This document shows positions 1 to 64,000 of a stretch of DNA of 64,000 bases, piece after piece. Position 1 is the first letter of the stretch; every line of letters starts with the position of its first letter. A program made the position numbers and the translations under genes. The stretch is from Octopus vulgaris (Eukaryota): positions 97,216,001-97,280,000 of the forward strand of contig OX597821.1 in the NCBI GenBank assembly GCA_951406725.2. Reading direction: 5' to 3'. The notes beneath the pieces were generated by a model. That model made no database searches, was not told the origin of the DNA, and saw only the letters and a program-made list of their open reading frames with translations.

Positions 1-315
1 CCTTAAAGGCTTTGTGAATTCTGTCGAAGACGACAGGTGAGGGTCGCGCGGTTCCTGCTCAGATCATTTATTTATTTGTATATCAAACGAATAGGCAGGA
101 CATTAGCTCAACCTCTCCGTCATATCGACATTACCTGTACGGGTGAAGAGGTGTGCCACATGTCAGACGTAATTGCAGAGCTACCTGAAATGAAGCATTA
201 TACTCAAGAGCACCTGCCTGTCTAGAAATCGAAACCACGATCTTCCGATAATTAGTGCAGCACACGAACTGCTTTATGTATATGTGTTTTATCTATATTT
301 ATGTGTCTATATATA

Positions 316-317
<2 letters not shown>

Positions 318-407
<90 letters not shown>
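318..407. repeat. (TA)n microsatellite at PLE terminus
   Basis: Pure TA run. Confidence 0.95.
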
Positions 408-413
<6 letters not shown>

Positions 414-542
414 GGTTTGGAGGTGATGTACAGGTGTTTTATATTAGAAGAAATGAGGTACTCAGAAATTCGGATGGTTTTATATTTACAGATATTTATT
501 TGCATATTACATGTTTTTATACATCATGTACATACATCATAT

Positions 543-581
543 AATCAGCGCTTTCGTCCATTTTAATGGAGTTGTCAAATT
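543..581 (-). ncRNA. Putative variant hammerhead (U3-A8 core) in PLE family 1 tail, probably inactive (G at position 17)
   Basis: aat TTGACAA c-tcca-ttaaaa-tgga-c GAA AGCGCT G att. Confidence 0.3.
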
Positions 582-919
582 GAACTAAGTTCTTGGAGAA
601 AATTTGACTATTTTTATAGTGTTATTGAGTGTGTAGTGGTGGGGAGAGATATAACATAGTACAAGAGGGTAATGAATGGGGTGAAAGTGAGAGAGAACAT
701 ATGTGTGTGTTTGTGTGTGTGTGCGTGTGTATGTGTGTGTGTGTTTTTGTATCTGAAAGAGGTGTTAAAGAAAAAGAAGGAAAGGAAGAAAAGGGGGAGA
801 AAGAAGAAAAAATTGTTTTGTTGGTCTCTTTTGTAACTGGGCAAGATGTTTACTCAAAGGGGGGCAAAATGGCATTTTTCAAAAAATTGTCTGGATTTCT
901 TTTTTAGCATTGTCTTGTG

Positions 920-1016
<97 letters not shown>

Positions 1017-1370
1017 ATGTGCGCGCGTGTGTGTGTGTGTGTTTGCATATCTGAAAGGAGTGTTAAATGGGAAAAAGAAAGAAAGTGTTTATATTTTTGC
1101 AACTGTAAATGATTTTTGGCTTTTAGAAATTGGCCACTTCAAAGGTTGTAAAATGTCACTTCTCAAAAAATTGTCTGGATTTCTTTTCATTATTGTTTTG
1201 TGTGTGTGTGGGGGGGGGGTGCCCGTGAATTTGGAAGAGAGGTCGCTGGAGAAGGGAAGAATTGTGTTGATATTAATACCACTTTTCAGTTCTTTCAATC
1301 CAATGTTTGATTCCTGTGCTTACATGGGATGGAGAATGTGGATTAGAGATTGTTTTTATTTATGTATATG

Positions 1371-1411
<41 letters not shown>

Positions 1412-1468
1412 AATACAATTTACTTTACAAATTTGGTCCTTCATCTAGTACAACTTATAGAAATATTT

Positions 1469-1963
1469 TCAGTCATTCAATTTGGGGGAGAACTTAGTTA
1501 TGAAGTATTTTTCCATATTCCTCCTGAAGGAGATGTCATTCTTTGGAAATTTGTAGAAGGAAAAGATCTTAAATTTTCCTTCTCCACATGTATCTAGGTA
1601 TTTAATCAGTGGTATCTTGCGCAGTTCCTCCTGTCGGACATGTAGGCGGTGAATTCTTGCTCGTTGGCATAAAGAATTTCCAGTTTCACCTATATAATCT
1701 TCCTTGTGTGTGTGGCAGGTTATGCAGTATATTACGTTCTGCGTCTTGCAGTTCATATCTGCATTTACTTTGAATATGTGACCACTCTTAAATTTCATTT
1801 GTTTGTCTCCCTCTATGTATTTGTAGGTGGGGTTACTGCAGATCCCACATCTACCATCTCTGCACTCTTTTACAAAGAATTCAGTTTTAGTTTCTGATGA
1901 GAATTTCGCTCTTGTTAGTTGTTTCTTCAGGTTTTTGTCTTGTCGTCTACTGTTTTTATGCAA
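1469..1963 (-). pseudogene. GIY-YIG endonuclease domain of PLE family 1
   Basis: Cys-rich linker (C..GRCGIC) then NCKTQNVIYCITCHTHKEDYIGETGNSLCQRARIH; not in frame with the upstream RT fragment. Confidence 0.85.
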
Positions 1964-2632
1964 TATTTGTTTAATATGTTTTCCATTTTGGGGCTTTGTA
2001 GGACTATTGGTAGGTTTTAATGTATGATTTGAAACATGTTGGTAACTCCAGGGTTGTGTGTGTTTATGAAAGGGATATTTTCTTTGTTTTTTGTTTTGGG
2101 TGTCCTGAGTTGTGGGATGTCCAGTTTCATTGCTCTTGAGATTCCGTTTTTTATTAGTTTAAGGGGGTATTTTTGTTCTAGTAGGAAGTTTTTAAGTTCA
2201 TTTAGTCTTATTTGGAGTGTTTGTGAGTCGGTCACTATGCTGCATATGCGTCTTGCCATACTATACGGAATGTTTCTTTTTATGTGGGATGGGTGGCAGG
2301 AGTAGAAATGTTGATCTCTATATCCAACTAATCCAGAAACGGCGTTCTCAAGTAATCGATGTACGTGTGACATTTCGTTAGTTTTACCTCTATACCTACG
2401 TGAATTATTTTTGAGTATACATTGTCTGGGAGACTTTTCTTATAGTAGAGGAAATAGCTAAACTTTTCTAAAAGTTCGGTGTGTGGTAAAGTAAATTTTT
2501 TTACTGAACCCTAATTATATAACGTAATGTTTTAAATATACCATAAATGGTCTTTTTACATACTGAACACTACTTGGTAAAATTATTAATTAATTATTAA
2601 ATAATTCATTAATTTTACCCTTTTATTATTGA

Positions 2633-2686
<54 letters not shown>

Positions 2687-3356
2687 ATAGACAAAAGACG
2701 AAGGCAGGTTTACGGAAATAAACAAAAGACGAAGGCAGGTGGAATACAAACAAACAATTGTATGTATGTATGTATGTACATATGTTTGGAGGGATATATT
2801 ATCCGGCGGATACCATATTAGCTCTCAGTTAAATTCCAGTTATCGGCTAACCACAACAACCAGTGTTTAACGTCAGTCACACCATGAATTCTTATATAAG
2901 TTGGCACTTATATATATCCTGAGTGCTAACGCACGAAAATCTCGGACCTTAATATTAATCTCTGTGAGTGTGTGTGTGTGTGTATGCGCGTGTAATTGTG
3001 TAATTTGCCCTTATATATGTGTGTTAGTTCATAGGTTAACACACAAACACATATACATGTACGTGTGTGTACGGGTTCAGAAAGGCCTTTTTTTCCTTTT
3101 TCCACTGGTCACCAGTTGCACTTCCCGTGCTATAACTTGTTCTCTAGATCACACTTGACAGACAAGCATTACAAAATGCTGAAATCGTGCTGTCTACCAT
3201 TTTTCTTTTCTTTCAACCTATGTTTATATTGGCTCTGAATGGGAAGCTAAGCTTTTTTAAATACACCTGCAATAATTTGAGATGAATACAAGGAAATATC
3301 AGTTTGATAATTACTCTGTTTACCTGTATATATATACACACACACACATTCACACA

Positions 3357-3404
<48 letters not shown>

Positions 3405-3546
3405 TAAAAATAAGGGTGTCTGAGAGACACCACCATGCCGAAATAGCAGTCAAAACCCTGACTCTAAAAGCCACGTTAAATGTTCATATCGTACCATGAG
3501 ATAAGACAGAGGGACAAAATAGACTAGCAAAAAATATTATTGAATA

Positions 3547-3605
3547 ATTCAAGATCCAGGATTTCTGATTTTGCTTTAAATAAGCTTTACCGTCATCGGT
3601 TGAAT
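3547..3605 (-). ncRNA. Type I hammerhead ribozyme, U4C core variant
   Basis: attcaa CCGATGA [cggtaaagcttatttaaagcaaaatca] GAA ATCC-T-GGAT C ttgaat: 6-bp helix I, helix III ATCC/GGAT, AUC triplet; within a ~370-bp segment (3400-3770) flanked by TA repeats. Confidence 0.7.
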
Positions 3606-3778
3606 ATATCAAAGCACATAAATAGAAATATATATATGCAGAACAAACGTTATACTTACATATACGAACGTCCATACATACATATATATGCACGTATGCA
3701 CAAGGCCAGTTAAATTGCCCGCCAAAACACCTCATAAGCACGATATGGTCAAAATAAACACCGCAGTGTTTATAAATT

Positions 3779-3813
<35 letters not shown>

Positions 3814-3964
3814 ACTCACACACACATACATATATATGTATGAATGTATATATATACAGACATATACATACATGTATATATACAGACATATATACATACA
3901 TGCACACGCGCACACACACACACACACACACATCTGTACATACATTCTTATATATACACACTTC

Positions 3965-4250
3965 GTTTTTGTATATGGTTTGCAAGATTCTTTATATGAA
4001 TTCGTGTACTGAAGCAAATTTTGTTGTGCATGGGGAGAGTTATACTGTCTTGATATCTAATGCATTCGCCGATTCAATTTCCACTCTTTTTTTCTTTCTT
4101 TTTTTTTTGTTTTGGTCTTCCAAAACTTTTCCAAAAATATTCGTTGCTTTCGCAAGAGACACGAAGAAAAAAAAATAAATGAGTCGAAATTGAACAGGTG
4201 AGTGTGTTAGATTTTAAGGTAGTATGACTCTCCCCAGACACAACAATATA
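3965..4250. mobile_element. ORF-less inverted (hairpin) PLE-like element, family H2
   Basis: Diverged inverted arms ~4021-4086 and ~4181-4246; homologous to 12102-12345 and 35915-36110. Confidence 0.55.
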
Positions 4251-4296
4251 TGTGTGTGTATGTGTAGGTAAAAAATTAATAAGTGCATGCGTTATA

Positions 4297-4682
4297 TCTC
4301 TCTATATATAAACGGCAGTTTGTCTGTGTGTGTTTCTGTGTGTCTGTTTGGTTGTACCCTCACTCTGACCACGGCTTTCAACCGATTCTGATGAAACTTG
4401 ACACACACATAGCCCAATGTCATAATTCAAAACTAACGCAGCGAAAATTTTGAAAAGTTCCCCCAGTTCTGAAAAGGATCGATAAATTCGACATGGGGTC
4501 GACAATCAGAAACACAAACCACAGATGGTCTAGGGGACGCAACTCGACCTTTTTAACTATCAAAAAAAAATTTACCATCATTTTTTTTCCCATTTTTTTG
4601 CTATTTTTTGGCTATAACTCTCTAAAAATGCTTTATAGTTATTTCCCTTACAAACCCGAGCAACGCCGGGCGATACTGCTAG
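4297..4682 (+). mobile_element. Non-autonomous Helitron
   Basis: 5' TC(TCTCTATATATAAA), subterminal hairpin cccgagcaacgccggg, 3' CTAG, inserted between A and T without TSD. Confidence 0.85.
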
Positions 4683-4736
4683 TAAATAATATTTTCAGGA
4701 CTAGATAAAAACACAGCGGAAAATATGACATACCTG

Positions 4737-4791
<55 letters not shown>

Positions 4792-5086
4792 TGCACGGAT
4801 TTTTGTCACTGAACAGGTCGCGGTCTTATAGCGACGTAAATATTTTGACAAATTAAACTTAAATGTTCAAGTGAATCGAACGGCTTTTGTGTGTTTCTTA
4901 AATGGCTTACAAACACCTTCCACGCTGCAATTGTTTTCGTTTCAGCACACCATCTCAGATCAAATCACTTGCTATGCAAGTACATCTCTGTAATATATAT
5001 ATATATAGTTTTTAAAAATATGTAGAAAATAAACATAAGAACATATACTAAATACACAGACGAATGGAAAACACAGGAGAACGGAA

Positions 5087-5334
5087 CAATATTTCCCCGA
5101 CTATTGCGGGTGTTACGTTTCAAAACCATCCCCACGAGAGGTGAAAATCCGCGAGGTAGAAACTACTGTAATGCGTATTTTTTTTTATTTTTATAATTTG
5201 TATATATTTATTTTATTATAAATGCAAAACAACACCACGGAGGAATCGACGTAAGCTTAAATAACAAACCGCGATAGGTGAACCATGACAGGTGAACCGC
5301 GATAGGTGAACCGCGATATGGTGACGGATTACTG
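5087..5334. mobile_element. Tigger/pogo-like MITE
   Basis: Right end reads CAGTAATCCGTCACCATATCGCGGTTCACCTATCGCGG on the minus strand, followed by TA; left TIR degenerate; subterminal ccgcgataggtgaa repeats. Confidence 0.55.
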
Positions 5335-5348
5335 TATATATATATATA

Positions 5349-5395
<47 letters not shown>

Positions 5396-5409
5396 AACGA
5401 ATACATACA

Positions 5410-5460
<51 letters not shown>

Positions 5461-6175
5461 ATGTATGTATTCGTTGTTTATATCAATTTTAGTACTTGAC
5501 TGAGAGTTTATTTTATAAAGCCCTCAAAGATCAAATTCATTAGATGTATTTGACCTTAGCGTACCTTACTTCCTAATACCTATTTCTATCATTCCTTCAG
5601 AGTCCAGTGGTCAAAAAGTAGATCGTTTTCGGACAGTTAGAAATAGCAGCCAAATCTTCCAAAAACAAATCGCATCATATTCTCTGGGAAAGTAAGACAC
5701 ATTAGATAACATATTCATAGATTTGTTGTTTGAAAAATAAAAGATGACGGGCAAGGTTATAGCTGGTCATAGATCTACTGGAAAAGATCCACTGCTGTAA
5801 CGACCCTATTTTCCTCGCATTTAGTTGGGCTCGTTCCCCTGCACTCAAGCATTCCCAACCCACTTGTTTCGCTTCCCTTCATCACTCCTGCTGTACCCAA
5901 CCCTTATCAGGCCCCCACACTAATCACTTTTCCCAGGTCTTCCTTCCCAGAGCGTCAGTCCTCTGCATTTCCTCCCTTGCTCAGGCCTTTACTGCACAGT
6001 GTTGCTGATTTGGAAAATTTTAAGAGGACCCTTAATGGCTTCGCCCTTGCCAGTCTAAGGAGGCTTAGCAAAGGCCATGGCACTGCGCCTTCTTTCAGAT
6101 TCAGCAAGTAAAAAAACAAATTAATTGTCCATTTCATTATCTCAGAAACTGCTGAAGTTAGGAATACCTAATGAC

Positions 6176-6209
<34 letters not shown>

Positions 6210-6217
6210 GTAATAAT

Positions 6218-6304
6218 AATAAGTATCAGTTGAACTCCGGGGTCAATTTAATCGACTAGCCCCTTACTCCTAAAATTGCTGGTCTTGTGCCAAAGTTTGA
6301 AACA

Positions 6305-6355
<51 letters not shown>

Positions 6356-6482
6356 TCTATTTTATTTTTTCTTCTTTCAAATTTGCTTCCATTTCTTGCC
6401 GAGTGTCTTCTTTGCCCTAGGAGTCGGGAAGACACTCGGCAAGAAATGGAAGCAAATTTGAAAGAAGAAGAAAAAACCCACA

Positions 6483-6534
<52 letters not shown>

Positions 6535-6653
6535 GTAATAATAATAATAATAAAAATAATAATAATTGTTTCAAACTTTGGCACAAGACCAGCAATTTTA
6601 GGAGTAAGGGGCTAGTCGATTAAATTGACCCCGGAGTTCAACTGATACTTATT
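6218..6653. repeat. Large inverted duplication (arms ~190-225 bp, 17-nt loop)
   Basis: 6218-6410 is the reverse complement of 6428-6653; unique blocks are essentially identical. Confidence 0.9.
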
Positions 6654-6776
6654 TTATGGACCCTGATGAAAGGCAAAATCGACATCGGCGGAGTCTGAAC
6701 TCAAAATGTAAAGAGCCAGAAGAAATCCTGCGAAGCTTTCTATCCGATGCACAAACGATTCTGTCAGATCGCCACC
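6559..6776 (-). mobile_element. SINE family B, variant tail (B2), (ATT)n-tailed
   Basis: Homology to family B head and central domain; tail ttgtgccaaagtttgaaac. Confidence 0.7.
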
Positions 6777-7269
6777 AAGAGCTTATTGTACAGCTTACAC
6801 AGGCGTGCCACATCTCACCGGAAAAGGATAAAAGAAAGGATAGGAATTAACAATAAATCTAGTAAACTGTGTTGATGTCTGAAAGCCATGTATACCTTTA
6901 GAAAATCAACGGACGGTCGACAAAGGTTTTACTTAGTTATGCTTAGACACCAGCCTTTTAGAAATACGGGTTGTCCAACACTGATAATCGTTGGCAACAA
7001 TGCCTTGGTCACGTTCACCAACAGGCTTCTTATGGTTGGAGTTGTAGACGGTGAAGGTAAATTCGGGTTTTTCCTTCCAAAATTGTTTTTATCAATGATT
7101 AACTGAAGAGAATAAAAACTGTTATGTAATTCACGGTTGTTTTGTTTGTCTTATCAAAACTTTATTTATCATGTTTTTAAACCCGCTCCATTCAAAACGT
7201 AAGATATTGGAGCGTATTGCTACATCTAATGTGAGAAATGAGGTCAGTAACTAACCATCCGTTCTTTCG

Positions 7270-7570
7270 AATGAAAGGATTCCCGAGAAGGACGTGGGGA
7301 CAGAATCCTCAGGCACCTTCTCCATAGAGTCCTATAAAAAAACAACAACCGTCATTAGAGTTATCGGCTGGATTTCCAGGCCTGGCCACTGGAGACTACG
7401 GATATTATCCAAGCATCTCGTTCTTGGTCTGCTCCTAGTATACCTGCCAGTTGGTTTTGGCTTGAGAATCTGCTTTGCGATCCTTTCCTGCCACATTCAA
7501 ATCACAGGTCCGTGATTCTGGAGCTGTGACCACCCAATGCAGAAAAGTAGCGACTCGACTTGGAGAAACT
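7270..7570 (-). mobile_element. Degenerate RTE-clade LINE 3' fragment
   Basis: Frameshifted translation ERIAKQI..AKPTGRYTRSRPRTRCLDNI...RTLWRRCL; similar to 51780-52110. Confidence 0.55.
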
Positions 7571-7580
7571 CTCTGATCTC

Positions 7581-8221
7581 CGATGGGTGCTGAAAAGTTC
7601 CTGACAATGGGTAAAAAAAAAAAAAAATTAAGAGGAGGATCAGTTGATTATGATTTTATTCAACGTAGGAGTGGCTGTATGGTAAGTAGCTTGCTTACCA
7701 GCCACTTGGTTCCGGGTTCAGTCCCACTGCGTGGCATCTTGGCCCAGTGTCTTCTAATATAGCCTCGGGCCGACCAAAGCCTTGTGAGTGGATTTGGTAG
7801 ACGGAAACTGAAAGAAACCCGTCGTATGTATATATATATATATGTATGTATGTATGTGTGTGTATATGTTTATGTATCTGTATTTCCCCCACCCCCCAAC
7901 ATCGCTTGAAAACCGATGCTGGTGTATTTACGTCCCCGTAACTTAGTGGTTCGTCAAAAAGAGGGCGATAGAATAAGTACTAGGCTTACAAAAAATAAGT
8001 CCTGGGGTCGATGTGCTCGACTAAAGGCGGTGCTCCAGCATGGCCGCAGTCAAATTACTGAAACAAGCAAAAGAGTAAAGAGTATTCCCCTCTCAGATTC
8101 ACACACTTATTGCAGCGGTCCTTCAGTTTGTCTAAGCCCTGTAAAATAACTCGGAAGGTTAGGCCTCTAGCCAGGCGTTTCGCGACACCTTTAAAGCCAG
8201 GAACTTTTCAGCACTCTCTAG
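7581..8221 (-). mobile_element. mariner-derived MITE interrupted by a SINE
   Basis: TIR core gtgctgaaaagttcctg / caggaacttttcagcac. Removing the SINE restores LQGLDKLKDRCNKCVNLRGEYVE*, a mariner transposase C-terminus. Confidence 0.75.
7665..8084 (+). mobile_element. SINE family A (tRNA head, CORE-like segment, internal microsatellite)
   Basis: A box tggctgtatgg, B box ggttcagtccc, tail aaacaagcaaaagagt. Confidence 0.9.
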
Positions 8222-8678
8222 TACATATTTATAGCAATACTTAATTTTTTGATGGTTGTAACAATAGTTTGTAGTGGCCCCGTAGTTATAAATATATTCA
8301 AATATTCACCATAAATATGGAGAATTGCATTCACACACTCATCGGTTCACACAGTTTCTTATAAAAATTGCTGAGTTAATAGTTACTAAAACAATATACA
8401 TTAAACCACTGACCATATGCATAAATTCATCCATATACGTGCAAAGTTACACATCAATTCAATATATTTAAGATACTGGTTGTTATAATAGTCAATAGTT
8501 TAAAGTATATTCAATACAGACCATATGTGTAAGGAAAATAGCTTTTTTTTATTATTGTTATTTAAACTGCGAGAAATGAAGAGATAGTGGGAGTACATTG
8601 AGTGTAGCTCTAGTTTTTGTTTTTCTTCTTTTACTTTGCACATACATACATACTTTCATTCATACATACATACATATA

Positions 8679-8840
8679 GGCGCAGGAGTGGCTGTGTCGT
8701 AAGTAGCTTGTTTACCAACCACATGGTTCCGGGTTCAGTCCCAACTGCTTGGCACCTTGGGCGAATGTCTTCTGCTATAGCCTCGGGCCGACCAAAGCCT
8801 TGCGAGTGGATTTGGTAGACAGAAACTGAAAGAAGCCCGT

Positions 8841-8901
<61 letters not shown>

Positions 8902-9118
8902 TTGTGTGTCTGTGTTTGTCCCCCTAGCATTGCTTGACAACCGATGCTGGTGTGTTTACGTCCCCGTTACATAGCGGTGCGGCAAAAGAGACCAATAGAA
9001 TAAGTACTGGGCTTACAAAAGAATAAGTCCCGGGGTCGAGTTGCTCGATTAAAGGCGGTGCTCCAGCATGGCCGCAGTCAAATGACTGAAACAAGTAAAA
9101 GAGAGAGTAAAGAGTAAA
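8679..9118 (+). mobile_element. SINE family A, full length
   Basis: ggcgcaggagtggctgtg...ggttcagtccc...accttgggc...(TA)n(TG)n...gactgaaacaagtaaaagag. Confidence 0.92.
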
Positions 9119-9690
9119 AAAGGGGGAAAAGAGAGACATACACACACACATACATACATACATACAAATGTATACATACGTATATATAAACATACATATA
9201 TGTATATATTGTTTATGCATGCATATTTATATATATATATATACATAAAGTGCCTGGAGTAATTTGCCAACTTATACGTATACTGATATATAGACGCGTA
9301 AACATTCCGACTCGCATCGACTTTTAGATGATTATTAATATTTGTGAAAAGGCGAATCACGTTCACTCGAAGACAAACGTATTTCTATATATTTTGTTAT
9401 ATGTAACTGGGTTACAGTTTTTTTTTTTGTTTTTTTTTTTACCTTTCACTTGTTTGTTTATATATTTGCTTGCTTATTGCAACACACCTGAGGCTTATTT
9501 TTCATTTTGTTCTGCTTTCTTTCATTTTTCTTGGTTACGCTGCTATTTGACACAAGGAGTTATGTCCCATTAACGCGGCCTTAAAAACATGATACGCACG
9601 CGCTCGAGCGCACGAACACGTACACGTATACACACACCACTGAACTCAACACGCCCCCCCCCCCCATTCTCTGTGGGTTTCCTCTTATTG

Positions 9691-9726
9691 CTTTCTGTCG
9701 AAGAGCGTAGGCTCGAAACGTAAAAG
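9691..9726 (+). ncRNA. Minimal hammerhead-like motif (A6U variant) in a PLE terminal fragment
   Basis: cttt CTGTCGA a gagc-gtag-gctc GAA ACGT A aaag; downstream tail is related to 19803-19868 and 2685-2760; ends in (TA)n. Confidence 0.55.
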
Positions 9727-9813
9727 ACTTTTCCATTTTTTTCCGAGCGTCAAACTAATACACTTGTTCGTTGTACCTACACCTGTCTTCGTCTTTGTTT
9801 TTCTACAGATTTG

Positions 9814-10045
<232 letters not shown>

Positions 10046-10523
10046 TTGTCACATTATCGACTTCGCTGTTCTGTCCAAAGTAGTGGACAGCCCTTTTATT
10101 GTCACTAAACTCGACAGCTTTACCAACATCCATGAAATTTACGTAGAAACCACTCTCCACCCCATCTCTTTTAACTCCAGGTTACAACGTTACACATTAC
10201 TCAGTATTTCATCGGATAAGAAAAAGCAAATCGGTTGCCGTATTATCTCTATCACCTTAGCAACCGGACACGAATACGATGATATTACGCTCTCAAACGG
10301 TCTGTGACGGCCTTGGGGACTCAACGCTTTACTCCAGGATCGAAAGGAAAAGAAAATTCTCCTCATGGTCAACTTTGCCTTTGGTCCTCCCAGAGTCGAT
10401 AAAATAAAGAACTATTCAGGTATCAGATCGGTTTAATCTTTAGTACCTTCCACACCACAACCGCAGAGGTGGAGCCCTTGTGGTTATATTAAACATGTTA
10501 AATACACTCTACTAACATTCAGC

Positions 10524-10600
<77 letters not shown>

Positions 10601-11007
10601 CATTGTGTACAGTGCTCAGGTGCACTACAACTCATCTGGGTACATAGGGTAATGTACAAGCGTCAGGAAAAGAACAGTGCATGAGTCATGACATACACAT
10701 ATGTGTGGAATTATTACTTGTATTAAGTTAGCTTTGTCCGTTTAAAGTATGTTTGTTTCAGTAATACATCTACCCACGTGAGCTACTGTACTACCTACAA
10801 GTAGGTATCTAAGTGACATGTAATGTTTACTAACAAATTATATTTGTTTACCAAAATACTGGACAACGTGTGAGACACTTCGACATAAAGTGAGAATGGC
10901 CAAGTGGAAACAATAAAGGGGGGATAATTCTAGTTGAAACTAAAACAGGTTAGAGATCTCAGAGCGAGCTTCATAAATACATACATTTACACAGATATAT
11001 ACATACG

Positions 11008-11057
<50 letters not shown>

Positions 11058-11164
11058 CGTATGTATATATCTATGCGTAAATGTATGTATGCATGCATGC
11101 ATAAATGCATATACTCACATACATACAAATCTCCTACAGATATGTATGGTACATGTAATATACC

Positions 11165-11395
11165 TATTTCTTTACTACCCACAAGGGGCTAAACACAGAG
11201 AGGACAAACAAGGACAGACAAAGGGATTAAGTCGATCATATCGACCCCAGTGCGTAACTGGTACTTATTTAATCTACCCCGAAAGGACGAAAGGCAAAGT
11301 CGACCTCGGCGGAATTTGAACTCAGAACGTAACGGCAGACGAAATACCGCTAAGAATTTCGCCCGGCGTGCTAACGTTTCTGCCAGCTCGCCGCC
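11165..11395 (-). mobile_element. SINE family B (tRNA-like head + Meta-like central domain)
   Basis: Full length; central gactttgcctttcgtcctttcgggg; 14-bp TSD gtacatgtaatata. Confidence 0.9.
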
Positions 11396-11585
11396 TTTTG
11401 TACATGTAATATATCATCTTCGTTTTAACGACCACTTCTTGTTTGCATGTGTCAGACGGAATTTGTTTTCCAACAGAGTAATACTTCCTAAGACCAGATG
11501 TGTTTTCGTATGAGATTGGAAATGAATGACACTGTTCGAAGATATCTACAACTATCTCTTGCTGTTAAGAATGGGAAAATAGGCT

Positions 11586-11622
<37 letters not shown>

Positions 11623-12101
11623 AAACACACATCCACGCAACAAATTAATTTCAAATTTTGACACATGGCCTACGAGTTCGGGGAATAGGGCTAGTCGATT
11701 ATATCAATTCTATTCTCAACTGGTCCATACTTAGTCGACCCTGAAAGGATGAAACGCAAAGTCGACCTAAACTCAAAACGTAACTTTAGACAAAAAGGGT
11801 GCCAAACATTTTGCCCAGCGAGCTTACGATTTTGCCGCCTTTCGCAATACGTATATTGATATAAAAAACGACAGGCTTCTTTCAGTTTCCGTCTGCCAAA
11901 TCCACTCTCAAGATTTTGGTCCGCCCAAGGCTACAGTAAAAGATGCTCAATATACATGCAGTTGGACTGAATCTGATGCCACTTGAGTGGGAAGCAACTC
12001 GTTTTAACGACCACTTCTTCCTGCAGTCACATATTTGTTAATACGTTTCTTTGTCTCTGTGTCTGTATCTGTATGTATATATATATGTGTGTGTACGTAT
12101 G

Positions 12102-12345
12102 TATTCTGTTGTGTCTGAGGAGAGTCATTTTCTTTTTGTGCCTTATAATTTAACACACTCACCAGTAAAATTTCCACTTCTTTCTTATTTTTATTTTCCT
12201 AAAATATTCATTGCATCTTGCAACCTTTTCAATAGTCTTGACTCACATTATAAGGCACAAAAAGAAAATGACTCTCCCTAGATGCAACAGAATATGCTTC
12301 AACACACGAACTCATATAAAGAATCTTGCAAACCAAACGAAATAT
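12102..12345. mobile_element. Hairpin PLE-like element family H2 with hammerhead-like motif
   Basis: Inverted arms 12102-12149 and 12247-12294 plus ~50-bp one-sided tail; minus strand 12199-12235 reads cta TTGAAAA ggttgc aagat gcaat GAA TATTT tag. Confidence 0.6.
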
Positions 12346-12352
12346 ATGTATG

Positions 12353-12715
12353 CAGTCATTTGACTGCGGCCATGCTGGAGCACCGCCTTTAGTCAAGCAA
12401 ACCAACCCCAGGACTTATTCTTTGTAAGCCTAGTACTTATTCTATCGGTCTCTTTTTGCCGAACCGCTAAGTTACGGGAACGTAAACACGCCAGCATCGG
12501 TTGTCAAGCGGGAACAAACACACACACACAGACATATATATATACATATATACGACGGGCTTCTTTCAGTTTCCGTCTACCAAATCCACTCACAAGGCTT
12601 TGGTCGGCCTGAGGCTATAGTAGAAGACACTTTCCCAAGGTGCCACGCAGTGGGACTGAACCCGGAACCATGTGGTTGGTAAGCAAGCTACTTACCACAC
12701 AGCCACTCCTGCGCC
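12353..12715 (-). mobile_element. SINE family A
   Basis: Homology to 8679-9118. Confidence 0.9.
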
Positions 12716-12814
12716 TATATACATGTGTATATATGTATATATATATATATAAACTTACTTGGAGAAAAGAAAAAGAAACGAAACAACGCGATGGTGCTCA
12801 GTCATACATATATG

Positions 12815-12854
<40 letters not shown>

Positions 12855-12855
12855 A

Positions 12856-12996
12856 GAGTAAGCACATAAATGTGAAACAAGGTGGGAAAAAAAATAGTAC
12901 TCAAAACCAGAGGTAGAGTAATATGCTTTATTAATAAAGCTGCAAAAGCATCACAAAAACTGCTACTGAGAGTTTCACATTCCTGTTCGTCAAACA
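12856..12996 (-). mobile_element. Family H1 hammerhead element, single arm
   Basis: Homologous to 17003-17144; motif tgt TTGACGA aca-ggaa-tgt GAAAC tctca GTA gca at 12961-12996. Confidence 0.7.
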
Positions 12997-13189
12997 ATAT
13001 ATCTTTTACTTGGGACGCTACTTTGAAGAATTTTTAGTTGAATAAATCTACCCCAGCACTTTTTCTAAGCCTGGTCTCTTCTGCCAAACTGCTAAGTTAC
13101 AGGAACGTGAATATACCAACACTGGTTATCAAGTGGTAGAGGGGAACAAACACAATCACATACATATTTAATATATGCATGAACAACCT

Positions 13190-13630
13190 GCTGTGCTTGA
13201 GGAGACCTATTGAGTCAAGTACGTGAACATCGAAATAAATATCAAATGGAAATAGTAGTTGTGATACCTGTGCCGGTGGCACGTAAAAAGCACCATCCGA
13301 ACATGGCCGATGCCAGCGCCGCTTTGACTGGCTTCTGTGCCGGTGGCACATAAAAAGCACCATCCGAACATGGCTGATGCCAGCGCAGCTTTGACTGGCT
13401 TCTGTGCCGGTGGCACATATAAAGCACCAACCGATCGTGGCCGCTGCCAGACTCCCCTGGCACGTAAAAAACACCCACGGAGTGGTTGGCGTTAGGAAGG
13501 GCATCCAGCTGTAGAAACACTGCCAGATCAGACTGCAGCCCGGTGCAGCCTCCTGGCCTCCCAGACCCCGGTCGAACCGTCCAACCCATGCTAGCACAGA
13601 AAACGGACGTTAAACGATGATGATGATGAT
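13190..13630 (+). mobile_element. Family D non-autonomous retroelement with ~60-bp internal tandem units and (GAT)n tail
   Basis: Repeated gtgccggtggcac..aaaaagcacca units; 3' cccatgctagca...ggacgttaaacgatgatgat. Confidence 0.85.
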
Positions 13631-13664
13631 AAATATATATATGGTAATTTCCTCTGCACAGTGA

Positions 13665-13965
13665 AAGAAAAATTACCTCAAGGACACATTCAAAGCCTCA
13701 TTGAAGAGCTTTGAGATCAATCCCAACACTTGGGAAACGTAAACACAAGACCACCATACGGAACAGGTTTGCAGAGGCACAAAGAAAACATGAACTACAG
13801 AAGTCCAGAGGCAACTCCTTGCCTTTAGTCCCAACAGACTACCAGTGCCCAACTTGTGGCAGAGCCTTCCCTGCATGCAACAGACTGATTGGTGACCACT
13901 GGACACACTAAGTCCCATCTTCTCCCATATGATGCTCTTGGTTATTGTCCACAATGATGGAAGCA
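13665..13965 (+). mobile_element. RTE-clade LINE 3' fragment
   Basis: LKDTFKASLKSFEINPNTWET then zinc-finger-like CPTCGRAF...LIGDHWTH. Confidence 0.7.
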
Positions 13966-13989
13966 CACACACACAGTCACATAGATATA

Positions 13990-14511
13990 CCGTAAATCCT
14001 CGAGTATAGTCTGCCCTTGAGTATAATATGCAGGGAATGTTTTGGGGGCTGTACCTCTGAAAAACCTAAACCTTGTGTATAATACGCACGCCTTCTCTAA
14101 CTTGAGCCGTGTGTAATTAAGCCAGCAGCACCTAGTCAAACAAACACTTCCACACATGCGTAATACAATAATAGTGATGTTCTTAACTGTTATAGGGGAA
14201 TGTAAATATGTTTGCAAATTGTTTTTGTTACATGTTATTCTGTGTTCTGAATACTTTTATCTTAATAAATGTTGCTTACTGCAAGTTATGGATGATTCTT
14301 TTATGACTTCATTGCTTTCAGGCTTAGCTTAAGGTATTTTCGTGCCCGACATCACAAAATGCATCTGAATAAACATTGCTGGACAGCAAATAGAGACTCG
14401 GACATTGCTTAGAAGATATTTTTCTTCTTTAACCTCGTATATAGTACGCACTAGGGATTTTGACCTTTAAATTTTGGGGAAAAAATGCAGATTATACTCG
14501 AGGATTTATGG
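13990..14511. mobile_element. Tc1/mariner (pogo-like) MITE
   Basis: 22-bp TIRs ccgtaaatcctcgagtatagtc / gattatactcgaggatttatgg, TA on both sides. Confidence 0.88.
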
Positions 14512-14636
14512 TATACACACACACACATAAAAATTCAAGGTGAGTACTTGATAATTGTAAGCACCTGTATATACCATTTGGTGGTGTAGGTGGTGGAGTA
14601 TATTAATCAAAATAAAAACATGATGCCAAGGATTCA

Positions 14637-14714
14637 GCGGTTCATATGTTTCGGGCCTTTATTAGACGGATTTATAACAATGCATGATGTGTGTCTATGG
14701 CCTTCTTCAGCCGC
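14637..14714 (-). ncRNA. Type I hammerhead with canonical core, long helix II and mutated cleavage triplet
   Basis: gcgg CTGAAGA aggcc-atagac...gtcta..aggccc GAA ACATATG AA ccgc; position 16.1 reads A instead of U; lies in ~14531-14843 flanked by acacacacacata. Confidence 0.6.
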
Positions 14715-14843
14715 GCTCAATTACTACTTCAAGGACATGTATTGCATCATAAATTCTACGTTGGGGATGCAAATCCTCACAGTCGCGTACGACATAGTGG
14801 GGCACCAGCACAAAAACGAACCGCCCATCCCATCTTTCACTCA

Positions 14844-14898
<55 letters not shown>

Positions 14899-15759
14899 CA
14901 CAAACACACACATTATGTATGTACGCATTACATATTGCAGAACAGAATTTTATACATCATGTTATTGTGAGTATAAATATATTCCAGTTTTACCCCATTT
15001 TTTAACCATACTTTTATAGTTCAGAATTTTAGTAATCAACAATCAAAAAAAAAAAAATAAAAAAAAAAAAAAACAAAAGCAAGCAGTTAAATTATGTAAA
15101 ATACCAGTTAAGTATACAGCTATTTTTCTATATTTAAAATGCTCTCAAATGAAAAAAAAAAAAACAGTATAAGTAGATTACTCATATAATATCTATCTTT
15201 ATACCAAAAATATAACCTAAATCTAAATGCATACTGATAACAGATCTCTGTAAGAAACAGATGCCAGGGACGGCTGTCTGACCATTTCTATGTTTGTGTG
15301 CTGTGTAAATCTTCACATCAGCAGTCAGAACATATAAAGTGTTGTAATGATAGATAAACATGGTATTCTGTGGTGTGTTCCTCCCCGATTAACAATTTGC
15401 AGTAACAAACAAGGCTGGTGCTACAGAGATTTCATTGAAGCAGTAGAGGTTTGAGGGCAGGTGGAGAATTAAGACGTGGAAGATTCTGGAACGGCCATTC
15501 GATCAAGGATATTTTAATGTTCAGTATGATGAGTAATATGGGGCTAATGGGAATCACTAAGAGATCTTTAAGCAAAAATTAAGACAGGAATTGTGTCAAC
15601 TTTTTAATAATACATGCACACACACACACACACACACTCATATCACAAACACACAGACACACATATCGCAAACACACACACACATTCACGCATACACATA
15701 TAAATAGATATATGTGTGTATTAGTGCATCTATCGTATTTATATACATATATATTTATA

Positions 15760-15950
15760 TATTTCTTTACTACCCACAAGGGGCTAAACACAGAGGGGAC
15801 AAACAAGGACAGACAAACGGATTAAGTCGATTACATCGACCCCAGTGCGTAACTGGTACTTAAGTTATCGACCCCGAAAGGATGAAAGGCAAAGTCGACC
15901 TCGGCGGAATTTGAACTCAGAACGTAACAGCAGACGAAATACAGCTATAT
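15760..15950 (-). mobile_element. SINE family B, 5'-truncated
   Basis: Homology to 11165-11395. Confidence 0.88.
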
Positions 15951-15976
15951 TTATACACCCTAACACACACACACTT

Positions 15977-16039
<63 letters not shown>

Positions 16040-16114
16040 TTCTCTCTCGCTTTGAAGTGTACAAATGAAAGAAAAGACCGCTCAGTGCATTTTATAGAAA
16101 TTATATTTCTAGAT

Positions 16115-16166
16115 AACAGTTGTTGACTTAAGCATTCATTAATGAATGCTTAAGTCAACAACTGTT
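16115..16166. repeat. Perfect 52-bp palindrome
   Basis: aacagttgttgacttaagcattcatt|aatgaatgcttaagtcaacaactgtt. Confidence 0.95.
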
Positions 16167-16248
16167 CTGTAGCCTCTATGTGTGTGCGCATATGATTGTG
16201 TGTGTGTTTGTGCATTGATAGATATGGGTGAGTGTGCATACATACATG

Positions 16249-16321
<73 letters not shown>

Positions 16322-16388
16322 GTATATATATATGTATGTATATTATGTATATTATGTATTAAATTTTATTTATATATATACATTTACA

Positions 16389-16519
16389 CCGGAGTAAACA
16401 CATAAATGTGAAACAAGGTGGAAAAAAAGAGTACTCAAATAGCAAAAACTGTCCGACGAATGGGAACGTTAAACTTAGAGTAACAGGTTTTGTTGAATTT
16501 TCTGCTGCTTTAAATAAAG
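16389..16519. mobile_element. Family H1 element with inversion junction and decayed hammerhead
   Basis: Antisense 3' tail joined to sense ctgt CCGACGA atgggaacgt TAAAC ttaga GTA acag (16449-16486), ending ...taaataaag. Confidence 0.75.
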
Positions 16520-16552
16520 TATATATACATTTATATATATATATATAATATT

Positions 16553-16970
16553 AGGAGTGGCTGCGTGGTAAGAAACTTGCTTCTCAACCTTGTGGTTCTG
16601 GGTTGTCCCACTGCGTGGCACCTTGGGCAAGTGTCTTCTACTATAGCCTCAGGCCAACCAAAGCCTTGTGAGTGGATTCGGTAGAAGGAAACTGAAAGAA
16701 GCCTGTCGTATATTATATATGTGTGTGCGTGTGTGCGCGTGCACGCGTGTGTGTATGTGTGTGTGTGTTTGTATTTGTCCCCCGCACCATCACTTGACAA
16801 CCAATGCTGGTGTGTTTACATCCCCGTAACTTAGCAGTTAGGCAAAAGAGACTGATAGAATAAGAGCGAGGCTTACAAAGAATAAGTCTTGAGGTTGATG
16901 TGTTCAATTAAAGGTGGTGCTCCATCATGGCCACAGTCAAATGACTGAAACAAATAAAATAATAAAAGAA
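16553..16970 (+). mobile_element. SINE family A
   Basis: Homology to 8679-9118. Confidence 0.9.
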
Positions 16971-17002
16971 TATATTATACATACATATATATATATATAT
17001 AT

Positions 17003-17222
17003 ACCGGAGTAAACACATAAATGTGAAACAAGGTGGAAAAAAGATTACTCAAATACCAGTGGTAGAGTAATATGCTTTATTTAAAGCAGCAGAAAATTCA
17101 ACAAAATCTGTTACTCTGAGTTTCCCGTTGCCGTTCATCGGACAATCAAAAACTGTCCGATGAACGGCAACGGGAAACTCAGAGTAACAGATTTTGTTGA
17201 ATTTTCTGCTGCTTTAAATAAA

Positions 17223-17223
<1 letters not shown>
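17003..17223. mobile_element. Family H1 hairpin element (70-bp perfect arms, 9-nt loop, ~70-bp one-sided tail) in (TA)n
   Basis: 17075-17144 is the exact reverse complement of 17154-17223. Confidence 0.9.
17153..17190 (+). ncRNA. Minimal type I hammerhead, U4C core
   Basis: ctgt CCGATGA a-cg-gcaa-cg-g GAA ACTC-A-GAGT A acag (GUA triplet); mirror copy on minus strand at 17108-17144. Confidence 0.7.
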
Positions 17224-17266
<43 letters not shown>

Positions 17267-17544
17267 CAATAATAAATCTCTGAATATATATATAATATAA
17301 TATGATATATATTATATGTCACATTTCATATAATGAATTCTAATCAGCATAATCATATCAAATATATTTATTCATTCAAAATATAATTGCTATCTTTAGC
17401 AATAAGACTTCCTCGCCTTGAAAATTTGTAAATTTCTTATGCAAAAACAACAATCTTGTACTGTTGACCAAGTTCTACTAAACCTCCAAGTTAAATTCTT
17501 TTATTCTTTGGTACAGATTCTCTTCAATTGCTATATATAGATAT

Positions 17545-17950
17545 GCAGATGTGGCTGCGTGGTTAAGAAGTTTGCTTCCCAACCCTACAATCTTGGGTTC
17601 AGGCCCACCTCAGCCAAGTGTCTTCAACTTTAGCTCCAGATCAACCAAAACCTTGTAAGTGGATTTGGTAGACAGAAACTATAAGAAAGCCTTCACATAT
17701 ACATGTATATGTATGTGTGTGCCAGTGCGCACCCTTGTCTTGACATCATGTGATGGTCGTGAATAAGCACCACCATCATAGAAGTGATGTTTTACCTTTC
17801 CAGTCTTCCATGTAAATATATCTGGTCATAGGAAAATATTATTGTGTATGAGGTTTGGCAACCAGAAGAGCATCCAGCCACAAACAAATTCAGCCTTGAC
17901 AAATTCCATCTGACCCATGCAAACATGGAATTGTGGACGTTGACTGATAA
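17545..17950 (+). mobile_element. Chimeric SINE: family A head + distinct middle + family D-like 3' end
   Basis: gtggctgcgtggtt...ggttcaggccc head; ends gagcatccagcc...cccatgcaaacatggaattgtggacgttg. Confidence 0.55.
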
Positions 17951-18380
17951 GGATACACTTTCTATCTATAACGTCATTTCACAGCGTCTACCTCCCTTCC
18001 CTTCACTTTCTCTTTATAACGTCGTTTCACAGCGTCCTATATCTCCCCGCCTTTGACAGCGCTTTCACACTCTCTATCTCTCTACGTCTGTCTACATTCA
18101 TAGAGAGATAATGTACACATCTACATAAACTATAGAACCTAAACATATCCATCAATGGCTTGTTGACAGAGGAATCACCTGTCTCTTGTCTTTTATCATT
18201 TACTTGTTTCAGTCATTAGACTGTGTCCATGCTGGGGCACCACCTTGAGGAATCCTTTTAATAGAAGGAATCAACCCCAGTACTTATTATTACTTTTTTT
18301 AAAGACTGGCACTTATCAGTCACTTTTGCTGAACTGGTATGTTATGGGGACATAAAAACACCAACACTGGTTGAGCAAAG

Positions 18381-18905
18381 GTGTTGGCTTTGTGCATTAG
18401 GATCATGCCATTGACGGGGATGTTTCTCAAGTGAATAAACTGAAACCAATCGTAGAGAGCACGGTCTATTTGTTGGACCTTTCCCTCTCATTGGTGCTTT
18501 CTCTTTGATGAACAACCACCGTGTTCTTTGGCACGACGGTCACCCTCATTCTTTAGAAAATTCTGGAGCAGACTTTTTGAAATTCCCAAACTCTGTGCTG
18601 CTTCCTGTTGAGTTGTTTTCCCAAGAGCTTTGTAACATTCTTGATTCATTTTTGGATGATGGTGTGTACCATATGACAGCTGGCTGACTGTGGCTGCTGG
18701 AATTTACTTGTCAGTATGTAAGAGCAAGAAAAAAAATAACCACTTCATTTGTTCGCTGCTACTTGTTGACACTTTAGGAAGAAACAAGAATTGGATTTAC
18801 TAAGCAATGGTTTGGATTTATTAAATGAGAGATTTTATGTGTAAAAAATTCCATCCAAACCCATTTTGGATACATTAAGTGGGTAGATTTATAAAGCGGG
18901 ATCTC

Positions 18906-18908
<3 letters not shown>
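18381..18908 (-). mobile_element. Tigger/pogo DNA transposon 5' fragment (CENP-B-type HTH)
   Basis: Hand translation TQQEAAQSLGISKSLLQNFLKNE...KRKHQ*EGKVQQIDRALYDWFQFIHLRNIPVNGMILMHKAN; terminus TA|caggagatcccg. Confidence 0.8.
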
Positions 18909-18939
<31 letters not shown>

Positions 18940-18971
18940 ATACAATAATATGTTACATTACTCGATAGTCA

Positions 18972-19034
18972 AGATAAAACTCTGAGTTTCAGATGCCGAA
19001 GTGGAAATCCACAACACCATCTCTTCGGTTATCT
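18972..19034 (-). ncRNA. Type I hammerhead, U4C core, downstream of PLE family 2 ORF
   Basis: agataa CCGAAGA gatg-gtgtt-gtgg-attt-ccac-ttcgg-catc-t GAA ACTC-A-GAGT T ttatct: 6-bp helix I, two-part helix II, GUU triplet. Confidence 0.75.
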
Positions 19035-19226
19035 GGCTATTTGAAAACGCTATGAAAAAATACCGTTATATAAAGGGAAATTACTGTGTTATAACTCTGC
19101 TTGCCTGTGTACTTATACATCGCTCGCATTTTTCGTCATAAAAATTATATAAAAATACATTAAAAATATATAAAAATATATAAAAATATATAAAATCTTC
19201 TTGGGACATAACATAGAAAGCATGTT

Positions 19227-19664
19227 CTATCTGTTTTCTTTAGGTGACCAAAAACGTAACAGAAATTTAGTCACATGTGGGCGTGATCCGAAAAGTTCTG
19301 TCCTTGTGTTTAGACATGTAGTAGGGTCTAAGCTGCTTTTCCAGATAATCCATCTCTCCATGTCGCATAGACCGCACCTTCCGCTGCCGTTGGTATAGGG
19401 CTTACATCTGGCCAAAATCTTCCATTGTATGTTATAATCGACACCTTTATCTCTTAAAGACCAAATATGATTAGATAATTGTGTCGCTTTTCTTTTGTTC
19501 CAGTGCCTAAAGCTCAAAGTGTGGTTATTGAACCTGGCCTTGAAATTACCCTCTGTAAGGCCCACGTATTTCTTTGTCGAAACGGTGTCTTTAGTGGTTA
19601 TAGAGTTTACGGTAGCTTCATATATGATGGTCTTGGACATGCAAGCTCCATTTAGCGGGCACAA
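19227..19664 (-). pseudogene. GIY-YIG endonuclease domain of PLE family 2
   Basis: IIY...YVG motif with conserved R, H, E, N; open for 145 aa; RT missing. Confidence 0.85.
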
Positions 19665-20369
19665 TTCTTTATTCTTGCATGAACAGCTGTTTTCTTGTTG
19701 TGTTTTTGTATGTTATGTTTGATTATGTTTTTAAAATTGGTAGTTGAACTAAAACTAATTTTTAAATTGTGTCTATTGAAGAGTTTTAGTTCAACTACCA
19801 ATACTAATACATTTGTTTGTTTGTACTCCACCTGCCTTCATCTTTTGTTTATTTTCGTAAACCTTCCTGTTATATATATATATATACGACAGGCTTCTTT
19901 CAGTTTCCATCTAGCAAATTCATTCACAAGGCTTTGGTGAGCCTGAGGCTATAATAGAAGACACTTGCCCAAGGTACCATGCAGTTGGACTGAACCCAGA
20001 ACTATGCGGTTGGGAAGCAAGCCTCTTACCACACAGCCATGAATGAATTTTTGTTAGCTTTTCTTGTTCCACAACCTAATACAATATTCATTACCTATAT
20101 AGCATTCTACTTTCTGTCACCTTAACCCCAAACCTTGACCCAGCTGGCTTGCATGAAAAGTACTCCAACTGTGGCCTTCCCATCTTTTACTCAGACATGA
20201 TATATCTATAACTACATTAATTAGTATCTCCTTCCATTTAGCAAGGTGCGATTTAAAGGAAATTTGACTGCTGCGTCTTGCAGATCAAGTGGGTGTTGGG
20301 TACCCTATTAGATCCCAGTGTTGTGAAGTCCAAGACAGCTTTATAAAAGCTGATGTTAAGCAACAAGTG

Positions 20370-20756
20370 GGAAGCACTCCGCCAGTTACGACGACGAGGG
20401 TTCCGGTTGATCCGAATCAACGGAACAGCCTGCTCGCGAAATTAACGTGTAAGTGGCTGAGCACTCCACAGACACGTGTACCCTTAACGTAGTTCTCGGG
20501 GATATTCAGCGTGACACAGAGAGTGACAAGGCCGGCCCTTTGAAATACAGGTACAACAGAAACAGGAAGTAAGAGTGAGAGAAAGTTGTGGTGAAAGAGT
20601 ACAGCAGGGATCACCACCATCCCCTGCCGGAGCCTCGTGGAGCTTTTAGGTGTTTTCGCTCAATAAACACTCACTCACAACGCCCGGTCTGGGAATCGAA
20701 ACCGCGATCCTATGACCGCGAGTCCGCTGCCCTAACCACTGGGCCATTGTGCCTCC
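20370..20756 (-). mobile_element. SINE family C (tRNA-derived)
   Basis: A box tggcccagtgg, B box gtttcgattcc; TSD aagcaacaagt. Confidence 0.9.
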
Positions 20757-21074
20757 TAAAGCAACAAGTACTACACTCAGGAACAAGTTTATCTCTCACC
20801 CATTTCAAATTATGAGAAGAGAAACTACAATTAAACAGCACAATGTCTCGAAAGATTCCTTTCTTTGAAAGGATATACATACACCTGTGCACACACACAC
20901 ACACTCACACAGATCCATCTATCTGTCTGTCTGTCTGTCTGTTTGTGTATTCATTTACAGTATGTATATTATAAAAAGACATTATTACGTTTCTAAGTAG
21001 TTCACTGCACAAAACAATAGTAAAACAGCTTCTCCCTCTCGCTTTTTGTATGTATATATGTGTGTATTTGTGTG

Positions 21075-21107
<33 letters not shown>

Positions 21108-21219
21108 GGAGGGAGAGAGAGAGAGTGAAAAAGAGAGAGATACACATTCTTACATGCATACATATACAAACACATACACACACACATATAAGCATGTATA
21201 TATATATGCATACATACTT

Positions 21220-21250
<31 letters not shown>

Positions 21251-22095
21251 TATTCCAGATTTACAACAATAGCTTTGGCAGCCAAGATTCTAAGGAATGC
21301 AAGTTTGCTTAAGGAAAACTATTTTCTTCTTGTTCTATCTGGTTCCCCCACCCACATTCCTTTCGCTTTTATATTTCAAAAGAAACTCTTTTTCTCATTT
21401 CGCTTTGTGATTTCACTGGGTTGGTTTCTTGTGTATGAATTATACCAGTAATTGGTGATGGTCATTAAGATCTTAGATAACAACAGCAACACAGGAATGT
21501 ACAGTTATGCAAAGATCAGCATTTCATTCTAAATATACTCCAAGTGTTGTTCTGCATGAATGATGCAACAACAGGGAGTTTCGTAACTTCCTGTGCCCTG
21601 AGTATACATTACCTAACAACAGCAATAACAAGAGCAACAACTAAAAGGTTTTGCATATTTCTTTTTAATACCGTAAAGCAGGAGATTATAAGTGGTTTAA
21701 TTATGTACACATACATACACGCACACACATAAATATATGCATGACAATGTTTGTATCTGTATATAGATGTTCGTCTATGTTTCAGGATATATATATATAT
21801 AAATGCATATGCTGCCCCACACAAAAGCTCCATGTGCACTCTGTAAGGGGTTGGCATAAGAAAGGGCATACAGTCATAGAAATCATGACAAATCAGACTG
21901 GAGTCTGGTGCAGCTCCCCATCTTACCCTTACCAATTCTGGTCAACTCGTCCAACCCATGCCAGCATGGACAACGGACATTAAATGATGATGATGATGGT
22001 GATGATGGTGATGGTGATGGTGATGGTGATGATGATGATGATGATGATGATGATTATAAGGATGATGGTGATGATGATGATAATGAAGATAATAG

Positions 22096-23127
22096 CAGTG
22101 GTTCTCAGACTTTTCAAAAACTTTTACGTGCCGGTCCCCTTACAGTTTTTTCAACGATCTGCAGTCCCCCTATAAAATACAGGATAATCAACATAGAAAA
22201 AAGTGACATACATTTGTGTACCATAATTTCTGGACTAAGAACTGCACTGCCCATAGACCTGCAACCCCCAAATCCACAACTTAATCCAGGCAATGTTCCA
22301 TTGGGATACAATAAGTGCACATGAAAATATGGGGAATCAGTTGATTAATTACTCTTTTAGTCTTTTACTTGTTTCAGTCATGTGACTGTGGCCATGCTGG
22401 AGCACCACCTTTAATCGATCAAATCGACCCCAGGTCTTTTTCTTTGTAAGCCTAGTACTTATTTTATCGGACTCTTTTTGCCGAACCGCTAAGTTACGGG
22501 GACGTATACACACCAGCATCGGTTGTCAAGCGATATTGGGGGGACAAACACAGACACACAAACACACACATACACACACATATATATATATATATACATA
22601 TATACGACGGGCTTCTTTCAGTTTCCGTCTACCAAATCCACTCACAAGGCTTTGGTCGGCTCGAGTCTATAGTAGAAGACACTTACCCAAGGTGCCATGC
22701 AGTGGGCCTGAACCCGGAACCATGTGGTTCGTAAGCAAGCTACTTACCCCACAGCCACTCCTGCGCTATAATTAGTTACAAAACAAACGAGAAACGAAAA
22801 ATACTGACAGCTCACGCACAATCAACTGTTATACCTGCATATTTTTATCAGCCAGTCACATTATTTAGCAAATAAGTGTGCAAGAGTGCCCACATATTTT
22901 CTATCGGCCAATCACACGATTAGCAAATAAATGTGTCGGAGTGTTGTGAGTTTTTGAGGCCAACAACAGAAAGAATGATAGTATGCAAAATTTGAAAGTC
23001 TTGAAATTTTTTAACTTAACTGTCTCAAGCCATTCTATTTTCATGATACTTCAGCTTCCCTTCTTAGTTCTCCTAAAATCGCTTTGTGGTCCCCTAGGGG
23101 ACTGCAGACACCAGTTTGAGAACCACG
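22096..23127. mobile_element. hAT-like MITE with nested SINE
   Basis: TIR cagtggttctcagac / gtttgagaaccac; flanked by (g)ataatag duplication. Confidence 0.7.
22350..22766 (-). mobile_element. SINE family A
   Basis: Homology to 8679-9118. Confidence 0.9.
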
Positions 23128-23483
23128 ATAATAGTATTCAAAGTATCAAACAGATCTCACATTCAGCTCTCTGTCATGAGCATAACTAACAAGAATGACC
23201 ATGGTGAAATTAGGGTGAGCCTTCGTGGCATTCCAAAAATCCAAGAGATATAATGATGGAGAGAATGTAGATAAATAGAACAGATAAGAGAGAATAACAG
23301 ATGTTTATTCCATTCATTTACAACTGTTTCATAATCTCATTAGTTATTTGATAGAGATTACATCAACATTCATATGCATAGTAGTTGTAACAGCTATCAT
23401 GAATCACTCTCAGGAATAGTCTTTTGTTTTCTTTCTCATTACCCTTGTATATATGAATGTACACATGCATACACACACACACA

Positions 23484-23532
<49 letters not shown>

Positions 23533-23651
23533 GCATGTATATTTTAATCTGAATGAATGTTTATGTTATATTTGTTATATAATTAACAAGATTATGAAAC
23601 AACTGTAAACAAATCGAATAAACATCTTTACTCTCACCAGACTTTGTTCTG

Positions 23652-23686
<35 letters not shown>

Positions 23687-24238
23687 ATGATGATGATGAT
23701 GCTGATGTTGGCTGTCCACTCATGACCAAGGAAGACCATCACTGATCATTCCCCATGCAAAATGATGCAAGAAGTCCACTGATGCCAGTGCATGAGATTA
23801 ATGCACCACCAGTCAGCTTCACCTAGGTTCATGTCCACAGCTACATGACAGTTGTTGGTAAGGAGATTGAATAGAAACAATATGTCCACAGCTTTCATGC
23901 TCACTGCAGTGCCCTCTTACTCAATCAGGCACCAGACAGTTGCCTTGCCAGTGACTGCACAACCTAAAATTTTACATCCAATAAAGCTTGCAAAGCACTT
24001 AACCTTTGCAAGTTACACTGGTACAATGAGAAAAACCACCCCAGTACATTCTGTAAAGTGGTTTATGTTATGGCAGGCACCCAACCATAGGAACCTTTCC
24101 CAAGCAACAATGGAGCATGAAACACTCCTCTGATTTGTCAGATCCTGTCAAACCAGCCAACCCATGTTAGCATGGAAAAACAGACATCGAAAGATGATGA
24201 TCATAATTGATAATAGTGGTGGTAGTAGTAGTGGTAGT

Positions 24239-24286
<48 letters not shown>

Positions 24287-25067
24287 ACGCGTGCATGTGT
24301 GTGTATGTGCATGTGTGCATGCATGCATCCACAAATATACATTCATCTGTTTATCTAGACTAGGAACCATGAGACCATTAAAAATTTTGCTTGTAATAGA
24401 TCAGCATCTCGGTCAGGAGGGATATTTTTCCTTGTTAGCTTAACCCTAAGAATCTGTAGCTAAGCATCTGGTTTGTCAGTCTTTCACACTTATATATCCA
24501 GTAGTAATTATACTACTACTAATACTACTATTACTGGTGGTGGTGGTGAGTGGAGTGCTGCTATTAATAATAGTAGCTGTGCTAGTGCTGGTGGTGCTTG
24601 GTGCTGTTGTTTGTAGTAGTGTAGAAAGTGGTTGTGCTGGCTTTGATTGTTGATTTAGCGATGGTGGTGAAGATGTCTGTAGAAATTGGTTGGTGGTGGA
24701 AGTGGCGATGGTAGTGGTGATGATTGTAGTGGTGGTAGTCTGCATGCTTGATGTGATGATAGGGGCTGAGGTGTCAGTACCAGAGTGGTGGTCATGTTTA
24801 TTGTGGTGGAGATGTCTACAGTAGTAGTAGTTGTAGTAGTCGTAGCGACAGTTGCAGTAGCGGTGGTGGTGAGTTAAATTTACTTTGACCTTCTCTATAT
24901 AGAAATTTTTACTTCCCTCCTTCTGACTAGATACCACTATTACAACTGTACTCATGTGTGTGTATGTGTGAAATATATATATATATATACACATACATAT
25001 ATATACACACATATACATCTTCATATATATATATATATATATACATATATATATGTATATACATATG

Positions 25068-25102
<35 letters not shown>

Positions 25103-25734
25103 GTACATACATACATACATACATACATACATACATACATACATACATACATACATACACACACATGCATGCACACATGTACACATGCACACACACACAC
25201 ACATTCTGTTCTTGCTAGACAGTAAGAAGTTCTCAGTTTATCTACATAAAACTGACACACCAACTCCTCCGAAGAAAATTATTTCAATAATATGCCTGAC
25301 ATATAAGAAGCACTACGTACATATATATATACAAATCAAACCTTTCATCCATCCTTATATGCATATATGTATGCACACATAACACCTGTATGTGTGTGGT
25401 TATACATATATGCATACATACAGACATACCTACATGTGTGTGTGTTAGCAAATATGAAAGGGAGATGATGGTGAGTGTAAAAGAAAAAGAGGTCGACAGC
25501 TACATGACAGTTGTTGGTAAGGAGATTGAATAGAAACAATATGACTGGAAGGACGATAGAAGAGAGAATTATTGATGAGAAACAGAGTGAGTGGCTAATG
25601 GTGAAGAGAGAGTGATATGCAGCTACATGATGGTTGGGTGCTGAATAAGGGAGTAAGGAAACATATCTACCACATGAACTACTTTATAAATCTAACCACA
25701 TGTGCCTAGTTATAAATGTTCTGCTTGAATCCAA

Positions 25735-26471
25735 ACAACAAAGAAATGAAATTTAAGAGTGGTCACATATTCAAAGTAAATGCAGATATGAACTGCAAGA
25801 TGCAGGACGTAATATACTGCATTACCTGCCACACACGCAAGGAGGATTATATAGGTGAAACTGGAAATTCTTTATGCCAACGTGCCAGAATTCACCACCA
25901 ACATGTCTGACAGGAGGAACTGCGCAAGATACCACTGAGTAAACACTTAAAGGAAAATTCAAGATCTTTCCCTTCTACAAATTTCTAAAGAATGACACCT
26001 CCTTCAGGAGGAATATGGAAAAATATTTCATAACTAAGTTCTCCCCCAAATTGAATGGCTGAAAATATCTCTATAATAAGCTGTACCAGATGAAGGACCA
26101 AATTTGAAAAGTAAACTGTATTAAACACACACACACACCGTTCTACACATATGTTTTGGTTGTTGAAAATACTACATTAAACAAAGGATATTCTAATATT
26201 TGAATGAAACCATTTTACTTTAATTTGTGGAACCAGTTGCTCCTGTATGATAAAACTTAATATTTATTTAGCTGTCAATCAGTGAGATATTAGACTAAAT
26301 CCATTGAAGATCAGACAACAGACTCAGTAGTTGTCAGTTTATATTCTGTCATCTGTAACTTCAACACAAGAAAGTCTCCTTTTCAGGTATGGACCTTATG
26401 AAATTTTGCTCATCATACATTGAAGGACAAATCTTTCAATTTATAATTTAACAAATATAGTGTAGCATTTA

Positions 26472-26513
<42 letters not shown>

Positions 26514-27246
26514 GTATAAATATCAACACAATTATTTCTTCTTCCTCTTTTTCTTCTTTCTTCCCTTCTCCAATGACACCCCCTCCAGACTCACAGGCAC
26601 CCCCCCACACACACACACACACATATACACCTTCACAAAACAGTAATAAAAAGAAATCTAGACAATTCTTCTTTGAAATGGCCGATTTCTAAAAAACAAA
26701 AACCATTTACAGTTGCAAAAAACTAAAAACAAAAGTGGCACTGAATACTTAACAACTTGACCATTCCTCCTTAAACACACACACACACTCACAAGACAAT
26801 GATAAAAAGGAAATATAATTTATGGTTTTCTTTCCCTCTCCTTTCTTCCTTTCCTTCTTCTTTTCTAACACCTCTTTCAGATACAAAAACACACACACAC
26901 ACACACACGCATACACACACACACACACACACATACACACACACATGCTCTCTCTCACTTTCTCCCCATTCATCACCCTCTTGTACTATCTTATATCCCT
27001 CCCCACCACTACACATTCAATAACACTATGAAATGGTCAAAACTTTTTCACAGGAACTTAGTTCGATTTGAAAACCCCACTAGAATGGGAGAAAGCGCTA
27101 ATATATGATATATGATATAAGTTATATGATGTATAAAAACATGTAATATACAAATAAATATCTGTAAATATAAAACCATCCGAATTTCTGAGTACCTCAT
27201 TTCTTCTAATATAAAATACCTGTACATCATCTCCAAACCTTCTAAT
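25735..27246 (+). mobile_element. PLE family 1, second copy (GIY-YIG relic + tail)
   Basis: MKFKSGHIFKVNADMNCKMQDVIYCITCHTRKEDYIGETG, near-identical to 1469-1963; premature TGA and small deletion; tail 26510-27246. Confidence 0.9.
27066..27102 (+). ncRNA. Putative U3-A8 hammerhead variant in PLE family 1 tail
   Basis: at TTGAAAA c-ccca-ctagaa-tggg-a GAA AGCGCT A at; helix II covaries with copy 1 (tcca/tgga); helix I very short. Confidence 0.4.
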
Positions 27247-27301
27247 ATATATATATATATATATACTCTTTTACTCTTATATATATATATATATATATAT
27301 A

Positions 27302-27710
27302 TACTCTTTCACTCTTTTACTTGTTTCAGTCATTTGACTGTGGCCATGCTGGAGCACCGTCTTTAGTCGATCAAATCGACCCCAGGACTTATTCTTTGTA
27401 AGCCCAGTACTTATTCTATCGGTCTCTTTTGCCGAACTGCTAAGTAACAGGGACATAAACACACCAGCATCGGTTGTCAAGCAATGCTAGTGGGACAAAC
27501 ACAGACGCACAAACACACACACGCATATATATATATATACATATATACGACGGGCTTCTTTCAGTTTCCGTCTACCAAATCCACTCACAAGGCTTTGGTC
27601 GTCCCGAGGCTATAGTAGAAGACACTTGCCCAAGGTGCCACACAGTGGGACTGAACCCTGAACCATGTGGTTGGTAGACAAGCTACTTACCACACAGCCA
27701 CTCCTGCGCC
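27302..27710 (-). mobile_element. SINE family A flanked by a 122-bp direct repeat
   Basis: 27125-27246 matches 27711-27832 with one mismatch. Confidence 0.92.
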
Positions 27711-27825
27711 TATGATGTATAAAAATATGTAATATACAAATAAATATCTGTAAATATAAAACCATCCGAATTTCTGAGTACCTCATTTCTTCTAATATAA
27801 AATACCTGTACATCATCTCCAAACC

Positions 27826-27877
<52 letters not shown>

Positions 27878-27878
<1 letters not shown>

Positions 27879-28251
27879 TAGCAGTATCGCCCGGCATTGC
27901 TCGGGTTTGTAAGGGAAATAACTATATAAGCATTTTTAGAGATGTAAAGTATAATAGCCATCTCAATATGGCTAACCACAAAGGTGGGGTGTTACTGTAG
28001 CTTTTTACGTTCTGAGATTTAATAATACATTTTTAGAGAGTTACATCCCTTATATATGCCAAAAATGAATTAAAAATGGGAAAAATTGATGGTAAATTTT
28101 TTTTTAAATCATAGACTCATCGTAGATGTGCGCTAATACCCAGAAGGGCTCGATATGAATCACAACTAACTGCACCGCAAAATGTGGGAGTAGTTAGGAA
28201 TCTAAATCGTAGAAGACAGACAGCACACAACCTTACTTTTATATATAAAGA
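27878..28251 (-). mobile_element. Non-autonomous Helitron
   Basis: 5' TCTTTATATATAAAAG, 3' hairpin + CTAG, A|T site. Confidence 0.85.
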
Positions 28252-28264
28252 TCATCATCATCAT

Positions 28265-28300
<36 letters not shown>

Positions 28301-28469
28301 TATTGTATTGTATTTTATTTTATTTATAGTAATATCACTTTTTCATTACTCACTGCTGCAACTTTCTTGCCAGACAATAAGAAGTTCCCATTATATCTCC
28401 ATAAAGCCTAAAAGTCTTTTAATATAACTGATTCACAAAAAGCACTTTACAGTTGTGGATGTACAGACA

Positions 28470-28506
<37 letters not shown>

Positions 28507-28919
28507 GATTCACTCACCTATACACACATATATATATATATATGTATATACATTTATATATATGCGCATAGATACAGAAATATATGCATATATACATACA
28601 AACATACTCACACATGCATAAAGACACACCCACTCACACACACACACATACACACACATACACACACACAAAGTCGCATACATATCTATGTGTGTGTATG
28701 TGTGTGTATAATCTGTGCTAGCATAAGAAAAACTGATGTATATTAAACAAATGAACGCACTTATAATTTTGCTTTGTGTGTGTGTATCTGTCTGTCTATT
28801 TGTGCGCATGTGTGTGTATCTGTCTGTCTATTTGTGCGCATGTGTGTGTATCTGTCTGTCTGTTTGTGTGTATGTGTGTGTGTAATTGTGTGTAGATATA
28901 TAATGAAGGTTAACATTAA

Positions 28920-29148
28920 GGCGGCGAACTGGCAGAAATGTTAGCACGCCAGGCGAAATGCTTAGCTGTATTTCGTCTGCCGTTACGTTCTGGGATCAAA
29001 TTCCGCCGAGGTCAACTTTGCCTTCATCCTTTCAGGGTCGATAAATTAAGTACCAGTTATGCACTGGAGTCGATGTAATCAACTTAATCCGTTTGTCTGT
29101 CCTTGTTTGTCCACTCTATGTTTAGCCCCTTGTGGGTAGTAAAGAAAT
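28920..29148 (+). mobile_element. SINE family B
   Basis: Full length; ~20-bp TSD atataatgaaggttaacatt. Confidence 0.92.
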
Positions 29149-29329
29149 ATATAATGAAGGTTAACATTTATTGAAAAGTCCAATGAACCAGGCCAGAACT
29201 TCGTACTCACTGTCAATACTCTTCTTGTTAAAGAATAATTAATATATACTCTACAAAAGGTATTGAGTAATCCTTCAGTTTAATGTAAAATTGTTTTTAT
29301 TATAATTTGACAGAAAAACAAGCAACAAT

Positions 29330-29594
29330 ATACACCACATGGTCTGGAAACTGAAACTGTGATCCCATAATCATGAGTGCAACACCCTAAACACTAGGCC
29401 ATGCATCTTCATGAGTGGGTTGGGATGTGCATGTTCCCTTACATACAGGTACCACTCATTTTTGCCAGCTGTGTGGACTGAAGCAACAGGAAATAAAGTG
29501 TCTTGCTCAAGGACACAAGGCATCGCCGAGAATTGAACTTACAATTTTACGATTGTAAGTGGAATATTCTAACCCCTGACCCACATGCCTTCAC
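29330..29594 (-). mobile_element. Old tRNA-derived SINE heads (family E)
   Basis: Minus strand gtgtccttgagcaagacactttatttc after degenerate A/B boxes; related relic at ~185-275. Confidence 0.5.
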
Positions 29595-29734
29595 AGCACA
29601 CACACATATATACACACACACATACATACATACATACATACACACACATACATACATACATACATACATACATACATACATACACACACATACATACATA
29701 CATATATACATCCATACATACATACATACATTCA

Positions 29735-29893
29735 TGATGATGGCCGGCCACTCGTGACCAAGGAAGACCATTGCCGACCTTCAGGAACATTGTGCGCTCT
29801 AGGACTAACTTATATTTTGCATTTGCAGCTCCGTTGGTGGCTAATGAGCCCTGCTCTTGACAAGCATACACGACTGCAAACATTGAAGACCAA
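29735..29893 (-). mobile_element. RTE LINE 3' end inside (CATA)n
   Basis: Near-identical to 62529-62683; encodes NVCSRVCLSRAGLISHQRSCKCKI*. Confidence 0.88.
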
Positions 29894-29903
29894 CATACAT
29901 ACA

Positions 29904-29937
<34 letters not shown>

Positions 29938-29964
29938 CATACATACATACATACAAATTTTTTA

Positions 29965-30780
29965 TCATCATGATCTGTTTTTCTATGCTTGCATGTGTTA
30001 GATGCATCATCTGCAATACAGCATCTCACCCAAAGTTCCTGGTTTGTTATCTTCAGTTTTATTCTTCCACTTTGTTCTCTGAGCACATCTTTATCCACCT
30101 GTAATCATCCATCTACATTACACATCTACACCACCAGCACAGTCTGCTCAATGCATGTGATTTCTCCTATGCCTAGTTTTTCTCTCAATTCTCCTGAACC
30201 TTGTTGTTCAGGCACTCGATCGACCATAATACATTTGAGGGATCATGCTCGTTTCATTTCTTTGCAGCCAGTGCACACCTTTTGCATTCAATGCCCCAGT
30301 CTTGCTACATGCAACAATACACTTTGCACACAATCATCATACAATCAATCTTTTGCTTAAAGAGTGAATCCTTCTGTTGTCAGCAGAGCTAAATGCTCTC
30401 TGAACTTTACTCCTGGCTACTATGCTTTCAGGTCACCTTGTACCTCTACTGATTTCATCGTTTCTGTATCAAAAGCTATCAAATACTTTTATGGAGTCTT
30501 TTGCATATTGGAAAGTAATTATTCCACTGGTGTTCTGACTACCAACTACTCCTGCACATCTGTTGCATACAAAATCTTTATTCACTTTCAGCCTACCTGT
30601 GATCCCACTCCTCATCTTGTGAAACTGTAGTTTACACAGAGTAAACTGTATTAAAAATTCTTCCTTACTGTTTTTCTGCATATCTATTACAGCCACTTTC
30701 TCAGATGGCAGCAGGTCCTGTTTTCTTTCCTACCTACTTACTAAAACTTCAGTCTTTACTAAGTTTACTCTAAGGCCTCA
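29965..30780 (-). mobile_element. Degenerate RTE-like LINE 3' half
   Basis: Fragments such as KMRSGITGRLKVNKDFVCNRCAG and VKFREHLALLT; (GAT)n-like tail. Confidence 0.5.
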
Positions 30781-30893
30781 TGATTTTTATATTTATATAA
30801 GTATATTAGTGCATGTATATATGATATGTACATACAATTCTCTATACTTATGTACATACATATATACAGACAGACAAACAAACTCACAAATAT

Positions 30894-30961
<68 letters not shown>

Positions 30962-31363
30962 ATAAACATGTATATCACTTAGTCAAGCATCTACTGAACG
31001 GTAAAGAGAGAAACAAGTACATCATATTTGTACTCAACAGTGAAAAAAGTAATATCATAAGATTAGGCAAAGAACTCCTAAAATAGAAACTCTGAGTGTA
31101 TTGCTGTCCCATGTGAACCAAGAGTAGTTGAACTAACCTACTTAAACAGAAATTTGGAGGAGAAACACTAAGCATATCAGCAGGATGTTATGTGTGCAGA
31201 TACATATCTCCCAGAAGCTAGAGGATACCAACAACATGGAGAAAGAAAGAAAGTAGCCTCTCCTGGACCCACAATAGATGCTTCACATGTCATTTCAAAG
31301 GCTGTGTGTTAGCTATCCAAGTACAGGAACTGCCTACTAAATATGTTTGATGAGAAGTTACAT

Positions 31364-31589
31364 CACTTTGATCACTTTGACCGACCAGTCCGACAGGCGT
31401 CCATTTGACACCGCTGGTCACAGCACGCTGTCCACTCCTCTCTGGATCGCGCCTTTCTCATCCACGTGATCCCAATCGTCCTCTTGTAATCGTCACTCCA
31501 CCGTCGTGGAGGCCTTCCGGGTGGTCTTTTCCACTCACGCGGGTAACACTCGACAACTGCGTGCGTCCACCGATTATCGATTATAATCG
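31364..31589 (-). mobile_element. Young 5'-truncated RTE-1-like LINE insertion
   Basis: DNRWTHAVVECYPREWKRPPGRPPRRWSDDYKRTIGITWMRKARSREEW; (CAAAGTGAT)2 tail; 12-bp TSD gagaagttacat. Confidence 0.88.
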
Positions 31590-32282
31590 GAGAAGTTACA
31601 TAGTGGTAGAAATTGTCAATTCAGCATTATGGAAAATATTCCACTCATCATTATCAGTTGCTGAAAAAAATATGTGAAATACTCCTTTCCCCATAAAATC
31701 ATATCGGGTGCAACCTTCAGAAAGAATTGTCCTGACAGTCAGTTAAAAAGCACTCAGAAACCAGAATCTATCCACACTACTGTTTTTATTGGAATGTTCA
31801 CTGAGGGAACATTCCAATAAAACAAAGACCCAGTTCAAACACATTTGGCCTGATCTCTTTCTAACAGACAGTGACCAAGCATCGTTCTCTATTACAGAGG
31901 TCAGCTATTGAGCAGATGTGAATGCCTCATCTACACCTGAGATTTGGATTTGTTTCAATTTTCACAAGTGAACTTATGCTACAAAACAGCAGATTTCCCC
32001 CCCCAAAAAAGCCTCCAAGTGAGATTCTCCAAGGAAGAAACAAAGGAAACTATCTCACAACCTTCTAATCCAATTCTCCTTTCTGTGTCTTTGAATGAAC
32101 ATATACACATAATCACATGTACAGATGGCATGCACACTGACACTTGCATAAAGAATAATGAAACACTAAAAAGAGTGATGTGCAAACTCATTTCAGGAGT
32201 GTAAGTATATCCATATATGCACTAGACACACAAACACACAAACACATGCACACATACACACACATAAACACTGATATATATA

Positions 32283-32457
32283 GGCGCAGGAGTGGCTGTG
32301 TGGTAAGTAGCTTGTTTACCAGCCACATGGTTCTGGGTTCAGTCCCACTGCGTGGCACCTTGGGCAAGTGTCTTCTACTATAGCCTCGGGCGAACCAAAG
32401 CCTTGTGAGTGGATTTGGTAGATGGAAACTGAAAGAAGCCCGTCGTATATATGTATG

Positions 32458-32490
<33 letters not shown>

Positions 32491-32700
32491 CTGTGTTTGT
32501 CCCCCTAGCATTGCTTGACAACCGATGCTGGTGTGTTTATGTCCCCGTATCTTTGCGGTTCGGCAAAAGAGACCGATAGAATAAGTACTGGGCTTACAAA
32601 AGAATAAGTCCCGGGTTCGAGTTGCTCAATTAAAGGCGGTGCTCCAGCATGGCCGCAGTCAAATGACTGAAACAAGTATAAGAGTAAAGAGAAAAGAGTA
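32283..32700 (+). mobile_element. SINE family A
   Basis: Homology to 8679-9118. Confidence 0.92.
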
Positions 32701-33094
32701 TATGTTTTCAATCTTAGGAATCGTCTTGACCAACAAAGAAGCTTTATCATTGTGTTGTGACCATTTTGAATGATGCGTAGAATAACAAATAAATCTCAAA
32801 GAAATACTATATATATACATATGTATACAAATGTGTGCAACTGAAAGGTTATGTCTGTGTATGTATATATGTGAATGTGTATATATGTGTATATGTATAT
32901 GTGCATTTAGATATACACACACACATATATTTACAAAACATATAAACATGCACATAACATTTTAAAATCATTTGAAAATCAGAGTTCAAGTTACATGCAC
33001 ACAGATTATACACATACATATATGTGTGCATGTGTGTGTGTATATACATATATATGTTTGACATCCCTTTGAAGGATTTCAGTTCTCACCTCTT

Positions 33095-33101
33095 TTATAT
33101 A

Positions 33102-33159
<58 letters not shown>

Positions 33160-33266
33160 AAGATATATACATATAAATACACTATGTACATACATACACA
33201 CACACACATATATATATATACACACATAAATATATATATGTATACATATATGCTTAAATATATATT

Positions 33267-33322
<56 letters not shown>

Positions 33323-33341
33323 TATAATATATACACACACC

Positions 33342-33423
<82 letters not shown>

Positions 33424-33436
33424 TACATACATACAC

Positions 33437-33504
<68 letters not shown>

Positions 33505-33915
33505 GCACACAGCAGTGTTTGTATGTAATAAGGGGTATTTTGAAATTAAGAATAAATATCCAAAAATAGATTCACCACAAAGATGTTAAAGCAGAAAGAG
33601 AAAAAATGGAAGCAGACAACAAACAAAAAGTGATAATAAAAACTGAAGAGCAAAAACGAAGAGGTTATAGAGCCAAACTAACAGATTGTAAAAGAGTGTG
33701 AACACACAGACCATTCTGTTGTGCAAGTCGGCGGCAGCCATAGGGAGAACTTCCAGCTGGCTGAAGACTAATTGAAACCAGCTTTAGAATTCTGATGTTG
33801 AACAGACATCTAAAGGCCAATGGAAATTATCATTCTTTTTCTCTCCCTTTCTTTCCATTTGTGTGTGTATGTTTGTGTGTGTCTGTATACATACATATAT
33901 ATATATAATCATATA

Positions 33916-33984
<69 letters not shown>

Positions 33985-34171
33985 TTATATATATAATCAT
34001 ATATATATGTATATATATATATATATATATATACATTTATATTTTTACGCAATACTTTGTTGAATATATACATTTATATATATAATCATATATATATGTA
34101 TATATATATATATATATATACATTTATATATATATATACACATTTATATATATATATACATATATATATAC

Positions 34172-34219
<48 letters not shown>

Positions 34220-34529
34220 ATATATATATATATATATAGATAGATAGATAGATAGATAGATATATACATATATATGCACACATGCATATACATACATACA
34301 TATATATACATACATATATACACATGTACTTACGTATATACATATACATATATATGTGTGTGTGTATGTATGTATGTATATGTACACACACTCACAGACA
34401 CAGGCTGTCTCTCATAAACACACATATGCACATACGTATATCTATGCATGCATGTGTAGAGGTATAGATATATACATACATATACATATATATATAGAGA
34501 GAGGTGTGTGTGTACATACTCAAATATGC

Positions 34530-34573
<44 letters not shown>

Positions 34574-34670
34574 ACATATATATGCATATATATGTATATA
34601 TATCAGTATATACTTATATATATATATATATATACATAACAGTATATACTTATATATGACTACATATATA
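33095..34670. repeat. Compound TA/CA/GA/GATA microsatellite field
   Basis: Direct inspection; source of poly-YI/TH pseudo-ORFs; contains one ~350-bp unique island. Confidence 0.9.
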
Positions 34671-34965
34671 TAATGTGTATGGATGCATGTTTGTAAATGT
34701 ATGCATACATGTGCGAGTGGCATTTAGATATTGCTATAGATATAGATATGTGCTAACCTATCCCAATATCTTCTGTGTTTAATCTCCTCATCTTGAGTTT
34801 TGTTTCAAACACAAACATCATTCTCTCTCCAAGTTCTTCCAAATTTCCTAAAATTAGTTCCTTTACAAATATATTCTATTCTAGAAATTGAACTTCCTTG
34901 TTTGTTATTCTATTTTCACCACCACTAAATCTGCATATGTGTGTTTACATACATACATACATACG

Positions 34966-35356
34966 TAGCTTGTTTACCAACCGCATGGTTCCGGGTTAAG
35001 TCCCACTGCGTGGCACCTTGGGCAAGTGTCTTCTACTATAGCCTCGGGCCGACCAAAGCCTTGTGAGTGGATTTGGTAGATAGAAACTGAAAAGAAGCCC
35101 GTCGTATATATGTATATATATATATATATATATATGCGCGTGTGTGTTTATCCCCCTAGCATTGCTTGACAACCGTGTTTATGTGTTGTGTGTTTATGTC
35201 CCCGTTACTTAGCGGTTCGGCAAAAGAGACCGATAGAATAAGTACTGGGCTTACAAAAAGAATAAGTCCCGTGGTCGAGTTGCTCGATTAAAGGCAGTGC
35301 TCCAGCATGGCCACAGTCAAATGACTGAAACAAGTAAAAGAGTAAAAGAGTAAAAG
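34966..35356 (+). mobile_element. SINE family A, slightly 5'-truncated
   Basis: Homology to 8679-9118. Confidence 0.9.
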
Positions 35357-35857
35357 CGATACATACATACATATGTACATATGCACACACATACATGTCT
35401 TTCATCTATCAGTTACTTATTTCATTCTTCAAACTATGGCCATGCTGGAGTACTGCCTTGAAGAATTCTAGTTGCATGAACTAGCCCCAGCGCTTATTCT
35501 TTGTCTGTCCTTGTTTGTCCCCTCTATGTTTAGCCATTTGTAGGCAATAAAAAAATAAGAAAGTTCGTAGGGACAGAGGAACCAAGTGTATGGATGGATG
35601 AATCGATGGATGGACGGATGGATGGACGGATGGATGGATGGATGGAGGCTACAAAAGTGTTGGGGGAAATGAGAGATGTAGAATGGGTGAACAGAGAAAG
35701 ACAATCCAGTACACACATACACACACACAATGGGCCTTCTTCAGCTTCCATCTGCGAAATCCACTCACAAGGTTTTGGTCAGCCCAAAGTTCCTTGCAGT
35801 GGGACTAAACCCAGAGCCATGTGGTTGGGAAGCTATCTTACATACACACACACACAT

Positions 35858-35914
<57 letters not shown>

Positions 35915-35915
<1 letters not shown>

Positions 35916-36109
35916 ATTTTGTATTTGGTTTGCAAGATTCTTTATGTGAATTCATGTGTTGAAGCATATTTTATTGTGTCCGAGGAGAGTCATTCTCTTT
36001 TAATGCCTTATTACTTAACACATTCACCAGTTCAATTTCTACTCATATCTTTATTTATTCTAAAATTTACATAGCATCCTGCAACCTTTTCAATAGTCAT
36101 TGACGCTGT

Positions 36110-36110
<1 letters not shown>
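35915..36110 (-). mobile_element. Family H2 element, single arm, in (TA)n
   Basis: Homology to 12102-12345. Confidence 0.65.
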
Positions 36111-36152
<42 letters not shown>

Positions 36153-36234
36153 CCCCCCCCCCTGGAGTGACCAGCTGGATTTGCCACTGCTAAAAGCCAA
36201 GAATCGGTTATTATTGACAGATTGACCAGCTGCA

Positions 36235-36617
36235 AAGATATCAACAAAAATTTTTTCTTCTTTCTCTCCTTCTTCCTTTCCTTCTTTTTCTTTAACAATC
36301 CCTTTTCAGATACAAAAACACACACTCACATGCTCTTTCTCACTTTTTCCCCATTACTCACCCTCTTGTATTATCTTATATATCTCTCCTCACCCCTACA
36401 CGCTCAATAATACTATAAAAAGAGTAAAAATTCCTGCAAAAGTTAGTTCAATTTGAAAACTCTACTAGAGTGGACAAAAGCGCTAATATATGATATATGA
36501 TTTATAAAAACATGTACCATAATAATAAATAACTGTAAATATAAAACCATCCAGATTTCTGAGTACCTCATTTCTTCTAATATATAATACCTGTACATCA
36601 TCTCTAAACCTTCTAAG
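36235..36617 (+). mobile_element. PLE family 1 tail, third copy
   Basis: Homology to 26850-27246; decayed hammerhead-like motif at 36451-36487. Confidence 0.8.
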
Positions 36618-37217
36618 ATATCATCTTTAGTAAAGGCGAAAGATTTATCCGCTCTGGGTGAGGAGATATATATATATATATATATATATACCTGGGTAGC
36701 AAATTCACGTCAGAAAAACACGGTTGAAGCTACATGCTAAGGGCAGAGATCACGTGCTTTCGTGTGGAAATTTGGCACACATACATACATACACATATAT
36801 ATAGAATAAAAAAACAGAAAAGTATAAATTTCACAGATTGATCATAACTAAATTGTGATCTGTGAAATTTTTGCTTTCCTGCCTTTTATTCTAAATATAC
36901 ATTTCTCCTGAGGATCATTATAGCCAATAATTTATACGTGCAAGCTTTTCCCATCTGGATTTACTGCAACATTATAATGGGTTAGAATTTAATGACCTAT
37001 TATTGAGGTTTTAATTACCAAGGGCATATATATTTCTTTTATGTTCTAACATCATCTCTTTATATATATATATAATATATGTATCCATACACTTATTCAT
37101 TCATACATACATATATGGACATACATACATACATACATACATGCATACATACATACATACATACATACATACATACATACATACATACATACATACATAC
37201 ATACATACATACATACA

Positions 37218-37249
<32 letters not shown>

Positions 37250-37483
37250 GTATGCCTGTATATATACATATTATATAAAATCCTTTCTACTATAGGTACA
37301 GGGTTTGAAATTTGGGGGAGGGCATAGTCAATTACATCGACCCCAGTACTCAACTGGCACTTATTTTATCGACTCCGTAAGGATGAAATGCAAAGTTGAC
37401 CATGATAGAATCTAAACTCAGAACATAAGGACAGACAAAATGCCACTAAGCATTTTGCCCAGCATGCTAACAATTCTGCCAGC

Positions 37484-37561
<78 letters not shown>

Positions 37562-38099
37562 TACACACACTGACTGACAGACAAACAGACAGATAGATAG
37601 ATATGTATATATTTACATACTTACATTCAGACTGCTTCACATTTGGCCAAAATTTTCTTGTCATTCACGTATAGCTTTTCTTCTAAAACCCTATCACAAT
37701 GTTATCATATGTGGGTGGGTGCATATTTTGTCCCCATAGCTGTGCCCTTTAGTTTTCAATATATTTTACCATCAAAGTTAAAAGTGTTCTCCTCTTGTAC
37801 AAGATGTGAGGCCTTGGTAATGAAATACATTTTGAAACGTTTGTTTATCTCCTCTCAAATGGATTTCATTACTAAGGCTGCACACCTAAGTTTCAAAAAT
37901 ATATCATTGAAAAGTAGAATAGCTTCTTTCAGTTTCTACAAACTAAATCTATCCGCAAGGCTTTGGTCTGCTGGGGCTATGGTAAATGACATTTGCCCAA
38001 CATGCTGTACTGTGGGACTGAGACTGAAACCACATGACCAGGAAGTAAGCTTCTTAACTACAAATTCATGCCCGCCTTTATGTATGTATGTATGTATAA

Positions 38100-38640
38100 A
38101 AAGGAAAATAAAAATGGAACAAGAATGTAACAGGTGACAACAAAACATCCGGACAGTTAGACGATACAAAAAAGAACAGGAAAATCAAGGAGAGGTCATT
38201 CAGAGCTTTCTTTCCTCAGCCAAGTTCCAGATCATTTTAGCAATTTTGGCCAGTTACACTTAAGACTGCTCTAATCTGGCCAGCCCCAAGAAAATCTAAG
38301 CTAGGAGCACTAGATTCCTTGGAAGAAATCAAGTGAATGTATACGAAAACAAGAACGAAAAAATGGAGAAATGGTACACAGTTACAAATACAAACAACAG
38401 TACATTAACAACAGCGTGTGGAAGTGAAGCCTTATGGCAGGGACATAAGAGATGAAGGTCATGGGAAGGAACATAAGAGATGCTACATGGATAGTCGTCA
38501 AACTAAGAAAGAAAAATCAGGCTTGACGGAACACTAGTCACATGGAAGGGGAGGTGAGAATGAAGGGGAGGCCAAGAAATGTGAGAGAGGGGGAGTGAGA
38601 AAAAGAAAAGTGGAAAGAACAAAGAAAGTGTAAATGGGGC
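38100..38640 (-). mobile_element. PLE-like terminal fragment related to the 61585-61808 hairpin
   Basis: Shared aaaatggRacaagaatg...ggtcattc...cag.caag..ccRgatcat. Confidence 0.45.
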
Positions 38641-39024
38641 TAATATGTGTGCGTGTGTATGAATATATATATGTGTGTGTGTGTGGATATATATATATAT
38701 GTGTGTATATATACATATATATATATACATATATATATGGCGAACTGGCAGACACGTTAGCGTGCCAGGCGAAATGCTTAGCGGTATTTCGTCTGTCCTT
38801 GTTTGTCCCCTCTATGTTTAGCCCCTTCTGGGCAGTAAAGAAATATATATATACATATATATGTATATATATATATATATAGTGTATATAAAACGCAAAG
38901 GAAAAGTTCAATTGTCACTAATAGTGACTGAGGGCGCAGGGTAGCACCTACATTACTAGAAACAAGAGTCAAGGACCCTTCCACACATTATGTGTATATA
39001 TGTATATATGTATATGTATATGTA

Positions 39025-39057
<33 letters not shown>

Positions 39058-39714
39058 CACACAAACATATGATAAATTTCTTTTAGTTTCTGCCAACCGA
39101 ATCCATTCATGAGTCTTTGATCAGTCTGAGGCTATAGAAGAAGGCACTTGCCCTGGTTGCCACACAGCAGGACTGAGCCCAGAACCACGTGGCTGGGAAG
39201 AAAACTTCTTAGCACACAACCATGCATCATTACTTGACTGGTAACTTATTTTATAGACGCAAAAAGGATAAGAGATGCAGCTAGCCTCAGTTGTCTGGCA
39301 TTCTACTGATTTTACCATTCACCACCTTAGTAATAATAGTATTAATAATAATAAGGTCAAAAGTTATTATAAAATGAGTTTACAAGTTATCATTTTGCAT
39401 TCTTTTCTTTTTCTTTTTTTTTTTACTGTTTGTCTAAGTATTAAATAATAATTTAATAACCAGGCAAACTTAAGCTAAGGAGATTGTACAGATATAATAT
39501 TATTAATATTAGACTATTACTAAGTATTAGTAAAAATAGTTATGTAATCATTACTGTTAATTACCCTCAAGGTTTTATATTTTATTTATTTATTTATTTA
39601 TTTATTTACTTATTTATTTATTTATCGAAATCAATATAACCCGTAGCTACCAGAAGTGAAGTGGCTTAAATAGTGTTTGAAACAGTATTGTGTGGTCAAA
39701 GTTTTTATATGGTA

Positions 39715-40117
39715 CTAGCAGTATCGCCCGGCGTTGCTCGGGTTTGTAAGGGAAATAACTATATAAGCATTTTTAGAGAGTTATAGCCAAAAAATAGCAA
39801 AAAAATGCATTAAAAATGGGAAAAAAAATTATGGTAAATTTTTTTTTAAATCGTTGACTCATCGTAGACATTTTTAGAGAGTTACTTCCCTTATATAATA
39901 GCGAAAAAATGCATTAAAACGGAAAAAAAATGATGGTAAATTATTTTTAAAATCGTAGACTCATCGTAGACGCGCGCTAATACCCAGAAGGGCTCGATAT
40001 GAATCACGACTATAAGCTACCCGAATTTGGTTAAACTGCACTACAAAATGTGGGAGTAGTTAGGAATCTAAATCGTAGGAGACAGACACCACACAACTTC
40101 ACTTTTATATATAAAGA
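39715..40117 (-). mobile_element. Non-autonomous Helitron
   Basis: TC...hairpin...CTAG, A|T site, internal ~110-bp tandem duplication. Confidence 0.88.
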
Positions 40118-40587
40118 TTAGAATATTGGAACTTTATTAAGAAGAGTGTCCTTATTATTTATTGTAGTGTGGGGCTCATTAATAGTTATGTGCTTCTGGC
40201 AACTATGTGCAGTATATGTTGTGTGTAGATTATATTATATTGTTATACATGTTGTATTATATTACTGGGCGGTGATTAGATAAAGAAGTACATGTTATGT
40301 GTTGGTGAGCTAGCAGAGCCATTAGCACATCGAAAACATCACGTAGTCACACTTCTTTACATTCTGCAAGGGGTGATTGTTTAAAATATGTTTTGATATT
40401 ATTGAGTGTTGATTGTATACAAGATGTTTTGCATTCATTGTGTTATAGTATTGTGTAGTCATCATCATCGAGTCATCATCATCGGTTAATGTCCACTTTC
40501 CATGCTGGCATGGGTTGGATGGTTTGACATGGAGCTGACTAGCAGGGAGCTGTCCAGATTCCAACTGTGTGTCATGGCATGGTTTCT

Positions 40588-40970
40588 TATTTCTTTATTG
40601 CCCACATGGGGCTAAACATAGAGGGAACAAACAAGGACAGACAAAGGGATTAAGTCGATTACACCGACCCCAGTGCGTAACTGGTACTTAATTTATCGAC
40701 CTCGAAAGGATGAATGGCAAAGTCAACCTCAGTGGAATTTGAACTCAGAACGTAACGGCAGACAAGTGGCTAAACATAGAGGGAATAAACAAGGATAGAC
40801 AAAAGGATTAAGTCGATTACACCGACCCCAGTGCGTAACTGGTACTTAATTTATCGACCTCGAAAGGATGAATGGCAAAGTCAACCTCAGCGGAATTTGA
40901 ACTCAGAACGTAACAGCAGACAAAATGCTGTGAAGCATTTCGCCTGGCGTGCTAACGTTTCTGCCAGCTG
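40588..40970 (-). mobile_element. Tandem SINE B dimer nested in a family D element
   Basis: Two units; TSD ggcatggtttct. Confidence 0.85.
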
Positions 40971-41694
40971 GCATGGTTTCTATGGGTGGATGCCCTTCCT
41001 AATGCAAACCACTTAACAGAATGTGCTGGGTGCCTTTTACATGTCATCAGCATGGGTGTGTATATACATTGCCGACACAGGTGATTTTTAAGTGGCACCA
41101 GTGGTTGTGTAAAAATACAGTTACTACTCTATGTTGTTTTAAATTTCTCTTTTCCCACTTTTCCCATTTAATCATTGATAGAAAGTCAATATTCATAAAT
41201 TTGTTAGACTTTTCTACAGCCTGAGCAAAGATAGGGAGTTGAGGAAGGACATTACTGGAAGGTAGATTGGTTATGATAGTAGTGTTGGCAAGTAGAAGTA
41301 TAGCTATAAGTTAAAACAGTTTTGTTTGGATGTGGTCCAGATTGACCATAATTTGTCATGCATACGTTGTCCTGTATATTTTATATTTGAGGTGTCATGT
41401 GCTGGTGCCATGTAAAAAGCACCCAGTACACTCTGTCAAGTGGCTGGCATTAGACAGGGCATCCAGCCATAGAAACCATGCCAGAACAGACAATGGAGCC
41501 TGTGACTCCCAGCCTTATGAGCTCCTATCAAACTGTCCAACACATGCCAGCATGGAAAACGGATGTTAAATGATGATGATGATGATGCGCACTGTGTTAT
41601 ATTTATTCGGTGGTGATTGTAAACAGTTTATGTTGTGCGTATTGTGTTGCAGCATTGAGTGCTAACTGTATGCAATGATTTTATGCATTTTGTA

Positions 41695-42000
41695 GGTGGC
41701 ACGTAAAAAGCACCATCCGTCCGTGGCCATTGCCAGCCTGGCCTGGCCCCCATGCCAGTGACACGTAAAAGCACCATCCGATCATGGCCGTTTGCCAGCC
41801 TCGTCTGGCACCTGTGCCGGTGGCACGTAAAAAGCACCCACTACACTCACAGAGTGGTTGGCGCTAGAAAGGGCATCCAGTCGTAGAAACATTGCCAGAT
41901 CAGACTGGGCCTAGTGCAGCCTTCTGGCTTCCCAGACCCCAGTTGAACCATCCAACCCATGCTAGCATGGAAAGCGGATGCTAAACGATGATGATGATCA
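41695..42000 (+). mobile_element. Family D element
   Basis: Tandem units + (GAT)n tail. Confidence 0.85.
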
Positions 42001-42336
42001 TCATAGGATAATGACAATACAGAATATTGAGTGGTGTTGTACAGAGAGTGTATAGTGTGAGTTGTACATTGAATATGTCATACATAGGATGTTGTACACA
42101 GCTGGGTTATATTTTGATCTGTGTATTCTGTTAGATCGGAGATGATTTTTATTTCTTTGTTACTGTTTTTTTTCACCATACCTACTGCTTCACCTGTTTT
42201 TTGGTTCTGTCTACAGTTTCACTTTCATTTTCACACTTGTTTCTATTTAATGATCCTTGTACTTTGACAGATTCTCACCCTCCTTCGTGGGGATAAATTG
42301 GCCAGAAAACATCGTGATTACTATCAGATAATTATA

Positions 42337-42568
42337 TATTTCTTTACTGCCCAGAAGGGGCTAAACATAGAGGGGACAAACAAGGACAGACGAAAGGATT
42401 GAGTCGATTATATCGACCCCAGTGCGAAACTGGTACTTTATTTATCAACCCCGAAAGGATGAAAGGCAAAGTTGACCTCGGCGGAATTTGAACTCAGAAC
42501 GTAACAACAGACGGAAATACCACTAAGCATTTCGCCCGGTGCGCTAACGTGTCTGCTAGCTCGCCACC
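42337..42568 (-). mobile_element. SINE family B
   Basis: TSD ctatcagataattata. Confidence 0.9.
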
Positions 42569-42879
42569 TATCAGATAATTATAGCCAGGCAATATTTGGC
42601 TTGGTCTCTTTATTAGTTTGAGCAGGGATGTCGCAGATGATTGTGGCCAGGTCATCACTTATATACTGTTTTCACATATTACCATTGTAATGAGAGCAAT
42701 TGAGCTTTACATAGTGTGCTACCATATTCTTTATGTATTATTCCTCCTTTTGGGATATTATTGCATCTTGTATTTAGGCTTTTATACTGCCTATACAATA
42801 AACTCATTATTATTATCATTGTTGTTGTTGTTACTAGTATTATTATTATTAATTAATTAACTCAGTAAGTAAAATACCT

Positions 42880-43510
42880 AACTGGCAACCGGAGGGGGAA
42901 GCTGTCCTCTCAACTAAAATGCTACTGTGGGTGCCGCTGGATGATGGACTCTGGTGATGATGTTATTCCATGCTTTCTCATCGATGGTGCTGGCCTTAGC
43001 ATGCTTAAAGCCGAGGTGTTGCAATTTCAGATCTTCCTCATTTTCTTTCTCCCATGTCTTCTTTGGTGTGCTGCGCTGGATTCTCCAGTGTGTAGGTTGT
43101 CTTCTAGTGCTCATCCTGTAGACATGGCCAAACCACTGAAGCTAGCGCTGCTGGTTGGCTGCTGCTGCTGCTGGCATGGTTCTTTGATGTTGTTGTTTGA
43201 GATTCAGTTATGTAGAGAGACACCAAGGATCTGATGAAGCCAGCACATTTGGAACACCTCAAGCTTATTCAGGTCCTGCTTGCAGATGATACAGGTCACG
43301 ACACTGTAGAGGAGGACAGTCAGAACCAGTGTGTGGAAAGACAGATCGTGGTCCTTAGGGAGATGTTGAGCTTCTTCCAGACTCACATTAATCACAGACT
43401 TGATTCTGCAGTTGATCTCTGTTGTTGATGCAACTTTCTTCTCTGCAACCAGTGAGCTAAAATATTTGAACTCCCAGACCAGCTCTTCCTGAATGCCATC
43501 AAGATGCACA
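42880..43510 (-). mobile_element. RTE-clade LINE RT C-terminal relic
   Basis: EFKYFSS...EINCRI...VLLYSVVT...KLEVFQMCWLHQILGVS; (TAA)n tail. Confidence 0.75.
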
Positions 43511-43644
43511 TTACTATTAATTAAAGGTGGTGAGCTGGTAGAATCATAAATGTATCAGAAGAAATGCTAAGTGGAATTTCTTCCCTCTTTTTACATCTGA
43601 GTTCAAATCCAACTGAAGTGAATTTTGCCTTTCATCCTTTCAAT

Positions 43645-43970
43645 GCCGGTGGCACGTAAACCCGTGCCGGTGGCACGTAAAAAGCACCATCCAATCGTGG
43701 CCATTGCCAGCCTCGCCTGGCCGCCGTGCTGGTGGTACATAAAAAGCACCATCCGACCGTGGCCGTTTGACAGCCCTGTCTGGTACCTGTGCCGGTGGCA
43801 CGTAAAAAGCACCCACTACACTCACGGAGTGGTTGGCGTTAGGAAGGGCATCCAGCCGTAAAAACATTGCCAGATCAGACTGGGCCTGGTGCAGCCTTCT
43901 GGCTTCCCAGACCCCAGTTGAACCGTCCAACCCATGCTAGCATGGAAAGTGGACGCTAAATGATGATGAT
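43645..43970 (+). mobile_element. Family D element nested in a SINE B relic
   Basis: Tandem units + (GAT)n tail. Confidence 0.85.
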
Positions 43971-45041
43971 CATGATGTAATCACCTTGCTCTCTCCCCAT
44001 TATTGCTGTTATAACCAGGGCCAGCCCTAAGGATGGAGTCAATAAAATAAATATCAGTTGAGCATTGGGGATCAATAAAATAAGTACTTGTTGAGCATTT
44101 GGGTTGATGCAATCAACTAGCCTCGTCCCCCAAAATTTCAGGCCTTGTGCCAATATTAGAAAGGATTATAATTTTTATTATTATTATTATTATTATCAGC
44201 TTTTTTTCTTCCTTCAATTTTGTTTCTATTTCTTGCTGACTGTTCAACTTTGCCTTTCATTCTTTCGGGGGTTGATAAAATAAGTACCCATTGAACATTA
44301 GGGGTCGATGTAATTGACTTACCACCTCCTCCTTTAAAATTGCTGGCCTTGTGCCTAACTCAGAACTCACTAATATTAGCACTCTCTAAGGCACTCTCTA
44401 AGCTGGCAGAACCATTAGCGCACTGGGAAAATGCTTAGCAGCATTTCATCCCTCCTTACGTTCTGAGTTCAAATTCCACCAAGGTCGATTTTGCCTTTCT
44501 TTCTTTCAGGGTTGATAAAATAAGTACCAGTTTGAACATTGGGGGGGGGTCAATGTAATTTACTTACCCCACTCAGAATTGCTGGCCTTGTGCTAAAATG
44601 TGAAATCATTTATTATTAGCACTTTCTTTTTCCCCCGCCACAGACTGAGTCTTTGTATTATTTAGCAAAAGAAATCTTATTATCTCCACTACCCACCACC
44701 CATCCACCACCACCTTCAGCTGTAGCTGGAGCTCATAATGATAAACAAATTGAGAGGAGTGGGATAGTTTTATTTTGTTTTTTTTATTTTATTTATTTTG
44801 CTTTCTGTAATTTGAGAATATGTACAAGTGAGAGGAGGAGGTGTCAACTGCCTCATCCAATCAAATAGAAACCATTACATGAAATTATTAAAGGCTTTTA
44901 CCTAAATTAACAATGCAGTTACGCTAACAAAACATTTTTCTGTGTAGGTTAATCTCTTTAATCTGATATTTATTTATTTATTTGTATTCTATGTGTGTGT
45001 GTATGTGTTGGTAACTGTTTGTGTGTGCATGTGTATGTGTG

Positions 45042-45275
<234 letters not shown>

Positions 45276-45323
45276 AATACATATATACATATATGCACAT
45301 TTATATATGTGTGTATACATATA

Positions 45324-45354
<31 letters not shown>

Positions 45355-45361
<7 letters not shown>

Positions 45362-45584
45362 TACTACCCACAAGGGGCTAAACATAGAGGGGACAAACAA
45401 GGACAGACAAAGGAATTAAGTCGATTACATCGACCCCAGTGCGAAACTGGTACTTAATTTATCGACCCCGAAAGGATGAAAGGCAAAGTCGACCTCGGCG
45501 GAATTTGAACTCAGAGCGTAACGGCAGACGAAATACGGCTACGCATTTCTCCCGGTGTGCTAACGTGTCTGCCAGCTCGCCGCC
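45355..45584 (-). mobile_element. SINE family B
   Basis: Homology to 11165-11395. Confidence 0.9.
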
Positions 45585-45640
45585 TTTATATATATATATA
45601 TACATATATATACACACACACACACAAACATATTTGTATA

Positions 45641-45671
<31 letters not shown>

Positions 45672-46141
45672 GTATTCATAGACACATTATGTTTATGACT
45701 GTATAGATATCTACATTTATATGTGTGTGTGTGTGTATATATAAATGTAGGTGTATACATACATATGTACACACATATATATATATATATATATGCATGA
45801 ATATATGTCTGTGTGTATATATGTGTGTGTATCAGCTTCATCATCATCATTTAACAGTGGTCTTGCTGGTATGGGTAGGAGAGTTTGATAGGACCTGTCA
45901 ACCACTATCATTATTATTCAACTTGACTCAGGTTCATTATTATTCCAGGCAGAATTTGAGCAGCTTGTGGGTTACTACCTGTAACCTTAGATACTCACAA
46001 GCTTTCAATGACCTTTCAAGCGCTCAAAATTTTTCTGATAATTTTTCATGTTCCTAACAGGCAAACTTTCTGTCGAAGCTCTACAGACATTCCATTCCAA
46101 TCACCGTCAACCATTTGTCTTTATCATTATATATATATATA

Positions 46142-46521
46142 GAAGCACTCCGTCGGTTACGACGATGAGGGTCCCAGCTGATACGATCAACGGAACAGCT
46201 TGCTCGTGGAATTAACGTGCAAGTGGCTGAGCACTCCACAGACACGTGTACCCTTAACGTAGTTCTCGGGGAGATTCAGCGTGACACAGAGTGTGACAAG
46301 GCCTGCCCTTTGAAATACAGGTACAACAGAAACAGGAAGTAAGAGTGAGAGAAAGTTGTGGTGAAAGAGTACAGCAGGGTTTACCACCACCCCCTGCAGG
46401 AGCCTTGTGAAGCTTTAGGTGTTTTCGCTCAATAAACACTCACAATGCCCAGTCTGGGAATCGAAACCGCGATCCGACGACTGCAAGTCCGCTGCCCTAA
46501 CCACTGGGCCATTGCGCCTCC
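46142..46521 (-). mobile_element. SINE family C
   Basis: Homology to 20370-20756; TSD tctttatcatta. Confidence 0.9.
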
Positions 46522-46691
46522 TCTTTATCATTACTCACAGTCCCTAATGCACCAATTATTACAGGCACAATGTTTGAAGTTTTCATATTCCAAATTCTTA
46601 CAATTTCAAATTTTAAGGGATTGCATTTTTTTTTCTATGATCCTGGAATCAAACACATGAGGACTCAATTAGTAAGCAGCTTCGCTTTCCT

Positions 46692-47115
46692 ATTCTCTTT
46701 CACTTTTTCTCTTTTACTTGTTTCAGTCATTTGACTGCAGCCATGCTGGAGCACCGCCTTTAATCGAGCAACTCGACCCCGGGACTTATTCTTGTTGTAA
46801 GCCCAGTACTTATTCTATCGGTCTCTTTTGCCGAACCGCTAAGTAACAGGGACGTAAACACACCAGCATCGGTTGTCAAGCAATGCTAGGGGGACAAACA
46901 CAGACACACAAACACAACACGCATATATATATATATATATATACATATATATGACGGGCTTCTTTCAGTTTCCGTCAACCAAATCCACCCACAAGGCTTT
47001 GGTTTGCCCGAGGCTATAATAGAAGACACTTGGCCCAAGGTGCCACACAGTGGGACTGAACCCAGAACCATGTGGTTGGTAAACAAGCTACTTACCACAC
47101 AGCCACTCCTGCGCC
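46692..47115 (-). mobile_element. SINE family A
   Basis: Homology to 8679-9118. Confidence 0.9.
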
Positions 47116-47816
47116 TATGTCTATTATTGTTATAGCTGTTTTATTATTTTCAATCTTCTTCTCTGTTTGAATTGGAAAATCCCCTAAAACCTTACATTTC
47201 TCCAACCCAATGGTTATACCATGTACTACCAGCTTCAAACCTCCACTTCTGACAAAGTTTCCAATGCAAAACTTTTAAACATGGTCATGCCTCCCCCCCT
47301 CTCTCTCTTTCGGAGAGGCACTGAGCAGCTATACGCACACATACACACATGGCAGTAACTTCCACCTACCGAATTCAATCACAAAGCTTCGGTCGACTCG
47401 GGGTTCTAGTGGAAGACACCTACCCAAAATGCCACGCAGTGGGACTGAACCCGAAGCCATATAGCTAGGAAGCAAGCTCCCTAACCACACAGCCGAGCCA
47501 ACTTGTGACATTCTGCGACAATGCATGCAATCATTTCATCCCAAGTCTTTGTTTTCCTCCGATCAATTCACAGTATTCCAGTGTTTCACACTTTCACTGA
47601 ACATTTTCTCCATATTTCCTGCCACGCCAAGCATGTTCATTGTTTTACTTATCTAATCTAATGTAGTACCATGTCATACTCTTCTGTAATCCAACCATGC
47701 AACACTCAGTTCCATCAACCTGTGACTACAATGTCTAAATATCATTTTATCAAATAACCACTGGTCTTTAGTTGCTCTACTTTGTTTCCTGCATCCTTTC
47801 TGCTATAGTAGAATGG

Positions 47817-47854
<38 letters not shown>

Positions 47855-47991
47855 AAAGCACCCACTACACTCAGAGAGTGGTTGGTGTTAGGAAGGGCAT
47901 CCAGCCGTAGAAACTCTGCCAGATCAGACTGGAGCCTGGAGCAGCAATCCTTTCCCTCAAAATTTCAGACCTTTTACCTATAGTAAAATGG

Positions 47992-48029
<38 letters not shown>

Positions 48030-48035
48030 TATAAG

Positions 48036-48082
<47 letters not shown>

Positions 48083-48088
48083 TATAAG

Positions 48089-48139
<51 letters not shown>

Positions 48140-48170
48140 AGATTATCATTATTATTATTTTTATTATAAG

Positions 48171-48211
<41 letters not shown>

Positions 48212-48231
48212 CATTATTATAAGATTATTAT

Positions 48232-48688
48232 TGAGTGAGAGAGCAGTGCATGCCATCAAAGTGACACTGGGGTAAAAAATACGAAGCCCAGTATACCCAT
48301 CATGACTACCCGTCTGATAAGGGTACACCAGGCACATGCATCACAACCATATGTGCGCAACATGGTGATCTCATATCAAGATAAACAGCACATGACCTTG
48401 CAGGTGGGGCCCAGTTAGAATTTTCTTCTAAAGAATCCCTCTCAACACATGGGTATGATGCTCCTGCACTACTTCTGCTCATGATCAGAGATGCACATAT
48501 CGTCAGCCACTAAGGGACATGCTCAACTGGTTATGGTCAAACAACTGACAAGCAAATCTGTGGTATTGAGCAGAATATTTGCTGTAGCCCATCTTTTATA
48601 CCAAGACAAAACAATGTACATGATAACACTTCCAATCAGTTAAGATCAGAAGCCATGAGAGCCACTGCCTGGTACTGTATCAAGGCAT
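48232..48688 (-). mobile_element. ORF-less insertion within an (ATT)n array; possible 3' end of a TAA-targeting non-LTR element
   Basis: Complex ~455 bp flanked on both sides by (att)n-ataagatt repeats. Confidence 0.45.
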
Positions 48689-49510
48689 AGTATTATTATT
48701 ATTATTATTATTATAAGATTATTACAAGTAGTTGTAAAGGAGGCGAGCTTCTAGAATTGTTAGCATACCAGACAAAATGCTTAGCAGCATTTTGTCTGTC
48801 TTTACATTCTCAGTTCAAATTTTGCTAAGGTTGACTTTGCCTTCCATCTCATCAGGTCAATTAAATAAGCACCAGTTGAGCGCTGGGGATTGATGTAAAT
48901 CAACTACTAAAACCTTCCCCAACAAAATTTCAGGCCTTGTGCCTATAACAGAAATGATGATTTTGGTGGTGGTGGTGGTGGTGGGGTTGATGACAGCAAC
49001 AGTAGCAGCTGCGGTTTATGAAAGATTTCGAAATGTGAAACAATAAAAATATTTAAAAAGACAATCAAAAAAAAAAATCAACATCAACAAATAGTATTTG
49101 TTTATTTGTATCTTTCTCCGTCAAGAGACAAAACGTAACGAGCAATTTTTTTTCTTGCATCTAATCTTCTAATTAGTTTTCAAATGTGGATTGAGTACAC
49201 TAGTCCTAACGAACCATCGTATAGCCAGATCACGGGAAACAATATCACTTAATGCTACGTTTCGGTCAAATCATTCCTAGATTTTCAGAAATTACCATTA
49301 ATCCAAAATCAATTCCCACAAGCTTATAGCTTTCTATGTTACCCCGTTCCCCACCCATCCTAACCCCATTCCCACCACTCTTTTCTATTTTGCTTTTGTT
49401 TCATCTTTTTTTTTTATAGTTTTCTCTCTCTCTTTTTTTTTTTTTGTTTTAAGAATCTAGTCATAATTTTGTTAATGTTGACATTTTGATATGTGGATTT
49501 CGTTTCTGAC

Positions 49511-49511
<1 letters not shown>

Positions 49512-49567
<56 letters not shown>

Positions 49568-49580
49568 TGTTGTTGTTGTT

Positions 49581-49636
<56 letters not shown>

Positions 49637-49696
49637 GGTGGTGGTGGTAGTAGTAGTAGTAGTAGCAGCAGTAGTAGTAGTAGTAGTTGTAGTAGT

Positions 49697-49734
<38 letters not shown>

Positions 49735-49778
49735 TAGTAGTTATGATAATAATAATGAGGAGGAGGAGGAGGAGGATT
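49512..49778. repeat. (GTA/GTT/GTG/GCA/GAG)n compound trinucleotide repeat
   Basis: Direct inspection. Confidence 0.95.
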
Positions 49779-50624
49779 AATAATCTAGACATTTGAGTCG
49801 TAAATAAACTGATTCTGACTGATTTAAAACAGATAACTAACTGCATCATCTGAAAGCTCAATTTTGCATATTTATTTTTGAGCTAACAATGCTGGAGTTG
49901 GTGGACATAGTAGAGAACTGGATTAAGTATTAAGTGATGTTTAGTTATGTCATTTATATCCCGAGTTCAAATACCTCCAATTCTTTTACTCTTTTACATG
50001 TTTCAGTCACTTGACTGCGGCCATGCTGGAGCACCACCTTAAAGGGTTTTTAGTCAAAGAAATCAACCTCAGGGCTTATTCTTTGTAAGCCTAGTACTTA
50101 TTCTATCAGTTTCTTTTGCTGAACTACTAAGTTACTGGGATGTAAACACACCAACATTGGTTGTCAAGTGATGGTGCGGGACAAACACAGACACACACAC
50201 ACACACACATACACATAAATATATCTATGTATAATGGGCTTCTTTCAGTTTCCATCTACCAAATCCACTCACAAGGCTTTGATCAATTTTCTTTTATTTA
50301 TTTATTTATATATAATTTTATTTTATTTATTCTTCTGAAATTGATAAAATACTCAAATAGTCTAGTAAAATGGTTAACCAACTGCATCTATCCAGAAAAA
50401 TTTATGCTTCATGTTGATGTTTGAAGAAAATTAATTAGGTTAGTGTAGAAAATGTTTTGTGGTATCAGTTTTGTCCTCTTTGTTCCAAGTTCAAATCTTA
50501 CTAATGACAGCTTTGTCATTCATCATTCTGTGGTTACTGAAGTAAGCAGTATACAAGTATTGAGATGGATTTAGTTATTAATATTTTACTCTCAACTCCC
50601 TACTCTCCCAATACTGATTTCGGT

Positions 50625-51019
50625 GGAGGCGCAATGGCCCAGTGGCTAGGGCAGCGGACTCGCGGTCATAGGATCGCTGTTTCGATTCCCAGACCGGGCG
50701 TTGTGAGTGTTTATTGAGCAAAAACACCTAAAAGCTCCACGAGGCTCCGGCAGGGGATGGTGGTGATCCCTGCTGTACTCTTTCACCACAACTTTCTCTC
50801 ACTCTTACTTCCTGTTTCTGTTGTACCTGTATTTCAAAGGGCCGGCCTTGTCACTCTCCCTGTCACGCTGAATATCCCCAAGAACTACGTTAAGGGTGCA
50901 TGTGTCTATGGAGTGCTCAGCCACTTACACATTAATTTCACGAGCAGGCTGTTCCGTTGATTCGGATCAACCGGAGCCCTCATCGTCGTAACCGACGGAG
51001 TGCTTCCATCCATCCATCC
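50625..51019 (+). mobile_element. SINE family C with (CCAT)n tail
   Basis: A/B boxes; TSD ccaatactgatttc. Confidence 0.92.
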
Positions 51020-51360
51020 AATACTGATTTCAAATTTTGGCACAAGACCAGCAATTTCTGGGCAGTGGATAAGTCGATTATATTGACCCCAGTACTTGAC
51101 TGATGCTTATTTTATCATCTCTGAATGAATGAAAGGCAAAGTCAACCTCGGTGGAATTTGAACTCAGAATGAAAAGATGGATGAAATGCCACTAAGCAGT
51201 TTGCTTGTTGTACTAAAGATTCTGCCAGCTCATTGCCTTAGCATTCTCACATTATTAATGCTCATTTCATATTAATCCAGCCAACCATCCATCTTCTCAG
51301 CCCATTATTCTTAGGAGGATCATGGGGGTAGAGTTCTCAGGTACCTCCTCCATACTTTAA

Positions 51361-51775
51361 GGCGGTGAGCTGGCAGAAACGTTAGCACGCCAGGCGAAAT
51401 GCTTAACGGTATTTCGTCTGCCATTACGTTGTGAGTTCAAATTCTGCCAAGGTCGACTTTGCCTTTCATCCTTTCGGGGTCGATAAATTAAGTACCAGTT
51501 ACGCACTGGGGTCGATGTAATCGACTCAATACCTATGTCTGTCCTTGTTTGTCCCTTCTATGTTTATCTCCTTGTGGGTAATAAAGAAATGGGTATTTCG
51601 TCTGCCACTATGTTCTGAGTTCGAATTCTGCCGAGGTCGAATTTGCCTTTCATCCGTTCAGGGTCGATAAATCAAGTACCAGTTTCGCACTGGGGTTGAT
51701 GTAGTCGACTTAATCCGTTTGTCTGTCCCTGGTTGTCCCTTCTGTGTTTAGCCCCTTGTGGGTAGTAAAGAAACA
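51361..51775 (+). mobile_element. Tandem SINE B dimer
   Basis: Full unit plus head-truncated unit inside one 19-bp TSD caggtacctcctccatact. Confidence 0.9.
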
Positions 51776-51779
51776 GGTA

Positions 51780-52400
51780 CCTCCTCCATACTATCAGAAG
51801 CAACCATCATTAGACTTTCTGTTTGGTTGATATCAACCAACCATCTTGTTCTTGGACTGCCCCTCAGTCTCCTGCCATTGGCTCAACTTGAAGAATCAAT
51901 TTTGTAAATTTTTTCTGTGACATTCTATTCACATGTCTGTAGTAGTGGCACTGTGACCTCTCAATGCAGAGAAGTTACAATTTGACCTGGAGAGAATCCC
52001 TGATCTTGGGGCAATGCACCCTGTTGAGTAACATTACTCCAGACATTCTTCAAAAGACTCCCATTTCATTTGCTTATATTTGTGATTGTATTCTTTCTGT
52101 CATTGCCCAACATGCATCATCATCATCATCATCATCATCATCGTTTAACGTCCGTTTTCCATGCTAGCATGGGTTGGACGGTTCAACTGGGGTCTGGGAA
52201 GCCAAAAGGCTGCGCCAGGTAACCAAAGATAAAGATAGACATGCAAACTGAATTGAAGACAACCTGTTTGACTTTCTTTTTATCAAACACTGGAGCTGGT
52301 ACATTACTGTGACAGCATCTGCGATTCTAGCATCCAGTTCAGCCTCCTGTTTCCCATCACTTGTGAATATGGCCCCAAAATAATAAATTGAAACAAAAGT
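51780..52400 (-). mobile_element. Degenerate RTE LINE fragment interrupted by a family D tail
   Basis: YFGAIFTSDGKQEAELDARIADA. Confidence 0.6.
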
Positions 52401-53002
52401 AGTGTATTTCAACTGAAATATATCAGTAAAAGATATGACAAAAAGATTTTGAAGACTTTAGTTATGTCTCTTTGTGAATGTACTTTTATTTTTAACTCCT
52501 AGAATAAAATACTTGGGAATATTGCTTAAATTAATTGTGCCAGCTGTTAATTAAATGAGGGACTTGTGCCTATTTAGAAAAACCCTTATTTTTGTGGAAA
52601 CAACCATTTTTATTTCAAAGTTGTGAGCATAGCCCCTTCCTCCACACAAAACTGAAAAAAAAGAAAAATTAATTATCCAAAGTGACACAAGGATTAATCA
52701 ATTAGATTTCATTATACAATTGCTGGAATATTCCTTCAGCTATCTATTTATTAATTAACATTTGTTTTTATTTTATTTTATTTCTTTTTTTGTTGTCTCA
52801 TTCTAAACGAATGTTGATGGAAGGGAATTAAATGACAAAGCATCACACATTGGTTTAGTTCCTCATTTTGTATCCTGATTAAGTTGCTGCTGCACTTTGA
52901 CCTTCTACTGGACTTCTAACATCCCTTTGTTTAATTATCTACTCTCTCTCTTTCTGTGTGCGTGCACACACACACACACACACATTTATGTACACACACT
53001 CA

Positions 53003-53285
53003 TATCATCATCATTGTTCGACCGTGGTCGAGACAATGGAATTTACCATGCTACGCCAGACTTCTCGGTCCATCATGGCATTATGGAGGTCCTGTTGCTG
53101 GATGCCTGCATCCCTGGAGATTACATCAGGGTAGGAGAGTGTGCACCCTCTGGTATTGCGAGTAGATGGCTTCCAGAGGAGAAGAGTAGAAATTACTTCT
53201 TTTTCAGCTCTACAACAATGTCCAGCAAACTGGACTCTCCTACCTTTCACAAGAGATGACACAGGTGGTAGTTTCCCATATATAC
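53003..53285 (-). mobile_element. RTE-like LINE 3' fragment with (GAT)n tail
   Basis: RRVQFAGHCCRAEKEVISTLLLWKP...AMMDREVWRSMV. Confidence 0.8.
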
Positions 53286-53476
53286 TCATTTACTTGTTTC
53301 AGTCATTTGACTGCAGCCATGCTGGAGCACTGCCTTTAGTCAAGCAAATCGACCCCAGGACTTATTCTTTGTAAGCCTAGTACTTATTCTATCTACTAAG
53401 TTATGGGGACATAAACACACGATGTTAGGGTGGACAAACACAGACACACAAGCACACGCACACACACACACACATG

Positions 53477-53513
<37 letters not shown>

Positions 53514-53675
53514 GACGGGCTTCTTTCAGTTTCCGTCTACCAAATCTACTCACAAGGCTTTGGTCAGCCCAAGGCTATAGTAGAAGACACTTGCCCAAGG
53601 TGCCACGCAGTGGGACTGAACTCGGAACCATGTGGTTGGTAAGCAAGCTACTTACCACACAGCCACTCCTGCACC
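53286..53675 (-). mobile_element. SINE family A with internal deletions
   Basis: Homology to 8679-9118. Confidence 0.88.
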
Positions 53676-54157
53676 TATTCACAGCCACTCCTGCGAAAGC
53701 AAGTTTAAAATAATGGCCATTACATATTTTTCCTTTATTGCAGCAAATTTGGCTTACAGTTGTTTCCGGTAGTCATTATAGGTACCTTATTGATAGGCTT
53801 ACTCAATTGCTCTTGTGATCAGTTGAGAACAATTGAATGACCTAAACAAATTGAATGCTGCTTTTGCCAGAGCCATTTCTGGTTATAAACAAAGCAAAAC
53901 ACTGAAGGAATGGTGAGTGCATGGGGGAGGGAGGAAAAGATGGAAAGATGCAAGTAGAATAGAGACAAGAGTAAGGCAGATTACAAAGAAGTGAAGGGAA
54001 GTAAAGTAAGGATAGAGGAAGGGGTCACTTATTAGATGTAGGGGTATTGGATGGCCAAAATTTGAGATAAAGACAGTCATAAAACATTAGTGTTTGTAGC
54101 CAGGTCAACACACCTTAACATTTTAGCATTGTTTATAAGTTAGATATAAGTTATATG

Positions 54158-54488
54158 TCATCATCATCATCATCATCATCATTTAGCGTCCGTTTTCCAT
54201 GCTAGCATGGGTTGGACGGTTCAACTGGGGTCTGTGAAGCCGGAAGGCCGCATCAGGCCCAGTCAGATCTGGCAGTGTTTCTACGGCTGGATGCCCTTCC
54301 TAACGCCAACCACTCTGTGAGTGTAGTGGGTGCTTTTTACGTGCTACCCGCACAGGTGCCAGGCGGAGCTGGCAAACGGCCACGAACGGATGGTGCTTTT
54401 ATGTGTCACCAGCACGGGGGCCAGGCGAGGCTGGCAATGGACACGAACAGATGGTGCTTTTACATGCCACCGGCACGGGGGCCAGGCG
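54158..54488 (-). mobile_element. Family D element
   Basis: Tandem units + (GAT)n tail. Confidence 0.85.
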
Positions 54489-54793
54489 TATGTATATTTT
54501 TATGTATATATGTATGCCTGCACCCACGGATATCATAATATCGATGAAATATTCAGTACTTATAACATATATTATATGGTTTAAAAATGAAGATAATAAA
54601 TCATCAGACTATGAGACTATTTAGACATTAACATTACAATATTTACACCCACACCGCTTTTTGATCAACTCACAGTTGACAACCTGACAATGAACTGTTC
54701 AAAAGAAAGTGTACCTATAAATATTGTAAATATATAATGTATGCTAAGTGAGGTTGATAACCTGTGTAATTGTCAATTTAATGAAAGACTCAC

Positions 54794-54961
54794 AAACATT
54801 TCAAACATAACAAACATTTTACAGACTTTCAATACGATCTCATTGATATAACCATGGACTTTTCCACTCAGCTGAGCTGTAAATAGATGACCCTGCAATA
54901 AGCTTGCATTCCATTCAGGGGTAAAATTAGCCTGCCCACCCTGCTGGCTTGATGATATCAT
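54794..54961 (-). CDS. Candidate internal coding exon, product unknown
   Basis: tttcag| acceptor, |gtgagt donor, 168 bp, phase 0-0, open frame MISSSQQGGQANFTPEWNASLLQGHLFTAQLSGKVHGYINEIVLKVCKMFVMFEMF; no recognised homology. Confidence 0.25.
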
Positions 54962-55189
54962 CTGAAAGCTACATTGGTGCAAGGAAGTGCATTGTTGCCA
55001 GCAGTGTATAACAACATACAATAGTCTGGTCAATACAGTGATATATAAATACACACACACATGTATGTATGTATGTATATATGTATGTATATATGTATAT
55101 ATATGTATGTATATGTGTGTGTGTGTATATGTGTGTGTGTATGTGTGTGTGCATTCATACACATACACATACACACATACTGATGTCAT

Positions 55190-57230
55190 CATCTGGTTCC
55201 ACTTTCCTTATCCCCCCATTCTATTAAATGAGGCCTTAATATTCGCAAGAAAATTTGCAAATCTCTATTGGCTGGACATCAACTCTATCTTAGCAGCTAG
55301 AAAAACACTTTTGTCTTTTGTTAACAATTATTGGTCCCGTAAATTCCCTATAGATATCTTTGATATAACTATGGGCTCTTTGGACTCTGTTCAGGTTACT
55401 GACCAGGTTGGTCTCTTCTTCTCTCTTAAATAAACCAGCACTTCCTTAGCATACCCAGAGGTCTCACACCCATGGGTACATTTTGAATATCCATTGAATG
55501 TACCTGGAAGGTCCTCATTCAAAAACAGCACTAAAGTAGCCAACTTCTTAGAAATGACTCAACTTTGACCTAACCTAGATTACACTTACCATAAACCAAA
55601 TGAGTCATAAAAATATATCAATGTCCAATCTAATCACCATAGATTTGCTCTAAATGGCATTGTCACTGGTGCTTCAATCAGGATCTATAACCTATCAGCT
55701 AACGAGGATATCTTTGATAATCATAGCTTGTACTATAACCAGGTTCTCCAGAATAGTGGCTTCCACATGAGGATCTCATATATTTCCAGTACTAGACTAA
55801 AAACAAAACTCAAATGTCTATTTCCTAGTACAAAAGCTATGTCCACCAGGTTTGCCTCTATCTATCCACATGCCATCATCCAGCAACTGAATTCTTCTGC
55901 AGCCAGCACAGTAGTTGAATAATTTCCAGCCCACTACACTGGTTTCTAAGCTCTTTCGAAGCAAAAAGTGGAGATCTTACAGATTGCACCCCTATTCTCT
56001 CTCCAAGTTAAATCTTTACCCAAGCTATTTTTCAAAATCCTAAGCTTTAATTTCCCACTACACCACAAAATATTACCCAAAATTTAATTAATATTTGATT
56101 AAAATCTCATACTCTATAACACTAAACTTAGGATCTCTCACTGCCTCTTCCAATAGGTGCAAACTTAGTCATCTTACTAACTGCCCTATAAACCACTCAT
56201 CTACCTCCACCCTTACCTGCTAGATACTGATACTTTTAGTATTGGGAATCCTACCCACTTGAATAATAGTATTGCCCCAAGTACTTGTAACCCTAATGCA
56301 CCTGACTTGCAGTGATGCCCTCTCTCAGCCCCATACAAGTAATAACACCTCTGGTTCTTCCTTCAGGATGACTGATCATATGAATCAGCATAAAATAAGG
56401 ATTAATTCTAAGCCCACCATTGGTGGAAAAACTAGTAATTGTTGGGTCTTCCAACTATGTCTGCTAGATGGATTTTGTTTACTTTATAACATTATATAAA
56501 TGCCAGGTAATTACATCATGTTCCCACCAGGCTATAGTGGCAGTGTTGAACTGAAGCACCAATAGCAGGCTCACCTGAATTCGTTCTCAAATTGAGTTTC
56601 TAAACTCTTTAGTCCCTAGCTAAACACGTGCTTCACCTCAAGTCCAAGGATATTTCTTATACCTTATCCTCATCCATAGTTGGTGGGATCTCCCCATACA
56701 ACACACACCATCGTGTTTTTAAGTTATATTGCCATGAATTGCTGGCTATTCTTCACCATCATAAAACCTCATTACTCAATAGGTTCTCTGATGTAACCTT
56801 CTCATGTAAGCACAAACTTTATTCCACATTTTCTCATTATGTACAGTCTTTATGATGTCTCCTAATTGTGGATAAAGCTCATTCTTACTATTTAGCTATG
56901 TTAGCACCATTTTCTCTCTCCTTTCTCCTTATCTCAGCATATCTCTTCCTCTCTCTTTGTGTGATTAACTGCCATCCTTAAATGAGTTACTGTCTTCTTA
57001 GATAGATTACCTTACCCACCATTGATGTTTGCTTTTACAAAACTGACTTTTACTCTATCTTGCTCTTTCTCACTGTTTCTTGTATTCTATGTTTGTTATT
57101 TCCTTCCTATGTCATAAATATCCTCCTCCTTCTCCATGCCTACCATTTCTTTTATTCTACCTCTCTTCCTTCCTTTCTATGTCATACAAATCTTCCTCTC
57201 TTTTAAAATAGTTATATATGTTGGCACTAC
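55190..57230 (-). mobile_element. Possible ancient, heavily decayed LINE
   Basis: 2 kb without microsatellites, purine-rich minus strand, isolated YGAE-like remnant near 56330; no open frame. Confidence 0.25.
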
Positions 57231-57437
57231 TATATGATCCACTTTTATCAATCTTCTCTTGATGAGAGAAACCAGGCTTGTAATATCTCCATGTGATTGG
57301 TTACTGATTGCATACACATGACATTTTTGAATATTTCATCTATAAATTATGATTATTACATAACTAACAGCTTCCTGAAACAGGTGTTAAAATAAGAAAT
57401 TACATATTTCCTCATATTTTCTGTATTTCTTGTGCTC

Positions 57438-58075
<638 letters not shown>

Positions 58076-58106
58076 CACATACACGTATATATACCGATAC
58101 CTATAT

Positions 58107-58172
<66 letters not shown>

Positions 58173-58194
58173 TGAATACATACATATATACATG

Positions 58195-58528
58195 TCTGGC
58201 ACCTGTGTCGGTGGCACATAAAAAAACACCATCCGAGCGTGGCCGTCTGCCAGCCTCGTCTGGCACCTGTGTCGGTGGCACATAAAAACACCATCCGAGC
58301 GTGGCCGTTCGCCAGCCTCGTCTGGCACTGGTGTCGGTGCCACATAAAATCACCCACTACACTCTCGGAGTGGTTGGCATTAGGAAGGGCATCCAGCTGT
58401 AGAAACAATGCCAGATCTGACTGGCTTGGTGCAGCCTTCGGGCTCCTCAGACCCCAGTTGAACCGTCCAACCCATGCTAGCATGGAAAGCGGACATTAAA
58501 TGACGATGATGATGATGATGATGATGAT
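58195..58528 (+). mobile_element. Family D element
   Basis: Near-identical ~62-bp units + (GAT)n tail. Confidence 0.85.
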
Positions 58529-59611
58529 ATATATATATATATATATATATTCATACATACATACATATACATACATGCATACATGTATATATATACATAC
58601 ATACATATATACATATATATATATATAAACACACACATATATACATGGATATATATATATATACATACATATATATTCATATATATACATATATATACAT
58701 ATATATACATATATATAAACATACATACATACGTACATACATACTTATGTATGTATATGTGTGTATATATATATGTATGTATATACATACATACCTTTGT
58801 ATGTATATAGGTATGTGTATGCACATGTGTGTGTGTGTGTAGTATATATGCTTGGGTATAGTTCATGAGTCAAGAACGAAACACTCAATACACAAAATAG
58901 AGACAGACAGTTATTTATTACACCAGGCTCCAATAGTTTTTACACAAGAAAAGGCTTGCAATTATTTGATGCGTTCATTCAGATTTGTGATAGTTTATAA
59001 CAGTAGTTCTGAACCATACTTTTACCTGCGTGCACAGGTGTGCAGATGTGTGTATGTTCTGTGATATAAACCACCTGGTCAGCAGTACTGGTGCTGGCTA
59101 TTCTCTGCCAAGCGACCAGCATTCACTAGGGCTTGTGCTTATCTTCATCCCACTCAGTAAAATGATTACAACCACTACTTTTCCCCCTTGGCAACAACAA
59201 TAATTTTTCTCTTTTCTCCTTCCTCTTTCTTCCAGTTCTCTCTTTTTCTTCATCCTCATCAACTCTATACAACTCTCACTCCTACATATTTGATCTCATA
59301 CTTTCCCTTAACATACTTCATGATCTCTATATATAATCTTATAATATTTTTGAATTTTGTTTTCTTAATTTGTACAACTGGATTTTCTATTCAGTTCAAC
59401 TCAGAACTGCAGTGAGTGAACCTGCAGTTCATTATGCAACCATAGTATACTACAAAATACACAAAACGTTTTTATATGTCATACACACACACACACAAAT
59501 GCCTATTTGTATTATATTATGTCAACATTGTTACAATGTTATATGATGTATAGTAACATGGAGTCATGTTGGATTTGGTTCATATGAAGATGTGTGTTTT
59601 CTATCTTTCAG

Positions 59612-59689
59612 ATAGGGATTGTACCATTTTATCAGTGGATTCTCAGACTTCTACTGTTGCACCTCAATGCGATCATTTGACAGTGAAGG
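59612..59689 (+). CDS. Candidate small exon, product unknown
   Basis: ttttctatctttcag| acceptor, |gtaaat donor, 78 bp, phase 1-1, RDCTILSVDSQTSTVAPQCDHLTVK. Confidence 0.2.
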
Positions 59690-61584
59690 GTAAATGAAAA
59701 GATTTTAAAAATATACGTGTGCCTAAATATATATATATGTGTGCATGTGTGTGTGTACGTGTGTGTGCATGTGTGCCTGAATGTGTGTATGTATATGTTT
59801 ACAACTAATCACTGTTTACTAAAACTAAGTTCAGACTAACATGTGTGGTACTGCTAATATTAATATACTAACAGTAATAATACCATCAGAAACAGTTTGA
59901 CAACATTCCAAGCTGGTGACAAGCTGGCAGAATCATTAGCACTTCATCCAGCTTTTTACATTCTGTAAAATGTTGACCATAACTCTCAATCTTCTCGGGG
60001 TTGATAAAATAAGTACTGAGGTCAATGTAATCAACTTCTTTACACCCCACTAACATTGCTGGGCTTGTGCCAAAATTTGACACTATTATTTATGTATATA
60101 TAACATGAATAGTCAAGTTATAAGGCATATATATATATCTATATATATATATATATATAACATCATCATTTAATCTCCTTTTTCCATGTTGGCTTGGGCT
60201 GGATGGTTTGACAGGCACTGTCAACTCAGAGAGCTGCACCAGGTTCCAATTATTTGATTTGCTTTGGTTTCTATGGCTGGATGCCCTTCCTAATGCCAAC
60301 CACCAATTTACAGAGTGTACAGGATATATATATATATATATATAATATCATCATCATCATCATCATCATCATCATTTAGCGTCCGTTTTCCATGCTAGCA
60401 TGGGTTGGACGGTTCAACTGGGGTCTGTGTTTCTACAGCTGGATGCCCTTCCTAATGCCAACCACTCTGTGAGTGTAGTGGGTGCTTTTTACATGCCACC
60501 CGCACAGGTGCCATACATATATATATAATATATATAATATATATATATATATATACCTACAACACACACACATGTATATATATGCACATACATGTGTGCG
60601 TGTAAGATGATGATGTGTGCATCATTGTCATCATCATTTAATGTCCATGTTCCATACTGACTTGGAATAGACATACTTCTAAATAAAACATGGAAAAGTG
60701 AATGAAGAATGAGCTGGTTTTCCAATTTTCTTAAGTGACATCATCAGATGGCAGATATTAAATAACGTTGAACTTAGGGCATTAGTCACTGCTGAATGAA
60801 TAATGAAGAAACTAACTCCTCTTCATTGTTGTGTCAGTATTAGATGTAGCTGTCCAGTGAAAGAATACCATAAAGGGAGCTTACACTACAGGTGCTTAAT
60901 GTGTTCGTGCATATTTGTTTATTGGCTGCTGGTCTTTGTACAGTATAAATATATATATATATGTATATATATTCGTTCCATTTTTCTGTTCCATTTTAAT
61001 ATCTGTTTTTCCAAACTAGCATGTCTTACATGAAAGGAAATTGTACCAAATTTTTACAGCCAGATGCTCTTCCTGATGACAAACCTTACCTCTTTTCCAA
61101 GTCAGGGATTTTTAATAAAAATTTATTTTAGAGGAATTTAAAAGTGCAGTGTTAATGAACAATTTCTTGATAGGAAATACAAAACAAACACCATCAGTTG
61201 CTATCCAAACATAAATAGTGATGGCACCATCTGATGGGGTAGACTGCAAATGGTGATGCCTTGGTACAGTATTATATTTTTGAAAAAATGAGTAGAGATG
61301 GTTGGTTTGAAGGCATGTCTCATTTCTCTGTCTGTTTTTTTTCGTTGTTCAAAAAAAATGTTCGTTTTCTATGTTTTTGTTTTTATGCTTTTGTTTCCCA
61401 TTGTGTTCAACATTTTTTTGATGTCCTGTACCCATATATGCATGTATATATACACATATATGTAGGTATGTACATATATGTATGTATCTATGCATATATT
61501 TATATATAATTTACATCATATATATATATATAAGAGAACAAGATGTACGTTACACCGCAATAATATATGTATAAAAAATATATA

Positions 61585-61800
61585 TAAACATACAAAATGG
61601 GACAAGAATGCAAAACACTCAAATAGATGACACAAAAAACGGACGGGTCATTCGAAGCCTCTAATCTTCAGTCAAGAACCGGATCATCCAACCGAAATTG
61701 CGAGGATGATCCGGTTCTTGACTGAAGATTAGAGGCTTCGAATGACCCGTCCGTTTTTTGTGTCGTCTATTTGAGTGTTTTGCGTTCTTGTCCCATTTTG

Positions 61801-61808
<8 letters not shown>
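61585..61808. mobile_element. Hairpin element family H3 (~105-bp arms, 14-nt loop) in (TA)n
   Basis: 61585-61689 is a near-perfect reverse complement of 61704-61808. Confidence 0.8.
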
Positions 61809-61829
<21 letters not shown>

Positions 61830-61831
<2 letters not shown>

Positions 61832-62142
61832 CATCATCATCATCATCATCATCGTTTAACGTCCGTTCTCCATGCTAGCATGGGTTGGACGGTTCGACCG
61901 GGGTTCTGGGAAGCCAGAAGGCTGCACCAGGCTCCAGTCTAATCTGGCAATGTTTCTACAGCTGGATGCCCTTCCTAACGCCAACCACTCCGTGAGTGTA
62001 GTGGGTGCTTTTTACGTGCCACCTGCACAGGTGCCAGGCGAGGCTGGCAATGGCCACGGTCGGATTGGTGTATTTTATGTGCCACCGGCACGGAAGCCAG
62101 TCGAGGCGGTGCTGGCATCGGCCACGAGTCGGATAGTGCTTT
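61830..62142 (-). mobile_element. Family D element
   Basis: Tandem units + (GAT)n tail. Confidence 0.85.
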
Positions 62143-62383
62143 TTGCTAGTAGAGATACCCAGCCTTGCTCGGGATTAAAATAGCATAGTTCTTTTATTGT
62201 TTTACTTGTTTCAGTTATGTGACTTTGGCCATGCTAGAGCACTGCCTTTGGTTGAACAAATTGACCATGGGATTTCTTCTTTGTAAGCCTAGTACTTATT
62301 CTATCAGTGTCTTTTGCCAAACCGCTATGTTATGGGAACGTAAACACAGCAATATCAGCTGTCAAGCAATGGTGGGGGTACAA

Positions 62384-62424
<41 letters not shown>

Positions 62425-62528
62425 CACAAAAATATACACATATATATGAGTCTTCTTTCTACACGCATATATATATATGTATATATACATATATACACAT
62501 ATATACATATATATATATATACATACAC

Positions 62529-63672
62529 ATGATGGCCGTCCACTCGTGACCGAGGAAGACCATTGCCGACCATCAGGAACATTGTGCGCTCTAGGACTAA
62601 CTTATATTTTGCATTTGCGGCTCCATTGGAGGCTAATGAGCCCTGCTCTTGACAAGCATACACGACTGCAAACATTGCAGACCAAGCTTTCCCCATTCAC
62701 TATACGAGCCATGCACTTTCGCACAGCTCACTTAAGTTCTTCATGCTGGATACGTGCTCTCTCAAAAGTGTCGATCCCCTCCTTAACCTGCTTTCTCCAT
62801 CTGTGACGATGACAGGCATTGTTCTCCCAGTCAGTGTCCTGCATATAAAAAGCCTTTAACGAGGACTTGACACAGTCCTTAAATCGCAGCCTTGGTTTCT
62901 GCCGGAGTCTCCTTCCATTCACAAGTTCTCCATAGAGCATCTGCTTAGGAATCCTTCTATCCTCCATTCTAATAAGGTGTCCAGTCCAACGCAACCAGTG
63001 CTTGTGTACCATTGCCTCAATACTCAAGATATCAGCTGTCCTCAGGATCTGTGTGTCTGGAATTTTTGAGGTCCAGCCAACATTGAGAATGTGTCTGAGA
63101 CATCTCTGATGAAAACGTTCAAGGACCCTTACCTGACGTTTGTACAGAGTCCATGTCTCACATGAGTAGAGAAGCAATGTCAGTACACAAGCACGGTACA
63201 CAGCAACTTTTGTATGCCTTGCGATGCCATGTTGGGACCAGACACGAGACTGAAGAGACCAGAAGGAATTAGTTGCTCTCTGCAACCTGAAAGATATTTC
63301 CTCATCCAGGGAGCAAGAACGGCTGAGTGTGCTGCCCAGATAGACAAACTTATCTACTACCTTCAGAATTGTTCCTTCAACAAAGATAGCTGGTTCTATA
63401 TATGGATTTCCTGGTGCAGGCTGGAACATTACAACAGTCTTGTCCAGGCTAATGCTGAGTCCAAATGCCCTGCAAGAAGCAGAAATGCAATTCATGAGTA
63501 TTTGCATGTCATCCACTGTATGAGTGACTAAGTCACAGTCATCTGCATAAAGGAGGTCACGAATAATAGACTGGGACACCTTTGAATTGGCAGCAAATCG
63601 GCGAAGATTAAAGAGGCGGCCAGAAGATCGATATCTGACATATATTCCCAGAGAGTTAATCTTAGCAAAAGC
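62529..63672 (-). mobile_element. RTE-clade LINE, 5'-truncated, RT domain to 3' end
   Basis: LLYADDCDL, FGLSISLDKT, FVYLGSTLS, LLYSCETW, LRWTGHLIRMEDRRIPKQMLYGEL; frame continues past the TGA at 62728 into CNVCSRVCLSRAGLIS; flanked by CATA/TA repeats. Confidence 0.95.
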
Positions 63673-63719
63673 ATACACATATATATACATACATATACAT
63701 ACATACATATACATAAATA

Positions 63720-63755
<36 letters not shown>

Positions 63756-63761
63756 TATATA

Positions 63762-63998
63762 CTTTATTTAAAAGCAGCAGAAATTTAACTAAAACTGTTA
63801 CTCGGAGGTTCACGTTCCTGTTCGTCGGATAGTTTTGTTAAAATATTTTAACAAAACTATCCGACGAACAGGAACGTGAACCTCCGAGTAACAGCTTTTG
63901 TTAAATTTCTGCTGCTTTTAAATAAAGCATATTACTCTACCTCTGGTATTTGAGTACTCTTTTTTCCACCTTGTTTCACATTTATGTGTTTACTCCGG
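63762..63998. mobile_element. Family H1 hairpin element (83-bp arms, no loop, one-sided tail)
   Basis: Palindrome centred at 63844/63845; hammerhead relic ctat CCGACGA acaggaacgt GAAC ctc-c-gag TA acag at 63857-63894. Confidence 0.88.
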
Positions 63999-64000
63999 TA

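Follow-up and report, generated by a model that had tools for sequence, protein, structure and literature searches.

The minus-strand motif at 3547..3605 (H3) is likely the type I hammerhead of a 3' terminal repeat that belongs to an abundant, Hydra-like family of Penelope-like elements (PLE). It lies in a solo, ORF-less copy placed in (TA)n. Core position 4 is U in most of the family (U4). It is C (C4) in an amplified subfamily that has its largest share in organism A, and H3 is one of the copies with C4. PLE hammerheads, the host element type and natural U4C changes are already known, and H3 is a modest variant of these. The window is the whole 64-kb stretch of DNA that was analysed.

The motif comprises these parts, all on the minus strand:

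3547..3605, type I hammerhead motif H3, copy of the C4 subfamily (sequence, pattern scan)
3600..3605, helix I, 5' strand (sequence; without a variant of at least 5% among the rows listed)
3593..3599, core box C3-C4-G5-A6-U7-G8-A9 (CCGAUGA); position 4 is 3598, U/C polymorphic in the family
3566..3592, helix II region, 27 nt between the boxes (sequence, family depth and folding)
3562..3565, G12-A13-A14-A15.1 box (GAAA; sequence)
3554..3562, helix III, quasi-palindromic, 3-4 bp around a 1-nt loop (sequence, folding)
3553, C17 (sequence and hammerhead numbering); U16.1 is at 3554, giving an AUC triplet
3547..3552, helix I, 3' strand (sequence); six Watson-Crick pairs with 3605-3600

Three helices surround the core, with the open ends in helix I, as a type I hammerhead requires. 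Every core element is present except U4, replaced here by C; in the family, U4 holds 51-89% of depth. H3 also has the features of hammerheads in PLE terminal repeats (pLTR). These are an extra nucleotide after A9 (C3592), the pair G10.1-C11.1 (G3591-C3567) and a helix III that is self-complementary with one mismatch. An additional A precedes G12. The base of helix II is a C.A opposition (3592/3566), followed by G-C, G.U and U-A at 3591-3589/3567-3569. Farther in, there is a hairpin of 4 bp (3585-3582/3576-3573). From the hammerhead consensus, the predicted cleavage site is between 3553 and 3552.

The strict pattern was scanned over both strands of the 64 kb. Its three matches, at 3599, 17157 and 19028, carry C4 without exception; U4, A4 and G4 gave none. 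When the 64 kb were shuffled 150 times with local dinucleotide content preserved, the same pattern had no match on either strand. A looser pattern with zero mismatches gave 0.02 matches per shuffle. Rfam returned no hammerhead match at the gathering threshold in the window, and no hammerhead model at E<=10 within 3400-3700. Every part that the original prediction had listed is found where it was placed, although helix II, with its C.A base and three pairs, had been left undescribed. By its sequence H3 is a genuine motif of the self-cleaving hammerhead class.

The family was studied in contigs from four runs (organisms A, B, C and E, one run per organism) over a 320-bp stretch that includes H3. 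These runs had 1371, 1725, 960 and 448 contigs on the stretch, respectively, and the stretch is present in 20 of the 24 listed runs, with six organism codes. None of the listed runs with the stretch is from RNA, which says nothing about expression. With 448-1725 contigs per run, H3 represents an abundant repeat family common to several species. At 3598, U4 accounts for 50.9, 69.3, 81.7 and 88.9% of the summed depth in the four organisms (in 13, 10, 7 and 6 contigs). The C4 share is 11-49%, highest in organism A, where both forms are about even; these shares are rough, since summed contig depth does not measure copy number and a query with C4 may enrich contigs of that form. Run X1 is possibly the source of the window itself and hence not independent. 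Since U4 is the majority in three organisms and about even in A, C4 is not the consensus of the H3 family. It marks a large amplified subfamily, neither the consensus nor a per-copy decay.

Position 4 stands out within the motif. None of the other core positions reaches 5% variation in the family. Among 30 positions of the core, helix I and helix III, none showed variation of at least 5%, versus 33 of 261 flanking positions (Fisher p=0.022 among the rows listed, becoming 0.11 if one further A>G row falls inside the core or helices). Helices I and III are invariant, so no covariation was seen within the family. In helix II, position 3568 is C in 98-99.8% of family depth, and the U that makes a G.U pair is private to the H3 copy. 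Near-private changes of the copy lie at 3470, 3568 and 3625, where the family has another letter in 85-99.8% of depth. A minor form of the family (19-32%) has changes at 3567 and 3569 and keeps wobble pairs. At 3558, rare contigs in three runs seem to have one extra base in the helix III loop, giving a 2-nt loop. A loop of this size is also found among the Hydra-clade motifs listed in PMC8557442.

Two further CpGs of the H3 copy (~3665/3666 and ~3669/3670) show the same one-sided change as position 4, at 27-70% of depth. At 3598, ~3666 and ~3670 the letters are C versus U on the sense strand of the element, with the lowest shares in organism A. The three CpG sites are possibly linked subfamily markers. 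More speculatively, fold-back transcripts could have undergone A-to-G change in their antisense arm. An origin of U4 by CpG deamination copy by copy was rejected: no G5A row reaches 5% in the four runs, and four of nine CpGs have no row at all.

The window holds two other sets of hammerheads for comparison, H1 and PLE2:

17095..17200, no strand assigned, H1 fold-back pair of C4 motifs, with C3 at 17157 (+) and 17141 (-)
16453 (+), 63861 (+) and 63828 (-), other H1 copies, all C4
12993 (-), H1 copy with U3 and U4
18970..19712, minus strand, PLE2, a GIY-YIG remnant with a CxCX5C linker (19227-19712), then a C4 hammerhead (C3 at 19028)

H1 has six copies in the window, five of them with C4; counting each fold-back pair once, three of four loci have C4. 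The GAAA box is damaged in three of the C4 copies. H1 copies that are 9-15% divergent have C4 in common. Two fold-back pairs, each an inverted and a direct copy joined, lie at 17070-17228 and 63757-63927, with C4 in both arms. Such a pair of inverted and direct copies is the usual arrangement of PLE insertions. PLE2 is present once in the window, with C4 (1/1). Its remnant has a visible CxCX5C linker and CxxC and no CCHH, which is the signature of the Hydra clade.

H1 and PLE2 have an identical helix III of 9 nt. Compared with it, helix III of H3 has two pairs changed on both sides, and the pairing is maintained. H3 had been described as unrelated to H1 or PLE2. This is true of the primary sequence (no cross-matches at E<=1), but the architecture is common to all three. 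The three families had likewise been counted as independent. This is doubtful because H3, H1 and PLE2 have one architecture, that of the Hydra clade, and H1 and PLE2 even the same helix III. Their likeness suggests a single architectural clade and not three separate origins.

Other remains of elements were observed in the window, which is AT-rich, filled with microsatellites and scattered with remnants of GIY-YIG and reverse-transcriptase genes. Two one-mismatch motifs, at 9695 (+, U4) and 10215 (-, C4), are of a kind that a shuffled window yields 0.61 times on average and were left out of the U4/C4 counts. The one at 9695 resembles a decayed U4 minimal hammerhead before a terminal sequence; with its core mismatch, it alone is not above chance. 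A short terminal sequence adjacent to TA recurs at 9690-9805 (+), 2683-2763 (+) and 19807-19868 (-). Remnants of another GIY-YIG PLE family lie at 1410-2439 (-) and 25700-26124 (+) and agree at 88% over 293 bp. In each, a partial hammerhead-like box with most of helix II missing is followed shortly by a terminal (CA)n. At 55209-55800 and 56613-56816 (+) there is an old broken remnant similar to the reverse transcriptase (RT) and endonuclease of Hydra-like PLEs (tblastn). Finally, an open frame of 369 aa at 62728-63837 (-) encodes a LINE-type reverse transcriptase; it adjoins, and is interrupted by, an H1 fold-back insertion.

We compared H3 with 26 Hydra-clade motif rows in File S2 of PMC8557442 (Craig et al. 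2021), counted by eye. Among these rows, helix III has four pairs and a 1-nt loop in 17, the base of helix II is an unpaired opposition in 15, and position 4 is U in all 26, including the octopus Hydra-1_oBim. Nearly all Hydra families insert in (TA)n. H3 is similar to these PLEs in its type I motif near the 3' end, the form of helix III, the opposition at the base of helix II and the (TA)n target. Likewise, PLE-X1_cBra of the Hydra clade has the same C.A opposition in helix II, and helix III of Penelope-3_HM is identical to that of H1 and PLE2. On the other hand, C4 occurs in a large H3 subfamily versus none of the 26 rows. H3 has U15.2-A16.2 (the AUC triplet), whereas all 26 rows have C15.2-G16.2. 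It also differs in its C.A rather than U.U opposition, in a 27-nt helix II region with an inner hairpin and in having no ORF attached.

The (TA)n insertion of the H3 fragment is that of the Hydra clade, although it is not specific, being common to Naiad and others. PLE and Hydra membership is suggested by architecture and target site only. H3 is filed here as Hydra-like and not as a Hydra member because no ORF is linked to its family. Candidate parents were rejected. The motif of Hydra-1_oBim differs by eye, and the 3' ends of the octopus Naiad_Obim, Naiad_Ovul and Naiad_Omin are not similar (by eye and in short-word searches). A comparison of a Hydra-like protein with viral contigs found no relative. 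In metagenome contigs, a 20-nt pattern gave six loci; none matches the element beyond the pattern (the longest other match was 13 nt), and they were rejected as chance.

The minimal hammerheads of PLEs offer a second comparison. In Fig. S3 of Cervera and de la Pena 2014 (PMC4209133), U4 is present in 56 of 56 motifs. H3 is like these in being type I, in the extra nucleotide after A9 and in a palindromic helix III suited to dimers. They are also mostly solo dispersed copies, with the AUC triplet in several insect rows. Unlike H3, the rows listed there have U4 throughout; in most of them helix III is limited to 0-2 pairs and G12 is not preceded by an additional base. An AUC triplet is described as fast once folded and prone to misfold during transcription (PMC1636495).

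These comparisons bear on a somewhat doubtful alternative. It says that C4 was ancestral in the sub-clade and was inherited once by H1, PLE2 and H3. The U4 majority of the H3 family would then stem from reversion in a master copy, and deamination at the C4-G5 CpG could have caused it. This departs from our preferred reading in the direction of change. C4 is indeed present in all three motif families with their architecture intact. It is carried by H1 copies as much as 9-15% apart, and the identical helix III of H1 and PLE2, as well as the same one-sided change at the two other CpGs of the H3 copy, are consistent with it. However, U4 is the hammerhead consensus, the state of all Hydra and PLE rows above (both sets found with descriptors requiring U4) and the majority in three of the four organisms. 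We keep the reading of a U4 family with an amplified C4 subfamily as the more probable one.

The fragment that carries H3 is delimited as follows:

3401..3770, minus strand, ORF-less repeat fragment of ~370 bp, probable 3' end or pLTR of a PLE
3360..3400, no strand assigned, (TA)n at the 3' end of the H3 element
3771..3898, no strand assigned, degenerate (TA)n on the 5' side of the H3 element

It is the single copy of its family within the 64-kb window. Family contigs cover it up to 3711. As their loose ends there are like the window sequence that follows, the element probably extends to about the (TA)n at 3771. TA-rich loose ends are seen at 3402. The segment had been called ORF-less and flanked by TA. 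Both are true, but the element does not end at the short TA stretch near 3630. A tblastn search with PLE proteins gave no match in the fragment, and no ORF with RT and GIY-YIG, as expected of a PLE, was found there. No contig on the H3 stretch is joined to coding sequence; the stretch ended at 3720, short of an upstream ORF. Four opposite-strand joints, each in a single contig, fit weakly with the inverted copies of PLEs.

The lack of coding sequence in the fragment and of contigs joined to it might suggest a non-autonomous hammerhead repeat (SINE-like, or a non-LTR retrozyme monomer) instead of a truncated coding PLE. Retrozymes are described as PLE derivatives and found as monomers in bioRxiv 10.64898/2026.07.22.740005. 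They resemble H3 in being ORF-less and PLE-related, with a type I hammerhead, in animal genomes. We consider this unlikely. The non-LTR retrozymes of that source have at least two tandem hammerhead units, whereas H3 is single in the window with no tandem seen, and no head-to-tail joints are listed among the family contigs. The absence of a coding join also counts for little, as an upstream ORF would lie beyond the end of the stretch. Moreover, architecture and target match the coding Hydra PLEs. The truncated end of a coding PLE remains our preferred reading.

The original prediction took C4 as a fixed, lineage-wide core variant of this genome, carried by three independent families. All three strict-pattern matches have C4, as do three of four H1 loci. 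However, the H3 family is mostly U4, the H1 locus at 12993 and Hydra-1_oBim have U4, and the three families have one common architecture. Hydra-1_oBim is relevant here only if the window is octopus-like, as its repeat landscape may suggest. A fixed variant is thus very improbable for the genome, and its strict form is refuted for the H3 family, with a U4 consensus at 51-89% of depth. Decay of position 4 in a dead copy, which that prediction had argued against, is slightly less credible still. The H3 copy does have near-private changes at 3470, 3568 and 3625, one of them in helix II. Nevertheless, C4 reaches 11-49% of depth in four organisms while the other core positions stay below 5%, and C4 makes a CpG instead of removing one. 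Last, a chance fit of the pattern in AT-rich DNA is effectively refuted by the empty shuffles, the conservation in the family and the match in architecture, despite the unexceptional folding of the monomer and the absence of an Rfam match.

Nearest-neighbour folding gave the active monomer fold of H3 -1.7 kcal/mol versus -8.9 kcal/mol for the minimum-energy fold. With U4 the values are -4.3 versus -9.6 kcal/mol; the active monomer fold is thus unfavourable with either letter, in a model that ignores tertiary contacts. The folding z-score of H3 is -1.5. In the predicted competing hairpin, C3-N4-G5 is paired to helix II (5' strand). With C4 this core-sequestering hairpin would gain 2.2 kcal/mol in stability, and position 4 would be unpaired with a probability of 0.01 instead of 0.19. 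PLE2 (18990-19030, -) would likewise have a competing fold stabilised by C4, as its core hexamer is a perfect complement of six nucleotides in helix II (3' strand). Pairing of this sort between core and helix II also exists in H1 copies, in a weaker form. Between two molecules, helix III of H3 is predicted to form a duplex of 8 bp with one U.U mismatch (-8.1 kcal/mol).

By analogy with published PLE work (PMC4209133), two motifs in a tandem element transcript would pair via helix III. They would then cut after C17 and trim the retrotransposition RNA. In vitro cleavage rates of PLE hammerheads are low according to that source. C4 would probably slow cleavage, through a weaker core and the C4-stabilised competing hairpin, without blocking the spread of the element. 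The same U4C substitution in a viroid hammerhead considerably lowered in vitro activity and allowed infectivity (Ambros and Flores 1998, as cited in PMC3088659). It was a single variant in an RNA replicon, whereas H3 belongs to an amplified subfamily of a genomic retroelement. The H3 copy itself probably cuts weakly or is inert because it is solo in the window, has the G.U lesion in helix II and has the C4-stabilised competing hairpin. The spread of the C4 subfamily suggests that fast cleavage is not needed for amplification. This agrees with the remark that PLE hammerheads may be dispensable or parasitic (Craig et al. 2021, PMC8557442).

Searches with CUGANGA had been predicted to miss these motifs. 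This is correct for the C4 copies, but a descriptor with CYGANGA has already been published (PMC13481778). The 27-nt spacer of H3 alone exceeds the 7-17 nt of a published core descriptor. Annotation with CUGANGA only undercounts such motifs. In the literature searched, no account of a C4 subfamily amplified within a PLE turned up; it may be covered by Lunse et al. (RNA Biol), who reportedly described many PLE hammerhead variants.

A broader proposal is tentative, with the chances somewhat against it. C4-core hammerheads may have arisen or persisted across several PLE families of this lineage and been amplified to large shares, in one organism as much as half of a family, with a slowed or switched-off ribozyme being tolerated or favoured in retrotransposition. 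The different U4 and C4 shares among the four organisms make the role of the hammerhead in PLEs testable. The split offers copy counts, subfamily ages and a kinetic comparison of one letter as routes for such a test. If the proposal is true, the presence of sister subfamilies with U4 and with C4 in several species would amount to a natural experiment on the benefit of hammerhead cleavage to PLEs.

What the first reader, a model, noticed from the sequence alone, without database searches (positions are those of the whole stretch)
17003..19034. ORF-less hairpin family H1 carries the same variant hammerhead as the neighbouring Penelope element
Seen: H1 (12856, 16389, 17003, 63762) contains helix I-CCGANGA-helix II-GAA-ACTC A GAGT-A-helix I. 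The PLE family 2 3' region (18972-19034) has the same CCGANGA core and the identical helix III ACTCAGAGT, with different helices I and II. Helix II of H1 closes on a GNRA loop with alternative pairings across copies (aca-ggaa-tgt, atg-ggaa-cgt, cg-gcaa-cg). Established: PLEs carry minimal type I hammerheads with self-complementary helix III that act as dimers. Inference: H1 is a non-autonomous ribozyme element or the pLTR of a related PLE, and the shared helix III could allow trans-dimerisation between the two RNAs.
Basis: partly seen in the sequence, partly recalled or inferred. Interest (0 to 1): 0.85.

Follow-up and report, generated by a model that had tools for sequence, protein, structure and literature searches.

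The report
Penelope retrotransposon stubs with variant hammerhead
The 'ORF-less hairpins' are short, folded-back end pieces of an ordinary protein-coding Penelope-like retrotransposon, and the predicted self-cutting RNA motif they share with the neighbouring element carries one unusual letter that likely arose separately in each family, so an active partnership between the two RNAs is unlikely.

Summary
The motif is real, but the reading needs correcting. H1 is not a non-autonomous family. It is the pseudo-LTR end (hammerhead plus ~70-nt tail) of an autonomous Penelope-like element (PLE) with a 727-aa RT + GIY-YIG frame, found in tandem H1-ORF-H1-ORF. H1's parent and PLE2 (44% identical proteins) both show most Hydra-clade marks. 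Hairpins are 5'-truncated copies with an inverted, tail-less arm, a known PLE insertion pattern. Only 1 of 4 window copies (17003) has the intact motif. The 'alternative pairings' in H1 helix II fit CpG decay, not covariation. Helix III ACUC-N-GAGU is already listed for 5 of 25 published Hydra families. The shared C4 is derived in PLE2 and lost in the youngest H1 subfamily, so it is likely convergent. An active heterodimer needs intermolecular helix I, which does not pair. What stays interesting: 10,572 of 19,410 genomic motifs carry U4C, in three lineages, including PLE2 copies with intact frames. Cleavage is untested.

The parts
17003..17144 (-). H1 tail-bearing arm: 3' end of a 5'-truncated copy of the H1-parent PLE (hammerhead, 37-nt spacer, ~70-nt tail ending at (TA)n)
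   Evidence: 95.9% over 145 nt to the L104 full-length unit
17003..17074 (-). Tail: stretch between the two discrete 3' ends (about +37 and +107 from the cut site)
   Evidence: end distribution of 123 copies; sequence
17108..17145 (-). Type I hammerhead, C4 core (CCGAUGA, C3 = 17141), predicted cut after A17112
17147..17223 (+). Inverted, tail-less arm ending at the fixed +37 site, then (TA)n; arms identical at 70 of 70 positions
17153..17190 (+). Type I hammerhead, C4 core (C3 = 17157), helix III ACUC-A-GAGU, predicted cut after A17186
16388..16519 (.). Older H1 copy: distal 57 nt of the tail arm (-) joined to an inverted arm (+, 16440-16519) whose hammerhead has G12U
12856..12996 (-). Old single-arm H1 copy, 81% to the parent; hammerhead degenerate (C3U, helix III mismatch)
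63762..64000 (.). H1 hairpin copy: tail-bearing arm on + (63853-63999), inverted arm on - (63762-63836); both hammerheads carry A15.1C
18938..19786 (-). 5'-truncated copy of PLE2, a second Hydra-like PLE family, ending at its tail-less site in (TA)n
   Evidence: 96.4% over 859 nt to the L101 unit
19227..19712 (-). C-terminal 161 aa of the PLE2 ORF (linker CSCRNKELC + GIY-YIG)
   Evidence: (PF01541, E 0.0038, below cut-off)
18973..19033 (-). PLE2 type I hammerhead, C4 core (CCGAAGA, C3 = 19028), long helix II, helix III ACUC-A-GAGU, predicted cut after U18978

Best explanation
H1 is the hammerhead-plus-tail end of an autonomous Penelope-like retrotransposon with a 727-aa reverse transcriptase/GIY-YIG frame, and the hairpins are short insertions of it that likely arise when both nicked strands of a (TA)n target prime reverse transcription at two fixed RNA sites and the two short cDNAs are joined head to head. 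Shown: the parent element, its tandem and inverted arrangements, two discrete 3' ends about 70 nt apart, (TA)n flanks. Inferred from the Anolis PLE in vitro work (PMC11167929): the two ends are reverse-transcription start sites. PLE2 is a second family of the same clade. The two lie close likely because both insert into (TA)n and both are abundant. The shared helix III is likely an inherited clade trait that drives homodimer (double hammerhead) formation in tandem transcripts. The shared C4 likely arose separately. The window's hairpin copies are likely inert as ribozymes, because the antisense arm is transcribed first from either strand and would capture the motif.
For: Walk from H1 into a 3' UTR of over 1 kb and a GIY-YIG ORF: at least 15 of 30 loci, output cut for four. 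25 of 150 scored protein matches sit in open frames of 718 aa or more. H1 downstream of the ORF in 20 of 20 and upstream in 15 of 20 loci picked for long frames; L104 is H1-ORF-H1-ORF-tail-less H1 with a 3,430-bp period. 3' ends of 123 ribozyme copies: 62 at +36..45, 46 at +88..111, 14 read into the ORF leader, 1 at +16; 99 of the 108 in the two main groups abut TA repeats. About 25 of 30 H1 loci carry the inverted tail-less arm (read by eye). RWK, DKT, CxxC, CxH and no Cys between the GIY/YIG-like motifs in both proteins, matching PMC8557442 section 11. ACTC-N-GAGT in 5 of 25 published Hydra families, Penelope-3_HM with the identical actc-a-gagt. H1 homodimer MFE has intermolecular helices I and III; cross-family helix I fails. 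Hairpin MFE -95.2 kcal/mol, z -20.8. A PLE2 hairpin also lies next to an H1 hairpin at an unrelated locus, L003.
Against: No Rfam hammerhead model matched the window region or the canonical-core parent. Pfam found nothing in the two full-length proteins. No tree with published Hydra proteins was built. The H1-parent unit (3.43 kb) is longer than the '<3 kb' typical of Hydra, the tail (~70 nt) is longer than the 30-40 bp described, and the linker's second Cys is Phe in 36 of 42 counted copies (duplicates among loci not removed). Monomer folds of the ribozymes are no more stable than shuffles (z -1.3 to +0.5). The youngest H1 subfamily has an A.A mismatch at 10.1-11.1, so its activity is uncertain. 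Trees rest on 109-135 columns with unsettled bootstraps and midpoint roots. Short copies could still be re-mobilised in trans; not excluded.
Confidence: 0.9

Rival explanations
1. H1 hairpins are a non-autonomous ribozyme element (retrozyme- or SINE-like) that is itself transcribed and mobilised by a PLE protein.
For: Short copies are very numerous, and most H1 loci found with the terminal query lack any ORF. Animal retrozymes are argued to derive from PLE pLTRs (10.64898/2026.07.22.740005, abstract and introduction).
Against: Junctions and arm lengths differ from locus to locus and form a continuum up to full-length elements. Copies are not head-to-tail 170-400-nt tandem monomers as in retrozymes (PMC7229834 passages). 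Short copies fall in the same subfamily ladder as ORF-bearing ones.
Confidence: 0.06
2. H1 and PLE2 RNAs form an active heterodimer through the shared helix III and cut each other.
For: Helix III is identical and self-complementary (8 pairs around an A.A, -7.4 kcal/mol), and the mixed cofold gains about as much as the homodimers (-10.2 against -11.0 and -11.6 kcal/mol). Both motifs lie on the minus strand 1.85 kb apart.
Against: Neither mixed junction can close helix I at the cut site. The mixed MFE is not a double hammerhead. The 17003 motif is locked in its own duplex. The same helix III occurs in Hydra elements of coral, sea cucumber and Hydra, so identity needs no partner-specific selection. 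An inactive, inhibitory pairing is not excluded.
Confidence: 0.05
3. The C4 hammerheads are dead or nearly dead relics carried along because cleavage is dispensable for PLE transposition.
For: U4C 'considerably decreases activity in vitro' in a viroid (PMC3088659 passage). Ribozyme mutants did not affect insertion by the Anolis PLE in vitro (PMC11167929). PLE2 copies with intact 717-aa frames all have C4 (5 of 5 loci).
Against: Across subfamilies, change is confined to position 4, N7, the GNRA variable base, 11.1, loop III and the helix I bulge, while the other core positions hold in 123-127 of 127 copies. In the PLE2 lineage the rest of the core and helix III are invariant in 38 of 38 rows (partly set by the search pattern) and 6 of 20 pairs show double changes. 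The viroid U4C variant still supports infection.
Confidence: 0.3

Closest known systems
Hydra-clade Penelope-like elements (Craig et al. 2021, PMC8557442; e.g. Hydra-1_Obim, Hydra-2_Amil, Hydra-1/2_Ajap, Penelope-3_HM)
   Same: Single RT + C-terminal GIY-YIG ORF; RWK and DKT motifs; no CCHH; CxxC and CxH near the C terminus; (TA)n targets; type I hammerhead with a 4-bp palindromic helix III and often an unpaired base on each side of helix II; tandem and inverted copies with a tail on one end.
   Different: All 25 listed Hydra families have CUGA (the search descriptor required it), whereas 54% of motifs here have CCGA. Tail ~70 nt. H1-parent unit is 3.43 kb with a long 3' UTR, and its youngest copies have CxFx5C in the linker.
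PLE minimal/dimeric hammerheads (Cervera & De la Pena 2014, PMC4209133; Lunse et al. 2017, not held, known only from its title and a review passage)
   Same: Type I topology, palindromic helix III, predicted dimer activity, mostly found as dispersed truncated copies, some as opposite-strand pairs 100-700 bp apart.
   Different: The core variant reported in the text read is U3-A8, not U4C. Helix II of H1 is only 2-3 bp.
Anolis Poseidon PAc (Frangieh et al. 2024, PMC11167929)
   Same: Hammerhead upstream of two RT start sites that define the tail; AT-rich targets; both strands nicked and extended.
   Different: Penelope/Poseidon clade. There the ORF starts inside the ribozyme; here the first ATG lies 175 nt (H1 parent) or 212 nt (PLE2) downstream of the cut site.
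Non-LTR retrozymes (PMC7229834; 10.64898/2026.07.22.740005)
   Same: Non-coding dispersed DNA with a type I hammerhead related to PLE pLTRs.
   Different: Retrozymes are head-to-tail tandem monomers that yield circular RNA. H1 copies are variable-length inverted truncations of a coding element.
Viroid U4C hammerhead variant (as cited in PMC3088659)
   Same: Same core substitution.
   Different: A rare natural variant there; here about 10,600 genomic copies in three retroelement lineages.

Membership tests
Hydra-clade PLE | Single ORF with RT and C-terminal GIY-YIG endonuclease | tested here: met
   727-aa and 717-aa open frames with YRDD/YKDD and a GIY-YIG-like C terminus; 44% identical over 708 aa; Pfam GIY-YIG only on the PLE2 fragment, below cut-off, none on the full proteins
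Hydra-clade PLE | RWK motif and DKG changed to DKT | tested here: met
   RLRWK + DKT (H1 parent), RMRWK + DKT (PLE2)
Hydra-clade PLE | No CCHH motif in the endonuclease; CxxC and CxH near the C terminus | tested here: met
   No Cys between GVVY and YTG / TIIY and YVG; CELC + CRH, CGLC + CPH
Hydra-clade PLE | CxCx5C linker | tested here: inconclusive
   Met in PLE2 (CSCRNKELC). H1 parent: CNC in 4, CNF in 36, CNY in 2 of 42 counted (duplicates included)
Hydra-clade PLE | (TA)n insertion bias | tested here: met
   99 of 108 H1 ends in the two main groups abut TA repeats
Hydra-clade PLE | RT phylogeny within Hydra | not tested
   Published reference proteins were seen only as text in the supplement; no tree with them was built
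PLE (general) | pLTR tandems, inverted 5'-truncated copies, tail on one end | tested here: met
   L104, L108, L101; two discrete 3' ends
Type I hammerhead ribozyme | Core CUGANGA | tested here: not met
   Window copies and PLE2 have CCGANGA (U4C); met in the youngest H1-parent subfamily, all listed cores in 20 of 20 long-ORF loci
Type I hammerhead ribozyme | GAAA, A15.1-U16.1, NUH triplet and helices I-III | tested here: met
   Met for 17003 (both arms, GUA) and PLE2 (GUU); broken in 12856, 16389, 63762
Type I hammerhead ribozyme | Covariation in the helices | tested here: inconclusive
   PLE2 lineage: 6 of 20 pairs with double changes, 9 of 500 shuffles as high, rows related. H1 lineage: none at subfamily level; apparent cases fit CpG decay
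Type I hammerhead ribozyme | Match to an Rfam hammerhead model | tested here: not met
   No hammerhead family among 28 hits or 4 hits at E <= 10
Type I hammerhead ribozyme | Site-specific self-cleavage | not testable with these tools
   Only assembled contigs were available
Non-LTR retrozyme | Non-coding head-to-tail tandem monomers of 170-400 nt, one hammerhead each | tested here: not met
   Copies are inverted, variable-length truncations continuous with a coding element
Non-LTR retrozyme | Expressed as circular RNA | not testable with these tools
   No raw RNA reads offered

The most novel reading that the evidence does not exclude
U4C is a selected, reversible tuning switch in these PLE hammerheads. 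With U4 the core's CUGA can pair with the UCAG inside helix III (ACUCAGAGU) and lock the monomer; C4 breaks that lock at the cost of a weaker active site. It spread in three lineages of one genome, is carried by PLE2 copies with intact frames, and reverted in the youngest H1 subfamily. That gives natural U4/C4 pairs on near-identical backgrounds for testing whether ribozyme rate matters to PLE transposition. Support is thin: predicted P(unpaired) at C3/position 4 is 0.01-0.17 in 4 natural U4 copies and 0.07-0.78 in 6 C4 copies, and loop III is G, which would re-lock a C4 core, in 135 of 10,572 C4 motifs against 2,246 of 8,838 U4 motifs, a contrast driven mostly by one lineage's history.
Probability: 0.2. 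Interest if true: 0.55.

Novelty: new member of a known kind. Interest (0 to 1): 0.3.

Why it matters
Mostly as a correction: these hairpins are PLE truncation products and should be annotated as such, not as a new ribozyme element, MITE or miRNA-like hairpin. Two points have some value for specialists. First, about 19,400 hammerhead motifs from intact, apparently young Hydra-like families offer a second natural system for the two-site priming model of the PLE tail, with an unusually long (~70 nt) tail. Second, a U4C core in over half of the motifs is invisible to CUGANGA descriptors, so PLE ribozyme counts may be too low, and the natural U4/C4 subfamily pairs allow a direct test of the open question of what PLE hammerheads are for.

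Tried and rejected
Rfam: the whole-window scan listed 150 of 312 hits, none a hammerhead, mostly microsatellite and hairpin matches to miRNA models; focused scans also gave none. The relaxed descriptor printed nothing visible and was not used. Pfam on the full proteins gave 0 families. Expression: no RNA holder listed. Contigs of four runs guessed to be RNA cover the ribozyme-tail stretch and parts of the ORF, with loose ends running into TA repeats at the two 3' ends; no splice or circular joint was listed; this is no evidence on expression or cleavage. Rejected: compensatory change in H1 helix II. Rejected: C4 to U4 by CpG decay as the source of the old PLE2 U4 state, since loop-G copies are 2,246 U4 against 135 C4 while neighbouring CpGs are mostly kept in the listed rows. 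Rejected: the 369-aa frame 62728-63837 as H1's own ORF; it is an unrelated RVT_1 LINE-type fragment whose frame runs through TA repeats into the H1 arm. Rejected: Naiad (endonuclease is C-terminal here). No ORF was found for the third C4 family in 20 loci; not pursued. Literature on U4C in PLEs: searches 'hammerhead + CCGANGA' (0 papers), 'hammerhead + CCGAUGA' (1 unrelated), 'hammerhead/U4C/core variant' (2), a viroid-worded search (1 unrelated); one of the supplementary files of PMC4209133 could not be searched and Lunse et al. 2017 is not held, so U4C in PLEs may already be in print. Earlier findings of this scan: nothing. No covariance model was built; exact patterns served for counts.

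Full report
Observation. The four H1 copies are present. GAAACTCAGAGT occurs on both arms of the 17003 hairpin and in the PLE2 3' region, well above chance. 12856 has C3U, a helix III mismatch and no second arm; 16389 has G12U; 63762 has A15.1C on both arms. The window lies in G000:C8, a 2.8-Gb animal genome; from its repeats it looks like a cephalopod (recalled, not tested).

H1 has a coding parent. A search with the H1 end gave 57 matches from 40 scored candidates; I read the 30 loci returned. Nearly all start at the same base beside (TA)n, and about 25 of 30 (by eye) fold back into an inverted arm that stops at one fixed site. Three extended further 5'. Walking from L005 reached a GIY-YIG ORF in at least 15 of 30 loci, with output cut for four. 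That protein found 150 scored matches among 22,739 candidates, 25 of them in open frames of 718 aa or more. In 20 loci that I picked for long frames, H1 lies downstream of the ORF in 20 and directly upstream in 15; L104 is H1-ORF-H1-ORF-H1 with a 3,430-bp period. The 17003 arm is 95.9% identical to this unit. PLE2 is a separate family with 717-aa frames and the same layout, 44% identical in protein to the H1 parent.

Clade. Both proteins have RWK, DKT, CxxC and CxH and lack the CCHH cysteines. These are the Hydra-clade marks in PMC8557442 (I read the abstract, introduction, sections 11 and 12, passages, and supplement part 2 plus search hits). The linker is CxCx5C in PLE2 but mostly CxFx5C in the H1 parent. 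I built no tree with published proteins, so membership rests on motifs.

How the hairpins form. Of 123 H1 ribozyme copies, 62 end at +36..45 from the cut site, 46 at +88..111, 14 continue into the ORF leader and 1 ends at +16; the true ends read from sequence are about +37 and +107. PMC8557442 describes inverted 5'-truncated copies and a one-sided tail as standard for PLEs. PMC11167929 (parts 1-2 read) shows in vitro that an Anolis PLE nicks and extends both target strands and starts reverse transcription at two sites that bound the tail. I infer that each H1 hairpin is two short cDNAs primed at these sites and joined head to head. The arrangement is shown; the priming step is inferred.

The ribozyme. 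The pattern CYGANGAN{8,36}GAAACTCNGAGT has 19,410 genomic matches against 4 for the control; 10,572 have C4. Among 127 ungapped H1-lineage copies, frequent variation is confined to position 4, N7, the variable GNRA base, 11.1, loop III and the helix I bulge, which fits selection on the fold. Covariation is seen modestly in the PLE2 lineage: 38 of 42 distinct sequences aligned (four with indels left out), 92.4% of cells paired, 6 of 20 pairs with double changes, 9 of 500 shuffles as high, relatedness uncorrected. Against: no Rfam hammerhead hit, monomer folds no better than shuffles, and an A.A mismatch at 10.1-11.1 in the youngest H1 subfamily.

Is it 'the same variant'? Helix III ACTC-N-GAGT is listed for 5 of 25 Hydra families, from coral, sea cucumber and Hydra, so it is likely inherited. 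Position 4 switches within each lineage. With it masked, the H1 tree (36 distinct rows from 52 tail-bearing copies) nests 14 of the 16 U4 rows, which include the intact-ORF copies, inside a C4 ladder (support 90/91). The PLE2 tree (57 rows) nests 35 of 36 C4 rows in a 97/98 group inside a U4 ladder. Both trees are short, midpoint-rooted and rough. All listed cores in the 20 long-ORF H1 loci are U4, and all in the 5 PLE2 loci are C4. A third, older family has CCGA in 11 of 17 motifs with the same helix III. The shared C4 is therefore likely convergent. U4C is known from a viroid, where it lowers activity in vitro but allows infection (PMC3088659, section 8 and passages). I found no report of it in PLEs, but Lunse et al. 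2017 and one supplement of PMC4209133 were not visible.

Trans-dimerisation. In a double hammerhead the strand after N17 of one RNA must pair with the strand before C3 of the other (established topology; reproduced by the H1 homodimer MFE). Cross-family helix I fails in both directions, and the mixed MFE is not a double hammerhead, although its binding gain (-10.2 kcal/mol) is close to that of the homodimers, so an inactive decoy pairing is possible. At 17003 the antisense arm precedes the ribozyme on either strand and forms a long duplex (-95.2 kcal/mol). Closeness of the two families is explained by shared (TA)n targeting and high copy number; the same pairing recurs at L003.

Most novel reading. 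In U4 copies the core CUGA can pair with UCAG or UCGG in helix III; predicted core accessibility is 0.01-0.17 in 4 U4 copies and 0.07-0.78 in 6 C4 copies, with three C4 copies (two middle-subfamily H1, one third-family) still low because of other pairings. Loop-III G is rare with C4 (135 of 10,572) and common with U4 (2,246 of 8,838), but mostly through one lineage. I put selected tuning at about 20%. A near-dead relic is about 30%, given that ribozyme mutants did not affect PAc insertion in vitro.

Other papers seen: PMC4209133 parts 1-2; 10.64898/2026.07.22.740005 part 1; passages of PMC7229834, PMC6765202 and PMC13282606.

Verdict. Real hammerhead motifs in ordinary truncation products of two new Hydra-like PLE families. 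Non-autonomy is refuted and an active heterodimer is unlikely. The widespread, switching U4C core is the one point worth a bench test. Interest 0.3.

Noticed in passing
L129:1494-1545, L143, L194-L213 (G000): A third, older hairpin-forming family with a type I hammerhead TGG-CCGAAGA-...-GAA-ACTCAGAGT-A-CCA, a one-sided tail and TA flanks; C4 in 11 of 17 motifs; no ORF found in 20 loci.
   Followed up: partly
window 63762-63927 and 17075-17223: Both arms of 63762 share the same rare changes (73 of 75 identical) though the copy is about 10% diverged from the young parent; suggests arm-to-arm gene conversion or a mutated template.
   Followed up: partly
window 55167-55793 (+): Old, degenerate RT fragment similar to both Hydra-like proteins (27-32% identity, tblastn E 1e-16 to 1e-20).
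   Followed up: partly
window 1469-2439 (-): Frameshifted fragment of a different PLE with Cys residues between GIY and YIG (CCHH type; Pfam GIY-YIG above cut-off); not Hydra-like.
   Followed up: no
window 62728-63700 (-): RVT_1 LINE-type (RTE-like, recalled) 3' fragment adjoining the 63762 H1 copy across a TA repeat.
   Followed up: partly
window 19735-19805: Short inverted repeat (about 21-bp arms) at the 5' truncation point of the PLE2 copy.
   Followed up: no
L104:1728-1740: TTCTAG lies just 5' of helix I in the H1 parent, resembling the intron end that abuts helix I in D. virilis Penelope (PMC4209133); no splice joint was listed in contigs.
   Followed up: partly
L163:1458-1507 and rows: Further hammerhead variants with the same helix III and other helix II sequences, suggesting more Hydra-like families in this genome.
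   Followed up: no
window 6366-6472, 61645-61748, 16100-16170: Other long perfect hairpins that give miRNA-like Rfam hits below gathering score or are visible in the sequence; possibly fold-back ends of other elements.
   Followed up: no
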